Shown in pieces: positions 1 through 64,000 of a DNA stretch of 64,000 bases. Position numbers and translations under genes: made by a program. Positions within the stretch are counted from its first letter, which is position 1. Every line of letters starts with the position of its first letter. Origin of the DNA: a virus; the IMG/VR virus record IMGVR_UViG_3300032177_000008, positions 5,399-69,398 of that record; one strand, 5' to 3'. The notes under the pieces were generated by a model. That model saw only the letters and a program-made list of their open reading frames with translations, was not told the DNA's origin and searched no databases.

Positions 1-117
1 TCTTTAAATAATAAACCCATACATTATCTCCTAGGAATAAACACGATATCTATTAGAGTAGCAACTCTTTTTTTTAAGAGCAACAAATAAAAGAAGTATC
101 TACTATATACAGTATTT

Positions 118-906
118 TCATGCTTTTACAAAGCTAAAATTCTTAACCGAAATCTGAAGACCTTCCGGCTGGATCTTATAGGAATCGACAGTCAATTTGG
201 ACCCTTGATAAAACACTTCCCCCCGATCATTGATGGTCCAAAGAGGGTGGTTTATCTTCCCTTTTAGTTGAATCATCATTGTAATAGGAAGGTCTGTAAG
301 AAACCATGTGTTATCCGTACGAAAATTCTGGTTGGAATAGGATCCTTCTACGGTTGCTCCTTTTCTTTCATCATCATCAGTAATCTTAACTGACTCAAAA
401 CCACTCATAGAAGTGAAGGTCACATCCCCAGATGCAGCAGAATTAACACAGTTCACACTACTCGGTGCCCAAATACTATCCTGATTGGTTCTAATATAAG
501 GATTAAGAAGGATGTTGGGTGTAGGCCGCTCAGGAGTAAAAACTACCGAGATCAATCCATTCGCTGCGTTAGTTGGATCCTGAATCTCTCCTGTTCGTAT
601 TCCCTCCTCAATGGAAACAAACTTAAAACGCTTACCCTGAGTCAAGTCTCCATCAAGAACAAACCGCTCAAGATCCATGGTCTGTTTAGGCTGGAGTAAA
701 AATCTAGACCCAGAGGCAACATCCATCCCGTCAATCATCACATTGCAATAGGCGCGGTAATCGGTCTTATTCTTGATCCGAAGACGATATTCTTCCCCAA
801 ACTCAAGATAAGCCGTACGAACGTTGTTTTGGTTGGATTCTCGTATGATTTGATTTTGGGAATTGATAACGCTCAGAGTAAAGCCAGGTAGGCAATAAGC
901 AGACAT
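118..906 (-). CDS. hypothetical phage protein (262 aa)
   Basis: Long ORF, AGGAG RBS and GGTATAAAG motif upstream; no function recognised. Confidence 0.8.
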   Translation of the reverse strand: MSAYCLPGFTLSVINSQNQIIRESNQNNVRTAYLEFGEEYRLRIKNKTDYRAYCNVMIDGMDVASGSRFLLQPKQTMDLERFVLDGDLTQGKRFKFVSIEEGIRTGEIQDPTNAANGLISVVFTPERPTPNILLNPYIRTNQDSIWAPSSVNCVNSAASGDVTFTSMSGFESVKITDDDERKGATVEGSYSNQNFRTDNTWFLTDLPITMMIQLKGKINHPLWTINDRGEVFYQGSKLTVDSYKIQPEGLQISVKNFSFVKA

Positions 907-1064
907 AAATAGCTCCTAATTTTATGAGGTGGCGACGGATCCTCGGGTTGAAGTCGCCTGCTTAGTCTTTATACCCTATTTGGATATCTAAAAAAACCTT
1001 TATTCGGTTGGCTAAACCCTTAACTGCTTTGTGATATAATGATCGCTTACACAGGAGATTACCT

Positions 1065-1355
1065 ATGATTGACCCAAGAGATTATGATTCTGTTGCCCAA
1101 AATGCGCATATGCTGTTTGGAGCTCTAATGGTCTTCCTGCCAACCTATATCTTTGGGCCCGATGCTCTCTGGTACGGAATGGCTCTCTTCTTTGCCTTCG
1201 CCATGGTCAAAGAGTTCTGGTATGACGAAAAGTATGAAACAGAAGAAGTCCGCGGCTCGAGTATCAAAGATTTTATCTTTTATATGATAGGCGCAATTCT
1301 TGGTCTTTTAGTCTATTTTGGAGTTCCACTAGTAAAAAAATGGATGGAGAATTAA
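1065..1355 (+). CDS. small membrane protein
   Basis: AGGAG RBS, about 3 hydrophobic segments. Confidence 0.75.
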   Translation: MIDPRDYDSVAQNAHMLFGALMVFLPTYIFGPDALWYGMALFFAFAMVKEFWYDEKYETEEVRGSSIKDFIFYMIGAILGLLVYFGVPLVKKWMEN

Positions 1356-1396
1356 TAAGTCTGGCCACTCTCTTTAGATAGTGACCAGACTTATTA
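1353..1396. terminator. bidirectional hairpin terminator between convergent genes
   Basis: taataagtctgg...ccagacttatta inverted repeat. Confidence 0.65.
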
Positions 1397-1399
1397 GAC

Positions 1400-2147
1400 T
1401 TAATGACCGCGGACTTTTAAAAGTTTCTCTTCAGTAAAGAGCTGATTGAGAACATTCACATGGTAAGTATTCACCTGCCCAAAGATTTCACTATAAGCAA
1501 TCCCAATATTATAGTCAGATTCCCTAGACACCTGAACTGCCTTTTTACCCAATGTTTTACATTGGTGAACATTCAAGTTTAGCCCTTTAAGGGAAGCAAA
1601 ACCCGCTACTGAATAATAGTCTGTATTCACCGTTGTGACGTGTGCTTTGAGGTCAGCAACATTAGCTTCAATACTCCGCAGTCTCTTTTCATTCTTCACC
1701 ATCTGACGAGTGATCTCATGAAGAGTTTCTGCGGGAGACAACTCCCTCAGTTCCTGCACCTTGTCAAACACTTCAACCAGGCTAACTGCTTGAGCACAAG
1801 CTTGAGGGGATGTCATGCTTGTTCCGAAATAAGCACATCCTTTTCGAGTGTAGACCCAAGGTAAGTGTCTAGAACTATTAGATATCCGTTTTTCTGATCG
1901 CAGTTGCTCTGTGTCATTTTCAGTCAACTGAAAACGATATTCCTCCTCAATAGTGTTTTGACGCAGATACTCCCCATTTAGGACTATCTTTAGCATTTTG
2001 GTTTACATCTCTGGACTCTACCCCAAGGGCCTCCGCTACATCTCTATCCAACATTACTTTTTGACCACGAATCTCAATTACCCTCTCTGGCTGATTAGCT
2101 ACGGTTGTTTTTAAAACTGAGCTCAACAAAGACATTTGTGTTTGCAT
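1400..2147 (-). pseudogene. ORF6N-domain DNA-binding/antirepressor-like gene, frameshifted
   Basis: IEIRGQKVMLDRDVAEALGV (1947-2147) continues in another frame as YRFQLT...LPWVYTRKG (1400-1996); break at a C4 run 1972-1975. Confidence 0.75.
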
Positions 2148-2301
2148 TGTATGTTTAACTTTCTATATCTCTCATACCCGGAAACAGACAGTTTGAGTCT
2201 GGGTGACTGCCCTGCTCCAGTTCCCTTGACGCGAAGCTCAAGACAGATAATACTCAGAGTATGTGCTTGTTCTTGACATCTCTTAATTTTATAGGTCATG
2301 A

Positions 2302-3234
2302 ATGATCCCGCAAAAGCGGTACATCACATGGCTCATGCTCGAAGGAGAAGAAGTGGAGGCGATTGCCAAACACCTCGATTCTCTTTCCCTGCCCTTGTTA
2401 TCAAACAGTGCTTATACTGAGATCGCAGAAGCCGCGGCGTTGCTCCCATTATCCCCCGGGCTTAGGCGAAGGCTCATTCAAAAAAGGCCCTGGGATGAAG
2501 CATCCCGTGCCATGCTTGACCGGCTAGAATTCGCAGATATTTACGACTACCGGTTTAAGCGCCCAGATATCAGCCACTACCTCGAAGCCCAGTGGAAAGA
2601 GTGTAAAGCCCTCCTCGATCAACCCACAATCAGAGTCACCGTGGAAACGACTCTCATTGCAAAAGTCCCCACCGAAGAGCTCGCCCCAATCCTCATGCAA
2701 CAATCCGGGTTTCATGTCACTCAAGAAGGCCTAGATCTTTACTGCCGCTACTTCTTTGACTGCTCTGCAATGCGACGAGATGACTGGCGAGAATATATAA
2801 AGAACTGTTCAAATGATCCTTATGTTTATGTGCGATACCAAACAGCACTTCTAAAACCCAAAGACGAAGTTCTCTATCAAGTCGGTTTACCCACCAAGAC
2901 CCAGTTCAGCCAGTTCCTAAGTATGCTCGTGACCACCGCAAGCTATAAGTTCCAGCACTACACTGCACACAACAAACCAGAGAGCGACGCACAAGCAAGA
3001 CAATGGGCCAAACTCGGTATGGATGCCGGCGTACGCGCCGAGAAATTCGCATCAGGAGATGTCACCGACTTTGCCAAAGCCGTCCAAGCAGAGTTCGATC
3101 TCGTCGAGTCAGATATCCCCACCATCCGGCCAGAGATGCTTGCGAACGTGAGACCTGCCCTCGTAGAAGAGGCAGAAGTCTCTCCTGCTCCAGCGCTACC
3201 TCCTAATGAGCAACCAGAGTTTGAAAACTACTAG
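2302..3234 (+). CDS. hypothetical phage protein (310 aa)
   Basis: Long ORF; function not recognised. Confidence 0.8.
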   Translation: MIPQKRYITWLMLEGEEVEAIAKHLDSLSLPLLSNSAYTEIAEAAALLPLSPGLRRRLIQKRPWDEASRAMLDRLEFADIYDYRFKRPDISHYLEAQWKECKALLDQPTIRVTVETTLIAKVPTEELAPILMQQSGFHVTQEGLDLYCRYFFDCSAMRRDDWREYIKNCSNDPYVYVRYQTALLKPKDEVLYQVGLPTKTQFSQFLSMLVTTASYKFQHYTAHNKPESDAQARQWAKLGMDAGVRAEKFASGDVTDFAKAVQAEFDLVESDIPTIRPEMLANVRPALVEEAEVSPAPALPPNEQPEFENY

Positions 3235-3245
3235 TTAAAAAACTT

Positions 3246-3275
3246 TAGAGTGCGCCAACAATTGGGCGCACTCTA
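3246..3275. terminator. bidirectional hairpin terminator
   Basis: tagagtgcgcc/ggcgcactcta inverted repeat between convergent ORFs. Confidence 0.7.
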
Positions 3276-3285
3276 GTCATATCTT

Positions 3286-4113
3286 TCATATCGACAATTT
3301 AATCTGATCAACAGTCGCTGGAGTTTCCGAACTAGCGAGTTTAGTACCTCTAACTCGTTCAAAAACTTCGCGTGCTTCACTCATCATTTTTGCATTTTCT
3401 TTTGCACACTGCTCTGCTTCTTCAGGTGTACTCGCACCACTTTTCTGCAGCTTTTCTTTCAAAAAATGTTCCGAAAGATCCGTGAAACTAAGTTCTGTAC
3501 CCACCATATTATCACGAAGGTTACTACTCTGTTTTACCCCCTTTAGCTCTTTATGACTTTTCACAGTCAGTCCAAAGGTCCCTTGATGATTAATACTCGT
3601 TATTTTTCCATACCCATCCTTAGTTAGATTCGCTTCTTTAAAGGCATCTGTAAGGGCCAGTCTCGTATGAATCCCCTTGATTCGTTCCTCAATCCAAGGC
3701 TTTTCCCTTCCCTTACGTTCATAATTTTCAACTGCTCTTTGCCGGCCCCGCTTGAGAGCTAAATAGGGATTCGCTTCTTCCTCAGCTCGTTCCCTACCTA
3801 CTTTTGCCAGCCACTGCTTAAATGGTTCCACTTTAGGAGATGGAATAGATTGAAGAAGACGGAGAGCTCCCTCAAAGTTGACACAATCCATCATATAGCC
3901 TTTACCATCTGACGCGGTTACTTTCAGTTGTCGACAATTTGTCGAGAACTCAATGTTTTCACGACGTTGTAGTCTATACCAATAGTCTTGTGAGTCTGTT
4001 GATTCAGTTAAAGCCTCGATAATGTCTACAATCACCCACCACCTCTGCCCATCCTTCATCATATTACGGACTTCTTTATCTTCGAACTTAGCAATTAATT
4101 GATTTGGTCTCAT
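3286..4113 (-). CDS. BRO-N domain protein (antirepressor-like)
   Basis: FEDKEVR...WWVIVDIIEALT...CRQLKVTASDGK...RLLQSIPSPKVEPFKQWLAKVG is the Bro-N pattern. Confidence 0.85.
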   Translation of the reverse strand: MRPNQLIAKFEDKEVRNMMKDGQRWWVIVDIIEALTESTDSQDYWYRLQRRENIEFSTNCRQLKVTASDGKGYMMDCVNFEGALRLLQSIPSPKVEPFKQWLAKVGRERAEEEANPYLALKRGRQRAVENYERKGREKPWIEERIKGIHTRLALTDAFKEANLTKDGYGKITSINHQGTFGLTVKSHKELKGVKQSSNLRDNMVGTELSFTDLSEHFLKEKLQKSGASTPEEAEQCAKENAKMMSEAREVFERVRGTKLASSETPATVDQIKLSI

Positions 4114-4229
4114 ACCTAAGATTTCTCCTTACTTAGCTTATGCCCGAATAAGAACACATTTTGCCAGATGGGTTCGGGAGTACTCTCCGAATCCATCAGC
4201 TAAAAGCAAAACAGTTCACTATTTCCTAA

Positions 4230-4640
4230 TCTCATGACACGCCTCCTCGTATTTTCTAAGAAGTGCGTCATTTAGCAGGTGCGTTAAGGGTAGTTGATGC
4301 AATACATCTCCTTTAACATACTGCCCTATACAAAAATAACGCGATCTTTTATAAAAGTAATTCAAATGACGCAAAGTTGAAGAAATACGTCACACCGTAT
4401 CATCTGATAGTGTAGCTACGTCACTATGCGTCACTCATTTTTAATACGGTTGAAATCATTATGTTTTTATTATAACGCACTATGACGTATCTCAGCTATT
4501 TCCTATATATATGTGTTTATTCTCATATATATATTTATATTATTGTATGGGAATAATCACCTATTCTGAGGAAAAAATTTCCATTAACCACTGGTTGCAA
4601 TGGGGTCCTGATAGTCTGATACGTCACAGCGTGTTATTAT
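4230..4640. other. origin-like non-coding region with clustered TGACG/TAACG motifs and AT-rich core
   Basis: No ORF; about 10 TGACG/CGTCA/TAACG-type words in both orientations; (AT)n tract ~4504-4545. Confidence 0.5.
4535..4638. repeat. 104-bp inverted repeat, copy 1 (partner 63897-64000)
   Basis: Exact reverse complement of the last 104 nt of the window. Confidence 0.95.
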
Positions 4641-4731
4641 GTTTTAGACTACTTCTGAAACCAAAGCTTGACTAAAATAAACAGGTTATTTTTGCCTAGC
4701 CCTCAATCATCCCTCATGCAATGGTCTTCAT

Positions 4732-5172
4732 ATGGATCTTATTTCTCTTCCCAAACTGTGCACTCTCACCTTTACCAAATCTCCTGATGACAAGGATGAC
4801 GCGCCCCCTATCCCTACCCTAACCACTCGGTTTGAAAATTTAGCGGATCCAGGGGATGAACCCCCTCTAGAATTATTTGAAGTCATCACAGGAGCAAAGA
4901 TTGAGATTACTCCTACAACAGACAGGATAGGTTACCGCACCATCGTCTTCACAGTTGTCCATGACTGCCCCGAAGACGAATGCCCTCACCTCTGGAGTCG
5001 TGTTCTCTTCGATTACCCTGAGGAAGCGATTAGGGCCCTTGAGCTCAGTCTGAACACGATGAAGTCTTTCCTCTGGGTCTGCAGTACTTCTGAGTATTTC
5101 GGGAAAGCGGTGGTGAGTCAGAAGAGTCACTTGATTGTAACTAAAACAGTTGAGTATCGGTTGATCCACTGA
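4732..5172 (+). CDS. hypothetical protein
   Basis: 146-aa ORF. Confidence 0.6.
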   Translation: MDLISLPKLCTLTFTKSPDDKDDAPPIPTLTTRFENLADPGDEPPLELFEVITGAKIEITPTTDRIGYRTIVFTVVHDCPEDECPHLWSRVLFDYPEEAIRALELSLNTMKSFLWVCSTSEYFGKAVVSQKSHLIVTKTVEYRLIH

Positions 5173-5216
5173 CATGTCGCCGCAGAGTCAAATCTTCCGG
5201 CTCCAGCCAGACCCTC

Positions 5217-5331
5217 CCGGGTAGTGACGTGCAGGAATTATAACGCTGTATAGCCAAAAACCCTGCCCGGCAATGACGTGCAGGAAATATATTGCTGTGC
5301 AGCACAGTACTCCGGCAATGACGTGCAGGAA
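5217..5331 (+). repeat. three ~20-bp direct repeats ccgg(c/gt)aRtgacgtgcaggaa
   Basis: Copies at 5217, 5267, 5312; related copy at 63825. Confidence 0.85.
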
Positions 5332-5344
5332 TTCACTTTTTACG

Positions 5345-5352
5345 GGTATAAG
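5345..5352 (+). promoter_or_regulatory. GGTATAAG phage promoter-like motif (also 9950, 20001, 22476, 25346, 37438, 51082, 54086, 58284)
   Basis: Identical 8-mer, mostly intergenic and usually ~6-12 nt upstream of a GGAG-type RBS. Confidence 0.7.
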
Positions 5353-5375
5353 ATTTTTGAGGAGATTTAATACAA

Positions 5376-5675
5376 ATGGACATCGCAGCTTTCGGGAAGT
5401 TTTTAAAAGATACACGGGAACATGCACAAATCAGTGTTGAGCAGATGGCAGATCGCTGCCGAAAATCCCCCTCCATGATTTTAGAGTGGGAGCGAGGGAA
5501 CCAGCATCTGGTTTGGATTAATTTTCAGGAGATATCTCTTAGTTATGGGATAGGTCCTAAGAAATTACTCACAACTTATCTGGAAGAAGAGATGAGGAGT
5601 ATTTTGAAGAGAGCAATTATTCCCAGTAAGGACTGGACCCTCCACATACAGGTGAAAGATGAAATATCTATCTGA
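5376..5675 (+). CDS. XRE-family HTH transcriptional regulator
   Basis: FGKFLKDTRE..ISVEQMA...SPSMILEWERG. Confidence 0.8.
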   Translation: MDIAAFGKFLKDTREHAQISVEQMADRCRKSPSMILEWERGNQHLVWINFQEISLSYGIGPKKLLTTYLEEEMRSILKRAIIPSKDWTLHIQVKDEISI

Positions 5676-8600
5676 CTCCATAATATTATTTTATGCTCCA
5701 GGATTTATTTTTCTTTCTTTAATGGCCTTAGGTGGTTGGTGGCAAAAGCGGAGAGAAAATAATTGGTGGAATCACGGGTATTGTTACAAATGCTCTGCTC
5801 CTTGGTACTATTTCGACTCCAGTAGCCAAGGCGATAGGGGATATGTCTGTCGCGCCTGCGGCGTATACTGCTGGATTAGCTACAGGGTGGACAAATGAAA
5901 CTCGTATTCTGTAAAAAATGTCATGACCTATTTAAACTGATGGGTGAAAAGCGCAAGTGTCGTTGTGAGCTCTCGGGGGGCCAGTATCTTAGTGAGGTGC
6001 AAGCAGTGATTTGGGGTAGGAACGCTGTTCCTTTAGGGATTGCTAATCAGAGCTTTGCTGCTGCGCTTAGCCATCTTCCAGGGCTGAGTAAACGTGGTCA
6101 CAACTTTGAAGTCTTTCTTGCTAGGAGTGAATCTTGTTTTGATGCATTTATCATTCAAAAGAAATGTAAAACATTAAAGCATGTAGCAACAGAAAAGTTC
6201 GCAGATGCGTACAGAAAGAAGTGGGATAAAAATGAACTCTAAAATAGCGTGGTTAAAAGTCATAGCGGATATATTTCATTTTATCTTACATTTTGGAGGT
6301 TTTATCACTTTTAACTTAGGTTGGGATATTCATAAAGAGGAGCCAGATTCTGTAATAGGAGATTGGTTTATGGCCAGTAGTGTTTTATGGATTACTGTTA
6401 TTTGTGCAAAAGCTGCAGGATATTTATAGGAGATCCTATATGATTATTGACTCAATTAAACTGAAAGCACTCAAGCGCCGCAAGGCCCATTTAGAAGAAA
6501 GAGTAGTTAATTGGAATGGGGCAGACAAAGGCTACACTCGTGCAGAGTTATCTGCAATAAGTACTGTGGTTGCACTTTTTGAAGATGAGCCGGATGAGAA
6601 GATGATTGGTGGGATGGGTCCATGGGTGAAGCAAGTTTGGATTAGCGGGTTTCACGCAGGTCGAGATCCGACGATTTGTTCTTATTGTAAAAGTTTAAAT
6701 AAGGATTGCAGACCTTGCAAGGGAACGGGAAGAGTAAACATAAAAACGGAGGAACTATGAAAATAGAAACGCTTCAGACAGTTTTGTCCTTTTTACAGGG
6801 ACAGGGAATTACAGAAATAGAAAGTTTGAATATTGTAAAGGTTGATCAATGGGATTTTGTTATAGGACCAAATTATTCGATGGAGATACCAGCGACTGGA
6901 AATAAATTGGGGAAGGCTAATCTTAGAAGAACCATTGATATAAGATTACCAGAGGCAGAGTTAGACAGTAGAGACAAAGGAGATATCTATCTGCGATAGA
7001 GAGTTGGGTAATGAATAGATAAGAAATAAAATAAAACCTTCAATATCAGAGGTAAATCATAGTGATTAATCAAGGATACAAAGACAATTTTGAAACTCTA
7101 AAAATAGCAGCTGCGGATAAAAATCTTGCACTGCTCGAGTGCACTGAAAAAGCTACTGGGCTGCCTACGATTGTGTTGTGTGCGGTAGGACGCAGTGCTG
7201 ATGATGGTTATACATTCGTGCCTCTTGCAAGAATGTTTGATGAGAACCCTTATGATATTTTGGAGGCGCCAAAATGAAGCAAATAACGAAATACATTCTT
7301 GATTATGAAGGACTTATGATGGAGTTAAACCGCGGCAAAGATATGATTCTGAGGCAGCTTGTTTCAGATGGTGTTATTTCAAAAGAAGACAGTATTAAAT
7401 TCTCGAAAGAGTATAGCATCATTGTACTTAAACCTTCTATTATAAGTAGTTTGTGGGCAAAGATATTAAAGAAGCCTGATGAGTACAGATATGTAATGTG
7501 TAAAAATCTTTCTGCTGATGATTGGGGAAGTGAAGATGGGAATTGAAAAGGCTGCTACTGAAAATTATGTAAAGGTTTCAATGCAAAATAATAAGTGGCT
7601 ACCGCCCATTACAGAAGATACAGGCCCTATTGCTGGTCAACAAGATGATACTAGAATGGTTAAATTTAAGGAGATGCCATGTTCAGTCATCATAACTTAT
7701 ATAGATATGGGTTGGATTATAATGACAGTCCCTGACGAAACACTAAGAAGTTATAGTTTGACTAATGAGACGATCGCAGAAATACGTGCTTCAGAAGGCA
7801 TCGTGCAAGGGTGGATTAAAAGGACTTTATTATGAAATACGTTTATATAGTCACACGAATGGTTACGGGTAATAGTCCTGGTACAGTAGACATCCCTAAT
7901 CTTGGAGTACACTCGAACCAAAAAGCAGCAGAAAAACATTACAACTCAATTATATTAGATCGTGATTCTTTAGGATGCTATATCAAACAACTTGGTAGTG
8001 CCAATTGTCCTGGGGAGAGAAGAAATATTTTGAGAGAGGCCCGTATTGATTATTCTACAGCGAAGTATGATCGAAATAAAATTGAAAATTTGCAGCTAGA
8101 GAGATGGAGTTTGAAATGAAGTGCTGGTGGGTTTTCTTTCATAAGTGGTCCCAGTGGAGCCGTATAGTAACCGTCCCTTGTAGTAATCATTTTGGATATA
8201 CGGGAATTATGGATGTACAAACGAGAGATTGCACCAAGTGTCACAGGACTACTTGGAGAAAGGTTTAATAGATGAGTGAACAGAAATATCCTCAAACTTG
8301 GAAACACAAAGAGAATGGAAAAACACATCGAGTATGCCCTTGGTGGGAAATGATGCCCGGCACAGAGATCAATGACAAGGATATAGGAGACCCAATTCCA
8401 GGCACACCTTGGAAATTTGGTATGTTGATCCAGGTGGGTTGGCTTTTAGAGAATGAGCATGGGGTCTGGTTTGGTGTTGGGCCTGATGCGAAGGAGTTCT
8501 TTGAGGTAGTTGAGAAAGAGAAGAAATGAAAGATTTTTATAAATTAATTTATTCTCAAGATTTTGGGGCCGATACAGATACCCCGCATGGTTGGGTTCAA

Positions 8601-10486
8601 TGGAAGGGCACCCATGCCTGTATAGATCTTCATTGTAAGTGTGGATATCTAGGGCATGTGGACGCGGAGTTTTTCTACTATTACAAATGTCCGAAGTGCT
8701 CCACTAAATATGCTGTCGGTCAGAATGTGAAACTAATTGAGCTATCGTCAGAGCAAAGTATGGGAGTGGAGTCGAGTGGGGTTGGATTTACTAGTTGTGA
8801 ATTAGAGGAAGATGAATGAAAGAAGATATTGAAAATGGCTGGCATGATGTTCATAAAGGATTTTACCAGTGGAAGTGCCCTTATTGCAAAGAACACTCGC
8901 CTACAGAAGACTGGGTGAGTCGTGATGTAGGGTGTGAGGATTGCGGGTCGCATGATGGACGTATATGTCCAAAATGTCATGTGGAGTTCGACCATGTGTG
9001 GGGAGCAATAGCTATCGCGAAGGAGCAAGAGCAATGAAGTGTTCTGTTTGTAGTTGTGAAATAGAGTCTGGACAAACTTATTGTTTTCTCGATGGAGCTC
9101 CTACGTGCACGATCTGTTTTCTGAGGTCAAGATTTAGTAAAGGACACAAGTGATGCTACATAGTTTTGTATTGATTCTGATTGGTGCTGGAATGTTAGTT
9201 TCATTGGTTATGTCTACGGTTGGGTACATGAACCTTCTTTTTAAACTACTTCATGGGAAGAAAATAATATTTGCTACAATATTGTCTTATGTTTTTCTTG
9301 TTTTCCTCATAACTTTAATTCTCTTTGGGGATAAATATTTAAAATGAAACCCCCTAAAACATTAGATGAGTTTTTCGAAAGCCGGAGAGAACTTCAGTTC
9401 TTACTGAGCAACTTGCGGGCAAATATGCAGGTTTACTGTGCGTCCATGGACCAAGAGGATCAAGATGATTTGATGCGGGTTAATTTGATTATGATTAGGC
9501 AATGTCTTAATTCGTTTGGAGTAGAATAATATGAGCTGGCAAGACGTAGCTGCTTTAACAGTGATGTGTGGGTTTGTTTTAGGATGTGTTTGGATGATGA
9601 ACGAATGATTGAGGACGCTATTATGGAATGGGGACTTCCAATCGATGTTTATACATTTGAGGAGCTTTGTACACGGAGACCACCCGAAGGTAAAACTTGT
9701 TACGGGAGAGCTGCTGATAGATATGGAATATTATACATTTGGAACGGCAACCTATGGATAGAAATCATAAGTGATTCTATCGAGAAGAAAGTTTCTGACT
9801 TAATTCGTAGGGTAGAACTTTTAGAGGAAAGACTATGAATTGCTACCTCTGCGAAAAACCAATCCCAGAAAAACAAATTGTTATCCTAATTGTCAATGGA
9901 GAACCTTATGATGTTCATCTCAGGTGTAGGACTAAAGTAGAAAAGTTCGGGTATAAGTAAATTAGGGAGATTTATTATGAAAAAAAGACCATGTGCGTGG
10001 CAGGGAACTGTCATCAATGCCGTTGTAAAAGAGATTCTACCAAAAGTAATTATTTGGGTAAATGATCCTAGCGTACATCCAAATGAGATTGGCTTGGAGT
10101 TAAGGGAAGCTATTGAAGACGGCTGCGATAATGACGGTTATGATATTTCAAGGAATCTAGAAAAGAACTCTGGGTGGGGTTCTGATTCTGAGTTAGTTGA
10201 GATTCTAGATGATGTGGCCTGGATACAAAACCAGCAGCATAAAGCGCTTGTCGCGAAGTGGGTTGAAGACGAAAATATCAAGCCACTTTATAAGGTGAAA
10301 GATAAAGTCCTTCATCGTGGGCGGTTAATAGAAAAGGATTATCAGGCTGTAATTTCTGCAGTGGATACTACCCATGCAAAGTACACTCTTTTCATCGAAG
10401 AGTTGGGGCATGTCATGAAGGGCATGGGGGTGCAGGGAGTTATTGTTAATTTTGAGGATGTGAAACCTCTGGAAGGGAAGTCATGA
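5659..10486 (+). other. cluster of about 18 small, tightly overlapping hypothetical early genes (several CxxC zinc-finger-like or membrane proteins)
   Basis: ATGA-type overlaps (e.g. 5895, 7274, 7832, 8526, 8816, 9150, 9344), all on + strand. Confidence 0.75.
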
Positions 10487-12237
10487 TCACACAATTACAA
10501 CTCAGTTATTTTCGTGGAGTGAAAGAGCGTACTCTTGCGTTTAATCCAGGTCAGAATCGCATTGAGGGCCCGAACGAGAGTGGGAAGTCTACAGTGGCAG
10601 AGGCTTTTGCATTTGCGCTTTATGGAGTGGATGTAGGAGGTGGGAAGAACCCTGATCACCTGATTCATCATGGCCAAGATACGACCACAGTTGCTCTTTC
10701 AACAGACAAGGCTGTTTTTGTTCGCAAGAAGAAAAGAGGCCAAACATCGACTGTAGAGCTTCAGCGTCCTGGGTTTCCAGCGATCAAGATGACTCAGACA
10801 GAGCTTACGGCTTTGCTTGGGATGGATTATGATTTAGCTGCGAGTGCGATCTTTGTGGGTTACTTTATGGGATTGACACCAGAGCGGCGGATTGCGGTGA
10901 TTAATGAGGCAGTGAAAATCGATCGGAAGGCATTGCTTACAAGTCATCTTTCTAATGTAGAGATTCCATGGAAGTTGATTAAGCTGGTTAATACTAAGGT
11001 GGATGCAGAGGCAGTGGCCAGGGAAAGACGAGCTTTGCAGAATCTCTATTCAGCTAATCAAGGAGCAATTCGGGAGTTAGATGCGGTTTTATCGAACTCG
11101 GACACAAATGTTTCTCCAGAAGAGGCAACCAAGTTAGAAGATTTGCTTATGCAACTTCAGGGGAAGGTGGATTTGTATTCTGCTTATGAAGTACAGGCGC
11201 GAGACTTTCAATATGCACACTCTTTGCATCAAACGGCAGTGACTGCTTATGAGTGGAACCTGGCTCACTTTAAGAAGCTGAATGCTGAGCTAGCAGCATT
11301 GGGGGGTGCACCTAATTATCGAGAGAAGGAATGGGAGGATAAGTTAGCTCATCTGACGAGTGAACTAAACTCAGCGAGAATGCAATACAAGCAGAAGCCT
11401 CTCGCACCTGTACTGAAAGAACACTTGTCTGATCAGAGCTGTCCGCGGTGTGGTCAGATGGTGAGCGATAAGTTGAAAGCCTCTATTTTGGCTGAGCGAG
11501 AAGCGAAGCTGATTGAGTTTAATCAACTTGAACGAGAGATTGAGGATCATAACCAGGCCGTACAAAACACGGTAGAGATGCTTGAGAGCCAAGCAAAGCG
11601 TATTGCACAAGAATCATCTGATTTAAAATCCGAGCATGCAGTTTGGATGGAAAGAACGATAAGTATTAGAAATCAACTTAAAACCCTCAATCCTATTGCT
11701 CCTAATGTAGCACCGGTAGCACCTTTATCTCCTTGGCCTATTGAGGAAGCGGAGAACAATAAAAAATACTTATTTATTACAAGTGGGAGGATTCAAGCAG
11801 CAAAGATTTTTATCGAGAAGAGCGCGTCCAATCGGGCTAAACTCGGGACTTTGGGCCAATCGTCTGCTGATCTAGCGATTCAAATTCAATCGCTTGCCGC
11901 GGTGGAAGGAGTTCTTAAGGCACTCCCAGAAGTCGAGCTCTTAGAGACAATCGAAAAGATTCAGTTACCAGGAGTGAATGTGAAGATTGAGGAAGGCCAG
12001 CTTCAGATCAGTGTTGGAGACATTCCGTATCATTCACTTTCTTCGGGGAGACGGATGAAGACGGACTTCCTGTGGTCAAGATGTATTCAATCGCTTTTGA
12101 AGACTCCTCCTGGGTTCTACTTTTGTGATAATGCAGATTTGGTGGATTCATTTAAGGGATTTCTTCCTGAGGGTAGCCAAGTCTTCCTCGCAAGTGTTAA
12201 ATCTAATTTGACGGAGTTACAGGTGGTTTCGTTATAA
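10483..12237 (+). CDS. SbcC/Rad50-like SMC ATPase
   Basis: Walker A GPNESGKST, coiled coil with CPRC zinc hook, LSSG signature, D-N-A-D Walker B region. Confidence 0.85.
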   Translation: MITQLQLSYFRGVKERTLAFNPGQNRIEGPNESGKSTVAEAFAFALYGVDVGGGKNPDHLIHHGQDTTTVALSTDKAVFVRKKKRGQTSTVELQRPGFPAIKMTQTELTALLGMDYDLAASAIFVGYFMGLTPERRIAVINEAVKIDRKALLTSHLSNVEIPWKLIKLVNTKVDAEAVARERRALQNLYSANQGAIRELDAVLSNSDTNVSPEEATKLEDLLMQLQGKVDLYSAYEVQARDFQYAHSLHQTAVTAYEWNLAHFKKLNAELAALGGAPNYREKEWEDKLAHLTSELNSARMQYKQKPLAPVLKEHLSDQSCPRCGQMVSDKLKASILAEREAKLIEFNQLEREIEDHNQAVQNTVEMLESQAKRIAQESSDLKSEHAVWMERTISIRNQLKTLNPIAPNVAPVAPLSPWPIEEAENNKKYLFITSGRIQAAKIFIEKSASNRAKLGTLGQSSADLAIQIQSLAAVEGVLKALPEVELLETIEKIQLPGVNVKIEEGQLQISVGDIPYHSLSSGRRMKTDFLWSRCIQSLLKTPPGFYFCDNADLVDSFKGFLPEGSQVFLASVKSNLTELQVVSL

Positions 12238-12241
12238 TTTT

Positions 12242-12270
12242 ACTGGGGCTGTGAAAGCAGCTCCAGTTTA
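12242..12270 (+). terminator. hairpin terminator
   Basis: actggggctg/cagctccagt followed by T. Confidence 0.6.
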
Positions 12271-12288
12271 TATAGGGGATTAGAATAA

Positions 12289-13579
12289 ATGTTTATTCAC
12301 TTTCAACTTCAAGCATGGATGGTAATTTTAGCGGTATGGCTAATTGGGTGTTTTATCGCCATAATCACCGATAAAACTACGGGTTATGGTCGCGGACTTC
12401 AAGGACTTGTTTTGTCGGGAATATGGTCTGGAATCATCATGGTTGGGACAATTATTTATTTAGTGGTGAGGGGATGATGCGACCCAAAATAAAATGGATT
12501 AAAAACGATCCGAAGAAATACAGCTATTTTCAAGAGGGTAGTGTTTTCCTTGTTGCGCTTCAAACTGGAAAGACCGGCGGACTATATGGATGGGACTTCG
12601 ATGTAGTTGAATTTGACTCTGATGAAGATGGCGCATCACTTTGGTACCGTGGAAAAGAGGCAATTTACGATTCCTGGGTTTGGAGTGACTTTGAATATTT
12701 CATGTTGCTCGAGGGAGAAATGCCTACTAGCTCTCCGAGCGAGGAGGAGGAAAGATGACTCAGCTTGAGAAGTTGGCGTATGAGTATTCAACAGCGGATG
12801 AAAAATACCGATCGTCTTATGATGGATACATCGCAGGATTCAAAGCGGCGAGGGAAGATGCGTATGACATAGTTGTTGAACATACGGGAAAATTTATAGC
12901 TGAGTTAAGATTCGTGGGCGAGGAGGATGCCAATGACTAGACTTGAAAAATTTGCCTACGAGCACGCAAAGCATAGCCACGCTTTCCCTTATACCTATAA
13001 TGGAGTGTTTGACGCCGAACGCGAAGCCTTCATCGCGGGATTTAAGAAGGCTAGGGAACTGGCACTGAGCAAGTTTGGTGATGGTAATGCCTATAGCATA
13101 TTAGACGTTTTAAACAATCTGGGCGAGGAGGATGCGGATGACTGAACAAGAAGCAAAAAGTAGGTCTGCGACGGCGCTTCTCAGTGGGTGTACTATCGGT
13201 ATCGGTACATCTTTGGTAGATGTAGTTGCTGCTGCAATTCTCCAAGCCTTTGAAGACGGAAAGAAAGCAAGAGAACTAGAGCTCTATGAAAGGTAAGTGT
13301 TAGATGAAGGTTACTGATTTAATTAAGGCACTAAAAGAAGCCAATGAATTGTTTATAAAGAAACATAAAGAACCTCTTGAGATATTCGATTTGGTGTTTA
13401 ATGAGGATGATTATGATGGAGACATGAAGATAGAGGCTTGCGGTGAAGTGGCCTATGAAGATAATATTTTTGGACAAGGCACAAAACGTGGTAGAGGACC
13501 TAAGTGTCATATCAGAGTCCATTTTATATGTGATAATGATGAAGTGATTGCTCGAAAAGTAACAATTGAAAAGGATTAG
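12289..13579 (+). other. small hypothetical genes including a paralogous pair (12755-12940, 12927-13145)
   Basis: Overlapping ORFs with RBSs; the pair shares MTxLEKxAYE...IAGFKxARE...GEEDA. Confidence 0.7.
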
Positions 13580-13580
13580 T

Positions 13581-13696
13581 TTATCTCGGCGATGTGGAAG
13601 GACACATAGCGCAAGCAGGTGATCTGGCCCTGAGTAGGTGAAATACCCGAAAGGAATAAGGTGCCTTAGTCGGTACTCAAGCCCGGCCCGAGATAA
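13581..13696 (+). ncRNA. structured tRNA-like ncRNA candidate
   Basis: Closing stem ttatctcgg/ccgagataa, atgtg..cacat D-like hairpin, gtcgg..ccggc T-like hairpin. Confidence 0.45.
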
Positions 13697-13698
13697 TG

Positions 13699-13778
13699 GT
13701 AGTGGGTGCCTAGGATGCAAGGGTTAACAGCTCCCAAAGTCCGACGCCTAGTTAATGCAGCGGTTAGCAGCCCACTAC
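13699..13778 (+). ncRNA. structured RNA candidate
   Basis: Closing stem gtagtggg/cccactac in a non-coding GC-richer island. Confidence 0.35.
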
Positions 13779-13789
13779 TTATTTAACAT

Positions 13790-13908
13790 CCCAGGGTAGC
13801 TCAGTTGGTAGAGCATTTGCTGATTAGAGAGGTACCGGTACTCTGCAGAAGGTCATGAACTTCTGTTTCAGCGGGAGGTCAGTGGTTCGAATCCACTCCC
13901 TGGGGTCA
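13790..13908 (+). tRNA. tRNA-like gene with a 50-nt structured insert in place of the anticodon loop
   Basis: Acceptor cccaggg/ccctggg, D arm tagctcagttggtagagc, T arm agtggttcgaatccact; no encoded CCA. Confidence 0.75.
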
Positions 13909-13931
13909 ATACCAATAACAAGGAAAAAATA

Positions 13932-14252
13932 ATGATTAGTTTGATTCTGTTTTTAATGGGCAGTGCCCAGGCAAGTACTATGCTCACCTCTTTTAGTGAG
14001 TCGAATGTGGTATACGATCCCGTTTCTCGCACAGTGATCCATCTACCGTACAAATCTTATTGGAGTTGTACATCACAGAGTCCAGTGATTTATTGTTCGC
14101 GCACAGAGCCTAGGTTCTGTGCAATGGAAGTAAGAACCTATTATTGCTGTGCAGATTGGTATATCCCTCTAGTGGATATTTTCTCTGAGTGGTCCTGTTA
14201 CTCAGATGAGTATATGCCTAGATTTCGTAATCCAGTGATAATCGATCAGTAA
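13932..14252 (+). CDS. secreted Cys-rich hypothetical protein
   Basis: N-terminal signal peptide ending AQA; RBS AAGGA. Confidence 0.65.
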   Translation: MISLILFLMGSAQASTMLTSFSESNVVYDPVSRTVIHLPYKSYWSCTSQSPVIYCSRTEPRFCAMEVRTYYCCADWYIPLVDIFSEWSCYSDEYMPRFRNPVIIDQ

Positions 14253-14285
14253 ATTTCATATATAATTATATATGAAAAAATAAGT

Positions 14286-14861
14286 CTAAAACTCAGGGAG
14301 TGCTTCTACGGAGGCACTCCCATTTCCTCTTAAGTACCAAAGCACGTTCATGGGGCTGTCGAATAGCACTCCTGCGTTAGAATGCCTAGACAGAATCTCA
14401 TTCTTAGTCCACTTCGATCGGTGGATTTCATAGTCGTTCCCGCCCCAGGCTCCCTGTTCTAAATTAGAATAGGAGAAGAACAGGTGCTTACAGTGCGCTA
14501 CCATCCAATCAAGTGCCCCCAGGGCTTGAGGCTTCTCTAGGTGTTCCAAGACTTCTACAATAAACCCGAGGTCATAATATTGGGTATCCTTCTTTAAAAG
14601 GGCGCAAGCTTCGCCGATCTCCACAGAATTGTAATGATCCCAGAATGGATTACGATATTTTAGAAAACCCTCAATCCCGCGGATCTTGAGCTTCCAGTCT
14701 TTTTGCTCAATACGCTGCCGGTAAAGATCTGTATGAAAGCGGGTGAGCGCCCCCCACTGGCCATAGCCAATCCCCACATCAAGCACAGTCGTGAGTTCAG
14801 GCTCGATCTCATAGAGCTTCTTTAGAACAGGTGGGATGTATTCATAGCAAGAAAATGGCAT
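14286..14861 (-). CDS. class I SAM-dependent methyltransferase
   Basis: VLDVGIGYG motif I; EVLEHL. Confidence 0.85.
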   Translation of the reverse strand: MPFSCYEYIPPVLKKLYEIEPELTTVLDVGIGYGQWGALTRFHTDLYRQRIEQKDWKLKIRGIEGFLKYRNPFWDHYNSVEIGEACALLKKDTQYYDLGFIVEVLEHLEKPQALGALDWMVAHCKHLFFSYSNLEQGAWGGNDYEIHRSKWTKNEILSRHSNAGVLFDSPMNVLWYLRGNGSASVEALPEF

Positions 14862-14915
14862 AAAAGTATCTTACCCTACTAGCGTAATTTTTGCCTAGCT
14901 GGTAATCTAAAGACT

Positions 14916-15149
14916 ATGAAAACCGAAGAAGAAAAATTCTTGACCGGTCAAATAAAATGCTCAGGGGTGAACTGTACTGCGAAAGGATACTTTCGATATG
15001 GAGTTTGTCGCAAATGTCGTCCAGCGTGCACTCAGTGTCATAACAAGATGGCTTCGCCTCCTTGGAAAACCATCTGTAAAATCTGTAAGCGAGCCGCCAA
15101 AAGAGCAGGTACTTATGGTGTCGACGACCCCGACACCATCAACGGTTAA
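14916..15149 (+). CDS. Cys-rich zinc-finger-like protein
   Basis: Four Cys pairs; overlaps the 5' part of the endolysin ORF. Confidence 0.5.
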   Translation: MKTEEEKFLTGQIKCSGVNCTAKGYFRYGVCRKCRPACTQCHNKMASPPWKTICKICKRAAKRAGTYGVDDPDTING

Positions 15150-15648
15150 ACGTTTTAGTATTCCAACTCCAATGGATGAAGAACAAAAGCTAAGCCTTCT
15201 CTACCCTCCATTCGCGGAAGAGGTTAGAGGTTTTCTAGAAGCAGCTCGTAAACAATATTTAACGGTGGGTATTTTTTGTGGCCTTCGCACATTTGAAGAA
15301 CAAGATCGTCTATTTGCTCAAGGAAGAACTGCCCCTGGTGGTATTGTTACTAAAGCTCGTGCTGGTCATAGCTATCATAATTATGGTCTCGCTGTGGATA
15401 TATGTTTCGATAGTCACCCTACCGAGTCCGGGTGGCAGTGGTCATGGGATCCTCGATTTTCTTGGAACCGTCTTGCTCTTTTAGGTCAGAGTAGGGGATT
15501 AGAGTCAGCCTACTTTTGGGCACAGTTTCCAGAAAGTCCACATTTTCAGAAGACTTATGGATTTTCAACGCAGAAGTATTTAAGTCTTTATGTAGTAGGC
15601 GGTCTCCCAGCGGTTTGGAAGGAGGTCGACAATATTCGGAAAAATTAA
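14998..15648 (+). CDS. M15-family L-Ala-D-Glu peptidase (endolysin); start uncertain
   Basis: GLRTFEEQDRLFAQGRT..G.IVTKA..G.SYHNYGLAVD...ESPHFQ. Confidence 0.9.
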   Translation: MEFVANVVQRALSVITRWLRLLGKPSVKSVSEPPKEQVLMVSTTPTPSTVKRFSIPTPMDEEQKLSLLYPPFAEEVRGFLEAARKQYLTVGIFCGLRTFEEQDRLFAQGRTAPGGIVTKARAGHSYHNYGLAVDICFDSHPTESGWQWSWDPRFSWNRLALLGQSRGLESAYFWAQFPESPHFQKTYGFSTQKYLSLYVVGGLPAVWKEVDNIRKN

Positions 15649-15970
15649 AAAACATGAAAATAAAACGACCAGTATTATTATTGCGACCTGTATTTACCTA
15701 CTTAAACCCTTGTGGTCCATGTCCGTCGACTCGGGGGAGTGACCCAGAATCAGAAGACATTCTTTCTTGGCCGGATGGCTCAGAGGGGAAAAACGACTTT
15801 AGTTGTGCTTGGCGTAAAAAAGGATTTTGCGTAGGTTGGGCGAAGAAACTAGGAACTTGTGAAAGGAAATATGACTGAGAATAGCTGTCTTAAGTGTGGG
15901 GGAGATGGGTATTACAAATGCATGGTCTTGCTGAGGACTCAGCCATGCCTAGAATGCAAAAAGGAGACAC

Positions 15971-16547
15971 ATGATGCAGAACGACTTGTTCGAGGGGCCG
16001 GTGGGGGCGAGGATCCAAAACTTACGCCACCAGAAGACATTTTTTGAAAAAGAACTCAGACGAATCAAGGCAGAACTCAACGATACAATTCGTGAGGGGA
16101 CGAGCGTTGCGATTAATGAGAGCCGCACCCTTTTCCTTTGCCAGCTCCCAAGCGGAAGACACTATATCTACCAGGCCGATATTCAAGGATCTAAACACGT
16201 TAATCCATTATTTGAATTTCTAGCTGTTGATCTAAATCAGTTAGAAGAAGCGGTTCGAGTTCTTAAGGAGACACACTATGAAAAACCCCACGGAGCTTTC
16301 CCCTGAGCAAGAACCTATTCTTGCGGTGATTGCAGCCAACCTTAAAAAGCATTTCCCTTCAGACGGGAACCCCATCAAACAAATCATGGATATTCAGGAT
16401 GCGAGTACGCATCTCCTGGCCCAGCAGATCGCAGTTTGTACTGCATTGGGTAAAAATCGGGAAGATTATCTTAAAAATAGGTTAGAGCTATTAGTGGTAC
16501 TTGTAAGAAAATATGAAGATTTGATTAATAAAAGGAAAGAGCAATGA
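15971..16547 (+). other. two hypothetical genes (15971-16306, 16278-16547)
   Basis: ORFs with GGAG RBS. Confidence 0.7.
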
Positions 16548-17533
16548 AACAGCTTGTTAAGGATTTGAAAGAAGGAGATGTCGTTGAGAGTGATTTTAGA
16601 ATCATGGATCTTCAAGTTGCCGTGACGAAGCACGGCAAGAACTACCACCGATTTAAGGTGGCTGACAAATCTGGAGAACTCCCCGCTGTCTTTTGGGATG
16701 CCGATGCGAGAGACTACTCTTACAAGGCAGGACAAATATGCCTTGTGGCTGGGGATGTCAGCAACTACCAGGGTAAGAGCCAACTGACGGTGAGATGGGT
16801 CGCAGAGCGTAAGTCTAAGGAAGATAGTGACTTTGATAAATGCACGACTTACGACGTCGAAAAGATGTGGGACCAGATTGTTGGATACATTGGACAGATT
16901 AAGAATAAGTTTGTCCGAGAAGTAGCAGAAGACTTGTTTCTCAATCGCGGTTATCAGAATGCTTTCATGTCTGTCCCCGCGGCGACAGGAATGCACCATG
17001 CCTTCAAAGGAGGTCTGCTCGAGCACACGCTTCAGATGTGTGAGTGTGCGGAGGCCCTGTTGGAGTTGGAGTTCTTTCACCCTCTTAATCGGGATCTTTG
17101 CTTATTCGGCATCCTTTTCCACGATTACGGAAAGTTGTTTGAATATAGCAGTGACCCCGGCTTTCCAAAAACACTCCAAGGGATCTTGGTACCTCATATC
17201 CCCATGGTAGCAGCTCTGATCCATGGGTCTTGTGCGGAGCGGGAGGTGCCTGAAATTGTCCGTGACCATCTCATGCATGTGGTTCTAGCTCACCATGGTA
17301 GGATGGAGTGGGGATCCCCTGTGACGATGGCTTGCCCAGAAGCGGCTTTCGTTCACTATGTAGATAACCTTCATGGGACAGTTTTTGGGTATCTTCAGAA
17401 GATTCAAGCGAACCCTGGAAAGGATATTGTCGATCATTGGAATAATGGAAAAATTTACTTGGCTGGAAAATCATTCAGTGCAATCTTAAAAGAAGTGGAG
17501 GCTAATGCGTTACACGAAGGCGGGGGATTCTGA
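16544..17533 (+). CDS. YhaM/Cbf1-like OB-fold + HD-domain 3'-5' exonuclease
   Basis: DKSGE..AVFW OB fold; PAATGMHHAFKGGLLEHT; FHDYGK; HVVLAHHGRMEWGSP. Confidence 0.9.
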   Translation: MKQLVKDLKEGDVVESDFRIMDLQVAVTKHGKNYHRFKVADKSGELPAVFWDADARDYSYKAGQICLVAGDVSNYQGKSQLTVRWVAERKSKEDSDFDKCTTYDVEKMWDQIVGYIGQIKNKFVREVAEDLFLNRGYQNAFMSVPAATGMHHAFKGGLLEHTLQMCECAEALLELEFFHPLNRDLCLFGILFHDYGKLFEYSSDPGFPKTLQGILVPHIPMVAALIHGSCAEREVPEIVRDHLMHVVLAHHGRMEWGSPVTMACPEAAFVHYVDNLHGTVFGYLQKIQANPGKDIVDHWNNGKIYLAGKSFSAILKEVEANALHEGGGF

Positions 17534-17587
17534 AAATAGACCGGGACTGGTGGTATTTTACTTTGATTATTATCGCGCTAAGCTTTT

Positions 17588-19986
17588 GTGCTTGGAACGC
17601 GATCACAAGCGTTTCTGAGAGTGGGGGAGAGAATGGCACAAGAACTAGTGATGAATTATCTCGCATTAAAAAAACTACAGGGAAAGAAACTTTTGTGGGT
17701 GGGCACTGATGAAGAGACGGAACAGTTGCTTGTACTTTTTGAAGGGATGACTGTAATCGTAATGCCTGATGAGTTGGTTATTGTGAGTGATGGGGCCGAG
17801 TTTTGTAAAAAATATCTAGAAGCGCAGCAAACAAAAACTGAAATGCTTGTATCTTTGACTGAATTAATGAAGGAAAAACCAAATGACGGACCAAAAGCCC
17901 CCCAACAAAGTCTTAAAACTGGCGGACCGCTCCCTGTCAACCCCGCTTCCCAACAAGCTAATCATCCGAGAGTTGGAGATCTTATTGAAGCTAGCCAATA
18001 AGGGGACTATTCAATCGCTGGTAGCTTCGTACATCCATGAAGAAGACGGGCCTGCGAGTATTTCAATCCTCTGTGCGAGTGACCCAACCGAGCATCTTGT
18101 TTTTGTTGGGATACTTGAGGCGGAGAAGCAATCTTTGTTACAAGCTATTGGGCGAGCTGCTTGCTCACATGGAGATGAGGATCCTGTATGAGTTTAGACA
18201 AGACTAAAGCAGCGATTAAGAGCTTTCTGGGGCGGGATGTGGGAATAGAGAAAACCCGTTTTGGAAAGTTTATCTGTAAATTTGTAGACTATGATAACCC
18301 ACATCCTGCTAACTTAGTAGGTGAGACAGAAGAGCTTGCATACCAAAACCTCCTGACATACCTTCAGGAGCGAGCGGGTAAAGGAACTATTTCGCCGCCT
18401 CAATCTTAGGAGATTTATTATGACTACTGACACTGTGGAGCTAACACTTAAGCTCCCACCAAAAACCGTACGAAAATTGAGAATGCTTGCCATGGGCACT
18501 GGGAAAACGGTTCAGGAGCTTGAGTCGGAGCTATCAACCGTTTTTGATGAGATGCTATCAGAGAACTTGCATGCTCTTCTTCATGATTTGGATGGGGTTG
18601 CTGCTCCTACACCACCCGTTATGGTGGTGAGTAGAGTTATCGCTCCATCTTCACCTCCTTTACAAGAAGAGGAGATTAATGAAGACGAAAACTCTCACAT
18701 GCTATCCGGTGATGCTGATGAGGGGGATGTTAAATCAACTGCTGAAAGGATGGAGGAAGGGTCTTTTTCTGGGGAACCTCCCGTACCTGGAATTAATCCA
18801 TTCGAGCTCCCGAGTAATATTCCGAATGCGGAAGGAAACATTGAAGCATTTATCGATGCAGCGATGTCGTCTAGTAAACCCTCGCCGCAATCAAATGGGC
18901 GTTACACTTCTTCTAAAAAGTCATTTGACCCAAGACACCCCAGAGTAAAAATCAGTGAACACACAGGAGATGAAGATGGGGAGATGTCCCAACTTTTCAT
19001 TTAATCATGGCTGATTTGGAAAAAGAACGGCAACGCCTGGAGCACGCGGTGCAGGAACTTTTTGGAGCAACTGATGAGGAAGCTAAACAAAAAGATGTGC
19101 AACACGCAATCCAAGCAACCGCTAGGATTATTCAGAAGTTTAGATTTGATAAACGAGAACGAGAGGAAGCCCGAGTCCGCACCAAGATTTTAAAGCAGGT
19201 AGGTATCGCGGTCATTGAGCCTAAAAAAATATGAAGTGTGCACGTTGCCAAGGAGAGCTTGAGCCAATCGTTCGGATGCGAGAACCTATGTTTTTGTTTT
19301 GCCGTCCTTGTAAACTTCCCTATCACGAGAAGGGTGGCTTGGCGGTGGATACAAGATCATTAAGTACGAGTTTCAATCCACTCAAAATTGCGAGGGGAGT
19401 GGTGGGGAAAACGAATCCAGAGGTATCTTCTGTTGCTCGAAGTGCACTTGAGGTACTACTTATTCAGGGTCTTCAAGAAGCTTATTTCTCTGGGTTAAAG
19501 GATGGAGTGCTTCTCGCGTACTCGCAAGATGTCGGTAATAGTGAGCCACTTAAAAAACCAATGGGAGAATAATATGGAAAAACTAGGTGTACAAAAGCAA
19601 GATTTATTAGAAGGACTTCGTAAGGAATATCAATATCTTAAAGAAAAAGAAGCCACTCTTGTGAAGACGGGAGCTCCTACTGATACTCGGCTTCTATGTC
19701 AACTTGAGACAATTAAAGCCAGGATAGATGAATTGGAGACGCAGACATGAAGGTGACTATTACGTCAGCTTTGAATGGGTACATTCTCGCCTCGGACGAC
19801 ACGAGCACAGAACCTGAAGTATTTGCAGAGAGTTCTATTTGCGGGGATGAGAACGATGAACTCAAGACTGTAAGACAACTTCTTTATGGGGTGATGGAAC
19901 TTCTTGGGAAGTCGCCGAGCAGAAAAAGAGTCCATCTTCGCATCGACATGTATGATGGAGAAGGCAGTTTTATGGAAGAGGTCTAA
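17588..19986 (+). other. run of 8 hypothetical genes; 18420-19004 has an N-terminal ribbon-helix-helix-like segment and an acidic tail
   Basis: Contiguous overlapping ORFs with RBSs. Confidence 0.7.
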
Positions 19987-20027
19987 ACGCATTTATTTCA
20001 GGTATAAGATTTTTAAGGAGATCTATT

Positions 20028-21149
20028 ATGATTATTGGACTGACTGACAAGCCTGTGATTCGCCGTGATGGGAAGATTAGGGCAGGTATTAAAAATGACA
20101 AAGATTACCCAGTAAATACACCTTACTTCGTACTTCATGACGCAGCACAACTGATTCCAGTTTTAGGGGAAAAGCCCACCGAGATTTACTTCACCGTTTA
20201 CTTCGATGATATTAACGCAGTCGCGCCTACTGATCTGCGCTGGTATACGAAGAGTGAGCTCGTATGCATGGGGAATGCCGAGACCGCGGCTTATTTCGGG
20301 ATGGGGGATCTTGCGGGCCTAAGACAGAAGAACGCGGAGCTCCGGACTAGGAACCCAGATGGAGCTTATACCTCAGTCACTATTCCTAGGAGTCGTGAAA
20401 GGATTTGTGCGTATAAGACTTGTAACGACTATATCGCAGGGAAGTGCAGTGAGCACCTTCTCCTAGATATGGTGATTCCTCATCACTCGATGTGTTCCTT
20501 GTTTACCCTGGAGTCCACTTCTATTTATGCTCTGATGAACATCATTAGTGCTTTTCAGAAGACACAAACAGGCCGCGGAGGAAAGATTAGTGGTGAGATC
20601 TTCCGTCTTTATAAAGACAAGATGGAACTCTCGTTTGAAGGGAAGGATGGCAAGAAGAGCAAATCTGAAAAGGATGTGATCTTCATGTCTCATGTTCCTT
20701 TTGATAAGTACGCTGGGATGTATAAAGACAAGTGTAGTGTAGAGGATTGGCAAGCTCTGATGGCACTTCGTTCGAGTGGAACTCGAGTTCATATGCCTCA
20801 TTTGGCTGGTCCAGATGAGGCACTTGCTTTGGCTGGTGGGGTTTCTCATGCTGCATCATTGCCTGCACCTGATGTTAACGATGATGAAGAAATCAAAAAG
20901 ATTGCAAATCATGTTGCAGTGATGCCTCTTTTTGATGAGATCGCTCAATTGCTAGGAAAGGAAAATACTGAGTCTGCCCGGGTTGCTACAGCCAGGAATA
21001 GCCCTGGAGTAGACCGATTAATGAGCTATCTCAAAGTAAAAATCACGGAGCTCAAGAAGAAGAAAGCTACCGTTGAGGAGACTGCACCACAAATGGTGGC
21101 GCCTGCGGCTCATACGCAGACCCAACCCTCTGTAGGCGGATTACTATAA
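20028..21149 (+). CDS. Gp3-like / recombination-directionality-factor-like phage protein
   Basis: IIGLT...GKIRAGIK...YP..T.YF and LVCMGN motifs; replication context. Confidence 0.6.
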   Translation: MIIGLTDKPVIRRDGKIRAGIKNDKDYPVNTPYFVLHDAAQLIPVLGEKPTEIYFTVYFDDINAVAPTDLRWYTKSELVCMGNAETAAYFGMGDLAGLRQKNAELRTRNPDGAYTSVTIPRSRERICAYKTCNDYIAGKCSEHLLLDMVIPHHSMCSLFTLESTSIYALMNIISAFQKTQTGRGGKISGEIFRLYKDKMELSFEGKDGKKSKSEKDVIFMSHVPFDKYAGMYKDKCSVEDWQALMALRSSGTRVHMPHLAGPDEALALAGGVSHAASLPAPDVNDDEEIKKIANHVAVMPLFDEIAQLLGKENTESARVATARNSPGVDRLMSYLKVKITELKKKKATVEETAPQMVAPAAHTQTQPSVGGLL

Positions 21150-21154
21150 TTAGG

Positions 21155-21186
21155 ATGAGGGGGCTAAATGCCCTCTCATTTTTTTA
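21155..21186 (+). terminator. intrinsic terminator
   Basis: atgagggggc/gccctctcat followed by T-run. Confidence 0.75.
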
Positions 21187-21207
21187 GAAGCTAAATAGGA
21201 GCAAAAG

Positions 21208-22086
21208 ATGAAACTAATTTATGGCATTAGCGGCGAAAAAGGACATGGCAAGGATACTCTCGCAAAATATGTTCTTGCTGCAGATAATAAATTTACGATC
21301 CTTCATTTTGCAGACGACCTAAAAAGTATGGTTGGAGCGATTTGGGGACTACTAGACTATCAGTTATATGATGAAGTGGGTAAAGAAGAGATCTTTATCC
21401 ACCCAATTAATATGGATCACTCTCTGACTGTGATGAATGAATACACATGTTTAGATATCCAACCTAAAGGGAAGATCGCCAACTCTCCTAGACAACTTCT
21501 GCAGTACTTTGGAACTGATTATGTCCGTTCGGTAGATGATAACTATTGGATTAATAGGGTAATAAGCCAGATCGAGAGAATTGGAGATAAGATACTTATC
21601 CCAGACACTCGCTATCCCAATGAGTGTGCTGCACTTAGGAAGATAGGAGCAACCATCATTAAAGTGCAAAGAGTGGATTTACCCAAGAGCGCGAATTCCG
21701 AGCACTCTTCTGAGACCTCAGTTGCCGCCATTGAGCCGGATGTGCTTTACACGTTTCAAACAAGTGACTCCGATCTAGAACGGATGGAAGGTATCGCTGA
21801 GGGTTTGGCTCAAGGGGAGCTTTCTGATATTCACGATCCTCGTGCTTATATGGATATGATCTTGGATGGTTTCAATCAGAGTTTTTCGGACTGGTGTGAT
21901 TTCCACCGTTGGGGGGCCAATATCGGGGTAGAGTATAACTCCCAAACAGGTAAAAAGAAGTTCGTTATTTTGGATATGGGGCCAGAAGCCTCAGGAAAAC
22001 CCACTCAGGGGGATCCTAGAATAGCTGCCGCGGGGCATATCGTAAAAGAGGCACTTCGTGTCGCAGAACAAGCTGAAAACAACTAA
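21208..22086 (+). CDS. deoxynucleoside monophosphate kinase (T4 gp1-like) with C-terminal extension
   Basis: GISGEKGHGKDT, FADDLK, SPRQLLQYFGTD, DTRYPNE, HSSE. Confidence 0.9.
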   Translation: MKLIYGISGEKGHGKDTLAKYVLAADNKFTILHFADDLKSMVGAIWGLLDYQLYDEVGKEEIFIHPINMDHSLTVMNEYTCLDIQPKGKIANSPRQLLQYFGTDYVRSVDDNYWINRVISQIERIGDKILIPDTRYPNECAALRKIGATIIKVQRVDLPKSANSEHSSETSVAAIEPDVLYTFQTSDSDLERMEGIAEGLAQGELSDIHDPRAYMDMILDGFNQSFSDWCDFHRWGANIGVEYNSQTGKKKFVILDMGPEASGKPTQGDPRIAAAGHIVKEALRVAEQAENN

Positions 22087-22460
22087 AGAAGAGATTCGTA
22101 GAAGCCTGAGAGATAAGGCTAAAATGCAGCTCACTTTCGCCGTCATCCAGATTTTGGGTGACGGCGATTTGGTGATCCTTTCTGCTTTAGGTATTGACGG
22201 TAGGCAAGAAATACTCGATATTTTCATCGAGCAGTGTAAACAACTAAAAAAGGAGATGTCAGATGAATGAAGAAGGCCGTGAACGGACTGATGAGCAAGA
22301 AGCTGAAGAGATTATGAATGCATCGGATGAGTCTATTTCTGACCTGACAGAAGGCACGGAAATCGATTTGGGTGAGGATGAAGGCGACATGGATTTAGAG
22401 GCTATGGAGGAAGAAGCTGCTGATGATGATCGGATGGAAGAGTATGACTCTAATGGTTAA
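22058..22460 (+). other. two small genes; the second (22263-22460) is extremely acidic
   Basis: ORF track, RBS AGGAG. Confidence 0.65.
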
Positions 22461-22503
22461 AACAGGCTTTAAGGCGGTATAAGATTTTTGAAGGAGATTC
22501 ATT

Positions 22504-23826
22504 ATGATCACTGCACCGCCTATTGGTTTTAATCAGATTGGTTTTCGTTACGCACCTTATAGCGCGTCTAAGCTTTTGGTAGCCCGTTGTCCTGCTCGGT
22601 TTCAAGGAAAGTATATCCTCAAGGATAAGGTCATCTCAGACTCGATTGCAGCAGCTCGTGGCTCTGCAATCCATTTAGTTCTTCAAAGAATGACTGAGGC
22701 GTGGGCGAGAAGAGAGGATCTTTCGTCCACGCTGATTAATCATTGGGTGGAAGAAGCCGTGGGCAAGTTTCCAGCTTCTTATGAGCAGATCAAGCTTGTA
22801 AAAGACTCGGCGCTCGCTTATGCATCGAACCCTCCTAAGATTATAGGATCTGACCCTAAGTGTGAACTTGAGCTTGCAGTAGCTCTTTGTGAAGAGGATA
22901 GCTTCTTAGATGATGTGACTCCAGCAACCCGATATATTGCTGTACCCTATAGTATTGAAGGGTATGCCCAGAACCCTGCCGCTTATTTCACATCTAAGAT
23001 TGACTTGCTTTGGGTAGATGAGGATTTGAAGACTGTAACGGTCTTGGATCATAAAAGCACTCCAAACGCTTCTCATAATTCAGATCATGACTTCCAGTTA
23101 GGGTGTTATGCATGGATGGCATCTCTGTTTTATCCTGGGTATGCCATTCGCACTGTCCTGCATTATGCACATCCTGGATTAAACTTTTATAGTCCCCCTG
23201 TGCTTTGGAATACAGAAGACCTTCGAGATGTTGAAGAAGAGGTACGGATGCGGGTTAGGGCAATCGAGTCTTTTGAAGAGTACCCGGCACTTCCTGGTTC
23301 TCACTGCACTTACTGTCATATGGTACAGCAATGCCCTGAGTATTTGGCAGTAGACCAACAAGATAGTCGCGGAGACATCAATTTGAGTGTGCATAACACC
23401 CAGGATTTGATTCGTATTGCGCGACAATTGACGGTGACAGGTAAACTCTATGACCAACTGAATAAATGTCTTAAGGAAGGAATTGAAAGTCATGCGCCTA
23501 CTGCTGGGATCGCGGTTGAGGGGATGTGGTACGGATTTAAAGCGGGTGAGCAAAAGGTGGATTGGATTGCCACAGATCGAAAAATTCGTGACGAAGTGGA
23601 AAGAGCAAAACTCAATCCAGAAGCCTCTGGAAATCAGCAACTCCTCAAGATGGGCGATCTCGCGGGAATGCTTGAACAGTATGGCGTATCTCCAGAAGCG
23701 TTCAAGCAGTGGCGTGCCGACAAACTCAAGGCACTTTGGAAAATGGATAAACCAGAACTTTTAAATGTACTCAAAGACTTTGTCGTTTATGACAGAGATA
23801 CTCGCTTTGGTGGGTATAAAATCTAA
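22504..23826 (+). CDS. PD-(D/E)XK (RecB/Cas4-like) exonuclease
   Basis: SASKL..CP, RGSAIH, KIDLL...LDHKS, QL..Y, CxYCx5C. Confidence 0.85.
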   Translation: MITAPPIGFNQIGFRYAPYSASKLLVARCPARFQGKYILKDKVISDSIAAARGSAIHLVLQRMTEAWARREDLSSTLINHWVEEAVGKFPASYEQIKLVKDSALAYASNPPKIIGSDPKCELELAVALCEEDSFLDDVTPATRYIAVPYSIEGYAQNPAAYFTSKIDLLWVDEDLKTVTVLDHKSTPNASHNSDHDFQLGCYAWMASLFYPGYAIRTVLHYAHPGLNFYSPPVLWNTEDLRDVEEEVRMRVRAIESFEEYPALPGSHCTYCHMVQQCPEYLAVDQQDSRGDINLSVHNTQDLIRIARQLTVTGKLYDQLNKCLKEGIESHAPTAGIAVEGMWYGFKAGEQKVDWIATDRKIRDEVERAKLNPEASGNQQLLKMGDLAGMLEQYGVSPEAFKQWRADKLKALWKMDKPELLNVLKDFVVYDRDTRFGGYKI

Positions 23827-23912
23827 AGAAAAAGGGGGGAATAAAAATGGCTAAGAAGACGACTAAAACCAAAACTAAGAAGACTGATAAAAAAGCAAAG
23901 GTATGACCTTTT

Positions 23913-23949
23913 GGAGAAGGTAGGCTTAGTGCCCACCTTCTCCTTTTTT
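23913..23949 (+). terminator. intrinsic terminator
   Basis: ggagaagg/ccttctcc followed by T-run. Confidence 0.7.
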
Positions 23950-24095
23950 AAGACAGAAGGTCTATAAATGAAACCGATTAATCTTGCAGTGGGGATCATC
24001 TGTTGCATGATGGGGACCACTGCTCTTATGAATGGCAACATGTTCTATGGAGGGCTATTACTTTTACTGGCATATCTGAATTTGCATTATTACTT

Positions 24096-24365
24096 TTAAT
24101 AAAAAGCCATCTCGAGCTCACAGTTTGGAACCAAAGCCATCCCGAGTTGTGTATAACAAACACAGTATAGATCCTCATCGATATCATAAAAAGGATGGTC
24201 TTTTGAGAGATACTCAATTCTTATAAATTTAACGAGCGAGCCAGCTGGAAGTAATCTTTCCTTTCCATTAGCCAACCTTACAACAATAGATGATTTCACA
24301 CGTTGATTGGCTATGGGTCCGCATCCTTCCATTTTTTGATTGTAACACGGCCTGAACGATGGCAA
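24096..24365 (-). CDS. hypothetical protein
   Basis: ORF in a gap between + strand genes. Confidence 0.5.
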   Translation of the reverse strand: MPSFRPCYNQKMEGCGPIANQRVKSSIVVRLANGKERLLPAGSLVKFIRIEYLSKDHPFYDIDEDLYCVCYTQLGMALVPNCELEMAFY

Positions 24366-24389
24366 AACTAACTGTGGAGATCCACTATT

Positions 24390-24791
24390 ATGCCTCTCTA
24401 TGAATTTGTTTGTTTAGACTGCGACCAAGTCACCAATGCCATCTGTGGCTCAGATATCAGACCTCAAAAAATTAAATGTGAATTTTGTCCTGATAGTGAC
24501 GCAGAGTATCGTATCGCAGCGCCCAGTATGTTCAAAGTCACTTTTGATAAAAATGGGCGTAAAGGTGTGAAAGTAGATCTTGGCAATGGGAAACAAATCC
24601 ATCGCTCTGCTACCCGTGAAAGATGGGAGCACAATGCTGGCAACATGACCGCGGAGCAGTACAAGAAGAATGGCTCTGAGGTAAATGAAAGTGTTTACAC
24701 TAAAAGATACGCCGAAGTAAAAAAAGAAGAAAAGGCTGTAGTCGATCGTGAACGTAAAAAGCTTCTGGCAAATATTCCAGAAGCTAAATGA
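24390..24791 (+). CDS. FmdB-family zinc-ribbon protein
   Basis: MPLYEFVCxxC...CxxC. Confidence 0.8.
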   Translation: MPLYEFVCLDCDQVTNAICGSDIRPQKIKCEFCPDSDAEYRIAAPSMFKVTFDKNGRKGVKVDLGNGKQIHRSATRERWEHNAGNMTAEQYKKNGSEVNESVYTKRYAEVKKEEKAVVDRERKKLLANIPEAK

Positions 24792-24800
24792 GGAGATTTT

Positions 24801-25316
24801 ATGTTGATTCGCTCTGTTGATAGAACGGGTGAGCCTGTTCTTTTTACGCCTCGGGATGCACTTCCGTTTGCTCTACAAAAAGGAATGAAGCTTAAAAATA
24901 CACTGGATCGTATTTATTGGGTGATGATTGATGGTTTGACTGTGGATAGCTTTTCTTCGCTGAATACCCCAGCAGATGCGACTAAAAAGAAAGACAAAGG
25001 AGGTTGGCAAGCCAGCGCAACAGGAAAAGTCGATATCGGTTACACAGATGCTAAAACAGATAAGTTCTATGATGCCAAATCCTATAAATTTAAAATTGAA
25101 TACCGCTCTAGTAAAGATGGTTTAGGTCTTCCAGACATCAAAGTAACATCTTTTGAGTTCCAGCCTCTTTCAAACAACCCCGCGGACAAAATGAGGTTCG
25201 AAGATCTTACATTAAAGAAAGAAGTTCATGCGGCTAAAAAAATGGAAGCGCCTATTCCAGAAAAGAAGTTGATGCCAGCGGCTACAAGCGCTTCAGCGGA
25301 GAATGTAAAAAATTAA
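24801..25316 (+). CDS. hypothetical protein
   Basis: AGGAG RBS, 171 aa. Confidence 0.75.
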   Translation: MLIRSVDRTGEPVLFTPRDALPFALQKGMKLKNTLDRIYWVMIDGLTVDSFSSLNTPADATKKKDKGGWQASATGKVDIGYTDAKTDKFYDAKSYKFKIEYRSSKDGLGLPDIKVTSFEFQPLSNNPADKMRFEDLTLKKEVHAAKKMEAPIPEKKLMPAATSASAENVKN

Positions 25317-25372
25317 AGCAAGAAAGCAAAATATTAAATAATGCTGGTATAAGTTCTACGGAGGGTATTTCC

Positions 25373-25594
25373 GTGGAATTTGAACCGCCTGTATTCGAAT
25401 CACACTTGGACTGGGGAAGCTGTAATCCAATTTGTCCGGACTGCTGTTTATTTATTCGCTCCGTTCCGTTATCGGAAGATGAGACCTATTTCTTTTGCCG
25501 CGGCTGCGGCATGCATTATTCTCTCGATAATTCTCTTATCAAACAACACCAACATCAACCATTTATAGAAAATCAAGGACATCCTTATGATTGA
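25373..25594 (+). CDS. small zinc-ribbon protein
   Basis: CPDC...CRGC; GGAGG RBS after a GGTATAAG motif. Confidence 0.65.
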   Translation: MEFEPPVFESHLDWGSCNPICPDCCLFIRSVPLSEDETYFFCRGCGMHYSLDNSLIKQHQHQPFIENQGHPYD

Positions 25595-26870
25595 GGCTTC
25601 AAGTACATTTTCACAGCACGAAAGCAGGCCGATTAATTATTCACAAACTCTTTGGAATGTAAACCATGACAGCATGAAAAGTCCTGTGGATCGGTTTATT
25701 CAAGAATCGAGCATCTATATTGATTCGATCAGTGATGCCGGACAAGGCCCGCTTGAGGGTGCGCCTATTCCTAAAGGAATGGTGAGATTCGCCGAGTGGT
25801 TTGTAAATCTAATGGGGGTAGATGCTACTAAGTACTCTTCCGTAAATGACGTCGCAAAACGGGTGCTATGCTATCTCGATTATAGTGAGCCTTATTTCTT
25901 ATTTGTAGATACTTCAGTCCAACTCGTACCTAATCAATTAAAATATACTTATCGATTTAAGAATAGTGGTGGAATTCTACCCCCAGAAAAAATCGAATGT
26001 TTTAAGGTAATGAACGGGTGGGACTTTAAGCCTTATAAATTAGCGATGGATTTTATTAACCACCCAGTAACTCAACAGGTTTTAAAAGGAGAATATGTCA
26101 AGCACACCAAGCGCGGAGACGCTGTTACTTTAGAGGATATCCATTCAAGAATAGGAGAATTGATCTGGGGATCTCCTGGGTTTCTTTATTCATGGATTGA
26201 TGACTGGCTGTATGCATTCTATGAAGATATGCCCTTAAATACTGCATCAGATGAAGAACAGATGTCGATAGATTCTTATCGGCAGAAGGATTATGTGTTT
26301 TGGGTTACTGCTGTATTAGGATGTCTCGTGTGGTTTAAAAGCCCTCACGCGATTCCTTATCTTACAGAATACCATCCGGTTTATAGTGCAATTCTTGGGT
26401 GGGATGTACAAGGGAATAAGCCCTATATTGTAGAAGGTTCAGGAGGAGAAGCGATTATTTATGGGTGGGACGTCTATAATCACCATCATATCACGGTGGA
26501 GACAAACGCACCGCCAGGCTCGTGTGATTGCTGTCAATTACCGCTACACTGTACGAAACTAGTTAATGCAACAGCAGTGAAACATCCCACATGTTCTTGT
26601 GGTCAACCCGTAGAACTCGATGACACTGAGTTTCAGGGGCACAGTTGGGGCGGAGCTTGTGGTATTTATCGTAGAGAGCACCCAACAGTTCCGGCGTTCG
26701 CCTGTCAGCGATGTCTGGGACTTCTTTTGAAGGGAAGGAATAAAGAATGGGCCTGCGAACAGAGTCAGACTTGTCCTAATGTTGCTTGTAGCCATCATGC
26801 GGGTCGAGCACATTATTTAAGAGAGCTGACTAAGAGGCGTACGCTCATGTTGACTCAGCAGCGCAGTTAA
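25587..26870 (+). CDS. hypothetical protein with Cys-rich C-terminus
   Basis: 427-aa ORF. Confidence 0.8.
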   Translation: MIEASSTFSQHESRPINYSQTLWNVNHDSMKSPVDRFIQESSIYIDSISDAGQGPLEGAPIPKGMVRFAEWFVNLMGVDATKYSSVNDVAKRVLCYLDYSEPYFLFVDTSVQLVPNQLKYTYRFKNSGGILPPEKIECFKVMNGWDFKPYKLAMDFINHPVTQQVLKGEYVKHTKRGDAVTLEDIHSRIGELIWGSPGFLYSWIDDWLYAFYEDMPLNTASDEEQMSIDSYRQKDYVFWVTAVLGCLVWFKSPHAIPYLTEYHPVYSAILGWDVQGNKPYIVEGSGGEAIIYGWDVYNHHHITVETNAPPGSCDCCQLPLHCTKLVNATAVKHPTCSCGQPVELDDTEFQGHSWGGACGIYRREHPTVPAFACQRCLGLLLKGRNKEWACEQSQTCPNVACSHHAGRAHYLRELTKRRTLMLTQQRS

Positions 26871-26923
26871 AGGTAAGATCTCCCGGAAAGCTTCTTTATC
26901 CATAATTATGATTAGCCATAATT

Positions 26924-27271
26924 ATGGATAAAGTAAGCTTTTCGGGAGATTCATTTATTATGCCACGCGATTTCAATCACGTCATTCTCACAGGGCAAGT
27001 CTGCTCAAAACCTACCTTGGTCAGTCTCTCAAACAACAAACGAATTTGTTTTTTTAATATCGTAAATATCGAACGTTTCCGAACCGGAGATGGTCGATCG
27101 GGCTCACATGAGAATGTGATTACAATTGAAGTGTTTGGAATGAAAGCGGAACAAACAGAACGAGAAGTGATCGAGGGGATGCGTTACGCCGTAACAGGAT
27201 ACCTTCGAGTTGATGAGTTCCACGGGGTCGAAAAAACACGCGTACGCGCTTATAATATTCAAGCGGAGTAA
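26924..27271 (+). CDS. ssb: single-stranded DNA-binding protein (OB fold, no acidic tail)
   Basis: FNHVILTGQV..KP...IEVFG..AE....V.GYL. Confidence 0.8.
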   Translation: MDKVSFSGDSFIMPRDFNHVILTGQVCSKPTLVSLSNNKRICFFNIVNIERFRTGDGRSGSHENVITIEVFGMKAEQTEREVIEGMRYAVTGYLRVDEFHGVEKTRVRAYNIQAE

Positions 27272-27275
27272 AACC

Positions 27276-27743
27276 ATGTCTAACGACGAAAGCTCTTTTA
27301 AAAAAGAGTTTAGAAAAGCACTAGAAGAAGAATATAAAAGTAACTTACTTATTTGGACTCATACGGATTCTTTTCGAAGTGGCCTTCCAGATATTGGCGC
27401 ACATATGGGGGGGTGGTATTTCCCGATCGAAGCAAAATTCATTTCTGAGCTACCCAAGCGAGAAACCACTCCTGTTTTAAAACATGAGCTCAGCGCTTCT
27501 CAGGCATCTTTCTTAGAGAAGGTTAAAATAACTGGTGGGCACCCGATTATTTTAATTGGCTTGAGTGATATTGCTTTGGCCATACCTTTCAGCAAGTGGC
27601 CACGGCTCGGAGATAAACCTTGTAACAATATTGGTTTGAGCGCTCTCTTCTCATTACATAGAAATGATAATTATACATACCCAAAAATACGAGGAAAGTG
27701 GCAAGTAAATAGGTTTTTTGAAAAAATACTTCAACACTATTAA
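27276..27743 (+). CDS. PD-(D/E)XK Holliday-junction resolvase-like nuclease
   Basis: E.SF...GLPDI...IEAK...LS.SQ..FL. Confidence 0.75.
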   Translation: MSNDESSFKKEFRKALEEEYKSNLLIWTHTDSFRSGLPDIGAHMGGWYFPIEAKFISELPKRETTPVLKHELSASQASFLEKVKITGGHPIILIGLSDIALAIPFSKWPRLGDKPCNNIGLSALFSLHRNDNYTYPKIRGKWQVNRFFEKILQHY

Positions 27744-27752
27744 AAGGTAAAT

Positions 27753-28569
27753 ATGTCTAAATTTTTCTTCGACCCAGAACAAAAAAAAGAAACTACTTTA
27801 AAACCACCGTTTGAAGTAGAGCCTGGATCCTTCTTTGATGTCCTCCAAAAAGCAGGAGTCGTGAAGTCTGCTGATGGAGATGAAAAAATAGGAGTTGAGT
27901 CTGAAGGCCAGATGACTCGGCTAGAAACTCCTTATCTCATTATTGAGTTTGGGACTTATAAAGAGGATTACTCTATTCATGTGGAGCCTTGTCATATTAA
28001 AAAGAACTTGGCTTCAACTTATCAAGTGGAAGAAGCTGTTTCACGAATGATGAAACTACTCGCTGTAGCTATTCCACAAACTCTTCAAGTAGATATTTAC
28101 CTGCCGCGGGAGGACTGGAAAAGGAAAGTCATTTCGATGGTACTCCGCAAAGCAGCTGCAGTCTGGAATTTCGACCAAAAATCAATTGAAGAAAAAGTCT
28201 TACCAGAAATGTTCAAACAAGTGCAGGAGGTCATTCTCAATGGAAAAGCCGTATCTTAAAGTGGAAATACCTAACGGAGAAATATGGCATATCCCATGTC
28301 ATGTAATCGCAAAGGATCGTGCAAAGTATTATGCAAAGAAAGAAGCGGACAGTCTTAAAGACTCGTGTGACTATGATACGGTTTGTAAAGAAATCTTTGA
28401 TGACCAATACGCTTACACTCTAAAAAGTGACACGGAATTACTTGACTGGGCTAACAATAATATGGATTGGGCAGACGTTCAACACCATGCAGAAAAACAA
28501 CCACCCAAACCAGCAAAACCAGATTATGGGCATATGTGGATCGGTTCTGAGAAAGATATCTGCCGGTGA
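27753..28569 (+). other. two hypothetical genes (27753-28259, 28240-28569)
   Basis: Overlapping ORFs. Confidence 0.7.
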
Positions 28570-29363
28570 AACTTCGTGCTTTAGGAGCAGGCTCACCCCT
28601 TTGCAGGCACCCGCTTGTTCCTACCAGCTTCTTGCTCCAGAGCATTGATTCGAGTGTTGTCTTTGGCTGTGCCCCTGGGATTCCAGCCAAACTCGACTCT
28701 ATTGGAATTAAGCTCGAGCAAGTAGATATTTGGGCCCCCCTCAATGCTCGTCCTGAGCAGGTGGGGGGCCTTTATGAAGTAGGCCTTTTATCTTTAGGTG
28801 GAGCGATTCCTAAACCATATCTAGCGGCACCAGAACGGTTGATACAGCGTCTGGTCCCGCTCTTCCCATTCTCTCTTCAAGCCGCTTTCCAAATCACTGC
28901 AACGCGATGCATCCATATTAATGAAGAATACGTGGAAGAACAGATCGAATTTATCCCTGGGTATTTAGGGCATGAAGAAAGTTACGGCCTTTTTTTAAGT
29001 CACGCGGAGATCCTGATTTCAGGAGAAACCGAGCTCAATGACGAATGGCTTCACCGTTATGGATCAGGAGCGAATATCATTCTTCATAGTTGTAGGGTAG
29101 ACCAAGCGGCTGTTCCTGGGATGAAGTTTTCTCCTGATATCGTCGAACTCTCCGCTCTTCCCGTCTATTTGCAAAAGAAGATATGGCTTTGCGGGTACCC
29201 TAATGATTATCAGTCTCTAGTAGATCCACTCCCCATGCTTTTTTTACCTCAAGGCCAATGGATCTATGACTCAGATCGAAAGGCAAAGCACCTAGAGAAA
29301 GAACGTTTCATTCGAGAAAACACAAAACGTCAAATGGGTAATGTTCAAACTACACCTCAATAA
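28566..29363 (+). CDS. degenerate metallo-beta-lactamase/RNase Z-like fold protein
   Basis: MKLRALGAGS..TSFLL..VVFGC, SYGLFL, LISGET, ILHSC, KKIWL; HxHxDH replaced by LNARPEQ. Confidence 0.55.
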   Translation: MKLRALGAGSPLCRHPLVPTSFLLQSIDSSVVFGCAPGIPAKLDSIGIKLEQVDIWAPLNARPEQVGGLYEVGLLSLGGAIPKPYLAAPERLIQRLVPLFPFSLQAAFQITATRCIHINEEYVEEQIEFIPGYLGHEESYGLFLSHAEILISGETELNDEWLHRYGSGANIILHSCRVDQAAVPGMKFSPDIVELSALPVYLQKKIWLCGYPNDYQSLVDPLPMLFLPQGQWIYDSDRKAKHLEKERFIRENTKRQMGNVQTTPQ

Positions 29364-29377
29364 TGTATCATTGAGAT

Positions 29378-29656
29378 GTGCTCTCACTCGTATTCATCTC
29401 TTTTCTTAGTTGCGCAGAGGTTGATCGTCGAATGGATCCATTTGATTTGGAGATGGTTTTCACTCACTGTCACATGGATGCTATGAGGGGTTGCCCACCC
29501 GATAATTGGGATTGCTTAGATGCTATGGGGAGGTTTTGTTTAAGATACCAAAGCCTCTATGAACTAAGACTTCTTGATAGACATCTTCAGTGTCTATTTT
29601 CGTTCGATGAGAAGCCAACAGCTAGCCGTAGAAAGTCTAAGAAGTTGCGGAGATAA
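29378..29656 (+). CDS. small lipoprotein-like hypothetical protein
   Basis: Hydrophobic N-terminus followed by FLSC. Confidence 0.45.
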   Translation: MLSLVFISFLSCAEVDRRMDPFDLEMVFTHCHMDAMRGCPPDNWDCLDAMGRFCLRYQSLYELRLLDRHLQCLFSFDEKPTASRRKSKKLRR

Positions 29657-29663
29657 GTTTATT

Positions 29664-30104
29664 TTACTCTCGATCTTTATATCTATCTAGTGCCCCATGA
29701 AGTGCCATCGTACCTATACCAGCTAGTGCAGTATGCCGGTTGGTTTTTTCTTCTTCAAGACGTTTTGGCATCAAATCCATTTCGCGTTTATGCGCCAACT
29801 CTTGCTCTTTTATTGCCTTGTTTAGGTGTCTTTTAGCTAGTTCTGGGTTACCTCTTAAAATATCGCTTTTGATTTCTTTTAGAGCGCTCGCATGAGAAAT
29901 AGCAGGCCACATTCCTAATGTTGGAATCCCGGTTAACCAAGGGTGACGTACACCAACACGGCTAGCCGTTTGTTCTTTAATGCTCTTCTCGGCTTGGTCT
30001 CTATCCTTTCCCTTATGTAAGTAAAATCCAATATCATTTTCGACATCAGTTAGTTTTATTTTAGCTACTTTACAAAAGCCAGCAATGAATGGGTTTTTCA
30101 TCAC
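29664..30104 (-). CDS. virion-region protein with N-terminal FxxGFxKxA motif
   Basis: NPFIAGFCKVA; late operon position. Confidence 0.7.
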   Translation of the reverse strand: MMKNPFIAGFCKVAKIKLTDVENDIGFYLHKGKDRDQAEKSIKEQTASRVGVRHPWLTGIPTLGMWPAISHASALKEIKSDILRGNPELAKRHLNKAIKEQELAHKREMDLMPKRLEEEKTNRHTALAGIGTMALHGALDRYKDRE

Positions 30105-30836
30105 TTATCCAGTATTAATCAACTTGATTGGCACTGCCCGATCATACTGAGCAGAAGCTCCTTCCATAATCAACACTGACCCCGAGCTCACTGAAAACTG
30201 ATGGCCCTGGATATAAACATTCTCAAGATAGAACGCACCCACCGAGTTGAAATTAGCATCCTTAAAATAGAACGCCATACCCGTAGGTTGATTGAATAAA
30301 TCGGAGGCCAGATTCACAAAGAAGTAATCATCACCAGGGCTCGATCGAACTTGATGAAAGCTGTTTCCACCGCGAGTCAAAAGACGAGCTAGTGGGCTCT
30401 GGGCAGAGCTCCCATCAGGCAACGTAACTTGTGCAGTAGCTGGCTCTGTTCCAATAGGCGTACCGCTTAAAGAGCCATCATCCGTGTAATAAGCATAAAG
30501 AACGCGCAATAAGCTTGGACCGTAATAAAACACACGGCCCAAAGTGATAGAGCCAATCACACGACCTGGGATAAAGTAAGATCGACTCGAGCCCACTTCG
30601 AAAATCTTCTGAAGCTGCTTGCTCTGACTAAGGCCTGCGTTTTCAATCAAGCCAATAGGGTAAACACTCCCAACACTGGATGCCTCAACTTGAGAGTAAG
30701 GACTCGTGCCACTAATTTCAGGAGGACCCGAAGCGATTAAGCTCGTTTCAGCGGAAACGAACTGTCCGCCTTGCAGCTCCTGCTGAACATGGAACTGACT
30801 GAAATCCCACGTAGTAAAATCAGTTGTTGCCGCCAT
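30105..30836 (-). CDS. tail tube protein
   Basis: IGLIEN..LSQSKQLQKIFEVGS.RSYFIPG; downstream of the sheath. Confidence 0.75.
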   Translation of the reverse strand: MAATTDFTTWDFSQFHVQQELQGGQFVSAETSLIASGPPEISGTSPYSQVEASSVGSVYPIGLIENAGLSQSKQLQKIFEVGSSRSYFIPGRVIGSITLGRVFYYGPSLLRVLYAYYTDDGSLSGTPIGTEPATAQVTLPDGSSAQSPLARLLTRGGNSFHQVRSSPGDDYFFVNLASDLFNQPTGMAFYFKDANFNSVGAFYLENVYIQGHQFSVSSGSVLIMEGASAQYDRAVPIKLINTG

Positions 30837-30854
30837 TTCTCTATCCTCCTAAAC

Positions 30855-31193
30855 TTAGTTACTAATCTCAGCTATAAGCTTTGAGCGTTTCTTCTTGGAT
30901 TCCTGCTTCTTCTCCCGCTCGCCTTCATTCGTCTCGGCTTCAGCGTCTTCACGCTCCATCCGTTCATTATGGTATTTGTCATCTACGTGAGAGGTTTTTT
31001 CCTGGTAGTTAGGAGCAGATAGAGGACTACTCAGAGATTGTCTCAACCCCTTGCCTTGAGCTAGATTACCACCTACATTTAGTGCTGTGACACCTGCTAT
31101 CGCTTTACCAGGATTTTTGAGCGCCCATCCTCCTACACGACCCAAAGCATTGGCAACCCCGCTAGTTTTTTTAAATCCATTTATGAATGACAT
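30855..31193 (-). CDS. small virion-region protein (MSFINGFKKTS...)
   Basis: AAGGAG RBS; FxxGFxK motif. Confidence 0.7.
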   Translation of the reverse strand: MSFINGFKKTSGVANALGRVGGWALKNPGKAIAGVTALNVGGNLAQGKGLRQSLSSPLSAPNYQEKTSHVDDKYHNERMEREDAEAETNEGEREKKQESKKKRSKLIAEISN

Positions 31194-31203
31194 ATGCATC
31201 TCC

Positions 31204-33165
31204 TTAGACAACAATGGTGATATCAAGGTTGTTGAGAGGGATTGGAATATTCAAATTCCAAGTCTCAATAATAGTATCGATATTGACGGGATCTTGAGCA
31301 ATAGAAGTTAAGGTACCGCTCTTGATGACTGCGCCGATTTTTGGTCGCAGGGTCTTTTTAGCCAGGAAGTCGATGTTACCTGCGGCTGCGGTCTTAAGAT
31401 CGTCGAAAGTTGTGTCGACAATGTTGTATTGACCAATAAAGCCCTGATGATTAGTGCGGATAAACTTCGCAATAAAGTCCACATTTTTCGTAACAGAGTA
31501 TTCTTGAAACTTGATCGCAGATCGATCCGTCGTCAACTGGTGGCGAATGAAGATCGGTGTCTGATCCAAAACTTCTTGGACGAAAATCATCACCCCACCA
31601 TCAGCAATCAAATTTAATTGATCGGTAGAGAAGTACTTCACGCTATGGAGTACACCTACATAAACGGCAACAGATAGATTCGTGAGCCCCTGCTGAGTTG
31701 GAAGACCCGTAGTCAGCGCACCCACTGCACAATTCAAGAAGTATCCAGGAAGAAGTCGGATCACATTCCCAGACGGAATCTTGACAATGTCTGGCCAAGT
31801 AAGAACCATTCTACGGTCCCCAATTGAGTGCGCGTAAGCTGCAATAACGGCAGCCTGCTCAGTAAGCGAGAGATTCCTATCCACATCAAAAGTAATCCCA
31901 CTGACAGGCCCCCCAGGAATGATACTTCCATTCGGAGGTCCGACCAAAGTGACCTGCGTCTGAGAATCCACAGAAGCAATCTTATACCGTCCTGCCTGTG
32001 CAGAAGGAGCGGAGATATTGATAAATTGAGTAGGTACCACCCCCGAAGTAATGAATGCCGCCGTAGCACTTGTGAAAACGAGTCCACTTGCGTTAACAGC
32101 ACCATCTGAGAAGGGGCCTTCTACAACAGAAGTCAGCACAATCTGGCGATTGATAATCCCTACCCGCTCGAGTTTTTGTTCTGGAGTCGAGTAAAAATCA
32201 ATATGAGCCTTAAGCGCAGTGTGAACAGAAGTATTTTGAGTCATCACTGAGATCGCATAAATCTCAACATGAGCCAAAACATTGAATGCATTGATATAAG
32301 CAATCAACTCATCCCCAGTACCTGAACCCGTATCTAGATAGGCCTTGCCTAAAGTCAGAAGATTGACCGGGGTTGGTGAGTTGGAAAGGGCCAAGAAAAT
32401 TCCAAATACAGCCACATTCTCCGGAATAATCTGATCAACTCCGTAATCAGCCTGAAGCTGAGCAAGAGCCACATACTCCTTCATAACAGTAGAATCTTCA
32501 ATTCGAAGTGCTCGGTAACTCAAAAGCACCGTGCCGCCAATAATAGGTACTGCTCCATAAGGTAAAACCGTAGTAGTTAAGCTAGGAGGCAATGTAACTT
32601 GTGTCTCAGTGACAAGCACCCCAAGAGTTGAACGAAAGATCTCAAGATCAGAGCCATCAGCACCTAGATCTCGACGAGTAGTATAATTTAAACCGCTCCC
32701 CGCAGCCGTAAACGTCTCATTCGTTTGGAGAGTGTTTGCATTCACCACAGAACGAACTGTGTAGGAACCCGCTTGTGGTCCAGTAACTACAATCACATCT
32801 CCTGCGACTACATTTGCAAAGACATTCAACGTTGCATCAGTAAATTGATTCAGATCAGAAGCACTCACCGCACCCGTCGAGTTAGGTCCGAGAAGACGTA
32901 CAATCGCGTTCTGAATAAAAATACGAACAGGGTAAGTGGTTAGATCATCTGGATTGAAAGGCCGAGTATCGATGGTCGTACCCGCCATCTGGTCTGGGTA
33001 TGTATAATTAGCCGCAGTACCCGTATAATTTTGATTCGTGTCACCTTTGGTTTTTACTTGATAAGCGGGCCCAACAACCACATTCGTGAGAGCAAAAGCA
33101 GCTAATGCGGGAACCGCATTTAAAAATTGCTCGATGACTGTTACGCCGGGTTGTCTATAAGCCAT
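31204..33165 (-). CDS. contractile tail sheath protein
   Basis: MAYRQPGVTVIE start; C-terminal IRHQLTT...E.SV.K.VD...IPIPLNNLDITI. Confidence 0.9.
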   Translation of the reverse strand: MAYRQPGVTVIEQFLNAVPALAAFALTNVVVGPAYQVKTKGDTNQNYTGTAANYTYPDQMAGTTIDTRPFNPDDLTTYPVRIFIQNAIVRLLGPNSTGAVSASDLNQFTDATLNVFANVVAGDVIVVTGPQAGSYTVRSVVNANTLQTNETFTAAGSGLNYTTRRDLGADGSDLEIFRSTLGVLVTETQVTLPPSLTTTVLPYGAVPIIGGTVLLSYRALRIEDSTVMKEYVALAQLQADYGVDQIIPENVAVFGIFLALSNSPTPVNLLTLGKAYLDTGSGTGDELIAYINAFNVLAHVEIYAISVMTQNTSVHTALKAHIDFYSTPEQKLERVGIINRQIVLTSVVEGPFSDGAVNASGLVFTSATAAFITSGVVPTQFINISAPSAQAGRYKIASVDSQTQVTLVGPPNGSIIPGGPVSGITFDVDRNLSLTEQAAVIAAYAHSIGDRRMVLTWPDIVKIPSGNVIRLLPGYFLNCAVGALTTGLPTQQGLTNLSVAVYVGVLHSVKYFSTDQLNLIADGGVMIFVQEVLDQTPIFIRHQLTTDRSAIKFQEYSVTKNVDFIAKFIRTNHQGFIGQYNIVDTTFDDLKTAAAGNIDFLAKKTLRPKIGAVIKSGTLTSIAQDPVNIDTIIETWNLNIPIPLNNLDITIVV

Positions 33166-33179
33166 AATCTAATCCTCCC

Positions 33180-33794
33180 TTAGGGGTCTACGTTCAATAA
33201 TAACAAGTATTCTCTTAGCTTTACAGGATCCGTTTTAGTTAAAGTCCAATTCCGTGTGATTTGTACCTGTACCATAACCGGGACCGCAGTAAGCTCTGGG
33301 CGAGATTCGTTGCCACGAATAATGGCCCGTTGACCCGCCGAAACGCTCTTGACGGAAAGGAAACCGAAAGTCTGAATCACTTCACGAAATTGCTTGATTG
33401 AATCAAAGCAGATTTGCGCTATTCGATCAGCTTCTAAATCTTCTCTAGAAAAAGAAGTAACCATAATAGGAGCTGAGTTGATATCTGTGAAGCGCCTATT
33501 GAAACGGCTTAAGTTCGCGGAACCGACAAAATTGCCAATACCGCGTCCTTCCCAATCCACGCGACCCCTCGCTACAACAATCTTGGGGCGCGTATCCATT
33601 GTTTTTAAATTATCCGTTCTCTGGCCCTCGATCTTAATATCCGTTTCGTTATCATTATCCGAATAGTGAAGATTTTTGGGAGGAAAGGTAGAAAACAAAA
33701 TCTGCAAAAACTGCAGAAGATTGTATTCCATAAATCTAAAAACATCAGGAAATCTTTTGTTCGGATCGATATAATCACGTTGACCGGATGACAT
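33180..33794 (-). CDS. putative tail terminator/neck protein
   Basis: Immediately upstream of the sheath; RPKIVVARG; start reassigned to MSSGQ. Confidence 0.55.
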   Translation of the reverse strand: MSSGQRDYIDPNKRFPDVFRFMEYNLLQFLQILFSTFPPKNLHYSDNDNETDIKIEGQRTDNLKTMDTRPKIVVARGRVDWEGRGIGNFVGSANLSRFNRRFTDINSAPIMVTSFSREDLEADRIAQICFDSIKQFREVIQTFGFLSVKSVSAGQRAIIRGNESRPELTAVPVMVQVQITRNWTLTKTDPVKLREYLLLLNVDP

Positions 33795-34050
33795 CGTCAG
33801 CTCCTGCATTGATTGGCTGATTGAAGTAGTCTTCTTCCGACTCAAAAGATTGATAGCCCAGAGCTTTTTCTGGGTCCATCTTTTTTTCCAGTATATCATC
33901 GCCTTCTGGGGTATCCAAGGATAACTCAGGCTCTTCTACTGGAACTTCTTTAGATTTCGCATCTTCGATAGCAGCTTGCTTAATCTCTTCTTTTTGTTTG
34001 GCCCTCTTCAAAAAGTCAAAAGCATCTGGGATTCGCTGGATACTAATCAT
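33775..34050 (-). CDS. hypothetical acidic protein
   Basis: ORF in late operon. Confidence 0.65.
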   Translation of the reverse strand: MISIQRIPDAFDFLKRAKQKEEIKQAAIEDAKSKEVPVEEPELSLDTPEGDDILEKKMDPEKALGYQSFESEEDYFNQPINAGADDVIRST

Positions 34051-34316
34051 CGATGCACCGAGGTGCGGGAGACCAGTCCTTTACGTTGCGTGCTTCCGAA
34101 TCCTCCACCTATAGCCCTCCCAAAAGGCTCAATCGCAGGCTGACCAGTCAAACCGTTCATGCCGGGGACTGGATTGCCGGGACGCGTCGAAGGGGTCACT
34201 CTCGTAGGTTTAGATACAGGTTTTGTACCACCATAAGGGCCCGTAAGCTTCGTCGGGCTCTTTATACCCGGAAGTTTGATGCCCGCGATTTTTGACCATC
34301 CTTGAGTGAAACTCAG
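34047..34316 (-). CDS. unannotated 89-aa Gly/Pro-rich ORF with non-canonical start (CTG) and SFTQGWSKIA motif
   Basis: Open frame fills the gap, AGAGGA upstream, TGA overlaps the next ATG. Confidence 0.6.
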   Translation of the reverse strand: MSFTQGWSKIAGIKLPGIKSPTKLTGPYGGTKPVSKPTRVTPSTRPGNPVPGMNGLTGQPAIEPFGRAIGGGFGSTQRKGLVSRTSVHR

Positions 34317-34340
34317 AATTTCCTCTATTCTTTTATAATA

Positions 34341-35258
34341 TTAAAATTCTCTTCTTTGACGCGCAACCTCAAACTCTTCAATGACTTTAAGCGCCGTATT
34401 CAGATCATACGGGATTTTATACTCAATGTCCTCTGGGTTGATCTCTTTGCATCGAATATACTGAATTAAGGGGATCCTGCGTTTTTCCGTCTCCGAAATT
34501 CTCTCTACACGCCATAGCTTTTGAGTGCGCAATTCACGAAGTACATCACCCGGTCTCAGTTGTGGCCAATTTGAAAGCATTGCGTTAATTTCATTGGGCT
34601 GGGTAGCTCCCCAATCCTGAAGCTGAACTACATTAGTGGAAGGACTGTAGTCGACATAAGCAGTGAGCTGAGGATAAAAACCGCCCTCCCAGTTCGTGCC
34701 GTAACAGTGGGGACAGTTCGAAACAAGACGCTTCTTAATGACAGGGTCGAAACAATTCTGACAGGGTACGCCCGTACTCTTCCGTTTATGAACATAAGTC
34801 GGCTCGCCTGTCGTATCCTCGAGGAGCCAATTCACTTCATCTACAATATAGATCCCCACTACATCGAGCTCGCCATCCATTGTAAAAACAGGACTCAGAA
34901 ACTCTTCTTGAGTACTGATCTGCCGTGTACGAATTTGGTAGTACTGGTTTTTATAGAAATCCCAAAATGTCGCAGTGTAATCCACATATTGGTAAAAATC
35001 TAAAGCACTGATAGGGCCTGCAAGCTGACTCAAATTAATCGTATCGGTGAGTGGCTTAGGCGGCAACCACGGAGTTCCATCAATATTAATGTTATTGATT
35101 TTAGGATTCTGGTTCTGGGCCTCACCGCGGTCGATATAAAATTCAAAGTCAGAAAGGTCCGCCTGATTAGGCAATAACTCCCAAGAAATAAGCATCTTCT
35201 CAGGGAAGCGAGAAAGAGGCTGAGCGGTGAATTTTTTAAAGTGGATGGGAGAAGTCAT
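34341..35258 (-). CDS. putative head closure/neck protein
   Basis: KRK.TG.PC..C.D....CPHCYGTNWEGGF; LRPGD; position between adaptor and sheath. Confidence 0.6.
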   Translation of the reverse strand: MTSPIHFKKFTAQPLSRFPEKMLISWELLPNQADLSDFEFYIDRGEAQNQNPKINNINIDGTPWLPPKPLTDTINLSQLAGPISALDFYQYVDYTATFWDFYKNQYYQIRTRQISTQEEFLSPVFTMDGELDVVGIYIVDEVNWLLEDTTGEPTYVHKRKSTGVPCQNCFDPVIKKRLVSNCPHCYGTNWEGGFYPQLTAYVDYSPSTNVVQLQDWGATQPNEINAMLSNWPQLRPGDVLRELRTQKLWRVERISETEKRRIPLIQYIRCKEINPEDIEYKIPYDLNTALKVIEEFEVARQRREF

Positions 35259-35983
35259 ATGTGCCTTTGATACTCAGCGACTTGGACACACATCGTGATA
35301 AAATTTTTAGCAGCCATAACTTCTTTTGCTTTTTGGCAATTAAAACAAGATGATACAGTATTTTCTAAAGAATAGTAGGGTTCGTTATTTATTCGATCAG
35401 CGGAGTTTAATAAAATTACTTCTCCAGTCCTTGTGTTTTTTCTAGTTGAAAAACCCCCACAATAAAGACATCCCTTTAATATTATTGCTACGTAGTCTTT
35501 TTTAGTTAGATAACTTTCATAGCCTCGTCTTTGGGCGCCACTAATATGTTGTCGGTAAGAACGGTTTTTTATCGCCTCACTATTTGGCAAAATAGTGTAT
35601 TTGCGCCTTAAATCTTCTTTTTTACACCCACAACTCTTTGTTCGCCCACTGGTTACGTGTGCTACTCGTAACTCAACTTTTTTGCTACAAATACACTCAA
35701 ATAGCCAAGTAGCAGAGTGATAGCTGTCCATTCTAATAAATTTAATTGCTTTTAAGTAAGCAAACTTTTTATCAGTATAATCTTTACCTTGGGCTTTACA
35801 TTGTCTGCCGCAGGATTTTTTCTTCCCATTTAACAGATCACATTCATATGCTTCTACTACAATCATACACTTGCATTGGCAATACCAGCGCTTTGTAAAA
35901 CCATCAACAAGATACAAAGATGTTAGTTTGCCATATACGGCCCCCGGGGTAACTTTATCTTTTTTTATGACGCTACCAGTCAT
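35255..35983 (-). mobile_element. free-standing HNH-type homing endonuclease
   Basis: Two YG.L...W.C.C.C...G..KSCG repeats; CLYCG...DRINN..YY...N.VS.C..C. Confidence 0.85.
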
Positions 35984-36446
35984 AACCAATAGCTTCGTAT
36001 TCCGAGTGAAATCCTCCATTATAAGCACCTTCTACGTTCTGTTGTATTTTAAAATTAAGTTTTTTAGCCTCGTAATCACTAGCTAAATTCTGAATCCAGG
36101 ATTGATAATAACTTGTCTTGTTTGATCGGACAATTGACGTCCCACCGCTGTTGTACGTAAGTTCATTTCTGCTTTGATAGAGTCCTGCCATCTTTAAGCA
36201 AATAACCGTAGCCCCATGAATTAATAAATAAAGGCTAGGAAAAGTTCCATACCCTACTGGGTTTAGCAACGGGGTTGTCGTATTCCAATCACTAATCGTC
36301 AACATGAGCGCAAGATCTAAGCGCTTGTCATCAATCTCTTTTCGACGGAGCAACCGGTTCAGTTGCTCGTTATCCATCAAAAATAAGCGAAGGTACTCTA
36401 ATGCTTTTTCTTTTCGGGAAGCCTCAAGGGGCGTTAGAACTGCCAT
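35973..36446 (-). CDS. putative head-tail adaptor
   Basis: LRLFLMD..QLNRLL...WNTTTP...RNELTYNSGG; position downstream of the capsid. Confidence 0.6.
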   Translation of the reverse strand: MAVLTPLEASRKEKALEYLRLFLMDNEQLNRLLRRKEIDDKRLDLALMLTISDWNTTTPLLNPVGYGTFPSLYLLIHGATVICLKMAGLYQSRNELTYNSGGTSIVRSNKTSYYQSWIQNLASDYEAKKLNFKIQQNVEGAYNGGFHSEYEAIGYDW

Positions 36447-36500
36447 GCGTCTATCATAGCACGATCAAAAATGAATGAAAATGCGTGACCAGCTTTGAAC

Positions 36501-36569
36501 CAGTGGTAACGGGATTTGAACCCATGTCCCCGGCTAAACCGGTATCCTAGGCCGCTAGACGATACAACT
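36501..36569 (-). tRNA. tRNA-Glu-like element with truncated anticodon arm (pseudo-tRNA)
   Basis: Minus strand: tcgtctagcggcctagga D arm, atgggttcaaatcccgt T arm, ccgg-tttag-ccgg anticodon arm, no CCA. Confidence 0.65.
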
Positions 36570-36613
36570 TGGCCAGTCACGCATCCTTTGCCGAAGGGTT
36601 CAAAATCCTTCGG

Positions 36614-37141
36614 TTACTTTTTTATAAGAGCTCCAACACCTACAGAGCGGGGGGCTTTAACCGTGAACTTCTCTGAGTCATCCACTGAACGAGGGCGATC
36701 CCCAGGAATTGGAGAAAGCCCATCATACTGGTGGTTCTCAGTCTCAGTCCCAAGAGAAATCTTGGTGCGGGGCTGATATTCTTGGGTAAGAGGCGGGGAA
36801 TGTGCTCCTTTAGAAAGAGACGCTTCCCGGGCGGCCTCAGGATCAAAATCTACTTCATCGTCTTCAGTAATATCTTCTGGGAGCTGAGTCTGTGCAATCT
36901 CAGAAATTCGAGTGCCCGCGGTCACAATAGCTTCGCCGGGTCCACTGATCGGAGTTCCATCCTCAGCATTCGTGATGCGAATAAAACCTTGGGCTGCCCA
37001 ACTCTCGAGCACCTCATCAATCACAGGCAAATCTAAAACAAGTGGGCGATTAGGGGCAATCACGTGGTTATGATAATCCAAAAAATGGCCCAGGGGTGGT
37101 CTGATAATAGGGGTAATATTGACGATGCGAATTTTAGGCAT
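36614..37141 (-). CDS. hypothetical virion-region protein
   Basis: AAGGAG RBS, 175 aa. Confidence 0.75.
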   Translation of the reverse strand: MPKIRIVNITPIIRPPLGHFLDYHNHVIAPNRPLVLDLPVIDEVLESWAAQGFIRITNAEDGTPISGPGEAIVTAGTRISEIAQTQLPEDITEDDEVDFDPEAAREASLSKGAHSPPLTQEYQPRTKISLGTETENHQYDGLSPIPGDRPRSVDDSEKFTVKAPRSVGVGALIKK

Positions 37142-37193
37142 AATGAGTCTCCTTGTTCTGCAAAATACTCATTGTGAGAGCATTAGGCAAGTC

Positions 37194-37421
37194 TTACCTA
37201 TAAATATTAAAAGCTTTTTTGGGGGTTTTTAAAGTTTTAAGATACTTGGCCCTTGCTTCTCGTTCATGCTGCATATGAAGAACACTCGGATTAATGGCGC
37301 GGAGTACGGGTCGTGGAGTTTCTTTGGTTGGAGCATGGGAACATGCCACCAAAAATAATAAAACGAAACAAATGAGTTTAACCATAGTTGTATTTAAATA
37401 CGAGTTGGGGTGACTAGGCAA
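37194..37421 (-). CDS. small lipoprotein candidate
   Basis: MVKLICFVLLFLVAC lipobox-like. Confidence 0.5.
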   Translation of the reverse strand: MPSHPNSYLNTTMVKLICFVLLFLVACSHAPTKETPRPVLRAINPSVLHMQHEREARAKYLKTLKTPKKAFNIYR

Positions 37422-37449
37422 GAGTTACATAATTCCGGGTATAAGTTTT

Positions 37450-37761
37450 ATGAGGAGAACCGCTAACATGAAAGAAAAATCTAAAAAGAAATCAAAACCA
37501 CTTCAATGGAAATGTGTAGGTGATATTGCAGTAGATTCTGGAACTATTTTATTTTGTGATCCATGTCATATAGAAGACGAAATCCCAGAAGAAGCTTTTA
37601 AAAGTTTCGAAGGAATAAACGATGCTACACAATCTGAGGTGGGGCTTATTATTAGGACTGGGTTTGGAGATGGAGTCTACCCAGTATTCGTACAAAGAGA
37701 AAAAGGTAGAGGTATTATTAGAGTACTAATTGAGCTTGGCCCTCCATCTAGTGGTGATTAG
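37450..37761 (+). CDS. DUF4241-like protein inserted on the opposite strand
   Basis: VGDIAVDSG....DP...TGFGDGVYPV; own GGTATAAG motif. Confidence 0.7.
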   Translation: MRRTANMKEKSKKKSKPLQWKCVGDIAVDSGTILFCDPCHIEDEIPEEAFKSFEGINDATQSEVGLIIRTGFGDGVYPVFVQREKGRGIIRVLIELGPPSSGD

Positions 37762-37774
37762 GGTAGTGTAAAAT

Positions 37775-37811
37775 AAAAATCCCAGCTCTCATCGAGAGCT
37801 GGGATTTTTTT
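37775..37811. terminator. bidirectional intrinsic terminator after the capsid gene
   Basis: aaaaatcccagctctc/gagagctgggattttt. Confidence 0.85.
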
Positions 37812-37830
37812 AAATACCTAACTGACTAGG

Positions 37831-38757
37831 TCAAAATGACCCGCCACCTGGAATGATTTGAGGTACTGCGAGTGTAATCTTCGCAACAGAACGAAGATTT
37901 GCAATTCCCATGCCCACATATTCCCAACTTTTCCAGAATACTTTATCTGCTTCCTTCTTGATCCAGAACTTCACATCATTCAGGATAAAGAAGTTACCTA
38001 AGAACTGTGGATCCGTATAAGCAAAGATCTGTCCTGGAGGAAGCAGATCAGTCTTATTCGTGACCACAACTTTACGGCGCATGATGGTCTCATACTTATA
38101 ACCATTGACCGTCATTTCCGTCGCAAGCGGAGAGCCCACGTCAGTAGCTGGTTGGATATGCCAATCATCGAAGTCGACGTTGGTCATGAGGATGACCATC
38201 GACTGGAGTTTATCCACATCGATCATCTTCACCAGTTTGTTGAGGTTCGTACGAGTCACAGTTGTGTCAGCAGAAACGATCTGCTTTCCACTTGCAGTGA
38301 CAGCGCCATTGGATACAGCGATCCAAGTGCTGTCTTCCACGAACATGATATCCTTGATCGAATTTTCTTCGATCACTTTCGTGATCGGATATTCGTATGC
38401 AAGGAGCTCGGCTTCATTCTTCACAAAGAGATCGCTCTCAATCTTGAAGAATGGAACTGCATAACGCTTCCCTTGCAGGTAGCGCTCGCGACCCGCTGAG
38501 CGGAAGTTAACCGCGGCAGCAGTCGATGGATGTTCGAAATCCACGACTTTGATCAACGTGTCCTGGCGGGTCGAACGTTGCAAATCCGCACGAGTGACAG
38601 ACTCAGGCGGAAGGATTTTCCTGGCGAACGAGTGTTCACGAAGGAATGAGCGGACATAGGCCTGGCCTGCCTGTGCCGTCTTAGTTTGTCCATCCTGCGT
38701 ATCCATACGCGTGATGAACATATTATTAAATGATACAGCTTCTTCACCCATCGACAT
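37831..38757 (-). CDS. major capsid protein (HK97-like)
   Basis: LREHSFARKILPP, 308 aa, strong RBS AGGAGGAG, terminator downstream, head-module position. Confidence 0.8.
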   Translation of the reverse strand: MSMGEEAVSFNNMFITRMDTQDGQTKTAQAGQAYVRSFLREHSFARKILPPESVTRADLQRSTRQDTLIKVVDFEHPSTAAAVNFRSAGRERYLQGKRYAVPFFKIESDLFVKNEAELLAYEYPITKVIEENSIKDIMFVEDSTWIAVSNGAVTASGKQIVSADTTVTRTNLNKLVKMIDVDKLQSMVILMTNVDFDDWHIQPATDVGSPLATEMTVNGYKYETIMRRKVVVTNKTDLLPPGQIFAYTDPQFLGNFFILNDVKFWIKKEADKVFWKSWEYVGMGIANLRSVAKITLAVPQIIPGGGSF

Positions 38758-38786
38758 TTGAAGTCTCCTCCTTCTTAGGTTGACTT

Positions 38787-38853
38787 TTGTACTATAACCG
38801 AATTAACGATCACGTACGATTGTACTCTAACCGAATTAACGATCGAGTACGAT
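38787..38853. repeat. 33-bp tandem duplication of the decoration-gene 3' end
   Basis: ttgtactataaccgaattaacgatcacgtacga / ttgtactctaaccgaattaacgatcgagtacga. Confidence 0.85.
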
Positions 38854-39297
38854 GATTTCCATAACGCCATTAGAGTCTGGTGCAGTAAATACACGAGCTA
38901 GAACAGGATCCGCACCCGCAGCTAGTTGTGGTACGCGAATAAGACCTTTGATCGTCAAATTCGAACCAACAGGATAAACACCTGCCACATATTTGTTGGT
39001 ACGGTAGATAAATCCACCGTTGGTGATCAAAGTCAGATTACCGGTAGCCATCGAATCGTATTGAGTATTACCTACCCAAATAGGATAAGTGCTTGCAACA
39101 GCAGCCACACCGGGCTCAACCATCTGTCCAGTAGCTCCCTTAACCATCCAATCACCTGGCTCTACAGGTAGAACTAAAGTTGGATCGAATTTCACATCTA
39201 CAAGATTGATGTGCTCTAATCCTTTGATAATATCCATTTGATTATCGGGTGTACTCAGGTCAACCGTAATCGGTGCAATGAATTCTGGCGTAACCAT
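38836..39297 (-). CDS. putative capsid decoration protein
   Basis: 153 aa, beta-rich, directly upstream of the capsid gene. Confidence 0.55.
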   Translation of the reverse strand: MVTPEFIAPITVDLSTPDNQMDIIKGLEHINLVDVKFDPTLVLPVEPGDWMVKGATGQMVEPGVAAVASTYPIWVGNTQYDSMATGNLTLITNGGFIYRTNKYVAGVYPVGSNLTIKGLIRVPQLAAGADPVLARVFTAPDSNGVMEIIVLDR

Positions 39298-39309
39298 ATA
39301 AACTCTCCT

Positions 39310-39678
39310 TTACTCGTTGTCCAGTTCGCCGGTTAAAACAAACCGTTCGAATGGGTTCTTTCCATTAGCTGGGGATGACCCAGCCAACTCACCAATTTTA
39401 CGCGTTCCCACATACCCTCTTTCGAGGGCTTTCTCGACGACATCGAGATCTTCTTGCATGAGGCTTGCAACCTTTTGCACGAACTCTTCATGGGTTTTGT
39501 AAGGTTCATGTAGCCCGAGTTCCACTTCACGGAAGGCGACTTTGTGAGCTCTTTTTTCTTGCATAGTTTCCTGTGCAAGTTTTTCGAGTCTTAGTCGTTC
39601 AGAGTGCTCCTTACGAAGCATTTCCCCTGCCGCTTTGATCATCTCGGGGGTAATTTTTTGTTCAGACATATTCACCAC
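39310..39678 (-). CDS. head scaffold/core-like protein, KxA-rich
   Basis: Helical and charged; multiple KxA motifs. Confidence 0.6.
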   Translation of the reverse strand: MVNMSEQKITPEMIKAAGEMLRKEHSERLRLEKLAQETMQEKRAHKVAFREVELGLHEPYKTHEEFVQKVASLMQEDLDVVEKALERGYVGTRKIGELAGSSPANGKNPFERFVLTGELDNE

Positions 39679-40163
39679 CCCAGATTTCTTGTGACGGGTA
39701 TTCGACCCAATAATTGATCCATGGTAGGTTTCTTCTTTGGATATTTTGGCCGAGAGTTCTTATCCTCGGTTTTTGTCAATCCACCACTAATTGCGACTAG
39801 AATAGGAAGATTCTCAAGTGTCTTTTTTGCAGATGTTTTTGAAAGAACTTCCTCAATCTGTTCATTAGTGTAACCTTCCGCTTTAGCTTTTTCTTCAAAG
39901 GAGGCTACCTTCATCATAGCATCCAAACAAGAAGCAGTCTGAAGACGGTTATAGGCCAAAGCTACCTTTTCGATCTCAACAGTTGCTGACGGTCCCTGTG
40001 CATCTGGAATCAGAACTTCTTCCGAAGCCTGGCTCAGAAGCGCTACCAAATTCTCCACATTGGAGACACTGGCAGTCTTCTCATGAGGTGCGGCGGCAGA
40101 CGAACTCATGATGAGTTCATCTGCTCGCCTAAGTAAATCTCTGAGAGGTTTAACCGCACTCAC
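39672..40163 (-). CDS. head core-like protein, KxA-rich
   Basis: EKTA, EKVA, MKVA. Confidence 0.65.
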   Translation of the reverse strand: MSAVKPLRDLLRRADELIMSSSAAAPHEKTASVSNVENLVALLSQASEEVLIPDAQGPSATVEIEKVALAYNRLQTASCLDAMMKVASFEEKAKAEGYTNEQIEEVLSKTSAKKTLENLPILVAISGGLTKTEDKNSRPKYPKKKPTMDQLLGRIPVTRNLGW

Positions 40164-40168
40164 TTCCG

Positions 40169-41020
40169 TTACCCCTTACTCGCTCGACCTGCAGCAAAGC
40201 CAGCACCGGCACCCGCAGCGCCGCCGTACAAGCCCTGATATTTACCCAAGTGCTCCTTAACCTTGGCAGTGTGTGGGTGAGCCTTTAATTTCTCAAGAAG
40301 GCTTAAACCCTTCTTAGCACCTGCATTGGCAAGTTTCTCGAGACCTTCTTCGACTACATCAATCACTTCTTGAGGACCCCGCATAGCCTCAACCATCTCA
40401 CCTAAAGTAGCTTCAGAAGCTTTTTTCTTCATGAGGTGGTGAGCGCCATAACCCGCAGCACCTAGTCCAGCGGCAATCAAAGCTGCTTTGCCTTTATGCT
40501 TTTTAAGCACTTCATGACCAAATTCAGTCATCTTCATACCCGCTCTTCTCCCCTTAGTATGAACTCCACGGGCAGATGCTTTAATTTTAGATGCCATACT
40601 CCCGCCACTTCTTACAGGGGGAGCATTAGTTGTGTCCACAGCGAGTTTTTCAAAAAAATCACTGTAACCCGAAAACATAGCGACTGAAGCAGCTTGAGCT
40701 ACTTTGTGCATTTCTGCACTGTCTTCGATCTCAGCCAAACCGAGATCAGAGACAAGTTGTTCCACTGCATTGCCAACTTCTTCTACTGCTTCTTCATGTT
40801 GCTGAAGGGATTCAGCAGCAATCTTATCTAGGCCATCTACTTCAGCAAGTTGTCGTTCAGCAGCAAGCCAACCATAAGCATAAAGAGCATCCACCAGTTC
40901 ACTTTCAGCGATCTGCGCTTCTGCCAGCTTTTCCACTTCATCTGGAAATTTAGTATCGAGAAGTTGTTGCTTCTCTTCCGCACTCATTTGTTCAATTTCT
41001 TTTAAGATATCACTCAACAT
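40169..41020 (-). CDS. head core-like protein, KxA-rich with Gly/Ala hydrophobic segments
   Basis: EKLA x3, DKIA, HKVA. Confidence 0.7.
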   Translation of the reverse strand: MLSDILKEIEQMSAEEKQQLLDTKFPDEVEKLAEAQIAESELVDALYAYGWLAAERQLAEVDGLDKIAAESLQQHEEAVEEVGNAVEQLVSDLGLAEIEDSAEMHKVAQAASVAMFSGYSDFFEKLAVDTTNAPPVRSGGSMASKIKASARGVHTKGRRAGMKMTEFGHEVLKKHKGKAALIAAGLGAAGYGAHHLMKKKASEATLGEMVEAMRGPQEVIDVVEEGLEKLANAGAKKGLSLLEKLKAHPHTAKVKEHLGKYQGLYGGAAGAGAGFAAGRASKG

Positions 41021-41049
41021 AAGATTTTCTCCTCTTATTGTAGGCAAAA

Positions 41050-41679
41050 TTACATTGCTTGTTCGCCGACAATACCTTCATCGGCCATACGTTTTAGAAT
41101 TTTTTGCTTCACCGCGAGGGAGTAAGGAGATGTGTTCTTCGTGGTCGCGTGAATCTTTTCTCCGCTCGATCCGCTGTGATTCATAGGAAGAGCAGCTTCT
41201 GCGGGCTTACCGACAACATTAGTTAACCCACCTGATGGATTAATATGTTTTAAAGGGACTTCATCATTTCCTGGGGCATTGGCATCAAACGCAATCTTTT
41301 CAACATAGGGAGCAAGTTGAGCATTGAAGTAGTGACCAACCATTTCACCAAAAGCAGTACGCTCTTCGTCACTTTCAGTGCCCGTTTCATCTTCAGTGGA
41401 GGCTGCTACTTTAGTAGTGCCTTCGTTTTCATCGGTAGCAGAGGGAACATCCCCCATAATCTGTTCATAGATTTCAGCCAAGCTGCCTTTTGCCATAGAT
41501 CCTCCCCGGTTCACATTTTCAGAGGCAGTTTTCACCGAAGCGGTGGTACCTAACCCCAAATTTTCCAACACCTGATCCACTTCTTGAGTGGAAGAAGTTG
41601 CTGATGCCTGCTTGGTTTGCTCAGTAGTCTTTGCTTCACCTAGCCCGCACTCAGCTAACAAGTCACTTAACGTAGCCAT
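41050..41679 (-). CDS. head core/scaffold-like protein
   Basis: TKQA, VKTA, TKVA, EKIA. Confidence 0.7.
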   Translation of the reverse strand: MATLSDLLAECGLGEAKTTEQTKQASATSSTQEVDQVLENLGLGTTASVKTASENVNRGGSMAKGSLAEIYEQIMGDVPSATDENEGTTKVAASTEDETGTESDEERTAFGEMVGHYFNAQLAPYVEKIAFDANAPGNDEVPLKHINPSGGLTNVVGKPAEAALPMNHSGSSGEKIHATTKNTSPYSLAVKQKILKRMADEGIVGEQAM

Positions 41680-41680
41680 A

Positions 41681-43636
41681 CTATCCTCCTAATTTTTCTG
41701 TGATACGTGTTGCAGCATCAAGAATTGCAAGATCCCAGAAGAGGGGTTTTTGCTCCTCTGGAATACTGCTTAGAAACTCAATATCTTGGATTGATGCATG
41801 TTTAAAGAGGCGTTTTCCACTCTCAATCGCCTTAGACACATGCTGACTGATTGGCCGACCCATGAGATGTTCAGCGAGTACTCCACCTGAAATCACGTCT
41901 GGATGGCTAGCCATCAAATTAGTTACAACACCTGGACGCCGTCCTCGCGATTCGCTTGTGTCTTTTTTTATTTTAGCCACTTGTGAAGCCGCATAGATCG
42001 CAGGAATGCCAAAAAAGACTTTTTTGGCGAGTTCCGAATCATATTTTTTAACAGCGCCGGTTTTTATAACCGTGACAGGCCGCGATTGCATTCTAACAAT
42101 GTTGCTCTGCCAGTCGTTATTGTAAAGCCCACGGGAACGATCGTCAACACTATATAATCCAGTAGTTGTAGTTCCTGTTAAAGAGTTCAATGCTGCAAGA
42201 CCCGTTGCACCTAAAGCAAGGGTGATCAGAGGATGATTCGCCATTATTTTTCCAGCGCCCTGCGCCATAGGTCCAGCATGGTGACCAAAGAGAGCATAAA
42301 GAGCGGCGAGTACTCCTGCCACGTACCCTGGATGAATTGATGGAGGTCTACGGGCGACACTACTAGACATAAGATCTTGAATTGTTTCTGCCTTTTTTAT
42401 GATTTCCGGATCACCGTCATCTAATTTTTTAGCTAAAATAAGAATTCTTTTTATGAGGATAGGGCGAGCAAAGCTCCGTTCGCCAGCAAAAGGTCCGAGC
42501 ACTTCCGCGACAGGATCGCTTACTAAATCAGGTGATAACTCCATTGAGCTCAAAGTTTCTTGGGTCATCTCTGAACCTAATAAGCCTGAAACTTCTTCTT
42601 TCTTAGGCTCAATCCCCATCGCTATCATTGTTGAAAGAAGATGAGCGATAGAAGGAGCGAGCTCTCGCAAACGAGCAATCACTTCTGGTGGAAGCGTAGG
42701 GGAGGTCTCTTGAAGAAGAGCTTTGCTAGGGGGAATCACCCGCTCCAAATGGTCGACAGTCTTGGGCTGAAGAGTAGTCTCGATTCGTTTTGTTATTTCG
42801 GCACTTTTGCTCACTGCGATTTTTTTTGCAGCTCCAAATTTCTCGCTGGCAATTACTTGTCGTTCTTCTGCTACCTTACTGAGGTAACTTAGATCTGCAA
42901 TTTTGCCTGGAGGAAGTTCAGCAAGCTCTGCACTCCCAATGGAACGATAAGGATTCGCCGCCCCAGCTACTTTAGTCCACATATAAGCAGTTTTATCTGC
43001 GGGAATAAGAACTCTACTGATATCAAAAAATCTAGGAATTGTGTTATCGGCACCCACCAATTGGCTGCTCACTGGATCCATCTGATTCATCATATACTTT
43101 AAATGCTCACAATACTCTGCCCGAGTTTTAGCCTTATTGGCACAGATAGAACAGACATCAAAAGGGACTTTTGCACCCATAGAAAATGTGAGATTGTCTC
43201 CGCGATCAATCGACGTAACTGCATCTGGGTCTAGATTAATATCAATTCCTATAACGAGCTCAACTCGTTTTGATTTGTCATTCCAGACCGCATGAAGAAT
43301 TTTTCCTTTTGCTAGTGCTGGGTCAGAGTTCATGTGGTGATTAAAATAGTGGGCATTAGTTAAAAAAGTTTTATATCCGTGGGTATCGCCCTCGTGAGAA
43401 AGAGGTCCTTCTCTGAATCGATCTCCATTAACGTTCTGTCCCCAGAACTCATATGCACCTAACGCGGTCAAAAGGACCTGCACTAAATCCTTTATAGGCT
43501 TAGCTTTTTCGATGTATTCTGCTACTTTTGGATGGTAACTGCCGCCATGCTTACGCAAGTAATTCCGGTCTTCCCGTACAAAGAAGAGTTCGCGCTTGTC
43601 GTCAGTATTTCCGGGGAAGACAATTCGTTTGTCCAA
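41681..43636 (-). CDS. putative prohead maturation protease with zinc-ribbon insertion and long C-terminal extension
   Basis: N.NGD.F...HH.N...KGKI...FSMG..VPFDVCSIC...CEHL...FFDIS.V..PAD. Confidence 0.65.
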   Translation of the reverse strand: MDKRIVFPGNTDDKRELFFVREDRNYLRKHGGSYHPKVAEYIEKAKPIKDLVQVLLTALGAYEFWGQNVNGDRFREGPLSHEGDTHGYKTFLTNAHYFNHHMNSDPALAKGKILHAVWNDKSKRVELVIGIDINLDPDAVTSIDRGDNLTFSMGAKVPFDVCSICANKAKTRAEYCEHLKYMMNQMDPVSSQLVGADNTIPRFFDISRVLIPADKTAYMWTKVAGAANPYRSIGSAELAELPPGKIADLSYLSKVAEERQVIASEKFGAAKKIAVSKSAEITKRIETTLQPKTVDHLERVIPPSKALLQETSPTLPPEVIARLRELAPSIAHLLSTMIAMGIEPKKEEVSGLLGSEMTQETLSSMELSPDLVSDPVAEVLGPFAGERSFARPILIKRILILAKKLDDGDPEIIKKAETIQDLMSSSVARRPPSIHPGYVAGVLAALYALFGHHAGPMAQGAGKIMANHPLITLALGATGLAALNSLTGTTTTGLYSVDDRSRGLYNNDWQSNIVRMQSRPVTVIKTGAVKKYDSELAKKVFFGIPAIYAASQVAKIKKDTSESRGRRPGVVTNLMASHPDVISGGVLAEHLMGRPISQHVSKAIESGKRLFKHASIQDIEFLSSIPEEQKPLFWDLAILDAATRITEKLGG

Positions 43637-43639
43637 CGG

Positions 43640-45154
43640 CTAAGTCCCTTTCTTGTGGGACATGGACATCATTGCTTTATTAAACCTCTCTAAACCTTCG
43701 TTATCTGTTTTAGCGCTTTTTTTTGAATGCCCACCCTCATGATCCGCCGACATGTGCATTGAAAATAAAGACATGGGCTCTTTGAGGCCAGCAATAAATC
43801 CGCCACCTGTTTGTTTATGAATAGATTGAACAATCTGCTGAGTGGAGGCCAACATGTTGGCAGTATTCGGGGCGAGTTGTCCTTGGCTATTAACCACATT
43901 TTCCACAAAAGTTCTCGCGATGATGGGCTTCACAGCAAGTGCCGGAGCAAAACTGCGAAGTGAATCAAAAGCCTCTGAGGCGATTTCTGGGTTTTCTCTA
44001 ACAACATCACTCGTACGTTTAAGACTTGAAAATACATGGTCAGCCTGTTGGCGCATCTGAGCATTTTCACGCTGTTGCATCAGAGAACGAATTGCTTGGA
44101 CGCCTACACCTATTGCAAGAGGAATGGTCATTGCCTTTGCATAATCCACCATTTTATTTGCACTAGGCTTCAGAAAGTTACCAACTGTCTGAAGAAGCCC
44201 CGCTTCTTTGCACATCATATGAGTCTCAGCAAGCATCCGCCCTAAGCACTCCTCGCTAACCGATTCTTGTGGTTTCGCCGTCATGGAGGCTGCTCCTTCT
44301 TTTTTTAGACCCATTTCAGATAAAGTTTTTTCAAAGGCTGTTTGGATCCGCGGGTCAACAGATTTGTAATGCGACAGCGTAGCTTCCCAGTCTTTTTTCA
44401 GCGGTTCCATAGAGGCAGCTGTTGCTCTTAAAATTTGATCTTCTGGTTGACCTTGCGCTCGCCATTTTTCTGCTCTTGCTTGTAGCGCAGCTGCGCGTGC
44501 TGTGGGATGGAACGACTCGATTCTGTTCCGGATGTCTTGGTGATCAATATCTATTGGTTTATTAGCCCCAGAACCAAAAAGATCTATCTGAGAAGGAGTC
44601 TCAGAGGATTTCATAGCCCGCTCTGTCAGAACAGGTAGAACTACGCGCATTGCTTGGTCTAAGCCTACCATAGCTTGCGCTTTTGCAGCTGCTCCAGGGA
44701 GCTGTGGTCTAGGTGTACGACTCGTATGATATTCGATTGCAGATAGTCGATGAACATCATCTAGATCAAATCCAGCAGAAAGTCTGGGGGTAATGACTTT
44801 AGAGGCAAGTCCAGGATTAGAGGCAATGGTTGGGGAAATTAGCATTAACTCTGAAAAACGTTGACCAAAGTTTATTGGATTTTTTTTAAACTCGCTTGTT
44901 TGTCCTAGTTGATTATAGCTTTTCATAAGGCCTGATAAGTGAGCCTCATGTTGTTTTTTAGCAGCAAAGTAACCAATTGTTCCACCCACTGCAGTGGAGG
45001 CGAGAATAGGAACTAATGACGGGAGAGTTGCTTTTAAAAAATTCTTTATCCCTTCAGCTGAGGCTGCTTTCTCAAGATAATCCATATCCTCGTTTAAGAA
45101 ACGAATTGTTTCTTCTGTGAAAACAAAGCTATCTTTAAGAAAGTCAGCCCTCAC
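43640..45154 (-). CDS. virion-region protein with internal duplication and hydrophobic segments
   Basis: Two similar modules (..SPTIASNP.LA.. / ..APALAVKPIIA..), each after an (E/C)KxA motif. Confidence 0.7.
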   Translation of the reverse strand: MRADFLKDSFVFTEETIRFLNEDMDYLEKAASAEGIKNFLKATLPSLVPILASTAVGGTIGYFAAKKQHEAHLSGLMKSYNQLGQTSEFKKNPINFGQRFSELMLISPTIASNPGLASKVITPRLSAGFDLDDVHRLSAIEYHTSRTPRPQLPGAAAKAQAMVGLDQAMRVVLPVLTERAMKSSETPSQIDLFGSGANKPIDIDHQDIRNRIESFHPTARAAALQARAEKWRAQGQPEDQILRATAASMEPLKKDWEATLSHYKSVDPRIQTAFEKTLSEMGLKKEGAASMTAKPQESVSEECLGRMLAETHMMCKEAGLLQTVGNFLKPSANKMVDYAKAMTIPLAIGVGVQAIRSLMQQRENAQMRQQADHVFSSLKRTSDVVRENPEIASEAFDSLRSFAPALAVKPIIARTFVENVVNSQGQLAPNTANMLASTQQIVQSIHKQTGGGFIAGLKEPMSLFSMHMSADHEGGHSKKSAKTDNEGLERFNKAMMSMSHKKGT

Positions 45155-45411
45155 GAAAGACCCCTGCTCGCATCTCGGAGACGGCCTGATAAATCATTTG
45201 CTGTCATGCCGGCACTCCCTACATTGAGAGCTGCATTCAGAGGGCCACCACTTGCTCTCACGATGCCTTTTCCGGCGCCCAATGCAGCTTTCCCACCCAT
45301 TCGGGCTGCCCCACCTAAAAGGCCCATTCCAGCTCTACCCGCCATGCCTGCAAGGGCTCCTAAGAAAGCAACTTTCTCTAATCCAGCAATAAATGATTTA
45401 TTAGAGCTCAC
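45151..45411 (-). CDS. small Gly/Ala-rich virion-region protein
   Basis: SFIAGLEKVA followed by glycine-zipper-like sequence. Confidence 0.7.
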   Translation of the reverse strand: MSSNKSFIAGLEKVAFLGALAGMAGRAGMGLLGGAARMGGKAALGAGKGIVRASGGPLNAALNVGSAGMTANDLSGRLRDASRGLS

Positions 45412-46270
45412 GGATTTTCTCCTTAATCACAGGAAGGCTACTATCCACAATCTCATACCGGTGGTTGAGATTACTTGCATAATCTTTTTTGTCAAAGATC
45501 GTCTTGATCGTTATATAAAGAGCATGCTCCCCGTTCACAATTCTGGCTGGGGTCTTGTTCGAAATGTACTGCTCTGGCGCCTTGAGGTCAGCTTCTTTCA
45601 TGAGGCCCTGACGTTTCAAAACGTGGGATAGCTTTTTGATAAGAGACCTTCCCTGGTCCACATCACCACACCCAGCTAGGAATTCTGCGATCTTTTCCAT
45701 AGCTTGTGGGCGATCTTCAAGAGCTTCCTCCATAATCAGAGCGCGAGCTGTCTTTACAAATTGCAATTCTAGATTTTCGAGCTCCGTTGTATTTACAATA
45801 ATTAATCGTTCGATTTCTTCCTTAGCCATCGAAAGTTTTTCAAAACGATTTTGAAGCTGCTTTTTTACTTCTTTTCTTGCGTAAGCAGATTTTTCGATTT
45901 CTTCAGGTATAAAACCGAGTTCCTTGAGAGGATCAAAAGAAGCGAGCTTTGTGGAACGGGGAGCACTTAAATAATCTAGATCAATATCTTCAACTTGGGC
46001 TACTTTAGTGTGGGTAATTTGTAAATCTTTTAAGATGCTTTTCATATCTGCTAATGGGAAATCATAAGAAGCCGTTTTATCCATCGCATAGAGGCTGGAC
46101 CAGACTTTCTTATTTGCTTCAGCAACTACATACTCAATCTGATGAGGATTAAGTCCTTCCTGACTAGCGACCTTCTTAAGAGTTGTGTTAAGAGCTGTTT
46201 GGTTCTTTCCCAAATACTCGTCAGCCGCGATTTTTGCGAAGCTGTTCAAAACTTCTTTATCTCGATACAT
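45401..46270 (-). CDS. head-assembly protein, KxA-rich
   Basis: LKKVA..EGLNPHQI..VVAEAN; about 9 KxA motifs. Confidence 0.7.
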   Translation of the reverse strand: MYRDKEVLNSFAKIAADEYLGKNQTALNTTLKKVASQEGLNPHQIEYVVAEANKKVWSSLYAMDKTASYDFPLADMKSILKDLQITHTKVAQVEDIDLDYLSAPRSTKLASFDPLKELGFIPEEIEKSAYARKEVKKQLQNRFEKLSMAKEEIERLIIVNTTELENLELQFVKTARALIMEEALEDRPQAMEKIAEFLAGCGDVDQGRSLIKKLSHVLKRQGLMKEADLKAPEQYISNKTPARIVNGEHALYITIKTIFDKKDYASNLNHRYEIVDSSLPVIKEKIREL

Positions 46271-46280
46271 ATGGGGTCTC

Positions 46281-46604
46281 CTATTTGTCGCGCTTCTTGC
46301 CAGGCGTAGTCCGTAAGTGCAGCTGCTCTGTCAGGTTGCGCAACTTCTTAGTCTGATATCGCTTGAGGGCTTTTCCAGCAAGAGCACCCGTAGAGGCTCC
46401 ACTTGCAGCACCAAGGGCTGTTCCAATAAGAGCAGCTCTCGATCTACCCCCTTTAGATCCTCTGATCGCGCCAGCAAGGCCACCTAGCGCCCCACCTGCG
46501 ACAGCACCTACAGCAGGATCCTTTTCATGAGCTATATCGTAGTACTCTTCAGGAGTCATCGTTACCAAGGTTGTCGCCACTTTATTCAATCCTGTTAGAA
46601 ACAT
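46281..46604 (-). CDS. glycine-zipper protein
   Basis: MFLTGLNKVA; GAVAGGALGGLAG..ALIGTALGA. Confidence 0.7.
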   Translation of the reverse strand: MFLTGLNKVATTLVTMTPEEYYDIAHEKDPAVGAVAGGALGGLAGAIRGSKGGRSRAALIGTALGAASGASTGALAGKALKRYQTKKLRNLTEQLHLRTTPGKKRDK

Positions 46605-46638
46605 AAGGCTATTTTAGCTCATACAGAATGTCTGGACA

Positions 46639-47103
46639 ATGTTTCAATTTAGTTGTTTGAATGTTCTTGGAGACTCATTGATTATGAAACGTCCCCCTCA
46701 GCAGGTATTTCTTCCATCAAGTTTGCTTGAAAACCCGAATCAACAGCCACTCTTGCAGCTGAGACCTTCTTTCCGCGGAGTGAAGGAAATACCACCAGAA
46801 TTAGGTACAGGAGATGTTGCAACTCTCATCTTTGTAAGCTTACTTGATTGCTTCAAACGAGCAGAAAAAGTATGTGAGGGGCTGCTAGGGGACCTGATTT
46901 GGGGGTTTGAGCAGTGCGGCATAGAGCCACGAGCTACTGCTGCAGGACTGACTCGACTCAGGGTGTTAGGATATATCCGCTACACAGATGAGACAGGCTC
47001 TAACCTCTCCGAAATTAATTTTGATCCCACCAAACTCATCTGGATTCGGTACACCTCCAAATTTTTGAACCTCATTGCTTCCGAAGATCGGCTCATTGTA
47101 TGA
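46639..47103 (+). CDS. hypothetical protein
   Basis: Stop overlaps the glycosyltransferase start. Confidence 0.6.
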   Translation: MFQFSCLNVLGDSLIMKRPPQQVFLPSSLLENPNQQPLLQLRPSFRGVKEIPPELGTGDVATLIFVSLLDCFKRAEKVCEGLLGDLIWGFEQCGIEPRATAAGLTRLRVLGYIRYTDETGSNLSEINFDPTKLIWIRYTSKFLNLIASEDRLIV

Positions 47104-49088
47104 CTAAAATACTTTACTACTTATCGGGGGCTATTCTCGGTGGGGCAGAAACTCAACTCCTAACTCTTTGCAAACACCTACCCAAAGATCGATACCGACT
47201 TATTGTTGTCACTAATCACTACCAAGTCACTGATGATTTTTGGGTAGAGCTCGGCAAGTATGCTGATATCGTCTGTTGTAAAAATGTTGGAGAGCTTGCC
47301 GACGCCATTCACAACTACCGCCCTGATGTGATCCAACATTTTCATAATCCATGGATGTCTCCTGCCATGAGCTTGGCGAAGTATAAAGGGGCTGCAATCG
47401 AAATTGTTCATGGACGAAAGCATTTTCAAAATGATGTGACCACTACGTCTAAAGAGCATACGACTCACATAGTAGCAGTGAGTGAAGACGCAAAAGAATT
47501 CTTTTTAACGAGTCTTCCAGCTTGGCGTGACCGTGTTTCAGTGATTTCAAACGGAATCGAGACTGAAAGATTTATACCCACCCAAAAGTTAGATCCTAGA
47601 GGGTCACTGACTATTCTCCATGTAGGTAGACTTTGTGAAGGGGACAAACAGTATATTGCAATGATTGACGCCTGTAAGGAATTAAATATGCTATGGTCAC
47701 TTTGGATCGTGGGAGCAGGTGTCGGTTTTGACGCGATCTATAATTACGCAGCAGCCCATGCTCCAGGACGAGTTTGTTTCTTCGGACATGCCGAAGATCC
47801 AGAAAAATTTTATCAGGATGCGCATATCTATATCAGTAGATCCACGAGTGAAGGTTTTGGCCTAAGTATCGCGGAAGCTGCCGCGTCTGGTCTCCCAATT
47901 AATATGTGGGATTGCGGCGGAATTTCGCACAAATTTACACACGATGAAAATGCACTCATTTCAAATAGCACAAAAGATTTTGTGCGAAATCTCCAGGATT
48001 TAGCCTCAGACCCTAAGATCCAAACTAGATTAGGACGGGCTGCACGACAACTGGCCATTCAAGAATTCAGCTCGGTTGCTATGACTGAAAAATACGACCA
48101 GCTCTATCAAAAGTTAATTCTCGACAAAGCGCCAACTATTCAGGCAAAAGTTCACAAAAAATATTTTAATATCATAGGGATCAGTAACCCTAATTACACA
48201 GGCGTCTCCACCGCAGTTAAAAACTGGGTTGGAGAAGATCGATGGATACCTGTGCCCCCTATTGTGAATGATTCTGATCTAAACCAAGCATTTCAGAAAA
48301 TAGTTTATCGGTCACCTAGCGTTCTTATTATTGGAGGAGACAGTGGGTATCTTCCTTTAGTCGAAAAGATAAGAAGTTTTTACCCTGCTACCAAGATCGT
48401 CTTTACTTGGCATAGTACTTATACCTTCAACAGTATCGCCCCTCAGGATGGACACTTGCTTGCTAAATGGATCAAATTTCTAAAAAGAGGAAAAATTGAT
48501 CGGATAGGTTTTGTCAGGCCCAACCAACATCTTGTGTTAAAAGACCCGCGGGCAGTCTATTTCCCTAATCGTGTTCCACAGCCTACGATGACGAGCAATA
48601 TGAAAAGAAGCTCTTCTCCTCATATTGGAATTTTTGGAACAAACTATTCTTGGAAAAATCAACAGAGCATGATCCTAGGGGCATCTCTTCTGAATGACGC
48701 TAAAATTCATGTGAACACTCTACAGGATAGCGTCTTAATCCATTCGCTGGAAATTCCAGTAATCGAAGAAGGATTCAAGTCTCAAGGGGAATTCCAAGGC
48801 CTACTTTCATCGATGACTTGTAATGTACAAGGCTCCATCACGGAAAGCTTTGGACTAAACTTCTGCGAATCCTATAGGTTAGGGGTGCCATGCGCCACTA
48901 CACCCGGGGTCCGCGTTCTACCCCATGAAACACATACTCTGATTGAGGATCCCGATGATCTTGCTTGTATTCGGGATACGATTCAGAGACTAATCCGTGA
49001 CCCTAGGATTGAAGATATCCAGAGACAGCTTAACCAACTTGATGAAGAAAATGAACAGATTATACAGAGTGTATTGGAGGGACTATGA
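47100..49088 (+). CDS. GT4-family glycosyltransferase with two tandem GT-B modules
   Basis: GGAE, VAVS, VISNGI, VGRL..K, SEGFGLSIAEAAASGLP; second module TESFGL..CESY.LGVP. Confidence 0.9.
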   Translation: MTKILYYLSGAILGGAETQLLTLCKHLPKDRYRLIVVTNHYQVTDDFWVELGKYADIVCCKNVGELADAIHNYRPDVIQHFHNPWMSPAMSLAKYKGAAIEIVHGRKHFQNDVTTTSKEHTTHIVAVSEDAKEFFLTSLPAWRDRVSVISNGIETERFIPTQKLDPRGSLTILHVGRLCEGDKQYIAMIDACKELNMLWSLWIVGAGVGFDAIYNYAAAHAPGRVCFFGHAEDPEKFYQDAHIYISRSTSEGFGLSIAEAAASGLPINMWDCGGISHKFTHDENALISNSTKDFVRNLQDLASDPKIQTRLGRAARQLAIQEFSSVAMTEKYDQLYQKLILDKAPTIQAKVHKKYFNIIGISNPNYTGVSTAVKNWVGEDRWIPVPPIVNDSDLNQAFQKIVYRSPSVLIIGGDSGYLPLVEKIRSFYPATKIVFTWHSTYTFNSIAPQDGHLLAKWIKFLKRGKIDRIGFVRPNQHLVLKDPRAVYFPNRVPQPTMTSNMKRSSSPHIGIFGTNYSWKNQQSMILGASLLNDAKIHVNTLQDSVLIHSLEIPVIEEGFKSQGEFQGLLSSMTCNVQGSITESFGLNFCESYRLGVPCATTPGVRVLPHETHTLIEDPDDLACIRDTIQRLIRDPRIEDIQRQLNQLDEENEQIIQSVLEGL

Positions 49089-50050
49089 AGATCCTCCATC
49101 TCAGTAATACGCCCCTCTCAAATGCCCCAGATAATCTAGTGCGCTGCCTTAATCATTTCGGTCATGAAGCTACTCTTCTTTTAAATAGGAAAGCGAACAT
49201 CAACAAAACACATGTGGGGGGCACACTTTGGCGTGAGCTCCCCTATGGGAAATTAGAGAGTTTAATCACATCAACTGATGTGATTCATTTTCATAATTAT
49301 GCTTGGAATCTCGAGCTCTTTCAAACACATCCAGAGTTACTTGAGATCGCTCGGACCAAATCTGCCCTGATTCAGTACCATAGCCCCAGACACTCGACCG
49401 AAAACTTTGAGAACAGCATTGCTGATAAAACCATCAAACATGCAGTTATAGCCCAATACCACACTAGGTTTTATCCAGAATGCGAATTCGTTGTCCCTAA
49501 TGTCATTCCTACGTTCGAATCTAAATACCAACCTTTACAGGCTAAGTGGGAAGACGCTTTTCCTACCGTTTCTTACTCTCCTAGTAACATCAACCTCAAA
49601 GATTGGGATAATAAGGGATATGATATTGTGGATCCTATCCTACGCCGTCTCGAGCGCGAAGGACGGATCAATCGGGACGTAATCATCAATGTCCCTTATG
49701 AAGAATGCCTCCTAAAAAAGCGCTGGGCTTGGATTGGTATTGACGAAGTGTCTACAGGTTCATACCATTTAAGTACCTTAGAGTACTTAGCGATGGGTTG
49801 CTTGACGATTGTTCATCTCGATGAGCCGACTCGAAAGGCAATGGAACGAATTGTAGGATTTGGGGGCATGGCCGCCTTACCTATCATCGACACTACCCCT
49901 GAAGAGTTATACTCAACTCTCAAGTGGGTTCTCGATCAATCTCCAGATTTTATCAGAGGTTACGGGGAGCGTTCTCGTTCTTGGATGGAGACCTATTGGA
50001 GTCCAGCTAAGCATGTAAAACAATTTGAGGAAATATACAATTCTCTATGA
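49085..50050 (+). CDS. GT-B glycosyltransferase-like protein
   Basis: MKILHL, DVIHFH, SPSN....NKG, IGIDE..TGSY..STLEYLAMG. Confidence 0.75.
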   Translation: MKILHLSNTPLSNAPDNLVRCLNHFGHEATLLLNRKANINKTHVGGTLWRELPYGKLESLITSTDVIHFHNYAWNLELFQTHPELLEIARTKSALIQYHSPRHSTENFENSIADKTIKHAVIAQYHTRFYPECEFVVPNVIPTFESKYQPLQAKWEDAFPTVSYSPSNINLKDWDNKGYDIVDPILRRLEREGRINRDVIINVPYEECLLKKRWAWIGIDEVSTGSYHLSTLEYLAMGCLTIVHLDEPTRKAMERIVGFGGMAALPIIDTTPEELYSTLKWVLDQSPDFIRGYGERSRSWMETYWSPAKHVKQFEEIYNSL

Positions 50051-50487
50051 CAATTCCAGAACCTTATCTCTTACAGACCTACGGCTCTCATTCGATTTTA
50101 ATCGCTATACTTAATGCTCGAATTTTTTATCAGAAGCCAATTAAGGATTGTCAAGAAGGTGACGAGCAATTTAAACGACTTTCTAAAGAGGGCGGTTGTG
50201 AGAAAGGAGAATGTTTTTTTAAAGGGTTTCTATTTAAATCATGCGAGATTCATGCCGAAAGTATTGGGCTTGATAAAAATGAAATACTAGAGTCCCTTGC
50301 TAGTGGTTTCTGTATCATGCTCACACTTTCTAAAGGGCATTCCTTTCTTGTAGTCAGCCATAAAGATGAAATCTTTGAAACGGTCAACTCGAAAATTTAC
50401 AGTGATTGTACAATCGAGTGGCACCCCTGGGAAAGCCTGTCTAACTGCAAAATGGCTTACGAATTAACCCCTATTGAAAAACTGTGA
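50047..50487 (+). CDS. hypothetical protein
   Basis: ATGA-coupled ORF. Confidence 0.65.
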   Translation: MTIPEPYLLQTYGSHSILIAILNARIFYQKPIKDCQEGDEQFKRLSKEGGCEKGECFFKGFLFKSCEIHAESIGLDKNEILESLASGFCIMLTLSKGHSFLVVSHKDEIFETVNSKIYSDCTIEWHPWESLSNCKMAYELTPIEKL

Positions 50488-50499
50488 TAAACTATTTCC

Positions 50500-51024
50500 A
50501 TGATCGAAGCGATCGTTAAAGCAACTCAGCTAGTCCCACTTACCGCTCCGGCTACGGCGTTCGACGCTCCTATTAAACGACGTGATGTTTTAATTGTGGG
50601 TGGCACTCACCTCATCCCTCTTTCCTCTCTTGTCCCTAAATATGCCGTTCGAGTCAGTATTCTTATCCCTTCTCAGATCCCGGAGCTTGACCGTGAAATA
50701 GAAATGCGGCGTGCTGTCCAGCTTGAGGAAACTACGAGAGGATTTTGCCAAGGTGCTGGGTTCGCCCATGACTTGAGTGGGATCGACACAGATAGTGTCG
50801 ATGTTCTGATTCTAGCCTCCGTCTATCCAGCAGTAAGAGATGACTTCCTTTCACATGCGTGGCGTATTGTCAGAGAATTTGGAAGAGTCGTTGTATTCAC
50901 TGCATCAGAAATCCCACTCACCCATCTTGCTACCTTCGGTGTGGCTGCTCCTACCTATTATCCAGTTGAAGGTTTTTACGCTGGAACTATGAGGAAAATC
51001 GCAGCAATTCGAGCGCGAAATTAG
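50500..51024 (+). CDS. degenerate methyltransferase-fold-like protein
   Basis: VLIVGG, DSVDVLI, FL..AWRIVREFGRVV. Confidence 0.45.
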   Translation: MIEAIVKATQLVPLTAPATAFDAPIKRRDVLIVGGTHLIPLSSLVPKYAVRVSILIPSQIPELDREIEMRRAVQLEETTRGFCQGAGFAHDLSGIDTDSVDVLILASVYPAVRDDFLSHAWRIVREFGRVVVFTASEIPLTHLATFGVAAPTYYPVEGFYAGTMRKIAAIRARN

Positions 51025-51108
51025 ATTTTTCTACAAAGTAAAAATTAGACCTTACTACAAAGTAAAAATGTGGTTTTTGCTGGTATAAGTTTCATGGGAG
51101 GTTTACCC

Positions 51109-53216
51109 ATGAACTATAAATATACAAGCAATCCATCCGAAGTAGAGGAAATTGCAAAACAACTGCGACTGGAAAAATCTATTGCAGTGGATACAGAAAC
51201 TACCGGCCTACATCCACACGACAACCAAGTGATTCTTCTTTCTTTGAGTAGTCGAAAGAACACTTATCTGATTGATACCCGAGACAAGCGCTGTCTTTTA
51301 GCCTGCAAAGATTTGCTTGCAGATGAAGCAATTGCGAAGTTAGGCTTTAATCTTCTCTTCGATTACAGCATGATCAAGGGGACTGCTGGGATCGATTTAG
51401 AAGGCTGTTGGGATTTATTCTTAGGAGAGATCGCTCTCACAAATGGTATCCAATTTGATGGTCGCAGTTTGGCAGCAGTGACCAAGAAATACATCAAAAA
51501 GGAAAGAGATAAAACTCTCCAAAAGAGCTTCATTGGGCATGTGGGAGAATTCACAACTGAACAACTTGCTTACGCTGCTGAAGATACCGCTGATCTCTTT
51601 CTAATCGGTGACGAGATGAAAAAGAAGATTATACAAGAAAATCTTCTAGCCACTTGGAGAACGGAAAACAACGCGATTCCTGCTTATGGGGATATGTATG
51701 TCTATGGTCAAAAACTTGACACAAGCGCCTGGACTGATCTCATGCATACCCAGCAAGGAAAGTTGCTTGAGGCTAAAAAGGAGCTGGATACCTTCTTTGA
51801 GCCCGTCTATGGACAAGACCTCTTCGGCGGAACGGCAGTAAACTATGGTTCTCATTCACAAGTTCTTTATGGACTTCAGTGGATGGGGGTTGAAATTGAT
51901 GGCGCAGAGATTGAAAGCACAGGTAAGGAGGTGCAAAAGAAGATCATGCATCTTCCAGTCATTATGGCACTCAATAAATACCGTGCCGCGGAGACTGCTA
52001 TTAGCCGATATGGTCAAAAGTGGTTAGATGCGATCAATAAGAAAACGGGCAGAATCCATCTTCAGAATAATCAATGGGGAACTGAAACTGGACGAGGATC
52101 AGGAAAGGGAGGGCTCAATGATAGAAATATCCCGCGGGATAAACGCTATCGGCAGTGCTTCACAACTGACTCAGACCGGTTGATTTCCACAGTGGATTAT
52201 AGCGGGGCAGAGCTGCGTATTTTAGCAGAGCTCTCCGGAGATGAACTCATGATCAAAGGCTTCAACTCAGGAGTGGACTTCCATTGTTTTGTTGCAGCCA
52301 TGCTCTTTAATCGGGAGAAAGTAGAGAAGAAAGATCCGATTAGGCAACCTACGAAGACAATCAACTTCGGTTAGCGAGAAGCCGAGCCGAAATAAAACTC
52401 ACTCAATTCAGGGAAACCCGAATTACGTCTATGTAAAGGGCAATCCTGAGCGAATCCGGTGGGAACACTGGAAGCGTGCAACGACTCACAGCGCAGACAG
52501 AACGCCTGCGGACTGGGTACACGAAAGTGTAAATACGGTGAGGTAGCAAGATTTGCTACAAGGTATAGTCTGGACCAAAAGTAATTTTGGAAAATCCGTT
52601 AGCTTATGGAATGGGACCCACACGACTTTATGTATCGTTAATGGGTGAAGGATACAAAACAACAATAGAGGAATGCAAGGATCTTTTCGAGCGTTATAAA
52701 CGTACTTTCGGTACTGCAGTCGATTGGCTGGAAAGTCAGAAGGCAACTGCACGAAATAAACTCATGATGGTAAACACTTCCGGCAGAAAACGCTGGTGGA
52801 TCAAACCAGAATACGGGAGATCAAAAGCAACTGTTCTTGCAGCAATTAGAAAAAAGAACAAAGGAAAGGATCTAACTGAAGACCAAGAAAGTGAAGCTTA
52901 TAAAGAAGCTGAGGATAAATGTAAATCAGCCTGGTCTGGAATTGAGCGAGCTGGAGCTAATTTCTTGGTTCAAAGCGAGAACGTAGAATGGACCAAGCAG
53001 GCTATGTACGAAATCAGAAAGGAGTGCAAGAAAAGAAGCTATGACGCACGCATGTACAAAGAAGTCTATGATGAGATCGTTTTAGATGCCCCTAAAACAT
53101 GCGCAGAGGAAGTCCACGAGCTTCAGAAGAAAATCATGATCGAGTGTGGCCAGCGCCGAATGAATAAAGTGCCAGTAGAGGTAGAAGGACATTTAGATCC
53201 ATGCTGGACTAAATAA
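51109..53216 (+). CDS. polA: family A DNA polymerase with 3'-5' exonuclease; exons 51109-52371 and 52599-53216
   Basis: DTETTGL, FNLLFD, YAAED; motif A DYSGAELRILA; motif B KTINFG|LAYGMG restored by splicing; motif C VYDEIV. Confidence 0.92.
52372..52598 (+). ncRNA. group I self-splicing intron (227 nt, no ORF)
   Basis: Exon ends in U, intron ends in G; P aattcagggaaa, Q aatcctgagc, R gtgcaacgactca, S aggtatagtct; P1 ttcggt/gccga. Confidence 0.92.
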
Positions 53217-53231
53217 TAAAGGAGATGCGCT

Positions 53232-53408
53232 ATGAATTTAGAAGATTTGGATGCGCTAATAGATGAAGAAATTAGCGAAGCTTCTGCAAGAGGAAAGGAA
53301 TTTATTAAGCTCATCAAAGAAAGAACTCTTAAAGCACACCTATCTAAAAAATTTATTAAAGAAGCAATAGAAGAGTTTTTTGAAGGAAGTATAAAAACAC
53401 TGCACTAG
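53232..53408 (+). CDS. small hypothetical protein (58 aa, not in ORF track)
   Basis: AAAGGAG RBS, open frame MNLEDLD...TLH. Confidence 0.65.
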   Translation: MNLEDLDALIDEEISEASARGKEFIKLIKERTLKAHLSKKFIKEAIEEFFEGSIKTLH

Positions 53409-53425
53409 GAATAAGGAACAAAACA

Positions 53426-53728
53426 ATGCAAATAGCCCTAACCAATAAAACACCCAAAGTAGTCACCCGTCTTTCTGTCACCATTGAGCAACTTCAGGAG
53501 ATTATCAAGACTCTCTTGATTGCTAAAGGAAACGCGCTCCCTGGTCAAGAGATTGACCTCGAGATCGCGCCTGGTTATGTTCTTACATTCGATCCTCAGA
53601 TTCCTATCTTTAGTGAACAAGCGGACCGGTCTCGAACCCCAATCATTATCATGGGGAGTAAAGCTGAGGAAGAGCTTGAGAGAGATCCTTTTGAAAGAAT
53701 CACAGAAGGCAGACAAGTCATTCAGTAG
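53426..53728 (+). CDS. hypothetical protein
   Basis: AAGGA RBS. Confidence 0.7.
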   Translation: MQIALTNKTPKVVTRLSVTIEQLQEIIKTLLIAKGNALPGQEIDLEIAPGYVLTFDPQIPIFSEQADRSRTPIIIMGSKAEEELERDPFERITEGRQVIQ

Positions 53729-53793
53729 CTGATTATTAACCAGGGTTGAGTCCATGCTCGACCCTGGTTATTTTATTTGATATGATTTTACTT

Positions 53794-54057
53794 ATGAAAA
53801 AGTCATGGGAGTTGGGGTTTTTGAAAGTGGCTGGGTTAGGGGACTTTTTTAGAGGTGCCCGCGGTGCAGTTCAAAAGTCGGTAAGCGGCTCAGGAATTCG
53901 TGCAGCTGACCTTGCAATAAAAAGAACGTATCCAACTAGCTGGGTACCAAAGGTGGATGCTGTAAATACTAACCGCAATTTTAATGTAAGTGGTTGGTTA
54001 CCTGGCAGCCCAATTCCTGAAAAACTACGATACAAAGGACCTAAAAACAAGGCCTGA
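53794..54057 (+). CDS. small basic protein with WELGFLKVA motif
   Basis: Shares its N-terminal motif with late small proteins. Confidence 0.6.
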   Translation: MKKSWELGFLKVAGLGDFFRGARGAVQKSVSGSGIRAADLAIKRTYPTSWVPKVDAVNTNRNFNVSGWLPGSPIPEKLRYKGPKNKA

Positions 54058-54188
54058 CGCACCTGGCAAAAACAGCCCTTTTCCGGGTATAAGTTAATTA
54101 GTAGAGGATTTGCTATCTATTGCCCAGTCATCACTTAACCGATGGCTGGGCATTTGTATTTAAACCACCTTTAAATAAAGGAGAAAAT

Positions 54189-57100
54189 ATGCTTGCAAGA
54201 AAACTAAAGACTCAGTCCGTAGATCGAGACTTTGAATTGGCTCAGGCTGTTGGAAGAGAAATGCATCGGATCATGGAACCCTATACTAAAGATACAAACA
54301 CATGGTTCCTCGTTGATGCGTCTGCGCAAGCTCTCAGAGACAGTGTCCTAGATAATCATGAAGACCATATTCGAGCAGAAGACCTTAGAGACTTATCGCA
54401 AGCAACTATTCGTAGAATTGCGATTATGCAGCTTCAGCTTGCTGTAGATAAAAAGCAAGTTGAGGAGAATATCAGAAAGATATTTAAAACTGCAAAATGG
54501 TATCAAAAATGTCAATGCTGGGTAGAGTTAATTATCTATAGAATGTTTATGAGCCGGGTTCGTAATATTGTACAAAAACTAAAATAAGGAGGTCCAAATG
54601 ATGCCCAATCCAGCAACAAAACTAAGTAAAGATGATCATAAGCGATTACGAGAGTTTGTGAAGGTGCTGAGCGAGTTGAGTAAAAACTTCGTTGAGTTTG
54701 ATAAGAGGTACCCTGATGTACTTCCGCTACTCAAAGATCTAGCGGTTCTGCCCAATAAGCAAAACAGTTCCCTTCTAGAAATCTCGGAGTTCCACCTGAT
54801 ATCAAAAAGTCTTCATCTGATTAGTACTCGTTTTGCGAGAGATCTGATGATGAAGTTAAATAACAAAGATGCAGAAGTTGTTCAAGTCCCCTGTATTAAA
54901 TAATAGGAAATAATTTATATAAAATAATTTATATAAATTATTTCCTAATTAAAAAGGAGAATCCCATGTCACTCTTGATACGACGTAAGTCCGTCCTGTC
55001 TGGATTAGTTTGGATGCTCGTTGCAGTAGTTCTTGCAGTCGCCTTAGATTATGGTCTGCTTCGCGCAGTCTACAACCCAGAAGTTGTTCTTGAAGGTTTA
55101 GTACAAACATTTAAAACAATCTGGAAGTTTATACCTGGTAGTGAGCTCTTTCGATTAACACATAGCCCAACTGCAGTTCTTTTGTTCACGGTGATTTTCT
55201 GGGCAACGGTTACAACAAAAAACTTTCTGCCAAGAGCTTATGTGTTTTTAGGGCGAGTGCGGAAGTGTTTTAAAAAGGCAGTTTCGATTACCTTTGTTTC
55301 AGGTATAGCATCAGTAGCCTTAGCGGTCCTGCTATACCAGGAAATTAAAAATGGTGGGTCGGAACTTGAAATCCTTTTTGATCTTTCTGTGCTGCAGATA
55401 TCCGTCTACACATTTATTCGTTGTATGCGGAAATTCACTATCCCGGCTATCAAAACATCCTACGACAAAATGAATATTCATCTCGATGAGATGGAGCAAG
55501 TTCGTCAAGGTAATATCAATCCTATCAAAACAAAAGGAGAACGGTCATGTCACGTTGTGCAATAGTCTTATTGTCCTTGTCTATGTGTGCTTGTTCCCTA
55601 GCCCCTATTCGAAACTCGCCACTCTATGCTGAAGCGGGTGCCATCATTATCGCAGTGGAAGCCATCGACATTGTCGCTGGCTGTCCGTTGCAGCTGACTC
55701 AGAAGTTTGGAGACAAACTCCCTGAAGAAGCTAAATGTGATAAATAATTATCAACCGAAGGAACTGCACGGCGCTGTCATGCAGTTTCTTCATTTATTAA
55801 CAACATCAATATAAAAAAGGAGTCCTATATGTTACCAGTATTACTTGGAATGGCTTATGTGGCTACTGCTGTTGGGTCTGCGACTTATGCTGCTTTGTGG
55901 GGAATTGAGAAAGCTGTTACACCTCCGACTCCGTTCCAAACTCGTCGTAAGGAATTGCATAAGAGTCTTGAAACAGAGTTCGCTAAAATCGATGCATTCT
56001 GTAAGGAGTACGCTGAAGAGACTGCTAAAAAGATGATGGTGAGTGATGATCCAAATATCTTGATCACTCATGAGGGTAATCATTGGCGTGCTACTTCTGC
56101 CCCTCTACATAAGAAGATGGTTTTGGAGGCATTGAATAGTCATTTAGAAACCCTTGTGGGGATTCATAAGGCGGAATCTCTTACTTTTGAGGAACAGCGT
56201 GCACTAGTTGAGGATGTATTCGAGTGCAGAATAAAAGTAATTATGACGAATACTATAGAAAATGAGCTGGATCGTATAAAAAGGCGAGCAGAAATTGGGA
56301 TATTGAGAATAACTTATAACAAAGAGCTTGGTGCTATTAATAAGGAGGAGGAAGAAGCCTCTAAGACTAATAGCCTAAAACTCGTTAAGTGTTGATTGCA
56401 TAAGTTAGCGCACCAGTGAATAAACCCGCGGGCACATGCTGTGTGTACGTGGGTTTATTTTTATCTAACAGTTATTCTATAAATAAAAGGAGATTGTCAT
56501 GAACATTATAAAAAATAATTTAGAATGTCCTTGCTGTAAAAAAATTCTCGCGCTTATACAAGAAGAACGTGGCCAAGCAAATACACTTATGGAGATGACC
56601 TCTGCAAAAAAGACTAGAGTTAAGTACAAAGATGCTTTTGAAGTAGAAAAGGTAAGAATAAGAGAATTGATTTTGAGTCCTAAGTACTTAAAAATACGCG
56701 CTGAATATAGAGAGGTTTTTAATGATGATGACCGCCAAATCCGTAGGCGTAACATTGAAAGAAAAGTACAAACTGAATTAAAACCAAAATTTATGGATGA
56801 TGGAATGAGAGATTTTATGAGGTTGTACTTGTTTCATACGAATTACACTTAACCTAACGAAAGGAGATCGCCATGTACGTCATAAAAAACAACCTATCCT
56901 GTCCATGTTGCCAAAAGACTCTTTCCCTTGTTCAAAAGGAAAGAGGTCAAGAAGATGTGCTTCTTGAGGGAGATTTTGCAAAAGAAGTCAAAGCTAAGTG
57001 GGACATAGATTTCGAGTTCACTAAAGATGTGGTTAAGACTATGCTTTCTGATCCGCGATATGAAGATCTCCGTATCGAATACAAAAAAGCAATTGCAAAT

Positions 57101-58714
57101 GAAAGCGAAGAAGCTAAGTGGCGGCGTGGTGGGATTGAAGAGATCGTTGAGATCGATGTTGAGGCTAGAATAGATAGTCGATTCATGACTAATAAGATGA
57201 CATTCTTTATCAGAGAATGCTTGCTGGCTTAACCAAATTGTTAATGGTGCACACGACATTCTCGTGTGCGCCGTTTTATTTACAATAATATTATTAATAT
57301 AAAAAGGAGCAAAAATGCGTTTCAACCAAGAGCTCCATCCGGAGTACGTTTTAAATAAACGCGGAGATAAATTCATCCGCGGTCTTTATCAAGAGATGAT
57401 GGACAATGTTGTTTTTGACCAAGTAAACCCAGAAGAAGTCTATACAAAAAACATTGGGGAACTTGTCAAAGACGATTCTTTCATTCAGCACATCGTTTCA
57501 TGCAAAATGTTCAAGCAGTACGGTTCTAAAGTCTATTGCATCCAAAAAGACTTCGGCCAAGATCTTTCAAACATTGACCGAGAAATCCCGATCGATCATT
57601 TATCCGAACAGTTCATGGGCTACTTCTATCTCCCGCCAGGTACCATTGATGATGATGACGGAGATGTAGAAGGAGCTTATGTCTATATTGGGAAAATGAA
57701 GAACTACCCCCTCAAGGTGCGTGGAGTGGATAATCCAGAGATGAAGATATTAGCCGTTAGTATGCATAATCGAAGGATGACTACTCAGTCCTTTGGGTAT
57801 GTGTTGGGCCATTACTTCACCGAACTTACTGAGGATAAAGTAGGTGCAATGGGGGGTAATAATGGATTCAAAGGTGTTGACTACAGGTACATTGAAGGAA
57901 AGGTTACTGAGATTGGGATCGAGCCTGAAGCGCATAAAAAAAGAAATGCGGTTTACAGACTCTTTGTCAATGCAGTGCTTTACCTTCATTCTCAAGATGC
58001 TTTCATCGATCACTTAAGACCAACGGCTGATCTGTCTCAAACTAAAAAGAAACAAATCGAAGCACAGAAAGGAAAGGTGAATGAGTGTACTGTCCCTGTC
58101 ACTTTGATTAATTGGAACTACGGACAAGAGCGAACTTACAGTGTTGGCCTCACTCAGGTGAAGTCTCATCTGAGGTGGCAACGCTGTGGAGAAAACTTTA
58201 CTCAGATCAAACTAATATGGGTGAAAACTCATGAAAGACACTACAAGAATGTAGAAGCTCACGCCCAATAGCTTGATTAAACAGGTATAAGATAAATGTA
58301 GGCAACGATGGCGTTTCATAATTACCTCCTGTTATCGTTGTCTGCCCTAGGTGAGAAGAGCACGAATGTAGACATACACATTCGTGCTCTTCTCATTACT
58401 ATAATAATGAACCAAAAGGAGTCAGTATGATCTTTGTTCAGTATGCAATTATAGGTATGATTTATAAAGTAATCTGTGAACTCTCGTGGAATGGTTTAGA
58501 TAGGTTTTTTAAAAAAGCCAGCGTTGAGATAGAGATGGCGCATAAAAACCTATCCAGAGAAGATGCAGAAAAAGTAATCGATAAAGAAAGACCAAAAGAT
58601 CCTATGAGTAAGATTATTCTATGGGTTTTTTGGCCCGTTGAAGTAATGCTGCTTACTTTCGCATTTATAGTTTACCAAGTTGCTAAAAATAAAAACAAAC
58701 AAAACCAAGTCTGA
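54189..58714 (+). other. series of hypothetical genes (54189, 54598, 54966, 55547, 55829, 56499, 56873, 57315, 58427) with strong AGGAG RBSs and intergenic hairpins
   Basis: ORF track, RBSs and long inverted repeats; 56499 and 56873 are paralogues. Confidence 0.75.
57315..58271 (+). CDS. uncharacterised phage protein (C-terminal VKSHLRWQRCG..KLIWVKTH motif)
   Basis: 318-aa ORF, AAAAGGAG RBS. Confidence 0.8.
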   Translation: MRFNQELHPEYVLNKRGDKFIRGLYQEMMDNVVFDQVNPEEVYTKNIGELVKDDSFIQHIVSCKMFKQYGSKVYCIQKDFGQDLSNIDREIPIDHLSEQFMGYFYLPPGTIDDDDGDVEGAYVYIGKMKNYPLKVRGVDNPEMKILAVSMHNRRMTTQSFGYVLGHYFTELTEDKVGAMGGNNGFKGVDYRYIEGKVTEIGIEPEAHKKRNAVYRLFVNAVLYLHSQDAFIDHLRPTADLSQTKKKQIEAQKGKVNECTVPVTLINWNYGQERTYSVGLTQVKSHLRWQRCGENFTQIKLIWVKTHERHYKNVEAHAQ

Positions 58715-58810
58715 GTTGTAGAGATGTGTCAACAGCACATCTCTACAACTCAATTCCGATCCCGCTTCTAACGGACTAAAATAATCTGAAGCAAACCAAA
58801 GGAAACTCAA

Positions 58811-60214
58811 ATGGTAAAAAAGAAAACAAGTAATTTAGAACAAATCAAAACGTTTTTAGAAATCAAACAAAAGTGGGTGGAACGCGCTGCTGATAAGGAA
58901 GAGAAAACTGGAGTCCCTACTCAAATTCCACTCAGCAAATTTTTGAATAAAGAGCTGGAGAGTTCTGTTGCCGATGAAGTAGAAGCTTACGCTGAAGCTC
59001 TAGGTGCCAGAACTTTTGATGAGAAGCATCAGGCCATCCTCAATATTATTGAGGCTAGAACAAAAGCTCTCGTAGGTACCACCGAAGATCCAGAAGCGTT
59101 AGAAGAGTATGAAAACGCGATGGAAGATGGAGAAGAAGATGCCACAATCAAAGCCCCACGAAAAAGGGGTTGGTTGGAAACTACCTTCGACACACTCTGC
59201 GAAAAGTACGAAGATAGTCCATCAGAAGAGATTCAAAATGAACTGATGGCTCTCGTCGCACAGCTCGAGATTAATCGACGGGTGCATTTCTTCTACGATC
59301 TGCAAAAGCTCCGTGTTGCAGCAGGGCTTCGCAGTGGAACCTATGAACGAGTCTTTGGTGTCAAAGACCTATTCATCGACCACACTGTAGAGCATCTTGA
59401 AAGAATCGAGCGACAAACCGAAAAGATGGTCGATGATATTCTCCAGCGATCCCCGGATAGCCCCTTCTACAACTACCTGATTAATACCTACCGCGGAGTC
59501 GGTACGATGATGGCGGGTTGTATTATCTCAGAAGTCTCTGCTCCTGAACGCTTCCACAGTGTCTCCGCACTTTGGAAATACGCAGGATTAGCGGTTCTAG
59601 GAAATGATGTGAACACCGGGTCGGGTGGTCATGCCCAATACCGCAAAAAAGGAGAGAAAGCCGAGTGGAATCACTTCCTTCGTACTAAACTCCTAGGGGT
59701 ACTTGCCTCCTGTATGACTAAGGCACAGATGCCTTACTACACAGGGTTCGCAGGTAAGTACAATGAGAAGAATGCACCTTCTCCTGATCTTGTAGGATTG
59801 CCTAAACCGCATCCAAAAGATCCATCCAAGTGTGTCAATGTGAAGGTCATGATGGATTACAAAATGCGACTCAGCACACGAAACGAAATGATCCCAGAGG
59901 ATTTTCGAGTCTATAACATTAAAGGAAGAGAAATTTTCCAATATCGTAAAGACACGCCTATCCAGGCCTTTGATAAAAACAAAAAGCCTACTGTGGATGT
60001 AATTCCTAGTCAGCTCTCTCGTAAATCAAAGGGACACATCAATAAAATGGCTTCCCGTTACATGATCAAGATGTTTATCACAGATATCTTGAACAAGTGG
60101 CGAGAGTACAAAGGGTTCGTGCCTCTTCTTACCTATGATGAGGCTAAACTCCGAGGCGGAATCCCACATAAGGGACTTAACCTAATTCGGATTAATCCTG
60201 AAGTGAGAGCATAA
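58811..60214 (+). CDS. Nop/IS110-Tnp-like RNA-binding protein, TasA-like (no recognisable nuclease domain)
   Basis: FYDLQKLRVAAGLR coiled coil; YRGVGTMMAGCIISE..ERFHSVSALWKYAGL; RKKG....WN..L; GHINKMASRYMIKMF; adjacent dual-spacer array; no N-terminal DEDD/RuvC or HNH motif seen. Confidence 0.8.
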   Translation: MVKKKTSNLEQIKTFLEIKQKWVERAADKEEKTGVPTQIPLSKFLNKELESSVADEVEAYAEALGARTFDEKHQAILNIIEARTKALVGTTEDPEALEEYENAMEDGEEDATIKAPRKRGWLETTFDTLCEKYEDSPSEEIQNELMALVAQLEINRRVHFFYDLQKLRVAAGLRSGTYERVFGVKDLFIDHTVEHLERIERQTEKMVDDILQRSPDSPFYNYLINTYRGVGTMMAGCIISEVSAPERFHSVSALWKYAGLAVLGNDVNTGSGGHAQYRKKGEKAEWNHFLRTKLLGVLASCMTKAQMPYYTGFAGKYNEKNAPSPDLVGLPKPHPKDPSKCVNVKVMMDYKMRLSTRNEMIPEDFRVYNIKGREIFQYRKDTPIQAFDKNKKPTVDVIPSQLSRKSKGHINKMASRYMIKMFITDILNKWREYKGFVPLLTYDEAKLRGGIPHKGLNLIRINPEVRA

Positions 60215-60255
60215 ATATAAAATATATAATATAATATATTTTATATTCTAAACTA

Positions 60256-60287
60256 ACCGGGGCGGGTGAGAGCTCGTCCCGGTTTTT
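60256..60287 (+). terminator. hairpin plus T-run abutting the array start
   Basis: aaccggg...cccggtt ttt. Confidence 0.6.
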
Positions 60288-61394
60288 GCCTTGCAAGAAT
60301 TGAAATCCAGAGTTCAACTTCGTGCCAAGCCCTTTCTGAAATCCAATCAGAACGTTCGTGCCACATATCCCGTGAAAACCAGTATACGTGTTCGTGCCTC
60401 ATCCTTCCTGAATACCAATCAGAACGTTCATGCCATTGATCTACTGAAACCCACGGCGCATTTGCGTGCCAAACCCGAGTTGTAAACCAACCCCATTGTT
60501 CGTGCCCTACGCCTTTTGAAATCCAAAACGGGAATTCGTTCCAGAGGAGTTATGAAAACCATAGCAATCTTGATTGCCCTACGGTGCTTGAAACCCCAAA
60601 CGGTAGTTCGTGTCAAAAACTATATGCAATCCAAAATTGAACTTCGCGTCATCGAGGTAATGAAGCCCTATTTGATTGTTCGTGCCAAGACATCAATGCT
60701 AACCCAACAAGTTCTGCTATCCATCCCCACTTTGAAAACCCGCAGTGAAATGATTGCCTTTCGAGCCCTGTAAACCCAGACAGGAATGCGTGCCACTATA
60801 AACTTGATACCCAGATTGCCGATAGGAAATTGAAACCCTAATTTTGACTGCTTGCCCCATCGATGTTGAAGTCCAAGACGCTTATTCGTGACAATGCTTT
60901 ATTGAAAACCTAGAATGAAGTTCGCGCCAGTGCTCATTTGAAAACCAATATGGCCATTCGTGCCTTTGAACCAATGCCGCCCAAAATGATGGTGCTTACC
61001 AAACGTAAACTGCAACCCTACAAAAGAATGTGTGCCTTTCTCTTCGTGAAGACCAACGGATTATTTCGTGCCATACCAGGTCTGAAACCCAAAAAGCGAA
61101 TTCGTGCCAATAGGGAATTGAAAACCAAACAGCCATGTCGTGCCCCGCCCACATTGAAACCCACTGGATTTATTCGTGCCTTACATCTCTTGAACCCCAT
61201 CGGTTTCGTTCGTGCCTTGATAGACCTGAAAACCAGACCAGTATTTCGTGCCTAAGAGACCGTGTAACCCATGATCGCCCCGCGTACTACCAATCATATG
61301 AAACCCTAATCTCTGATGTTTGCCATTATGCGATTGAACCCCTAGAGGTGAATTCGTACCACTTCTGCATTGAAGTCTAATGCAGAAGTGGTAG
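60283..61394 (+). repeat. TIGR-like array 1: 31 units of 36 bp
   Basis: Alternating 9-nt repeats TKCGTGCCH and TGAAANCCH separated by variable 9-nt spacers; one unit has a 10-nt deletion (~60814). Confidence 0.92.
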
Positions 61395-61404
61395 TTGTAA
61401 TAAA

Positions 61405-61656
61405 ATGAAATTTTTAAAAGAAACAACAGATTTTGAGGTGTTTACTTCTTGGGGTGGAAAACTAGACTTAGTCGTGTCCTATGATCCTGACAGTCACACC
61501 GTTGAGTACTACATGCGGGATAACAAAACGGGTGAGGCACTCATTCGCCGCGGCAAAAAAGTTCTCATGAAGCGTGTGATGCCAGAAACACATATGGTGT
61601 TAAAGACTCATCCTGAGGTAGGTCACTTTGAAAGAAGCTTTGCTAAAATTAAGTAG
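61405..61656 (+). CDS. 83-aa hypothetical protein between the two arrays
   Basis: ORF starts ~10 nt after the array 1 end hairpin. Confidence 0.6.
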   Translation: MKFLKETTDFEVFTSWGGKLDLVVSYDPDSHTVEYYMRDNKTGEALIRRGKKVLMKRVMPETHMVLKTHPEVGHFERSFAKIK

Positions 61657-61790
61657 TGTTTTATAAATTATTAATTTTTAAAATATTATTTAATTCTATG
61701 AAGCCCCCCGAAGAGCGCCAATTGTTCATCGGGGGAGCCCCATCATCATAGGCTTATAGGATAAATACAAAATTACATAAACGCAATAGA

Positions 61791-61943
61791 TTCGTGCCAA
61801 CCACCAGTTGAAAACCAAAACACAACTTCGTGCCTATGCTCACCTGAAACCCAAAGTCAATGTGCGTGCCTTACATCTCTCGAAAACCAAATCATGACTG
61901 CGTGCCTGAGTGCCAATGTAAACCAACGTCTCCATTCGCACCG
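61791..61943 (+). repeat. TIGR-like array 2: 4 units of 36 bp
   Basis: Same repeats; edges at 61791, 61827, 61863, 61899, 61935. Confidence 0.9.
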
Positions 61944-61970
61944 CCCAGGATATCCTGGGCGGTGATTTTA
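61939..61970 (+). terminator. perfect palindromic terminator closing array 2
   Basis: caccgcccaggatatcctgggcggtg followed by atttt. Confidence 0.75.
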
Positions 61971-62041
61971 TTTAAATAGTCGAATTAGATAATTGGTTAA
62001 ACTAGAAATAATTTATCTAACTTAGACAATTATTTAACCAA

Positions 62042-63676
62042 TTATCTCCCAATTCCATAATAATTATCAGCAGCTTCGCGACAATAAATAGATGAGTGAC
62101 ATGCGTCGTCAGGGTTAGATGCGCGGTGGTCATACTTCAATGCCTTCTGGTCTGTATACTCTGCGTAAATGTTTTCAATGTCACAGAGGAAATCTTTTGA
62201 TGCTTCCCAATTAGGCCACACAATCTCTTGCTTCTTAATGCTACTAAAGAAATCGGACATTACTTCCGTTCGGCTCAATTGGTATCGGTTTCCTGCTTCA
62301 TTGTATTTTTTACGCTCCCCCTGAATACCCACATGTTGGAACTGAATAATCTTATGCACCCCAAAAACTTCTTCTAAACGAGAGTTCACTCCCCAACCGT
62401 GCCCCCAGTCAGACCCAACGCAGCGCACATTAAAAGCTCTAAGAATTCGTATAATCTCGTCCACACAAAAAGTAGGGTGAGCTTCCTTACCCTCAAACCT
62501 TTTGTAGTAAAAATAGTGAAAGGACTTAGGTGACAAATACGTTCCTAAAGAAAGCACCGTATAAGATGCATGCTTCAGCCGCCCCTTCTCAGACTTCTCA
62601 CTTCCATCCGTTCCTTCACCCCAATCAATTCCAGCAAAGATCTCCATCCGCTTCGTCCAGCCATCTGGTTGATACCGAAACGGATGTGTAGAAGAACAAC
62701 AAGACACGAGCTCCGTGCGTGTAATCGGCTTACTCGAGCTGTCAAAACTAATCCCTAGGCACTCGTTGTAGAAAACCCCTTTCGAAAGGTGGGTGTGCTT
62801 ATATAAAAGCTCCTTCCACTTGTCTGGGTTCTGGTACCAAGGCACCATCAACTGCGAGATCCGGTATCCAATCAAATCTCGAGTATTTGAAAACGCAATC
62901 CACTTACCATTCTTAGGGTCAATCCGGTTGCCACACTTGTTGCAAATGGGCCCGTCCTTTCCCAAACACTTCTCATCCAAATAGTTCCAGTGCTGAGGGA
63001 TGTGGTGGTCACAGGGGACGAGCCATTCGCACTGGGAGGAGATATCCCAGTGCTGCTGTATTGGATTGTCGAGGCTCTTTGGAGTTCCACTCAGAATCTC
63101 CTGGGGGTCTTCAGCATGAGATAGGCACTCCTCAATCACCTGAATGTTTGAGGTAAGAAGATCCTGCACCTCATCCAAACAAAGAAGATCTGCACTCAGA
63201 CCGCGAGCTCGATCGGCATTTAAGAAGGCTGACCGAATCCAACACATAGAGCCATTTGACAGGCCGCGTTCAAAAACTTGAGCACTTGTGGATGAGTTTA
63301 AAAAGTACTTCGAGATGATCGGTGAATCTTCAATCCATGGACGCAGCTTGCCATTGGAAAATTGTCTCGATTGCAAGTGGCTCGGACTTATATAGAGGGT
63401 CTTCAAGTAGGGGGTTAGCACAGACTGAATGATGATTTCATTTGCAAGAGATGTGGTTTTTTCAACCTGCCTTCCACAAAGAAGAAGCTTCTTTTTGTAC
63501 TTCGTATTGTAGATGGGGAATAGGTAATCCCTACCTTTAAAACTGAAGGGTTTTCCATCGAGATAGATGAGTTTGGATATCCAATCGCTCTTCGTGGCTT
63601 TGAGTAGTTTTTTGACTGTCCCATTAGATTGAAAGAGTTGCTGAACTTTAAGAGTGGCTTTTGTGGTTTCATCCAT
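62042..63676 (-). CDS. terL: terminase large subunit
   Basis: GRQVEKTT Walker A, LCLDEVQD Walker B, SGTPK coupling motif, FAGIDWG and PDDACHS nuclease motifs. Confidence 0.92.
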   Translation of the reverse strand: MDETTKATLKVQQLFQSNGTVKKLLKATKSDWISKLIYLDGKPFSFKGRDYLFPIYNTKYKKKLLLCGRQVEKTTSLANEIIIQSVLTPYLKTLYISPSHLQSRQFSNGKLRPWIEDSPIISKYFLNSSTSAQVFERGLSNGSMCWIRSAFLNADRARGLSADLLCLDEVQDLLTSNIQVIEECLSHAEDPQEILSGTPKSLDNPIQQHWDISSQCEWLVPCDHHIPQHWNYLDEKCLGKDGPICNKCGNRIDPKNGKWIAFSNTRDLIGYRISQLMVPWYQNPDKWKELLYKHTHLSKGVFYNECLGISFDSSSKPITRTELVSCCSSTHPFRYQPDGWTKRMEIFAGIDWGEGTDGSEKSEKGRLKHASYTVLSLGTYLSPKSFHYFYYKRFEGKEAHPTFCVDEIIRILRAFNVRCVGSDWGHGWGVNSRLEEVFGVHKIIQFQHVGIQGERKKYNEAGNRYQLSRTEVMSDFFSSIKKQEIVWPNWEASKDFLCDIENIYAEYTDQKALKYDHRASNPDDACHSSIYCREAADNYYGIGR

Positions 63677-63745
63677 AGCTGTCTAAAACATAGCCGATGA
63701 TGAGAGATACACCAACAGGTTCTTTTAGGTCTATCTGCACTTACC

Positions 63746-63820
63746 CCCGGCAAGGGGAATATGCGGACCGTATTCAGGCATGGGCGATACCAGAAAGCCC
63801 GGCAAGGGGAATATGCGGAC
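63746..63820. repeat. 23-bp perfect direct repeat cccggcaaggggaatatgcggac (63746-63768, 63798-63820)
   Basis: Read directly; upstream of terL. Confidence 0.9.
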
Positions 63821-63896
63821 TTCCCCGGCAGTGACGTGCAAGGTTTTAAGTTGTCTAAATCACTCAAGTGAATACTAAGACTACACCCCAAAAGCC

Positions 63897-64000
63897 AATA
63901 ACACGCTGTGACGTATCAGACTATCAGGACCCCATTGCAACCAGTGGTTAATGGAAATTTTTTCCTCAGAATAGGTGATTATTCCCATACAATAATATAA
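63897..64000. repeat. 104-bp inverted repeat, copy 2 (may extend past the window end)
   Basis: Reverse complement of 4535-4638. Confidence 0.95.

Follow-up and report, generated by a model that had tools for sequence, protein, structure and literature searches.

The locus described here has its closest described counterparts in the TIGR-Tas family, which was published in 2025 (PMC12045711). Among its nuclease-free proteins, FpTasA of the FpTIGR-TasA system (Flavonifractor plautii) binds 36-nt tigRNAs (PMC12045711), and experiments in a 2026 preprint (10.64898/2026.09.09.750476) demonstrated that MbTasA represses transcription under RNA guidance. TasR, represented by TaTIGR-TasR (PDB 9MTY) and ParTasR, has a RuvC nuclease at its N terminus and cleaves both DNA strands, and SpTIGR-TasH, from the Salicola phage CGphi29 (PDB 9W03, 9W04, and 21KL), carries an N-terminal HNH nuclease. 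The IS110-family recombinases IS621 and ISCro4 have a Nop-like RNA-binding domain in common with the protein described here (PF02371), but differ from this locus, with its array of many short guides, in having a DEDD domain and a single two-loop bridge RNA. CRISPR systems with nuclease-free effectors (type IV, V-M, and Cas12k) are similar by analogy only, as they place a guide array behind an A/T leader and bind without cutting; the protein fold is unrelated, and TIGR arrays differ in their two alternating 9-nt repeats and in split 9+9-nt spacers that read opposite strands. TIGR-Tas systems have no PAM and no adaptation genes (PMC12045711).

We analyzed a window of 64,000 nt (positions 5,399 to 69,398 of the IMG/VR record IMGVR_UViG_3300032177_000008). 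Its source contig, of 69,398 nt, belongs to a tailed phage, in agreement with the phage origin proposed in the initial annotation, and represents around 45% of the phage genome. The carrier is a sediment phage, and the locus was found in four public sequencing runs, all of DNA. With high probability, the phage encodes here a TIGR-Tas system that has dual repeats and is nuclease free (TasA type). This kind of system is already known, the family since 2025 and TasA repression since 2026, and what is new is a small clade with an N-terminal domain and enlarged Nop insertions.

The tas gene (58811..60214, on the + strand like all the features given below) has an ATG start and codes for a protein of 467 aa (P0001). 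Directly 3' of it we recovered the strict 36-nt register that the initial annotation had described, with edge-like and loop-like 9-mers alternating every 18 nt over positions 60283-61371 and 61791-61917. TIGR array 1 (60283..61388) contains 31 units of 36 nt, including, next to 29 full units, one unit of 26 nt and a terminal hairpin unit, and TIGR array 2 (61791..61943) contains 4 units (61791-61934) followed by a terminal edge-like repeat (61935-61943). The unit counts of 31 and 4 given earlier stand, and the end of array 1, placed then at 61394, is better set at 61388. The sole irregular step is found between the loop repeats at 60805 and 60831, which are 26 nt apart, the unit at 60787 lacking 10 nt. 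In the last unit of array 1 (61353), one "spacer" is the exact reverse complement of the other and pairs with it in a hairpin, and this terminal stem-loop (61357-61393) has a fold energy of -24.3 kcal/mol (z -6.07) and no U-run.

Each unit is made of an edge repeat, U[U/G]CGUGCC(A), and a loop repeat, UGAAA[A/C]CCA, of 9 nt each and with 9-nt spacers between them. The proposed TIGR architecture is supported, with dual-repeat 36-nt units that carry box C (CCA) and, in the edge repeat only in part, box D (UG). The repeat columns hold 0.8 to 2.3 bits of information and the spacer columns 0.03 to 0.27 bits, except for the first base of spacer B, which is A in 24/33 units (0.6 bits). The spacers, reported earlier as almost all different, are distinct in 32/33 cases for spacer A and in the same number for spacer B. 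The loop repeat (n = 33) has U in 32/33, G in 33/33, CC in 33/33, and A in 23/33, and the edge repeat (n = 33) has CC in 30 to 32 of 33 and A in 17/33, with G (12/33) or U (21/33) as its second base. Edge and loop repeats start alike in most relatives, whereas here 21/33 edges start with UU versus the UG of the loop, so that in these edges the G of box D cannot pair with box C. The repeats are compact and lack K-turn stems. Their box D/box C layout is the one described for TaTasR (PMC12045711), although only partly so for the box D of the edge.

Compared with the known arrays, the repeats of TaTIGR and ParTIGR (UGCGAGCCA and UGAAACCCA) are nearly identical to U[U/G]CGUGCCA and UGAAAMCCA found here and share the UG...CCA layout of boxes D and C with an A-rich loop, their edges starting with UG and ours mostly with UU. 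FpTasA also has a dual-repeat 36-nt array downstream of its gene, with repeats AGUGUACC and AGUAACCC versus UUCGUGCC and UGAAAACC in our phage. SpTIGR is phage encoded and dual repeat as well, but its repeats (AGCGAGCCA and AGACAACCA) differ from those described here, and its spacers total 16 nt (PMC12045711), unlike the 9+9 nt of this locus.

The 36-nt periodicity stands out clearly from the rest of the contig. Self-identity at lag 36 reaches 0.49 to 0.57 in the arrays versus 0.271 ± 0.021 (maximum, 0.35) in 1,332 windows of 500 nt taken elsewhere in the contig, and neighboring lags (33 to 39) give 0.18 to 0.34. Tandem Repeats Finder reports just 2.8 copies of period 36 (60336-60435), because the spacers differ. 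At the chosen score, we found 31 edge-loop-edge triples in the arrays and, with both strands of the 69,398-nt contig scanned, none in any other place, a count that measures uniqueness and not independent significance, since the arrays themselves had served to train the weight matrices. None of the guides matches the 69-kb contig or 1.3 Mb of related loci with up to one mismatch in any geometry, and matches with two or three mismatches are as numerous as in control geometries and shuffles.

Some features of the locus could be taken as signs of decay. Array 1 has degenerate repeats in its middle part and at its end, and one of its units has lost 10 nt. In another public assembly the gene is split into P0098 (91 aa) and P0002 (379 aa), the reading frame changing after residue 83. 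A decaying, nonworking relic is nevertheless very unlikely, as the open reading frame is intact here, the locus is identical in three independent runs, and most repeats are well kept, with 30 edge and 33 loop hits at a stricter threshold. In addition, 61 columns are invariant in an alignment of 15 proteins, made up of the query and 14 relatives that are 43 to 58% identical to it.

Both arrays have their own A/T-rich leader and hairpin. The leader of array 1 is a 42-nt pure A/T tract (60211..60252; the 69-kb contig has just four long tracts of this kind, this one included) and overlaps a sigma-70-like site (60203-60230; GTGAGA-16-TATAAT, 10/12), promoter-like sites not being enriched in this region (10 versus 7.5 ± 3.2 in shuffles). 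It is followed by a GC-rich hairpin of 13 bp and UUUUU (60255..60284; -23.2 kcal/mol, z -3.68), which is the terminator of tas or, alternatively, part of the leader, and whose U-run doubles as the 5'-truncated first edge repeat of array 1 (UUUUUGCCU). The position of this terminator-like hairpin and U-run, between the A/T leader and array 1, counts against a simple transcription of the array. In array 2, the leader is a 37-nt pure A/T tract (61659..61695) with a weak promoter-like site (9/12), and its GC-rich hairpin (61698..61743; -23.2 kcal/mol, z -4.30) has no U-run after it. This array closes with a truncated edge repeat, UUCGCACCG, fused to the terminator (61939-61964), and truncated edge repeats at array ends have been described for TIGR arrays (PMC12045711). 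The whole locus is closed by this Rho-independent terminator (61939..61974), with an 11-bp stem of 9 GC pairs followed by AUUUUAUUU (-24.7 kcal/mol, z -6.56). Between the arrays there is a putative gene of 83 aa (61405..61656), an orphan that retrieved only itself from an index of 5.8 billion proteins and gave no Pfam or PHROG hit, nor a tblastn hit in 174 related loci.

The protein consists of a helical N-terminal domain (residues 1-135), a coiled coil (139-213, with helices at 139-182 and 187-213), and a Nop C-terminal domain (approximately 217-467), and its AlphaFold model has a pLDDT of 91 and a pTM of 0.87. A comparison with Nop, Tas, and IS110 proteins, suggested in the initial annotation, places it with Tas by both structure and profile. 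Foldseek gave 11 matches at an E value of ≤0.001, the ten best being solved TasR and TasH complexes, with IS110-family recombinases next. TaTasR has the top structural score (VIA Z of 17.5, 219 residues aligned with 27% identity, rmsd of 3.4), SpTasH scores 16.5 to 17.1 (227 to 244 residues aligned), and IS621 and ISCro4 score 13.5 to 13.7. A profile built from 87 homologues retrieved only three distinct PDB sequences, namely TasR (E = 3.5e-35), TasH (6.5e-23), and IS621 (9e-4), and NCBI names the homologue P0031 "TIGR-Tas system RNA-guided endonuclease." The association of protein and array extends through the family: a 36-nt array of at least five units adjoins the homologous gene in 144 of 176 sequences encoding relatives, and a lag-36 peak was present in 115 of the 162 sequences examined. 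Two of the protein motifs noted earlier, GVGTMMAGCIISE (229-241) and SALWKYAGL (252-260), are present as described, while the third, H..A.R, actually reads H409-INKM-A-S-R416, that is, H-x4-A-x-R. The histidine of this motif is invariant and aligns with H256 of SpTasH.

Both Pfam and PHROG name the central region "transposase IS116/IS110/IS902" (PF02371, E = 1e-5, residues 223-283), a name that follows from the Nop-like RNA-binding domain common to both families (PMC12045711). An IS110-family insertion sequence that includes the repeats has hardly any probability, given that the recombinases score below Tas (Z of 13.6 versus 17.5), that a tandem series of 35 dual-spacer units does not amount to a bridge RNA, and that an all-helical N terminus leaves no RuvC-like DEDD domain. 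An IS110-family transposase was rejected on this N terminus and on the match being confined to the C-terminal PF02371 region. Box C/D snoRNPs also use the Nop fold and the box C/D logic, and particles containing Nop56/58 do score (Z of 7.3 to 8.2), so an RNA-guided system acting on RNA in the manner of a box C/D snoRNP, instead of on DNA, also has to be weighed. It appears highly improbable, since Tas gives a far stronger match (Z of 17), a PHROG scan of 60 proteins, covering about 45% of the genome, found no fibrillarin-like or L7Ae-like gene, and TasR is inactive on RNA substrates (PMC12045711).

RNase H-like and beta-beta-alpha-Me folds need strands. By DSSP, residues 1-260 of the AlphaFold model contain only helices and no beta-strand, the sequence lacks a Cys/His-rich HNH motif, and none of the 15 clade members has a RuvC, HNH, or DEDD family, PF02371 being the only Pfam family found in them. 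The all-helical N-terminal half, together with the lack of a RuvC, HNH, or HEPN family match, assigns the protein to the nuclease-free TasA type, as was proposed in the initial annotation and as in FpTasA and MbTasA. A TasR or TasH subtype was rejected, as residues 1-135 form five helices without a strand (pLDDT of 80 to 91), which does not fit a RuvC or HNH domain. The description as a nuclease-less Nop-domain gene holds, in that no nuclease is recognizable, but the protein has more than its Nop domain, and the conserved, folded, helical N-terminal region of about 135 aa had gone unmentioned. This region and two enlarged Nop insertions account for the excess over FpTasA (467 versus 296 aa).

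The N-terminal domain (codons 1-135, 58811..59215) is conserved only in the long clade, the 15 proteins mentioned above, and occupies the position of the nuclease in TasH and TasR. It has five helices, with a pLDDT of 80 when modeled alone and of 75 to 97 per ten-residue block in the full model, and R67, A75, R83, R117, G120, and E123 are invariant in the 15 sequences. No Pfam family was assigned to it and no BFVD match was found at an E value of ≤0.001, and its highest structural score (Z of 5.8) is at noise level. The two Nop insertions (codons 305-408, approximately, 59723..60034) correspond to residues 305-342 and 354-408 and contain short beta-strands, at E313-317 and E331-333 in the first, which is found in some clade members only; residues 310-407 gave no Pfam hit. 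The long clade was not found among the entries listed in the part of the published TIGR-Tas catalogue that was available.

A folded domain at the nuclease position raises the question of whether this TIGR-Tas protein is more than a plain binder. The helical domain could be an effector or adaptor, either a HEPN-type RNase with an R67-x5-H73 motif or a docking site for an enzyme, so that target recognition would lead to cleavage, modification, or recruitment. Its independent folding and the invariant R67, R83, R117, G120, and E123 agree with such a role, and HEPN-type four-helix toxins (8xdj, 7ae2, and 5yep) are among the tied top structural matches. However, their scores (Z of 5.0 to 5.8) are noise for helical bundles by the calibration of the tool, and although R67 is invariant, H73 is present in 11/15 members and absent in the other four. 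No HEPN family was significant (Abi_2 in 1/15 members, at an E value of 0.11), the HEPN catalytic motif would map near residue 135 and not at 67-73, judging from the aligned ranges, and none of six flanking genes tested has a homologue adjoining any of the 174 related loci. On balance, we consider an effector role unlikely. Somewhat less improbable, but still doubtful, is that the N-terminal domain is a working module and, together with the enlarged Nop insertions, sets these proteins apart from TasA, TasH, and TasR as a fourth architecture, restricted to a few large uncultured phages. As part of that same doubtful proposal, the module might clamp flanking DNA or the displaced strand, dock a host or phage enzyme, or be an R67-x5-H73 RNase, and would add an activity beyond roadblock repression.

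At the C terminus, we found a candidate Tyr/His dyad for pre-tigRNA processing, Y442-H453 (YDEAKLRGGIPH, 60134..60169), in a flexible loop (pLDDT of 57 to 76 from residue 441 on). All 15 aligned clade sequences have both residues, and the profile alignment puts Y442 in the column of Y289 of SpTasH, which together with H296 is reported to be catalytic (PMC13421893). A Tyr/His dyad is reported to be conserved among dual-repeat systems (preprint 10.64898/2026.09.09.750476), and FpTasA has a similar C-terminal Y...H loop, PYEVAKLGH (PMC12045711 Table S1), while TaTasR has a Trp in place of the processing Tyr. The histidine follows the tyrosine by 11 residues here versus 7 in SpTasH (H296) and FpTasA. 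From the alignment of Y442 with the catalytic Tyr of SpTasH, we infer that the Tas protein processes its own guides via Y442/H453.

For the TasA-type system that we favor, transcription, processing, dimerization, DNA binding, and repression as its role are proposed by analogy with published relatives. Both arrays would be transcribed from the + strand, and the precursor would be cut within each edge repeat, most likely by the C-terminal dyad of Tas. The products would be about 33 to 34 distinct tigRNAs of 36 nt, with the structure (..GCCA)-spacer A-UGAAAMCCA-spacer B-(UUCG..), each loaded on a coiled-coil Tas dimer that would grip it via box C (CCA) and box D (UG). At a DNA site of 18 bp, one of the two 9-nt spacers may then pair with each strand. 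As the complex has no nuclease domain, it would bind and bend the DNA and block transcription or replication without cutting. The targets would have to be sought beyond the 69 kb, whether in the host, in competing mobile elements, or in the other half of the phage genome.

As RNA-guided DNA binders, TIGR-Tas systems are compact and need no PAM, and their natural roles, targets, and mechanism of spacer acquisition are still open (PMC12045711; preprint 10.64898/2026.09.09.750476). This locus provides a clean and long phage example and adds a conserved extra domain at the position of the nuclease in other Tas proteins. If the N-terminal domain is functional, the set of effector modules that can be carried on the Tas scaffold would be wider. 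If it is not, the locus would be a further entry in the catalogue, yet one with a natural 35-guide array in which processing and multiplexed repression can be studied.

The tas gene is a plus-strand ORF (58811-60214) that begins with ATG and codes for a protein of 467 aa; 7 nt before it lies a ribosome-binding site, AAGGAAA. From position 60283, the two 9-nt repeats of the TIGR unit (edge and loop) alternate on the plus strand every 18 nt, separated by the 9-nt spacers A and B. The first array (60283-61388, plus strand) has 31 units, 29 of them full, while one measures 26 nt and the last one (61353) contains spacers A and B that are exactly reverse complementary, forming a hairpin in register (-24.3 kcal/mol, z -6.07). 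The irregular 26-nt step lies between the loop repeats at 60805 and 60831, where the unit at 60787 is short of 10 nt (spacer B plus one base). The second array (61791-61934, plus strand) contains four units, followed by a terminal edge-like 9-mer (61935-61943) that merges into a rho-independent terminator (61939-61964 and a U-run).

The periodicity stands out clearly from the rest of the contig. Self-identity at lag 36 was 0.49 to 0.57 in the three array segments, compared with 0.18 to 0.34 at the other lags from 33 to 39 and with a background of 0.271 ± 0.021 (maximum, 0.35) in 1,332 other 500-nt windows of the same contig. Lags 18 and 54 gave intermediate values (0.32 to 0.36), as expected with two related repeats. 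Position weight matrices were derived for edge and loop from the clean units, and with the stricter cut-off the locus contained 30 of the 60 plus-strand edge matches and 33 of the 76 loop matches in the 64-kb window, and none of the 31 and 37 matches on the minus strand. Of the edge-loop-edge triples, 31 were found in the arrays and none in the remainder of the 69,398-nt contig, both strands included; since the matrices derive from these arrays, the count demonstrates uniqueness only. The matrix scan detected no tigRNA-like solo units outside the arrays in the contig, and the Rfam scan gave no match inside the TIGR locus. Tandem Repeats Finder reported just 2.8 copies, since the spacers differ.

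Repeat and spacer statistics were taken over the 33 full units. The edge repeat reads U[U/G]CGUGCC(A), with U (21 units) or G (12 units) as the second base, CC in 30 to 32 of 33 and a final A in 17 or U in 11, while the loop repeat reads UGAAA[A/C]CCA, with the G and the CC present in all 33. The spacer columns carry only 0.03 to 0.27 bits, except for position 1 of spacer B, an A in 24 of 33 units. Spacers A and B each amount to 32 distinct sequences among 33. Both the 36-nt register with 31 and 4 units and the nearly universal diversity of the spacers, as read by the initial annotation, are therefore borne out by the layout, the lag-36 control and these counts. One spacer A is identical at 61173 (array 1) and 61863 (array 2), with different partners, one spacer B is shared by 60319 and 60391, both in array 1, and the spacer A sequences at 60813 and 61101 differ by one base. 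This reuse of half-guides with differing partners could reflect the recombination or duplication of units, or else targets with a common 9-bp half-site.

Like the TaTasR repeats, which start with UG, end with CCA and have an A-rich loop (PMC12045711), both repeats resemble this pattern, but most edges here begin with UU. Within the part of Table S1 of PMC12045711 that was compared, the TaTIGR and ParTIGR repeats, UGCGAGCCA and UGAAACCCA, are the nearest. A large clade of relatives from marine metagenomes and IMG/VR (L005-L011 and L090-L128) has AACGAGUCA as the edge and AGACAACCA as the loop, and bases 2 and 7 of its repeats covary (A-U in the edge, G-C in the loop), a covariation of the box D/box C pair that is missing from the UU edges of the present locus.

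PF02371 (E 1e-5, residues 223-283) was the only Pfam match of the Tas protein, and PHROGs gave a "transposase" family (1.4e-23). A single-sequence search of PDB sequences retrieved 9MTY, a TasR (6.3e-10), and a profile of 87 homologues matched three distinct PDB sequences only, TasR (3.5e-35), TasH (6.5e-23) and the IS110-family IS621 (9e-4). The AlphaFold model obtained from the same alignment (pLDDT 91, pTM 0.87) had 11 Foldseek matches at an E value of ≤0.001, the top ten to TasR and TasH complexes, with IS621 and ISCro4 ranking next. VIA-align placed TasR first (Z 17.5, 219 aligned residues, rmsd 3.4, 27% identity), with the TasH entries at Z 15.8 to 17.1, IS110-family recombinases at 13.5 to 13.7 and Nop56/58-containing particles at 7.3 to 8.2. 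The Nop fold suggested at first from motifs is thus present, and it is closest to Tas proteins. In the model, a helical hairpin (139-182 and 187-213) precedes the Nop C-terminal domain and is predicted to correspond to the dimerising coiled coil; a homodimer prediction with two copies of residues 136-467 scored 0.01, which argues neither for nor against dimerisation.

The subtype depends on what precedes the coiled coil, as Tas classification goes by the N-terminal architecture (PMC13421893). In the full model DSSP strands are absent ahead of residue 262, and residues 1-150, folded separately (pLDDT 80), also have none. RuvC/DEDD (RNase H-like) and HNH folds need strands, so neither is present. 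Across the long clade, the 15 aligned proteins including the query, Pfam found PF02371 in all 15 and nuclease families in none; the sole HEPN-clan match was Abi_2 in one member, at an E value of 0.11. Under the published scheme the protein is a TasA, the nuclease-free type to which it had been assigned from sequence.

The protein is considerably longer than FpTasA, which has 296 aa in Table S1 of PMC12045711, and the extra length consists of two parts, residues 1-135 and insertions in the Nop domain (305-342, in some clade members only, and 354-408). Residues 1-135 form five helices and are conserved within the long clade, with R67, A75, R83, R117, G120 and E123 invariant and a PRKxGxLE motif at 116-123. 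This N-terminal domain is without an informative relative in the VIA, BFVD, Atlas and Pfam searches: the best VIA wide-search score was Z 5.8, tied among helical bundles that include HEPN toxins, BFVD gave no match at an E value of ≤0.001, the Atlas feature search reached 0.78, under the lead threshold, with all structural rows at TM <0.5, and Pfam had no match. A word-index search with residues 1-135 produced 384 candidates, and the one match among them was the fragment of the window itself. R67-x5-H73 resembles the HEPN Rx4-6H motif, and as H73 is found in just 11 of the 15 members, we treat it as a weak lead.

Of 8,000 candidates scored in a word-index search with the protein, 95 were homologues, 14 of them long (376-486 aa, 42 to 58% identity, 88 to 99% coverage), several on contigs of 120 to 181 kb. 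An exhaustive search of 1.84 billion representatives gave 990 matches at an E value of ≤0.001, 220 at ≤1e-10 and 8 at ≤1e-30. Among the 150 matches listed, only P0002, P0003, P0012, P0016, P0098, P0115 and P0191 have a best-scoring stretch that begins N-terminal to query residue 100, which indicates that the N-terminal domain is confined to a small group. A near-identical tas is found in two pieces on a 52.6-kb contig in protein databases, P0098 (91 aa, identical through residue 83 and then changing frame) and P0002 (379 aa, matching residues 92-467). The break falls around 59060-59083 (codons 84-91), and the contigs of one sequencing run (X2) split at 59063/59083. This two-piece tas, with the N-terminal 83 residues split off, stems either from variation in the population or from misassembly.

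The association with arrays extends over the family. Scans with the clade alignment provided related loci from IMG/VR (the best 80 of 98, best-segment identity of 23 to 50%), JGI metagenomes (the best 80 of 473, 23 to 41%) and GTDB genomes (14, 25 to 50% over short best segments); these DNA scans yielded distant relatives only, and the array comparison covers these rather than the 42 to 58% relatives (P0003-P0016). Lag 36 was the best lag, with an identity of at least 0.5, in 115 of 162 sequences, and an array of at least five units adjoins the gene in 144 of 176; the window and L001 are included in these counts. Most related arrays have (G)AGCGAGCCA and (G)AGAAAACCA, and UG...CCA occurs in a minority. 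The longest reach about 57 units, so the 31 units seen here are long and not unique. No match to 57000-64000 was found by megablast among 50,697 phage records.

Both arrays are preceded by leaders of the same kind. The contig has just four long tracts of pure A/T, one (60211-60252) directly 5' of array 1 and another (61659-61695) directly 5' of array 2; after each of these two comes a stable GC hairpin (z -3.68 and -4.30, respectively). A third, palindromic-looking tract (54908-54943) is located just upstream of the gene at 54966-55565. Such tracts may represent the strong promoter of the phage or an UP element. The first tract contains a sigma-70-like site (10/12), and sigma-70-like sites show no enrichment in the region (10 versus 7.5 ± 3.2 in shuffles). 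With a U-run after it, the hairpin 5' of array 1 resembles a terminator of tas, and array 1 may be transcribed by read-through from tas or from a start of its own. Between the arrays lies an orphan ORF of 83 aa, which has no Pfam family and no relative in the protein index.

In SpTasH, the precursor is cleaved by the protein itself, with the residues Y289 and H296 of a C-terminal region that is flexible (PMC13421893), and a Tyr/His dyad is reported to be conserved among dual-repeat systems (preprint 10.64898/2026.09.09.750476). Here, Y442 and H453 are invariant across the 15 members of the long clade and lie in a C-terminal loop with low pLDDT. The profile alignment to SpTasH puts Y442 in the column of Y289 and H409 on H256. 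The His follows the Tyr at 11 residues, versus 7 in SpTasH. TaTasR, which does not cut its own guides, carries Trp at the Tyr position. By these residues, the tas product would process its own guide precursor.

The IMG/VR virus record, whose bases 5399-69398 form the window (69,398 nt, CheckV completeness estimate of 45%), is a tailed phage distant from cultured ones. The 60 proteins scanned include a large terminase (8.8e-63), a major head protein, an endolysin, an exonuclease, a dNMP kinase, a weak sheath match and a DNA polymerase in two pieces. For the large terminase, identity to cultured phages does not exceed 29.8%, each of the 150 records matched being below 60%, and the Tas protein matches only Ralstonia phage phiRSL1 among cultured phages (25.8%); these matches give no clue to the host. 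Four sequencing runs of sediment metagenomes, all DNA, were listed for the locus. Contigs from three of them match the window exactly, showing neither variants nor joints, and the fourth contributed none. Among the flanking genes (53746-58714 and the 83-aa ORF), 10 of 11 have no Pfam family, the large terminase alone being matched, none of those scanned is ParB-like, and tblastn of six flanking ORFs found no match in the related loci.

Other features of the window were also recorded. A complete group I intron (52362-52591, plus strand, Rfam 53.2 bits, E 1.1e-10) sits exactly between ORFs 51070-52374 and 52587-53216, which match consecutive positions (653-1071 and 1072-1230) of the same DNA polymerase PHROG, indicating that the polymerase gene is intron-split. 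Rfam matched tRNAs at 13790-13905 (plus strand, 46.4 bits, unusually long at 116 nt) and 36501-36569 (minus strand, 38.4 bits) and ARAGORN none within the window; the two may be intron-containing or aberrant tRNAs or tRNA-like elements. Two adjacent plus-strand paralogues, 56499-56852 (117 aa) and 56873-57232 (119 aa), are found 1.6 kb upstream of tas; without a family match, both have an N-terminal IKNNL-x-CPCC motif that looks like a zinc ribbon. An HNH homing-endonuclease-like ORF (35255-36028, minus strand, PHROG 374, 1.8e-20) lies within the structural gene block.

From the 8-nt 3' overhang and C-5 rule described in PMC12045711, we derived a target site that has spacer A first and reverse-complemented spacer B second. 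After masking of the arrays, the 69,398-nt contig was searched on both strands with the 33 guides, in four concatenation geometries with gaps of 0 to 2 bp. An 18-mer search of this kind, proposed in the initial annotation for phage, plasmid and host databases, returned nothing at 0 to 1 mismatch in any geometry in the contig, nor in 1.31 Mb of 174 related loci. At two mismatches there was one match to the contig in the expected and one in a control geometry (0.2 to 0.5 with shuffled spacers), and at three there were 11 versus 6.4 ± 2.0, which is no signal. In the related loci, the two-mismatch counts were 7, 6, 5 and 11 across geometries, with the control highest. The visible 45% of the phage's own genome holds no target of the guides.

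TIGR-Tas systems as a kind have already been described (PMC12045711), repression by TasA has been reported (preprint 10.64898/2026.09.09.750476) and TasH is treated in PMC13421893 and 10.64898/2026.08.11.744272. What sets this locus apart as a variant is an additional domain, conserved and located at the site by which Tas subtypes are defined. In part of Table S1 of PMC12045711, three peptides of the query and five clade-specific motifs had no occurrences, versus 287 and 475 for generic Tas motifs, which hints that this catalogue does not include the long clade. The array, the fold and the strandless N terminus together uphold the reading of the locus as TIGR-Tas-like, and it is probably a nuclease-free, RNA-guided DNA binder, whose biological role would be repression of, or interference with, host or rival elements.
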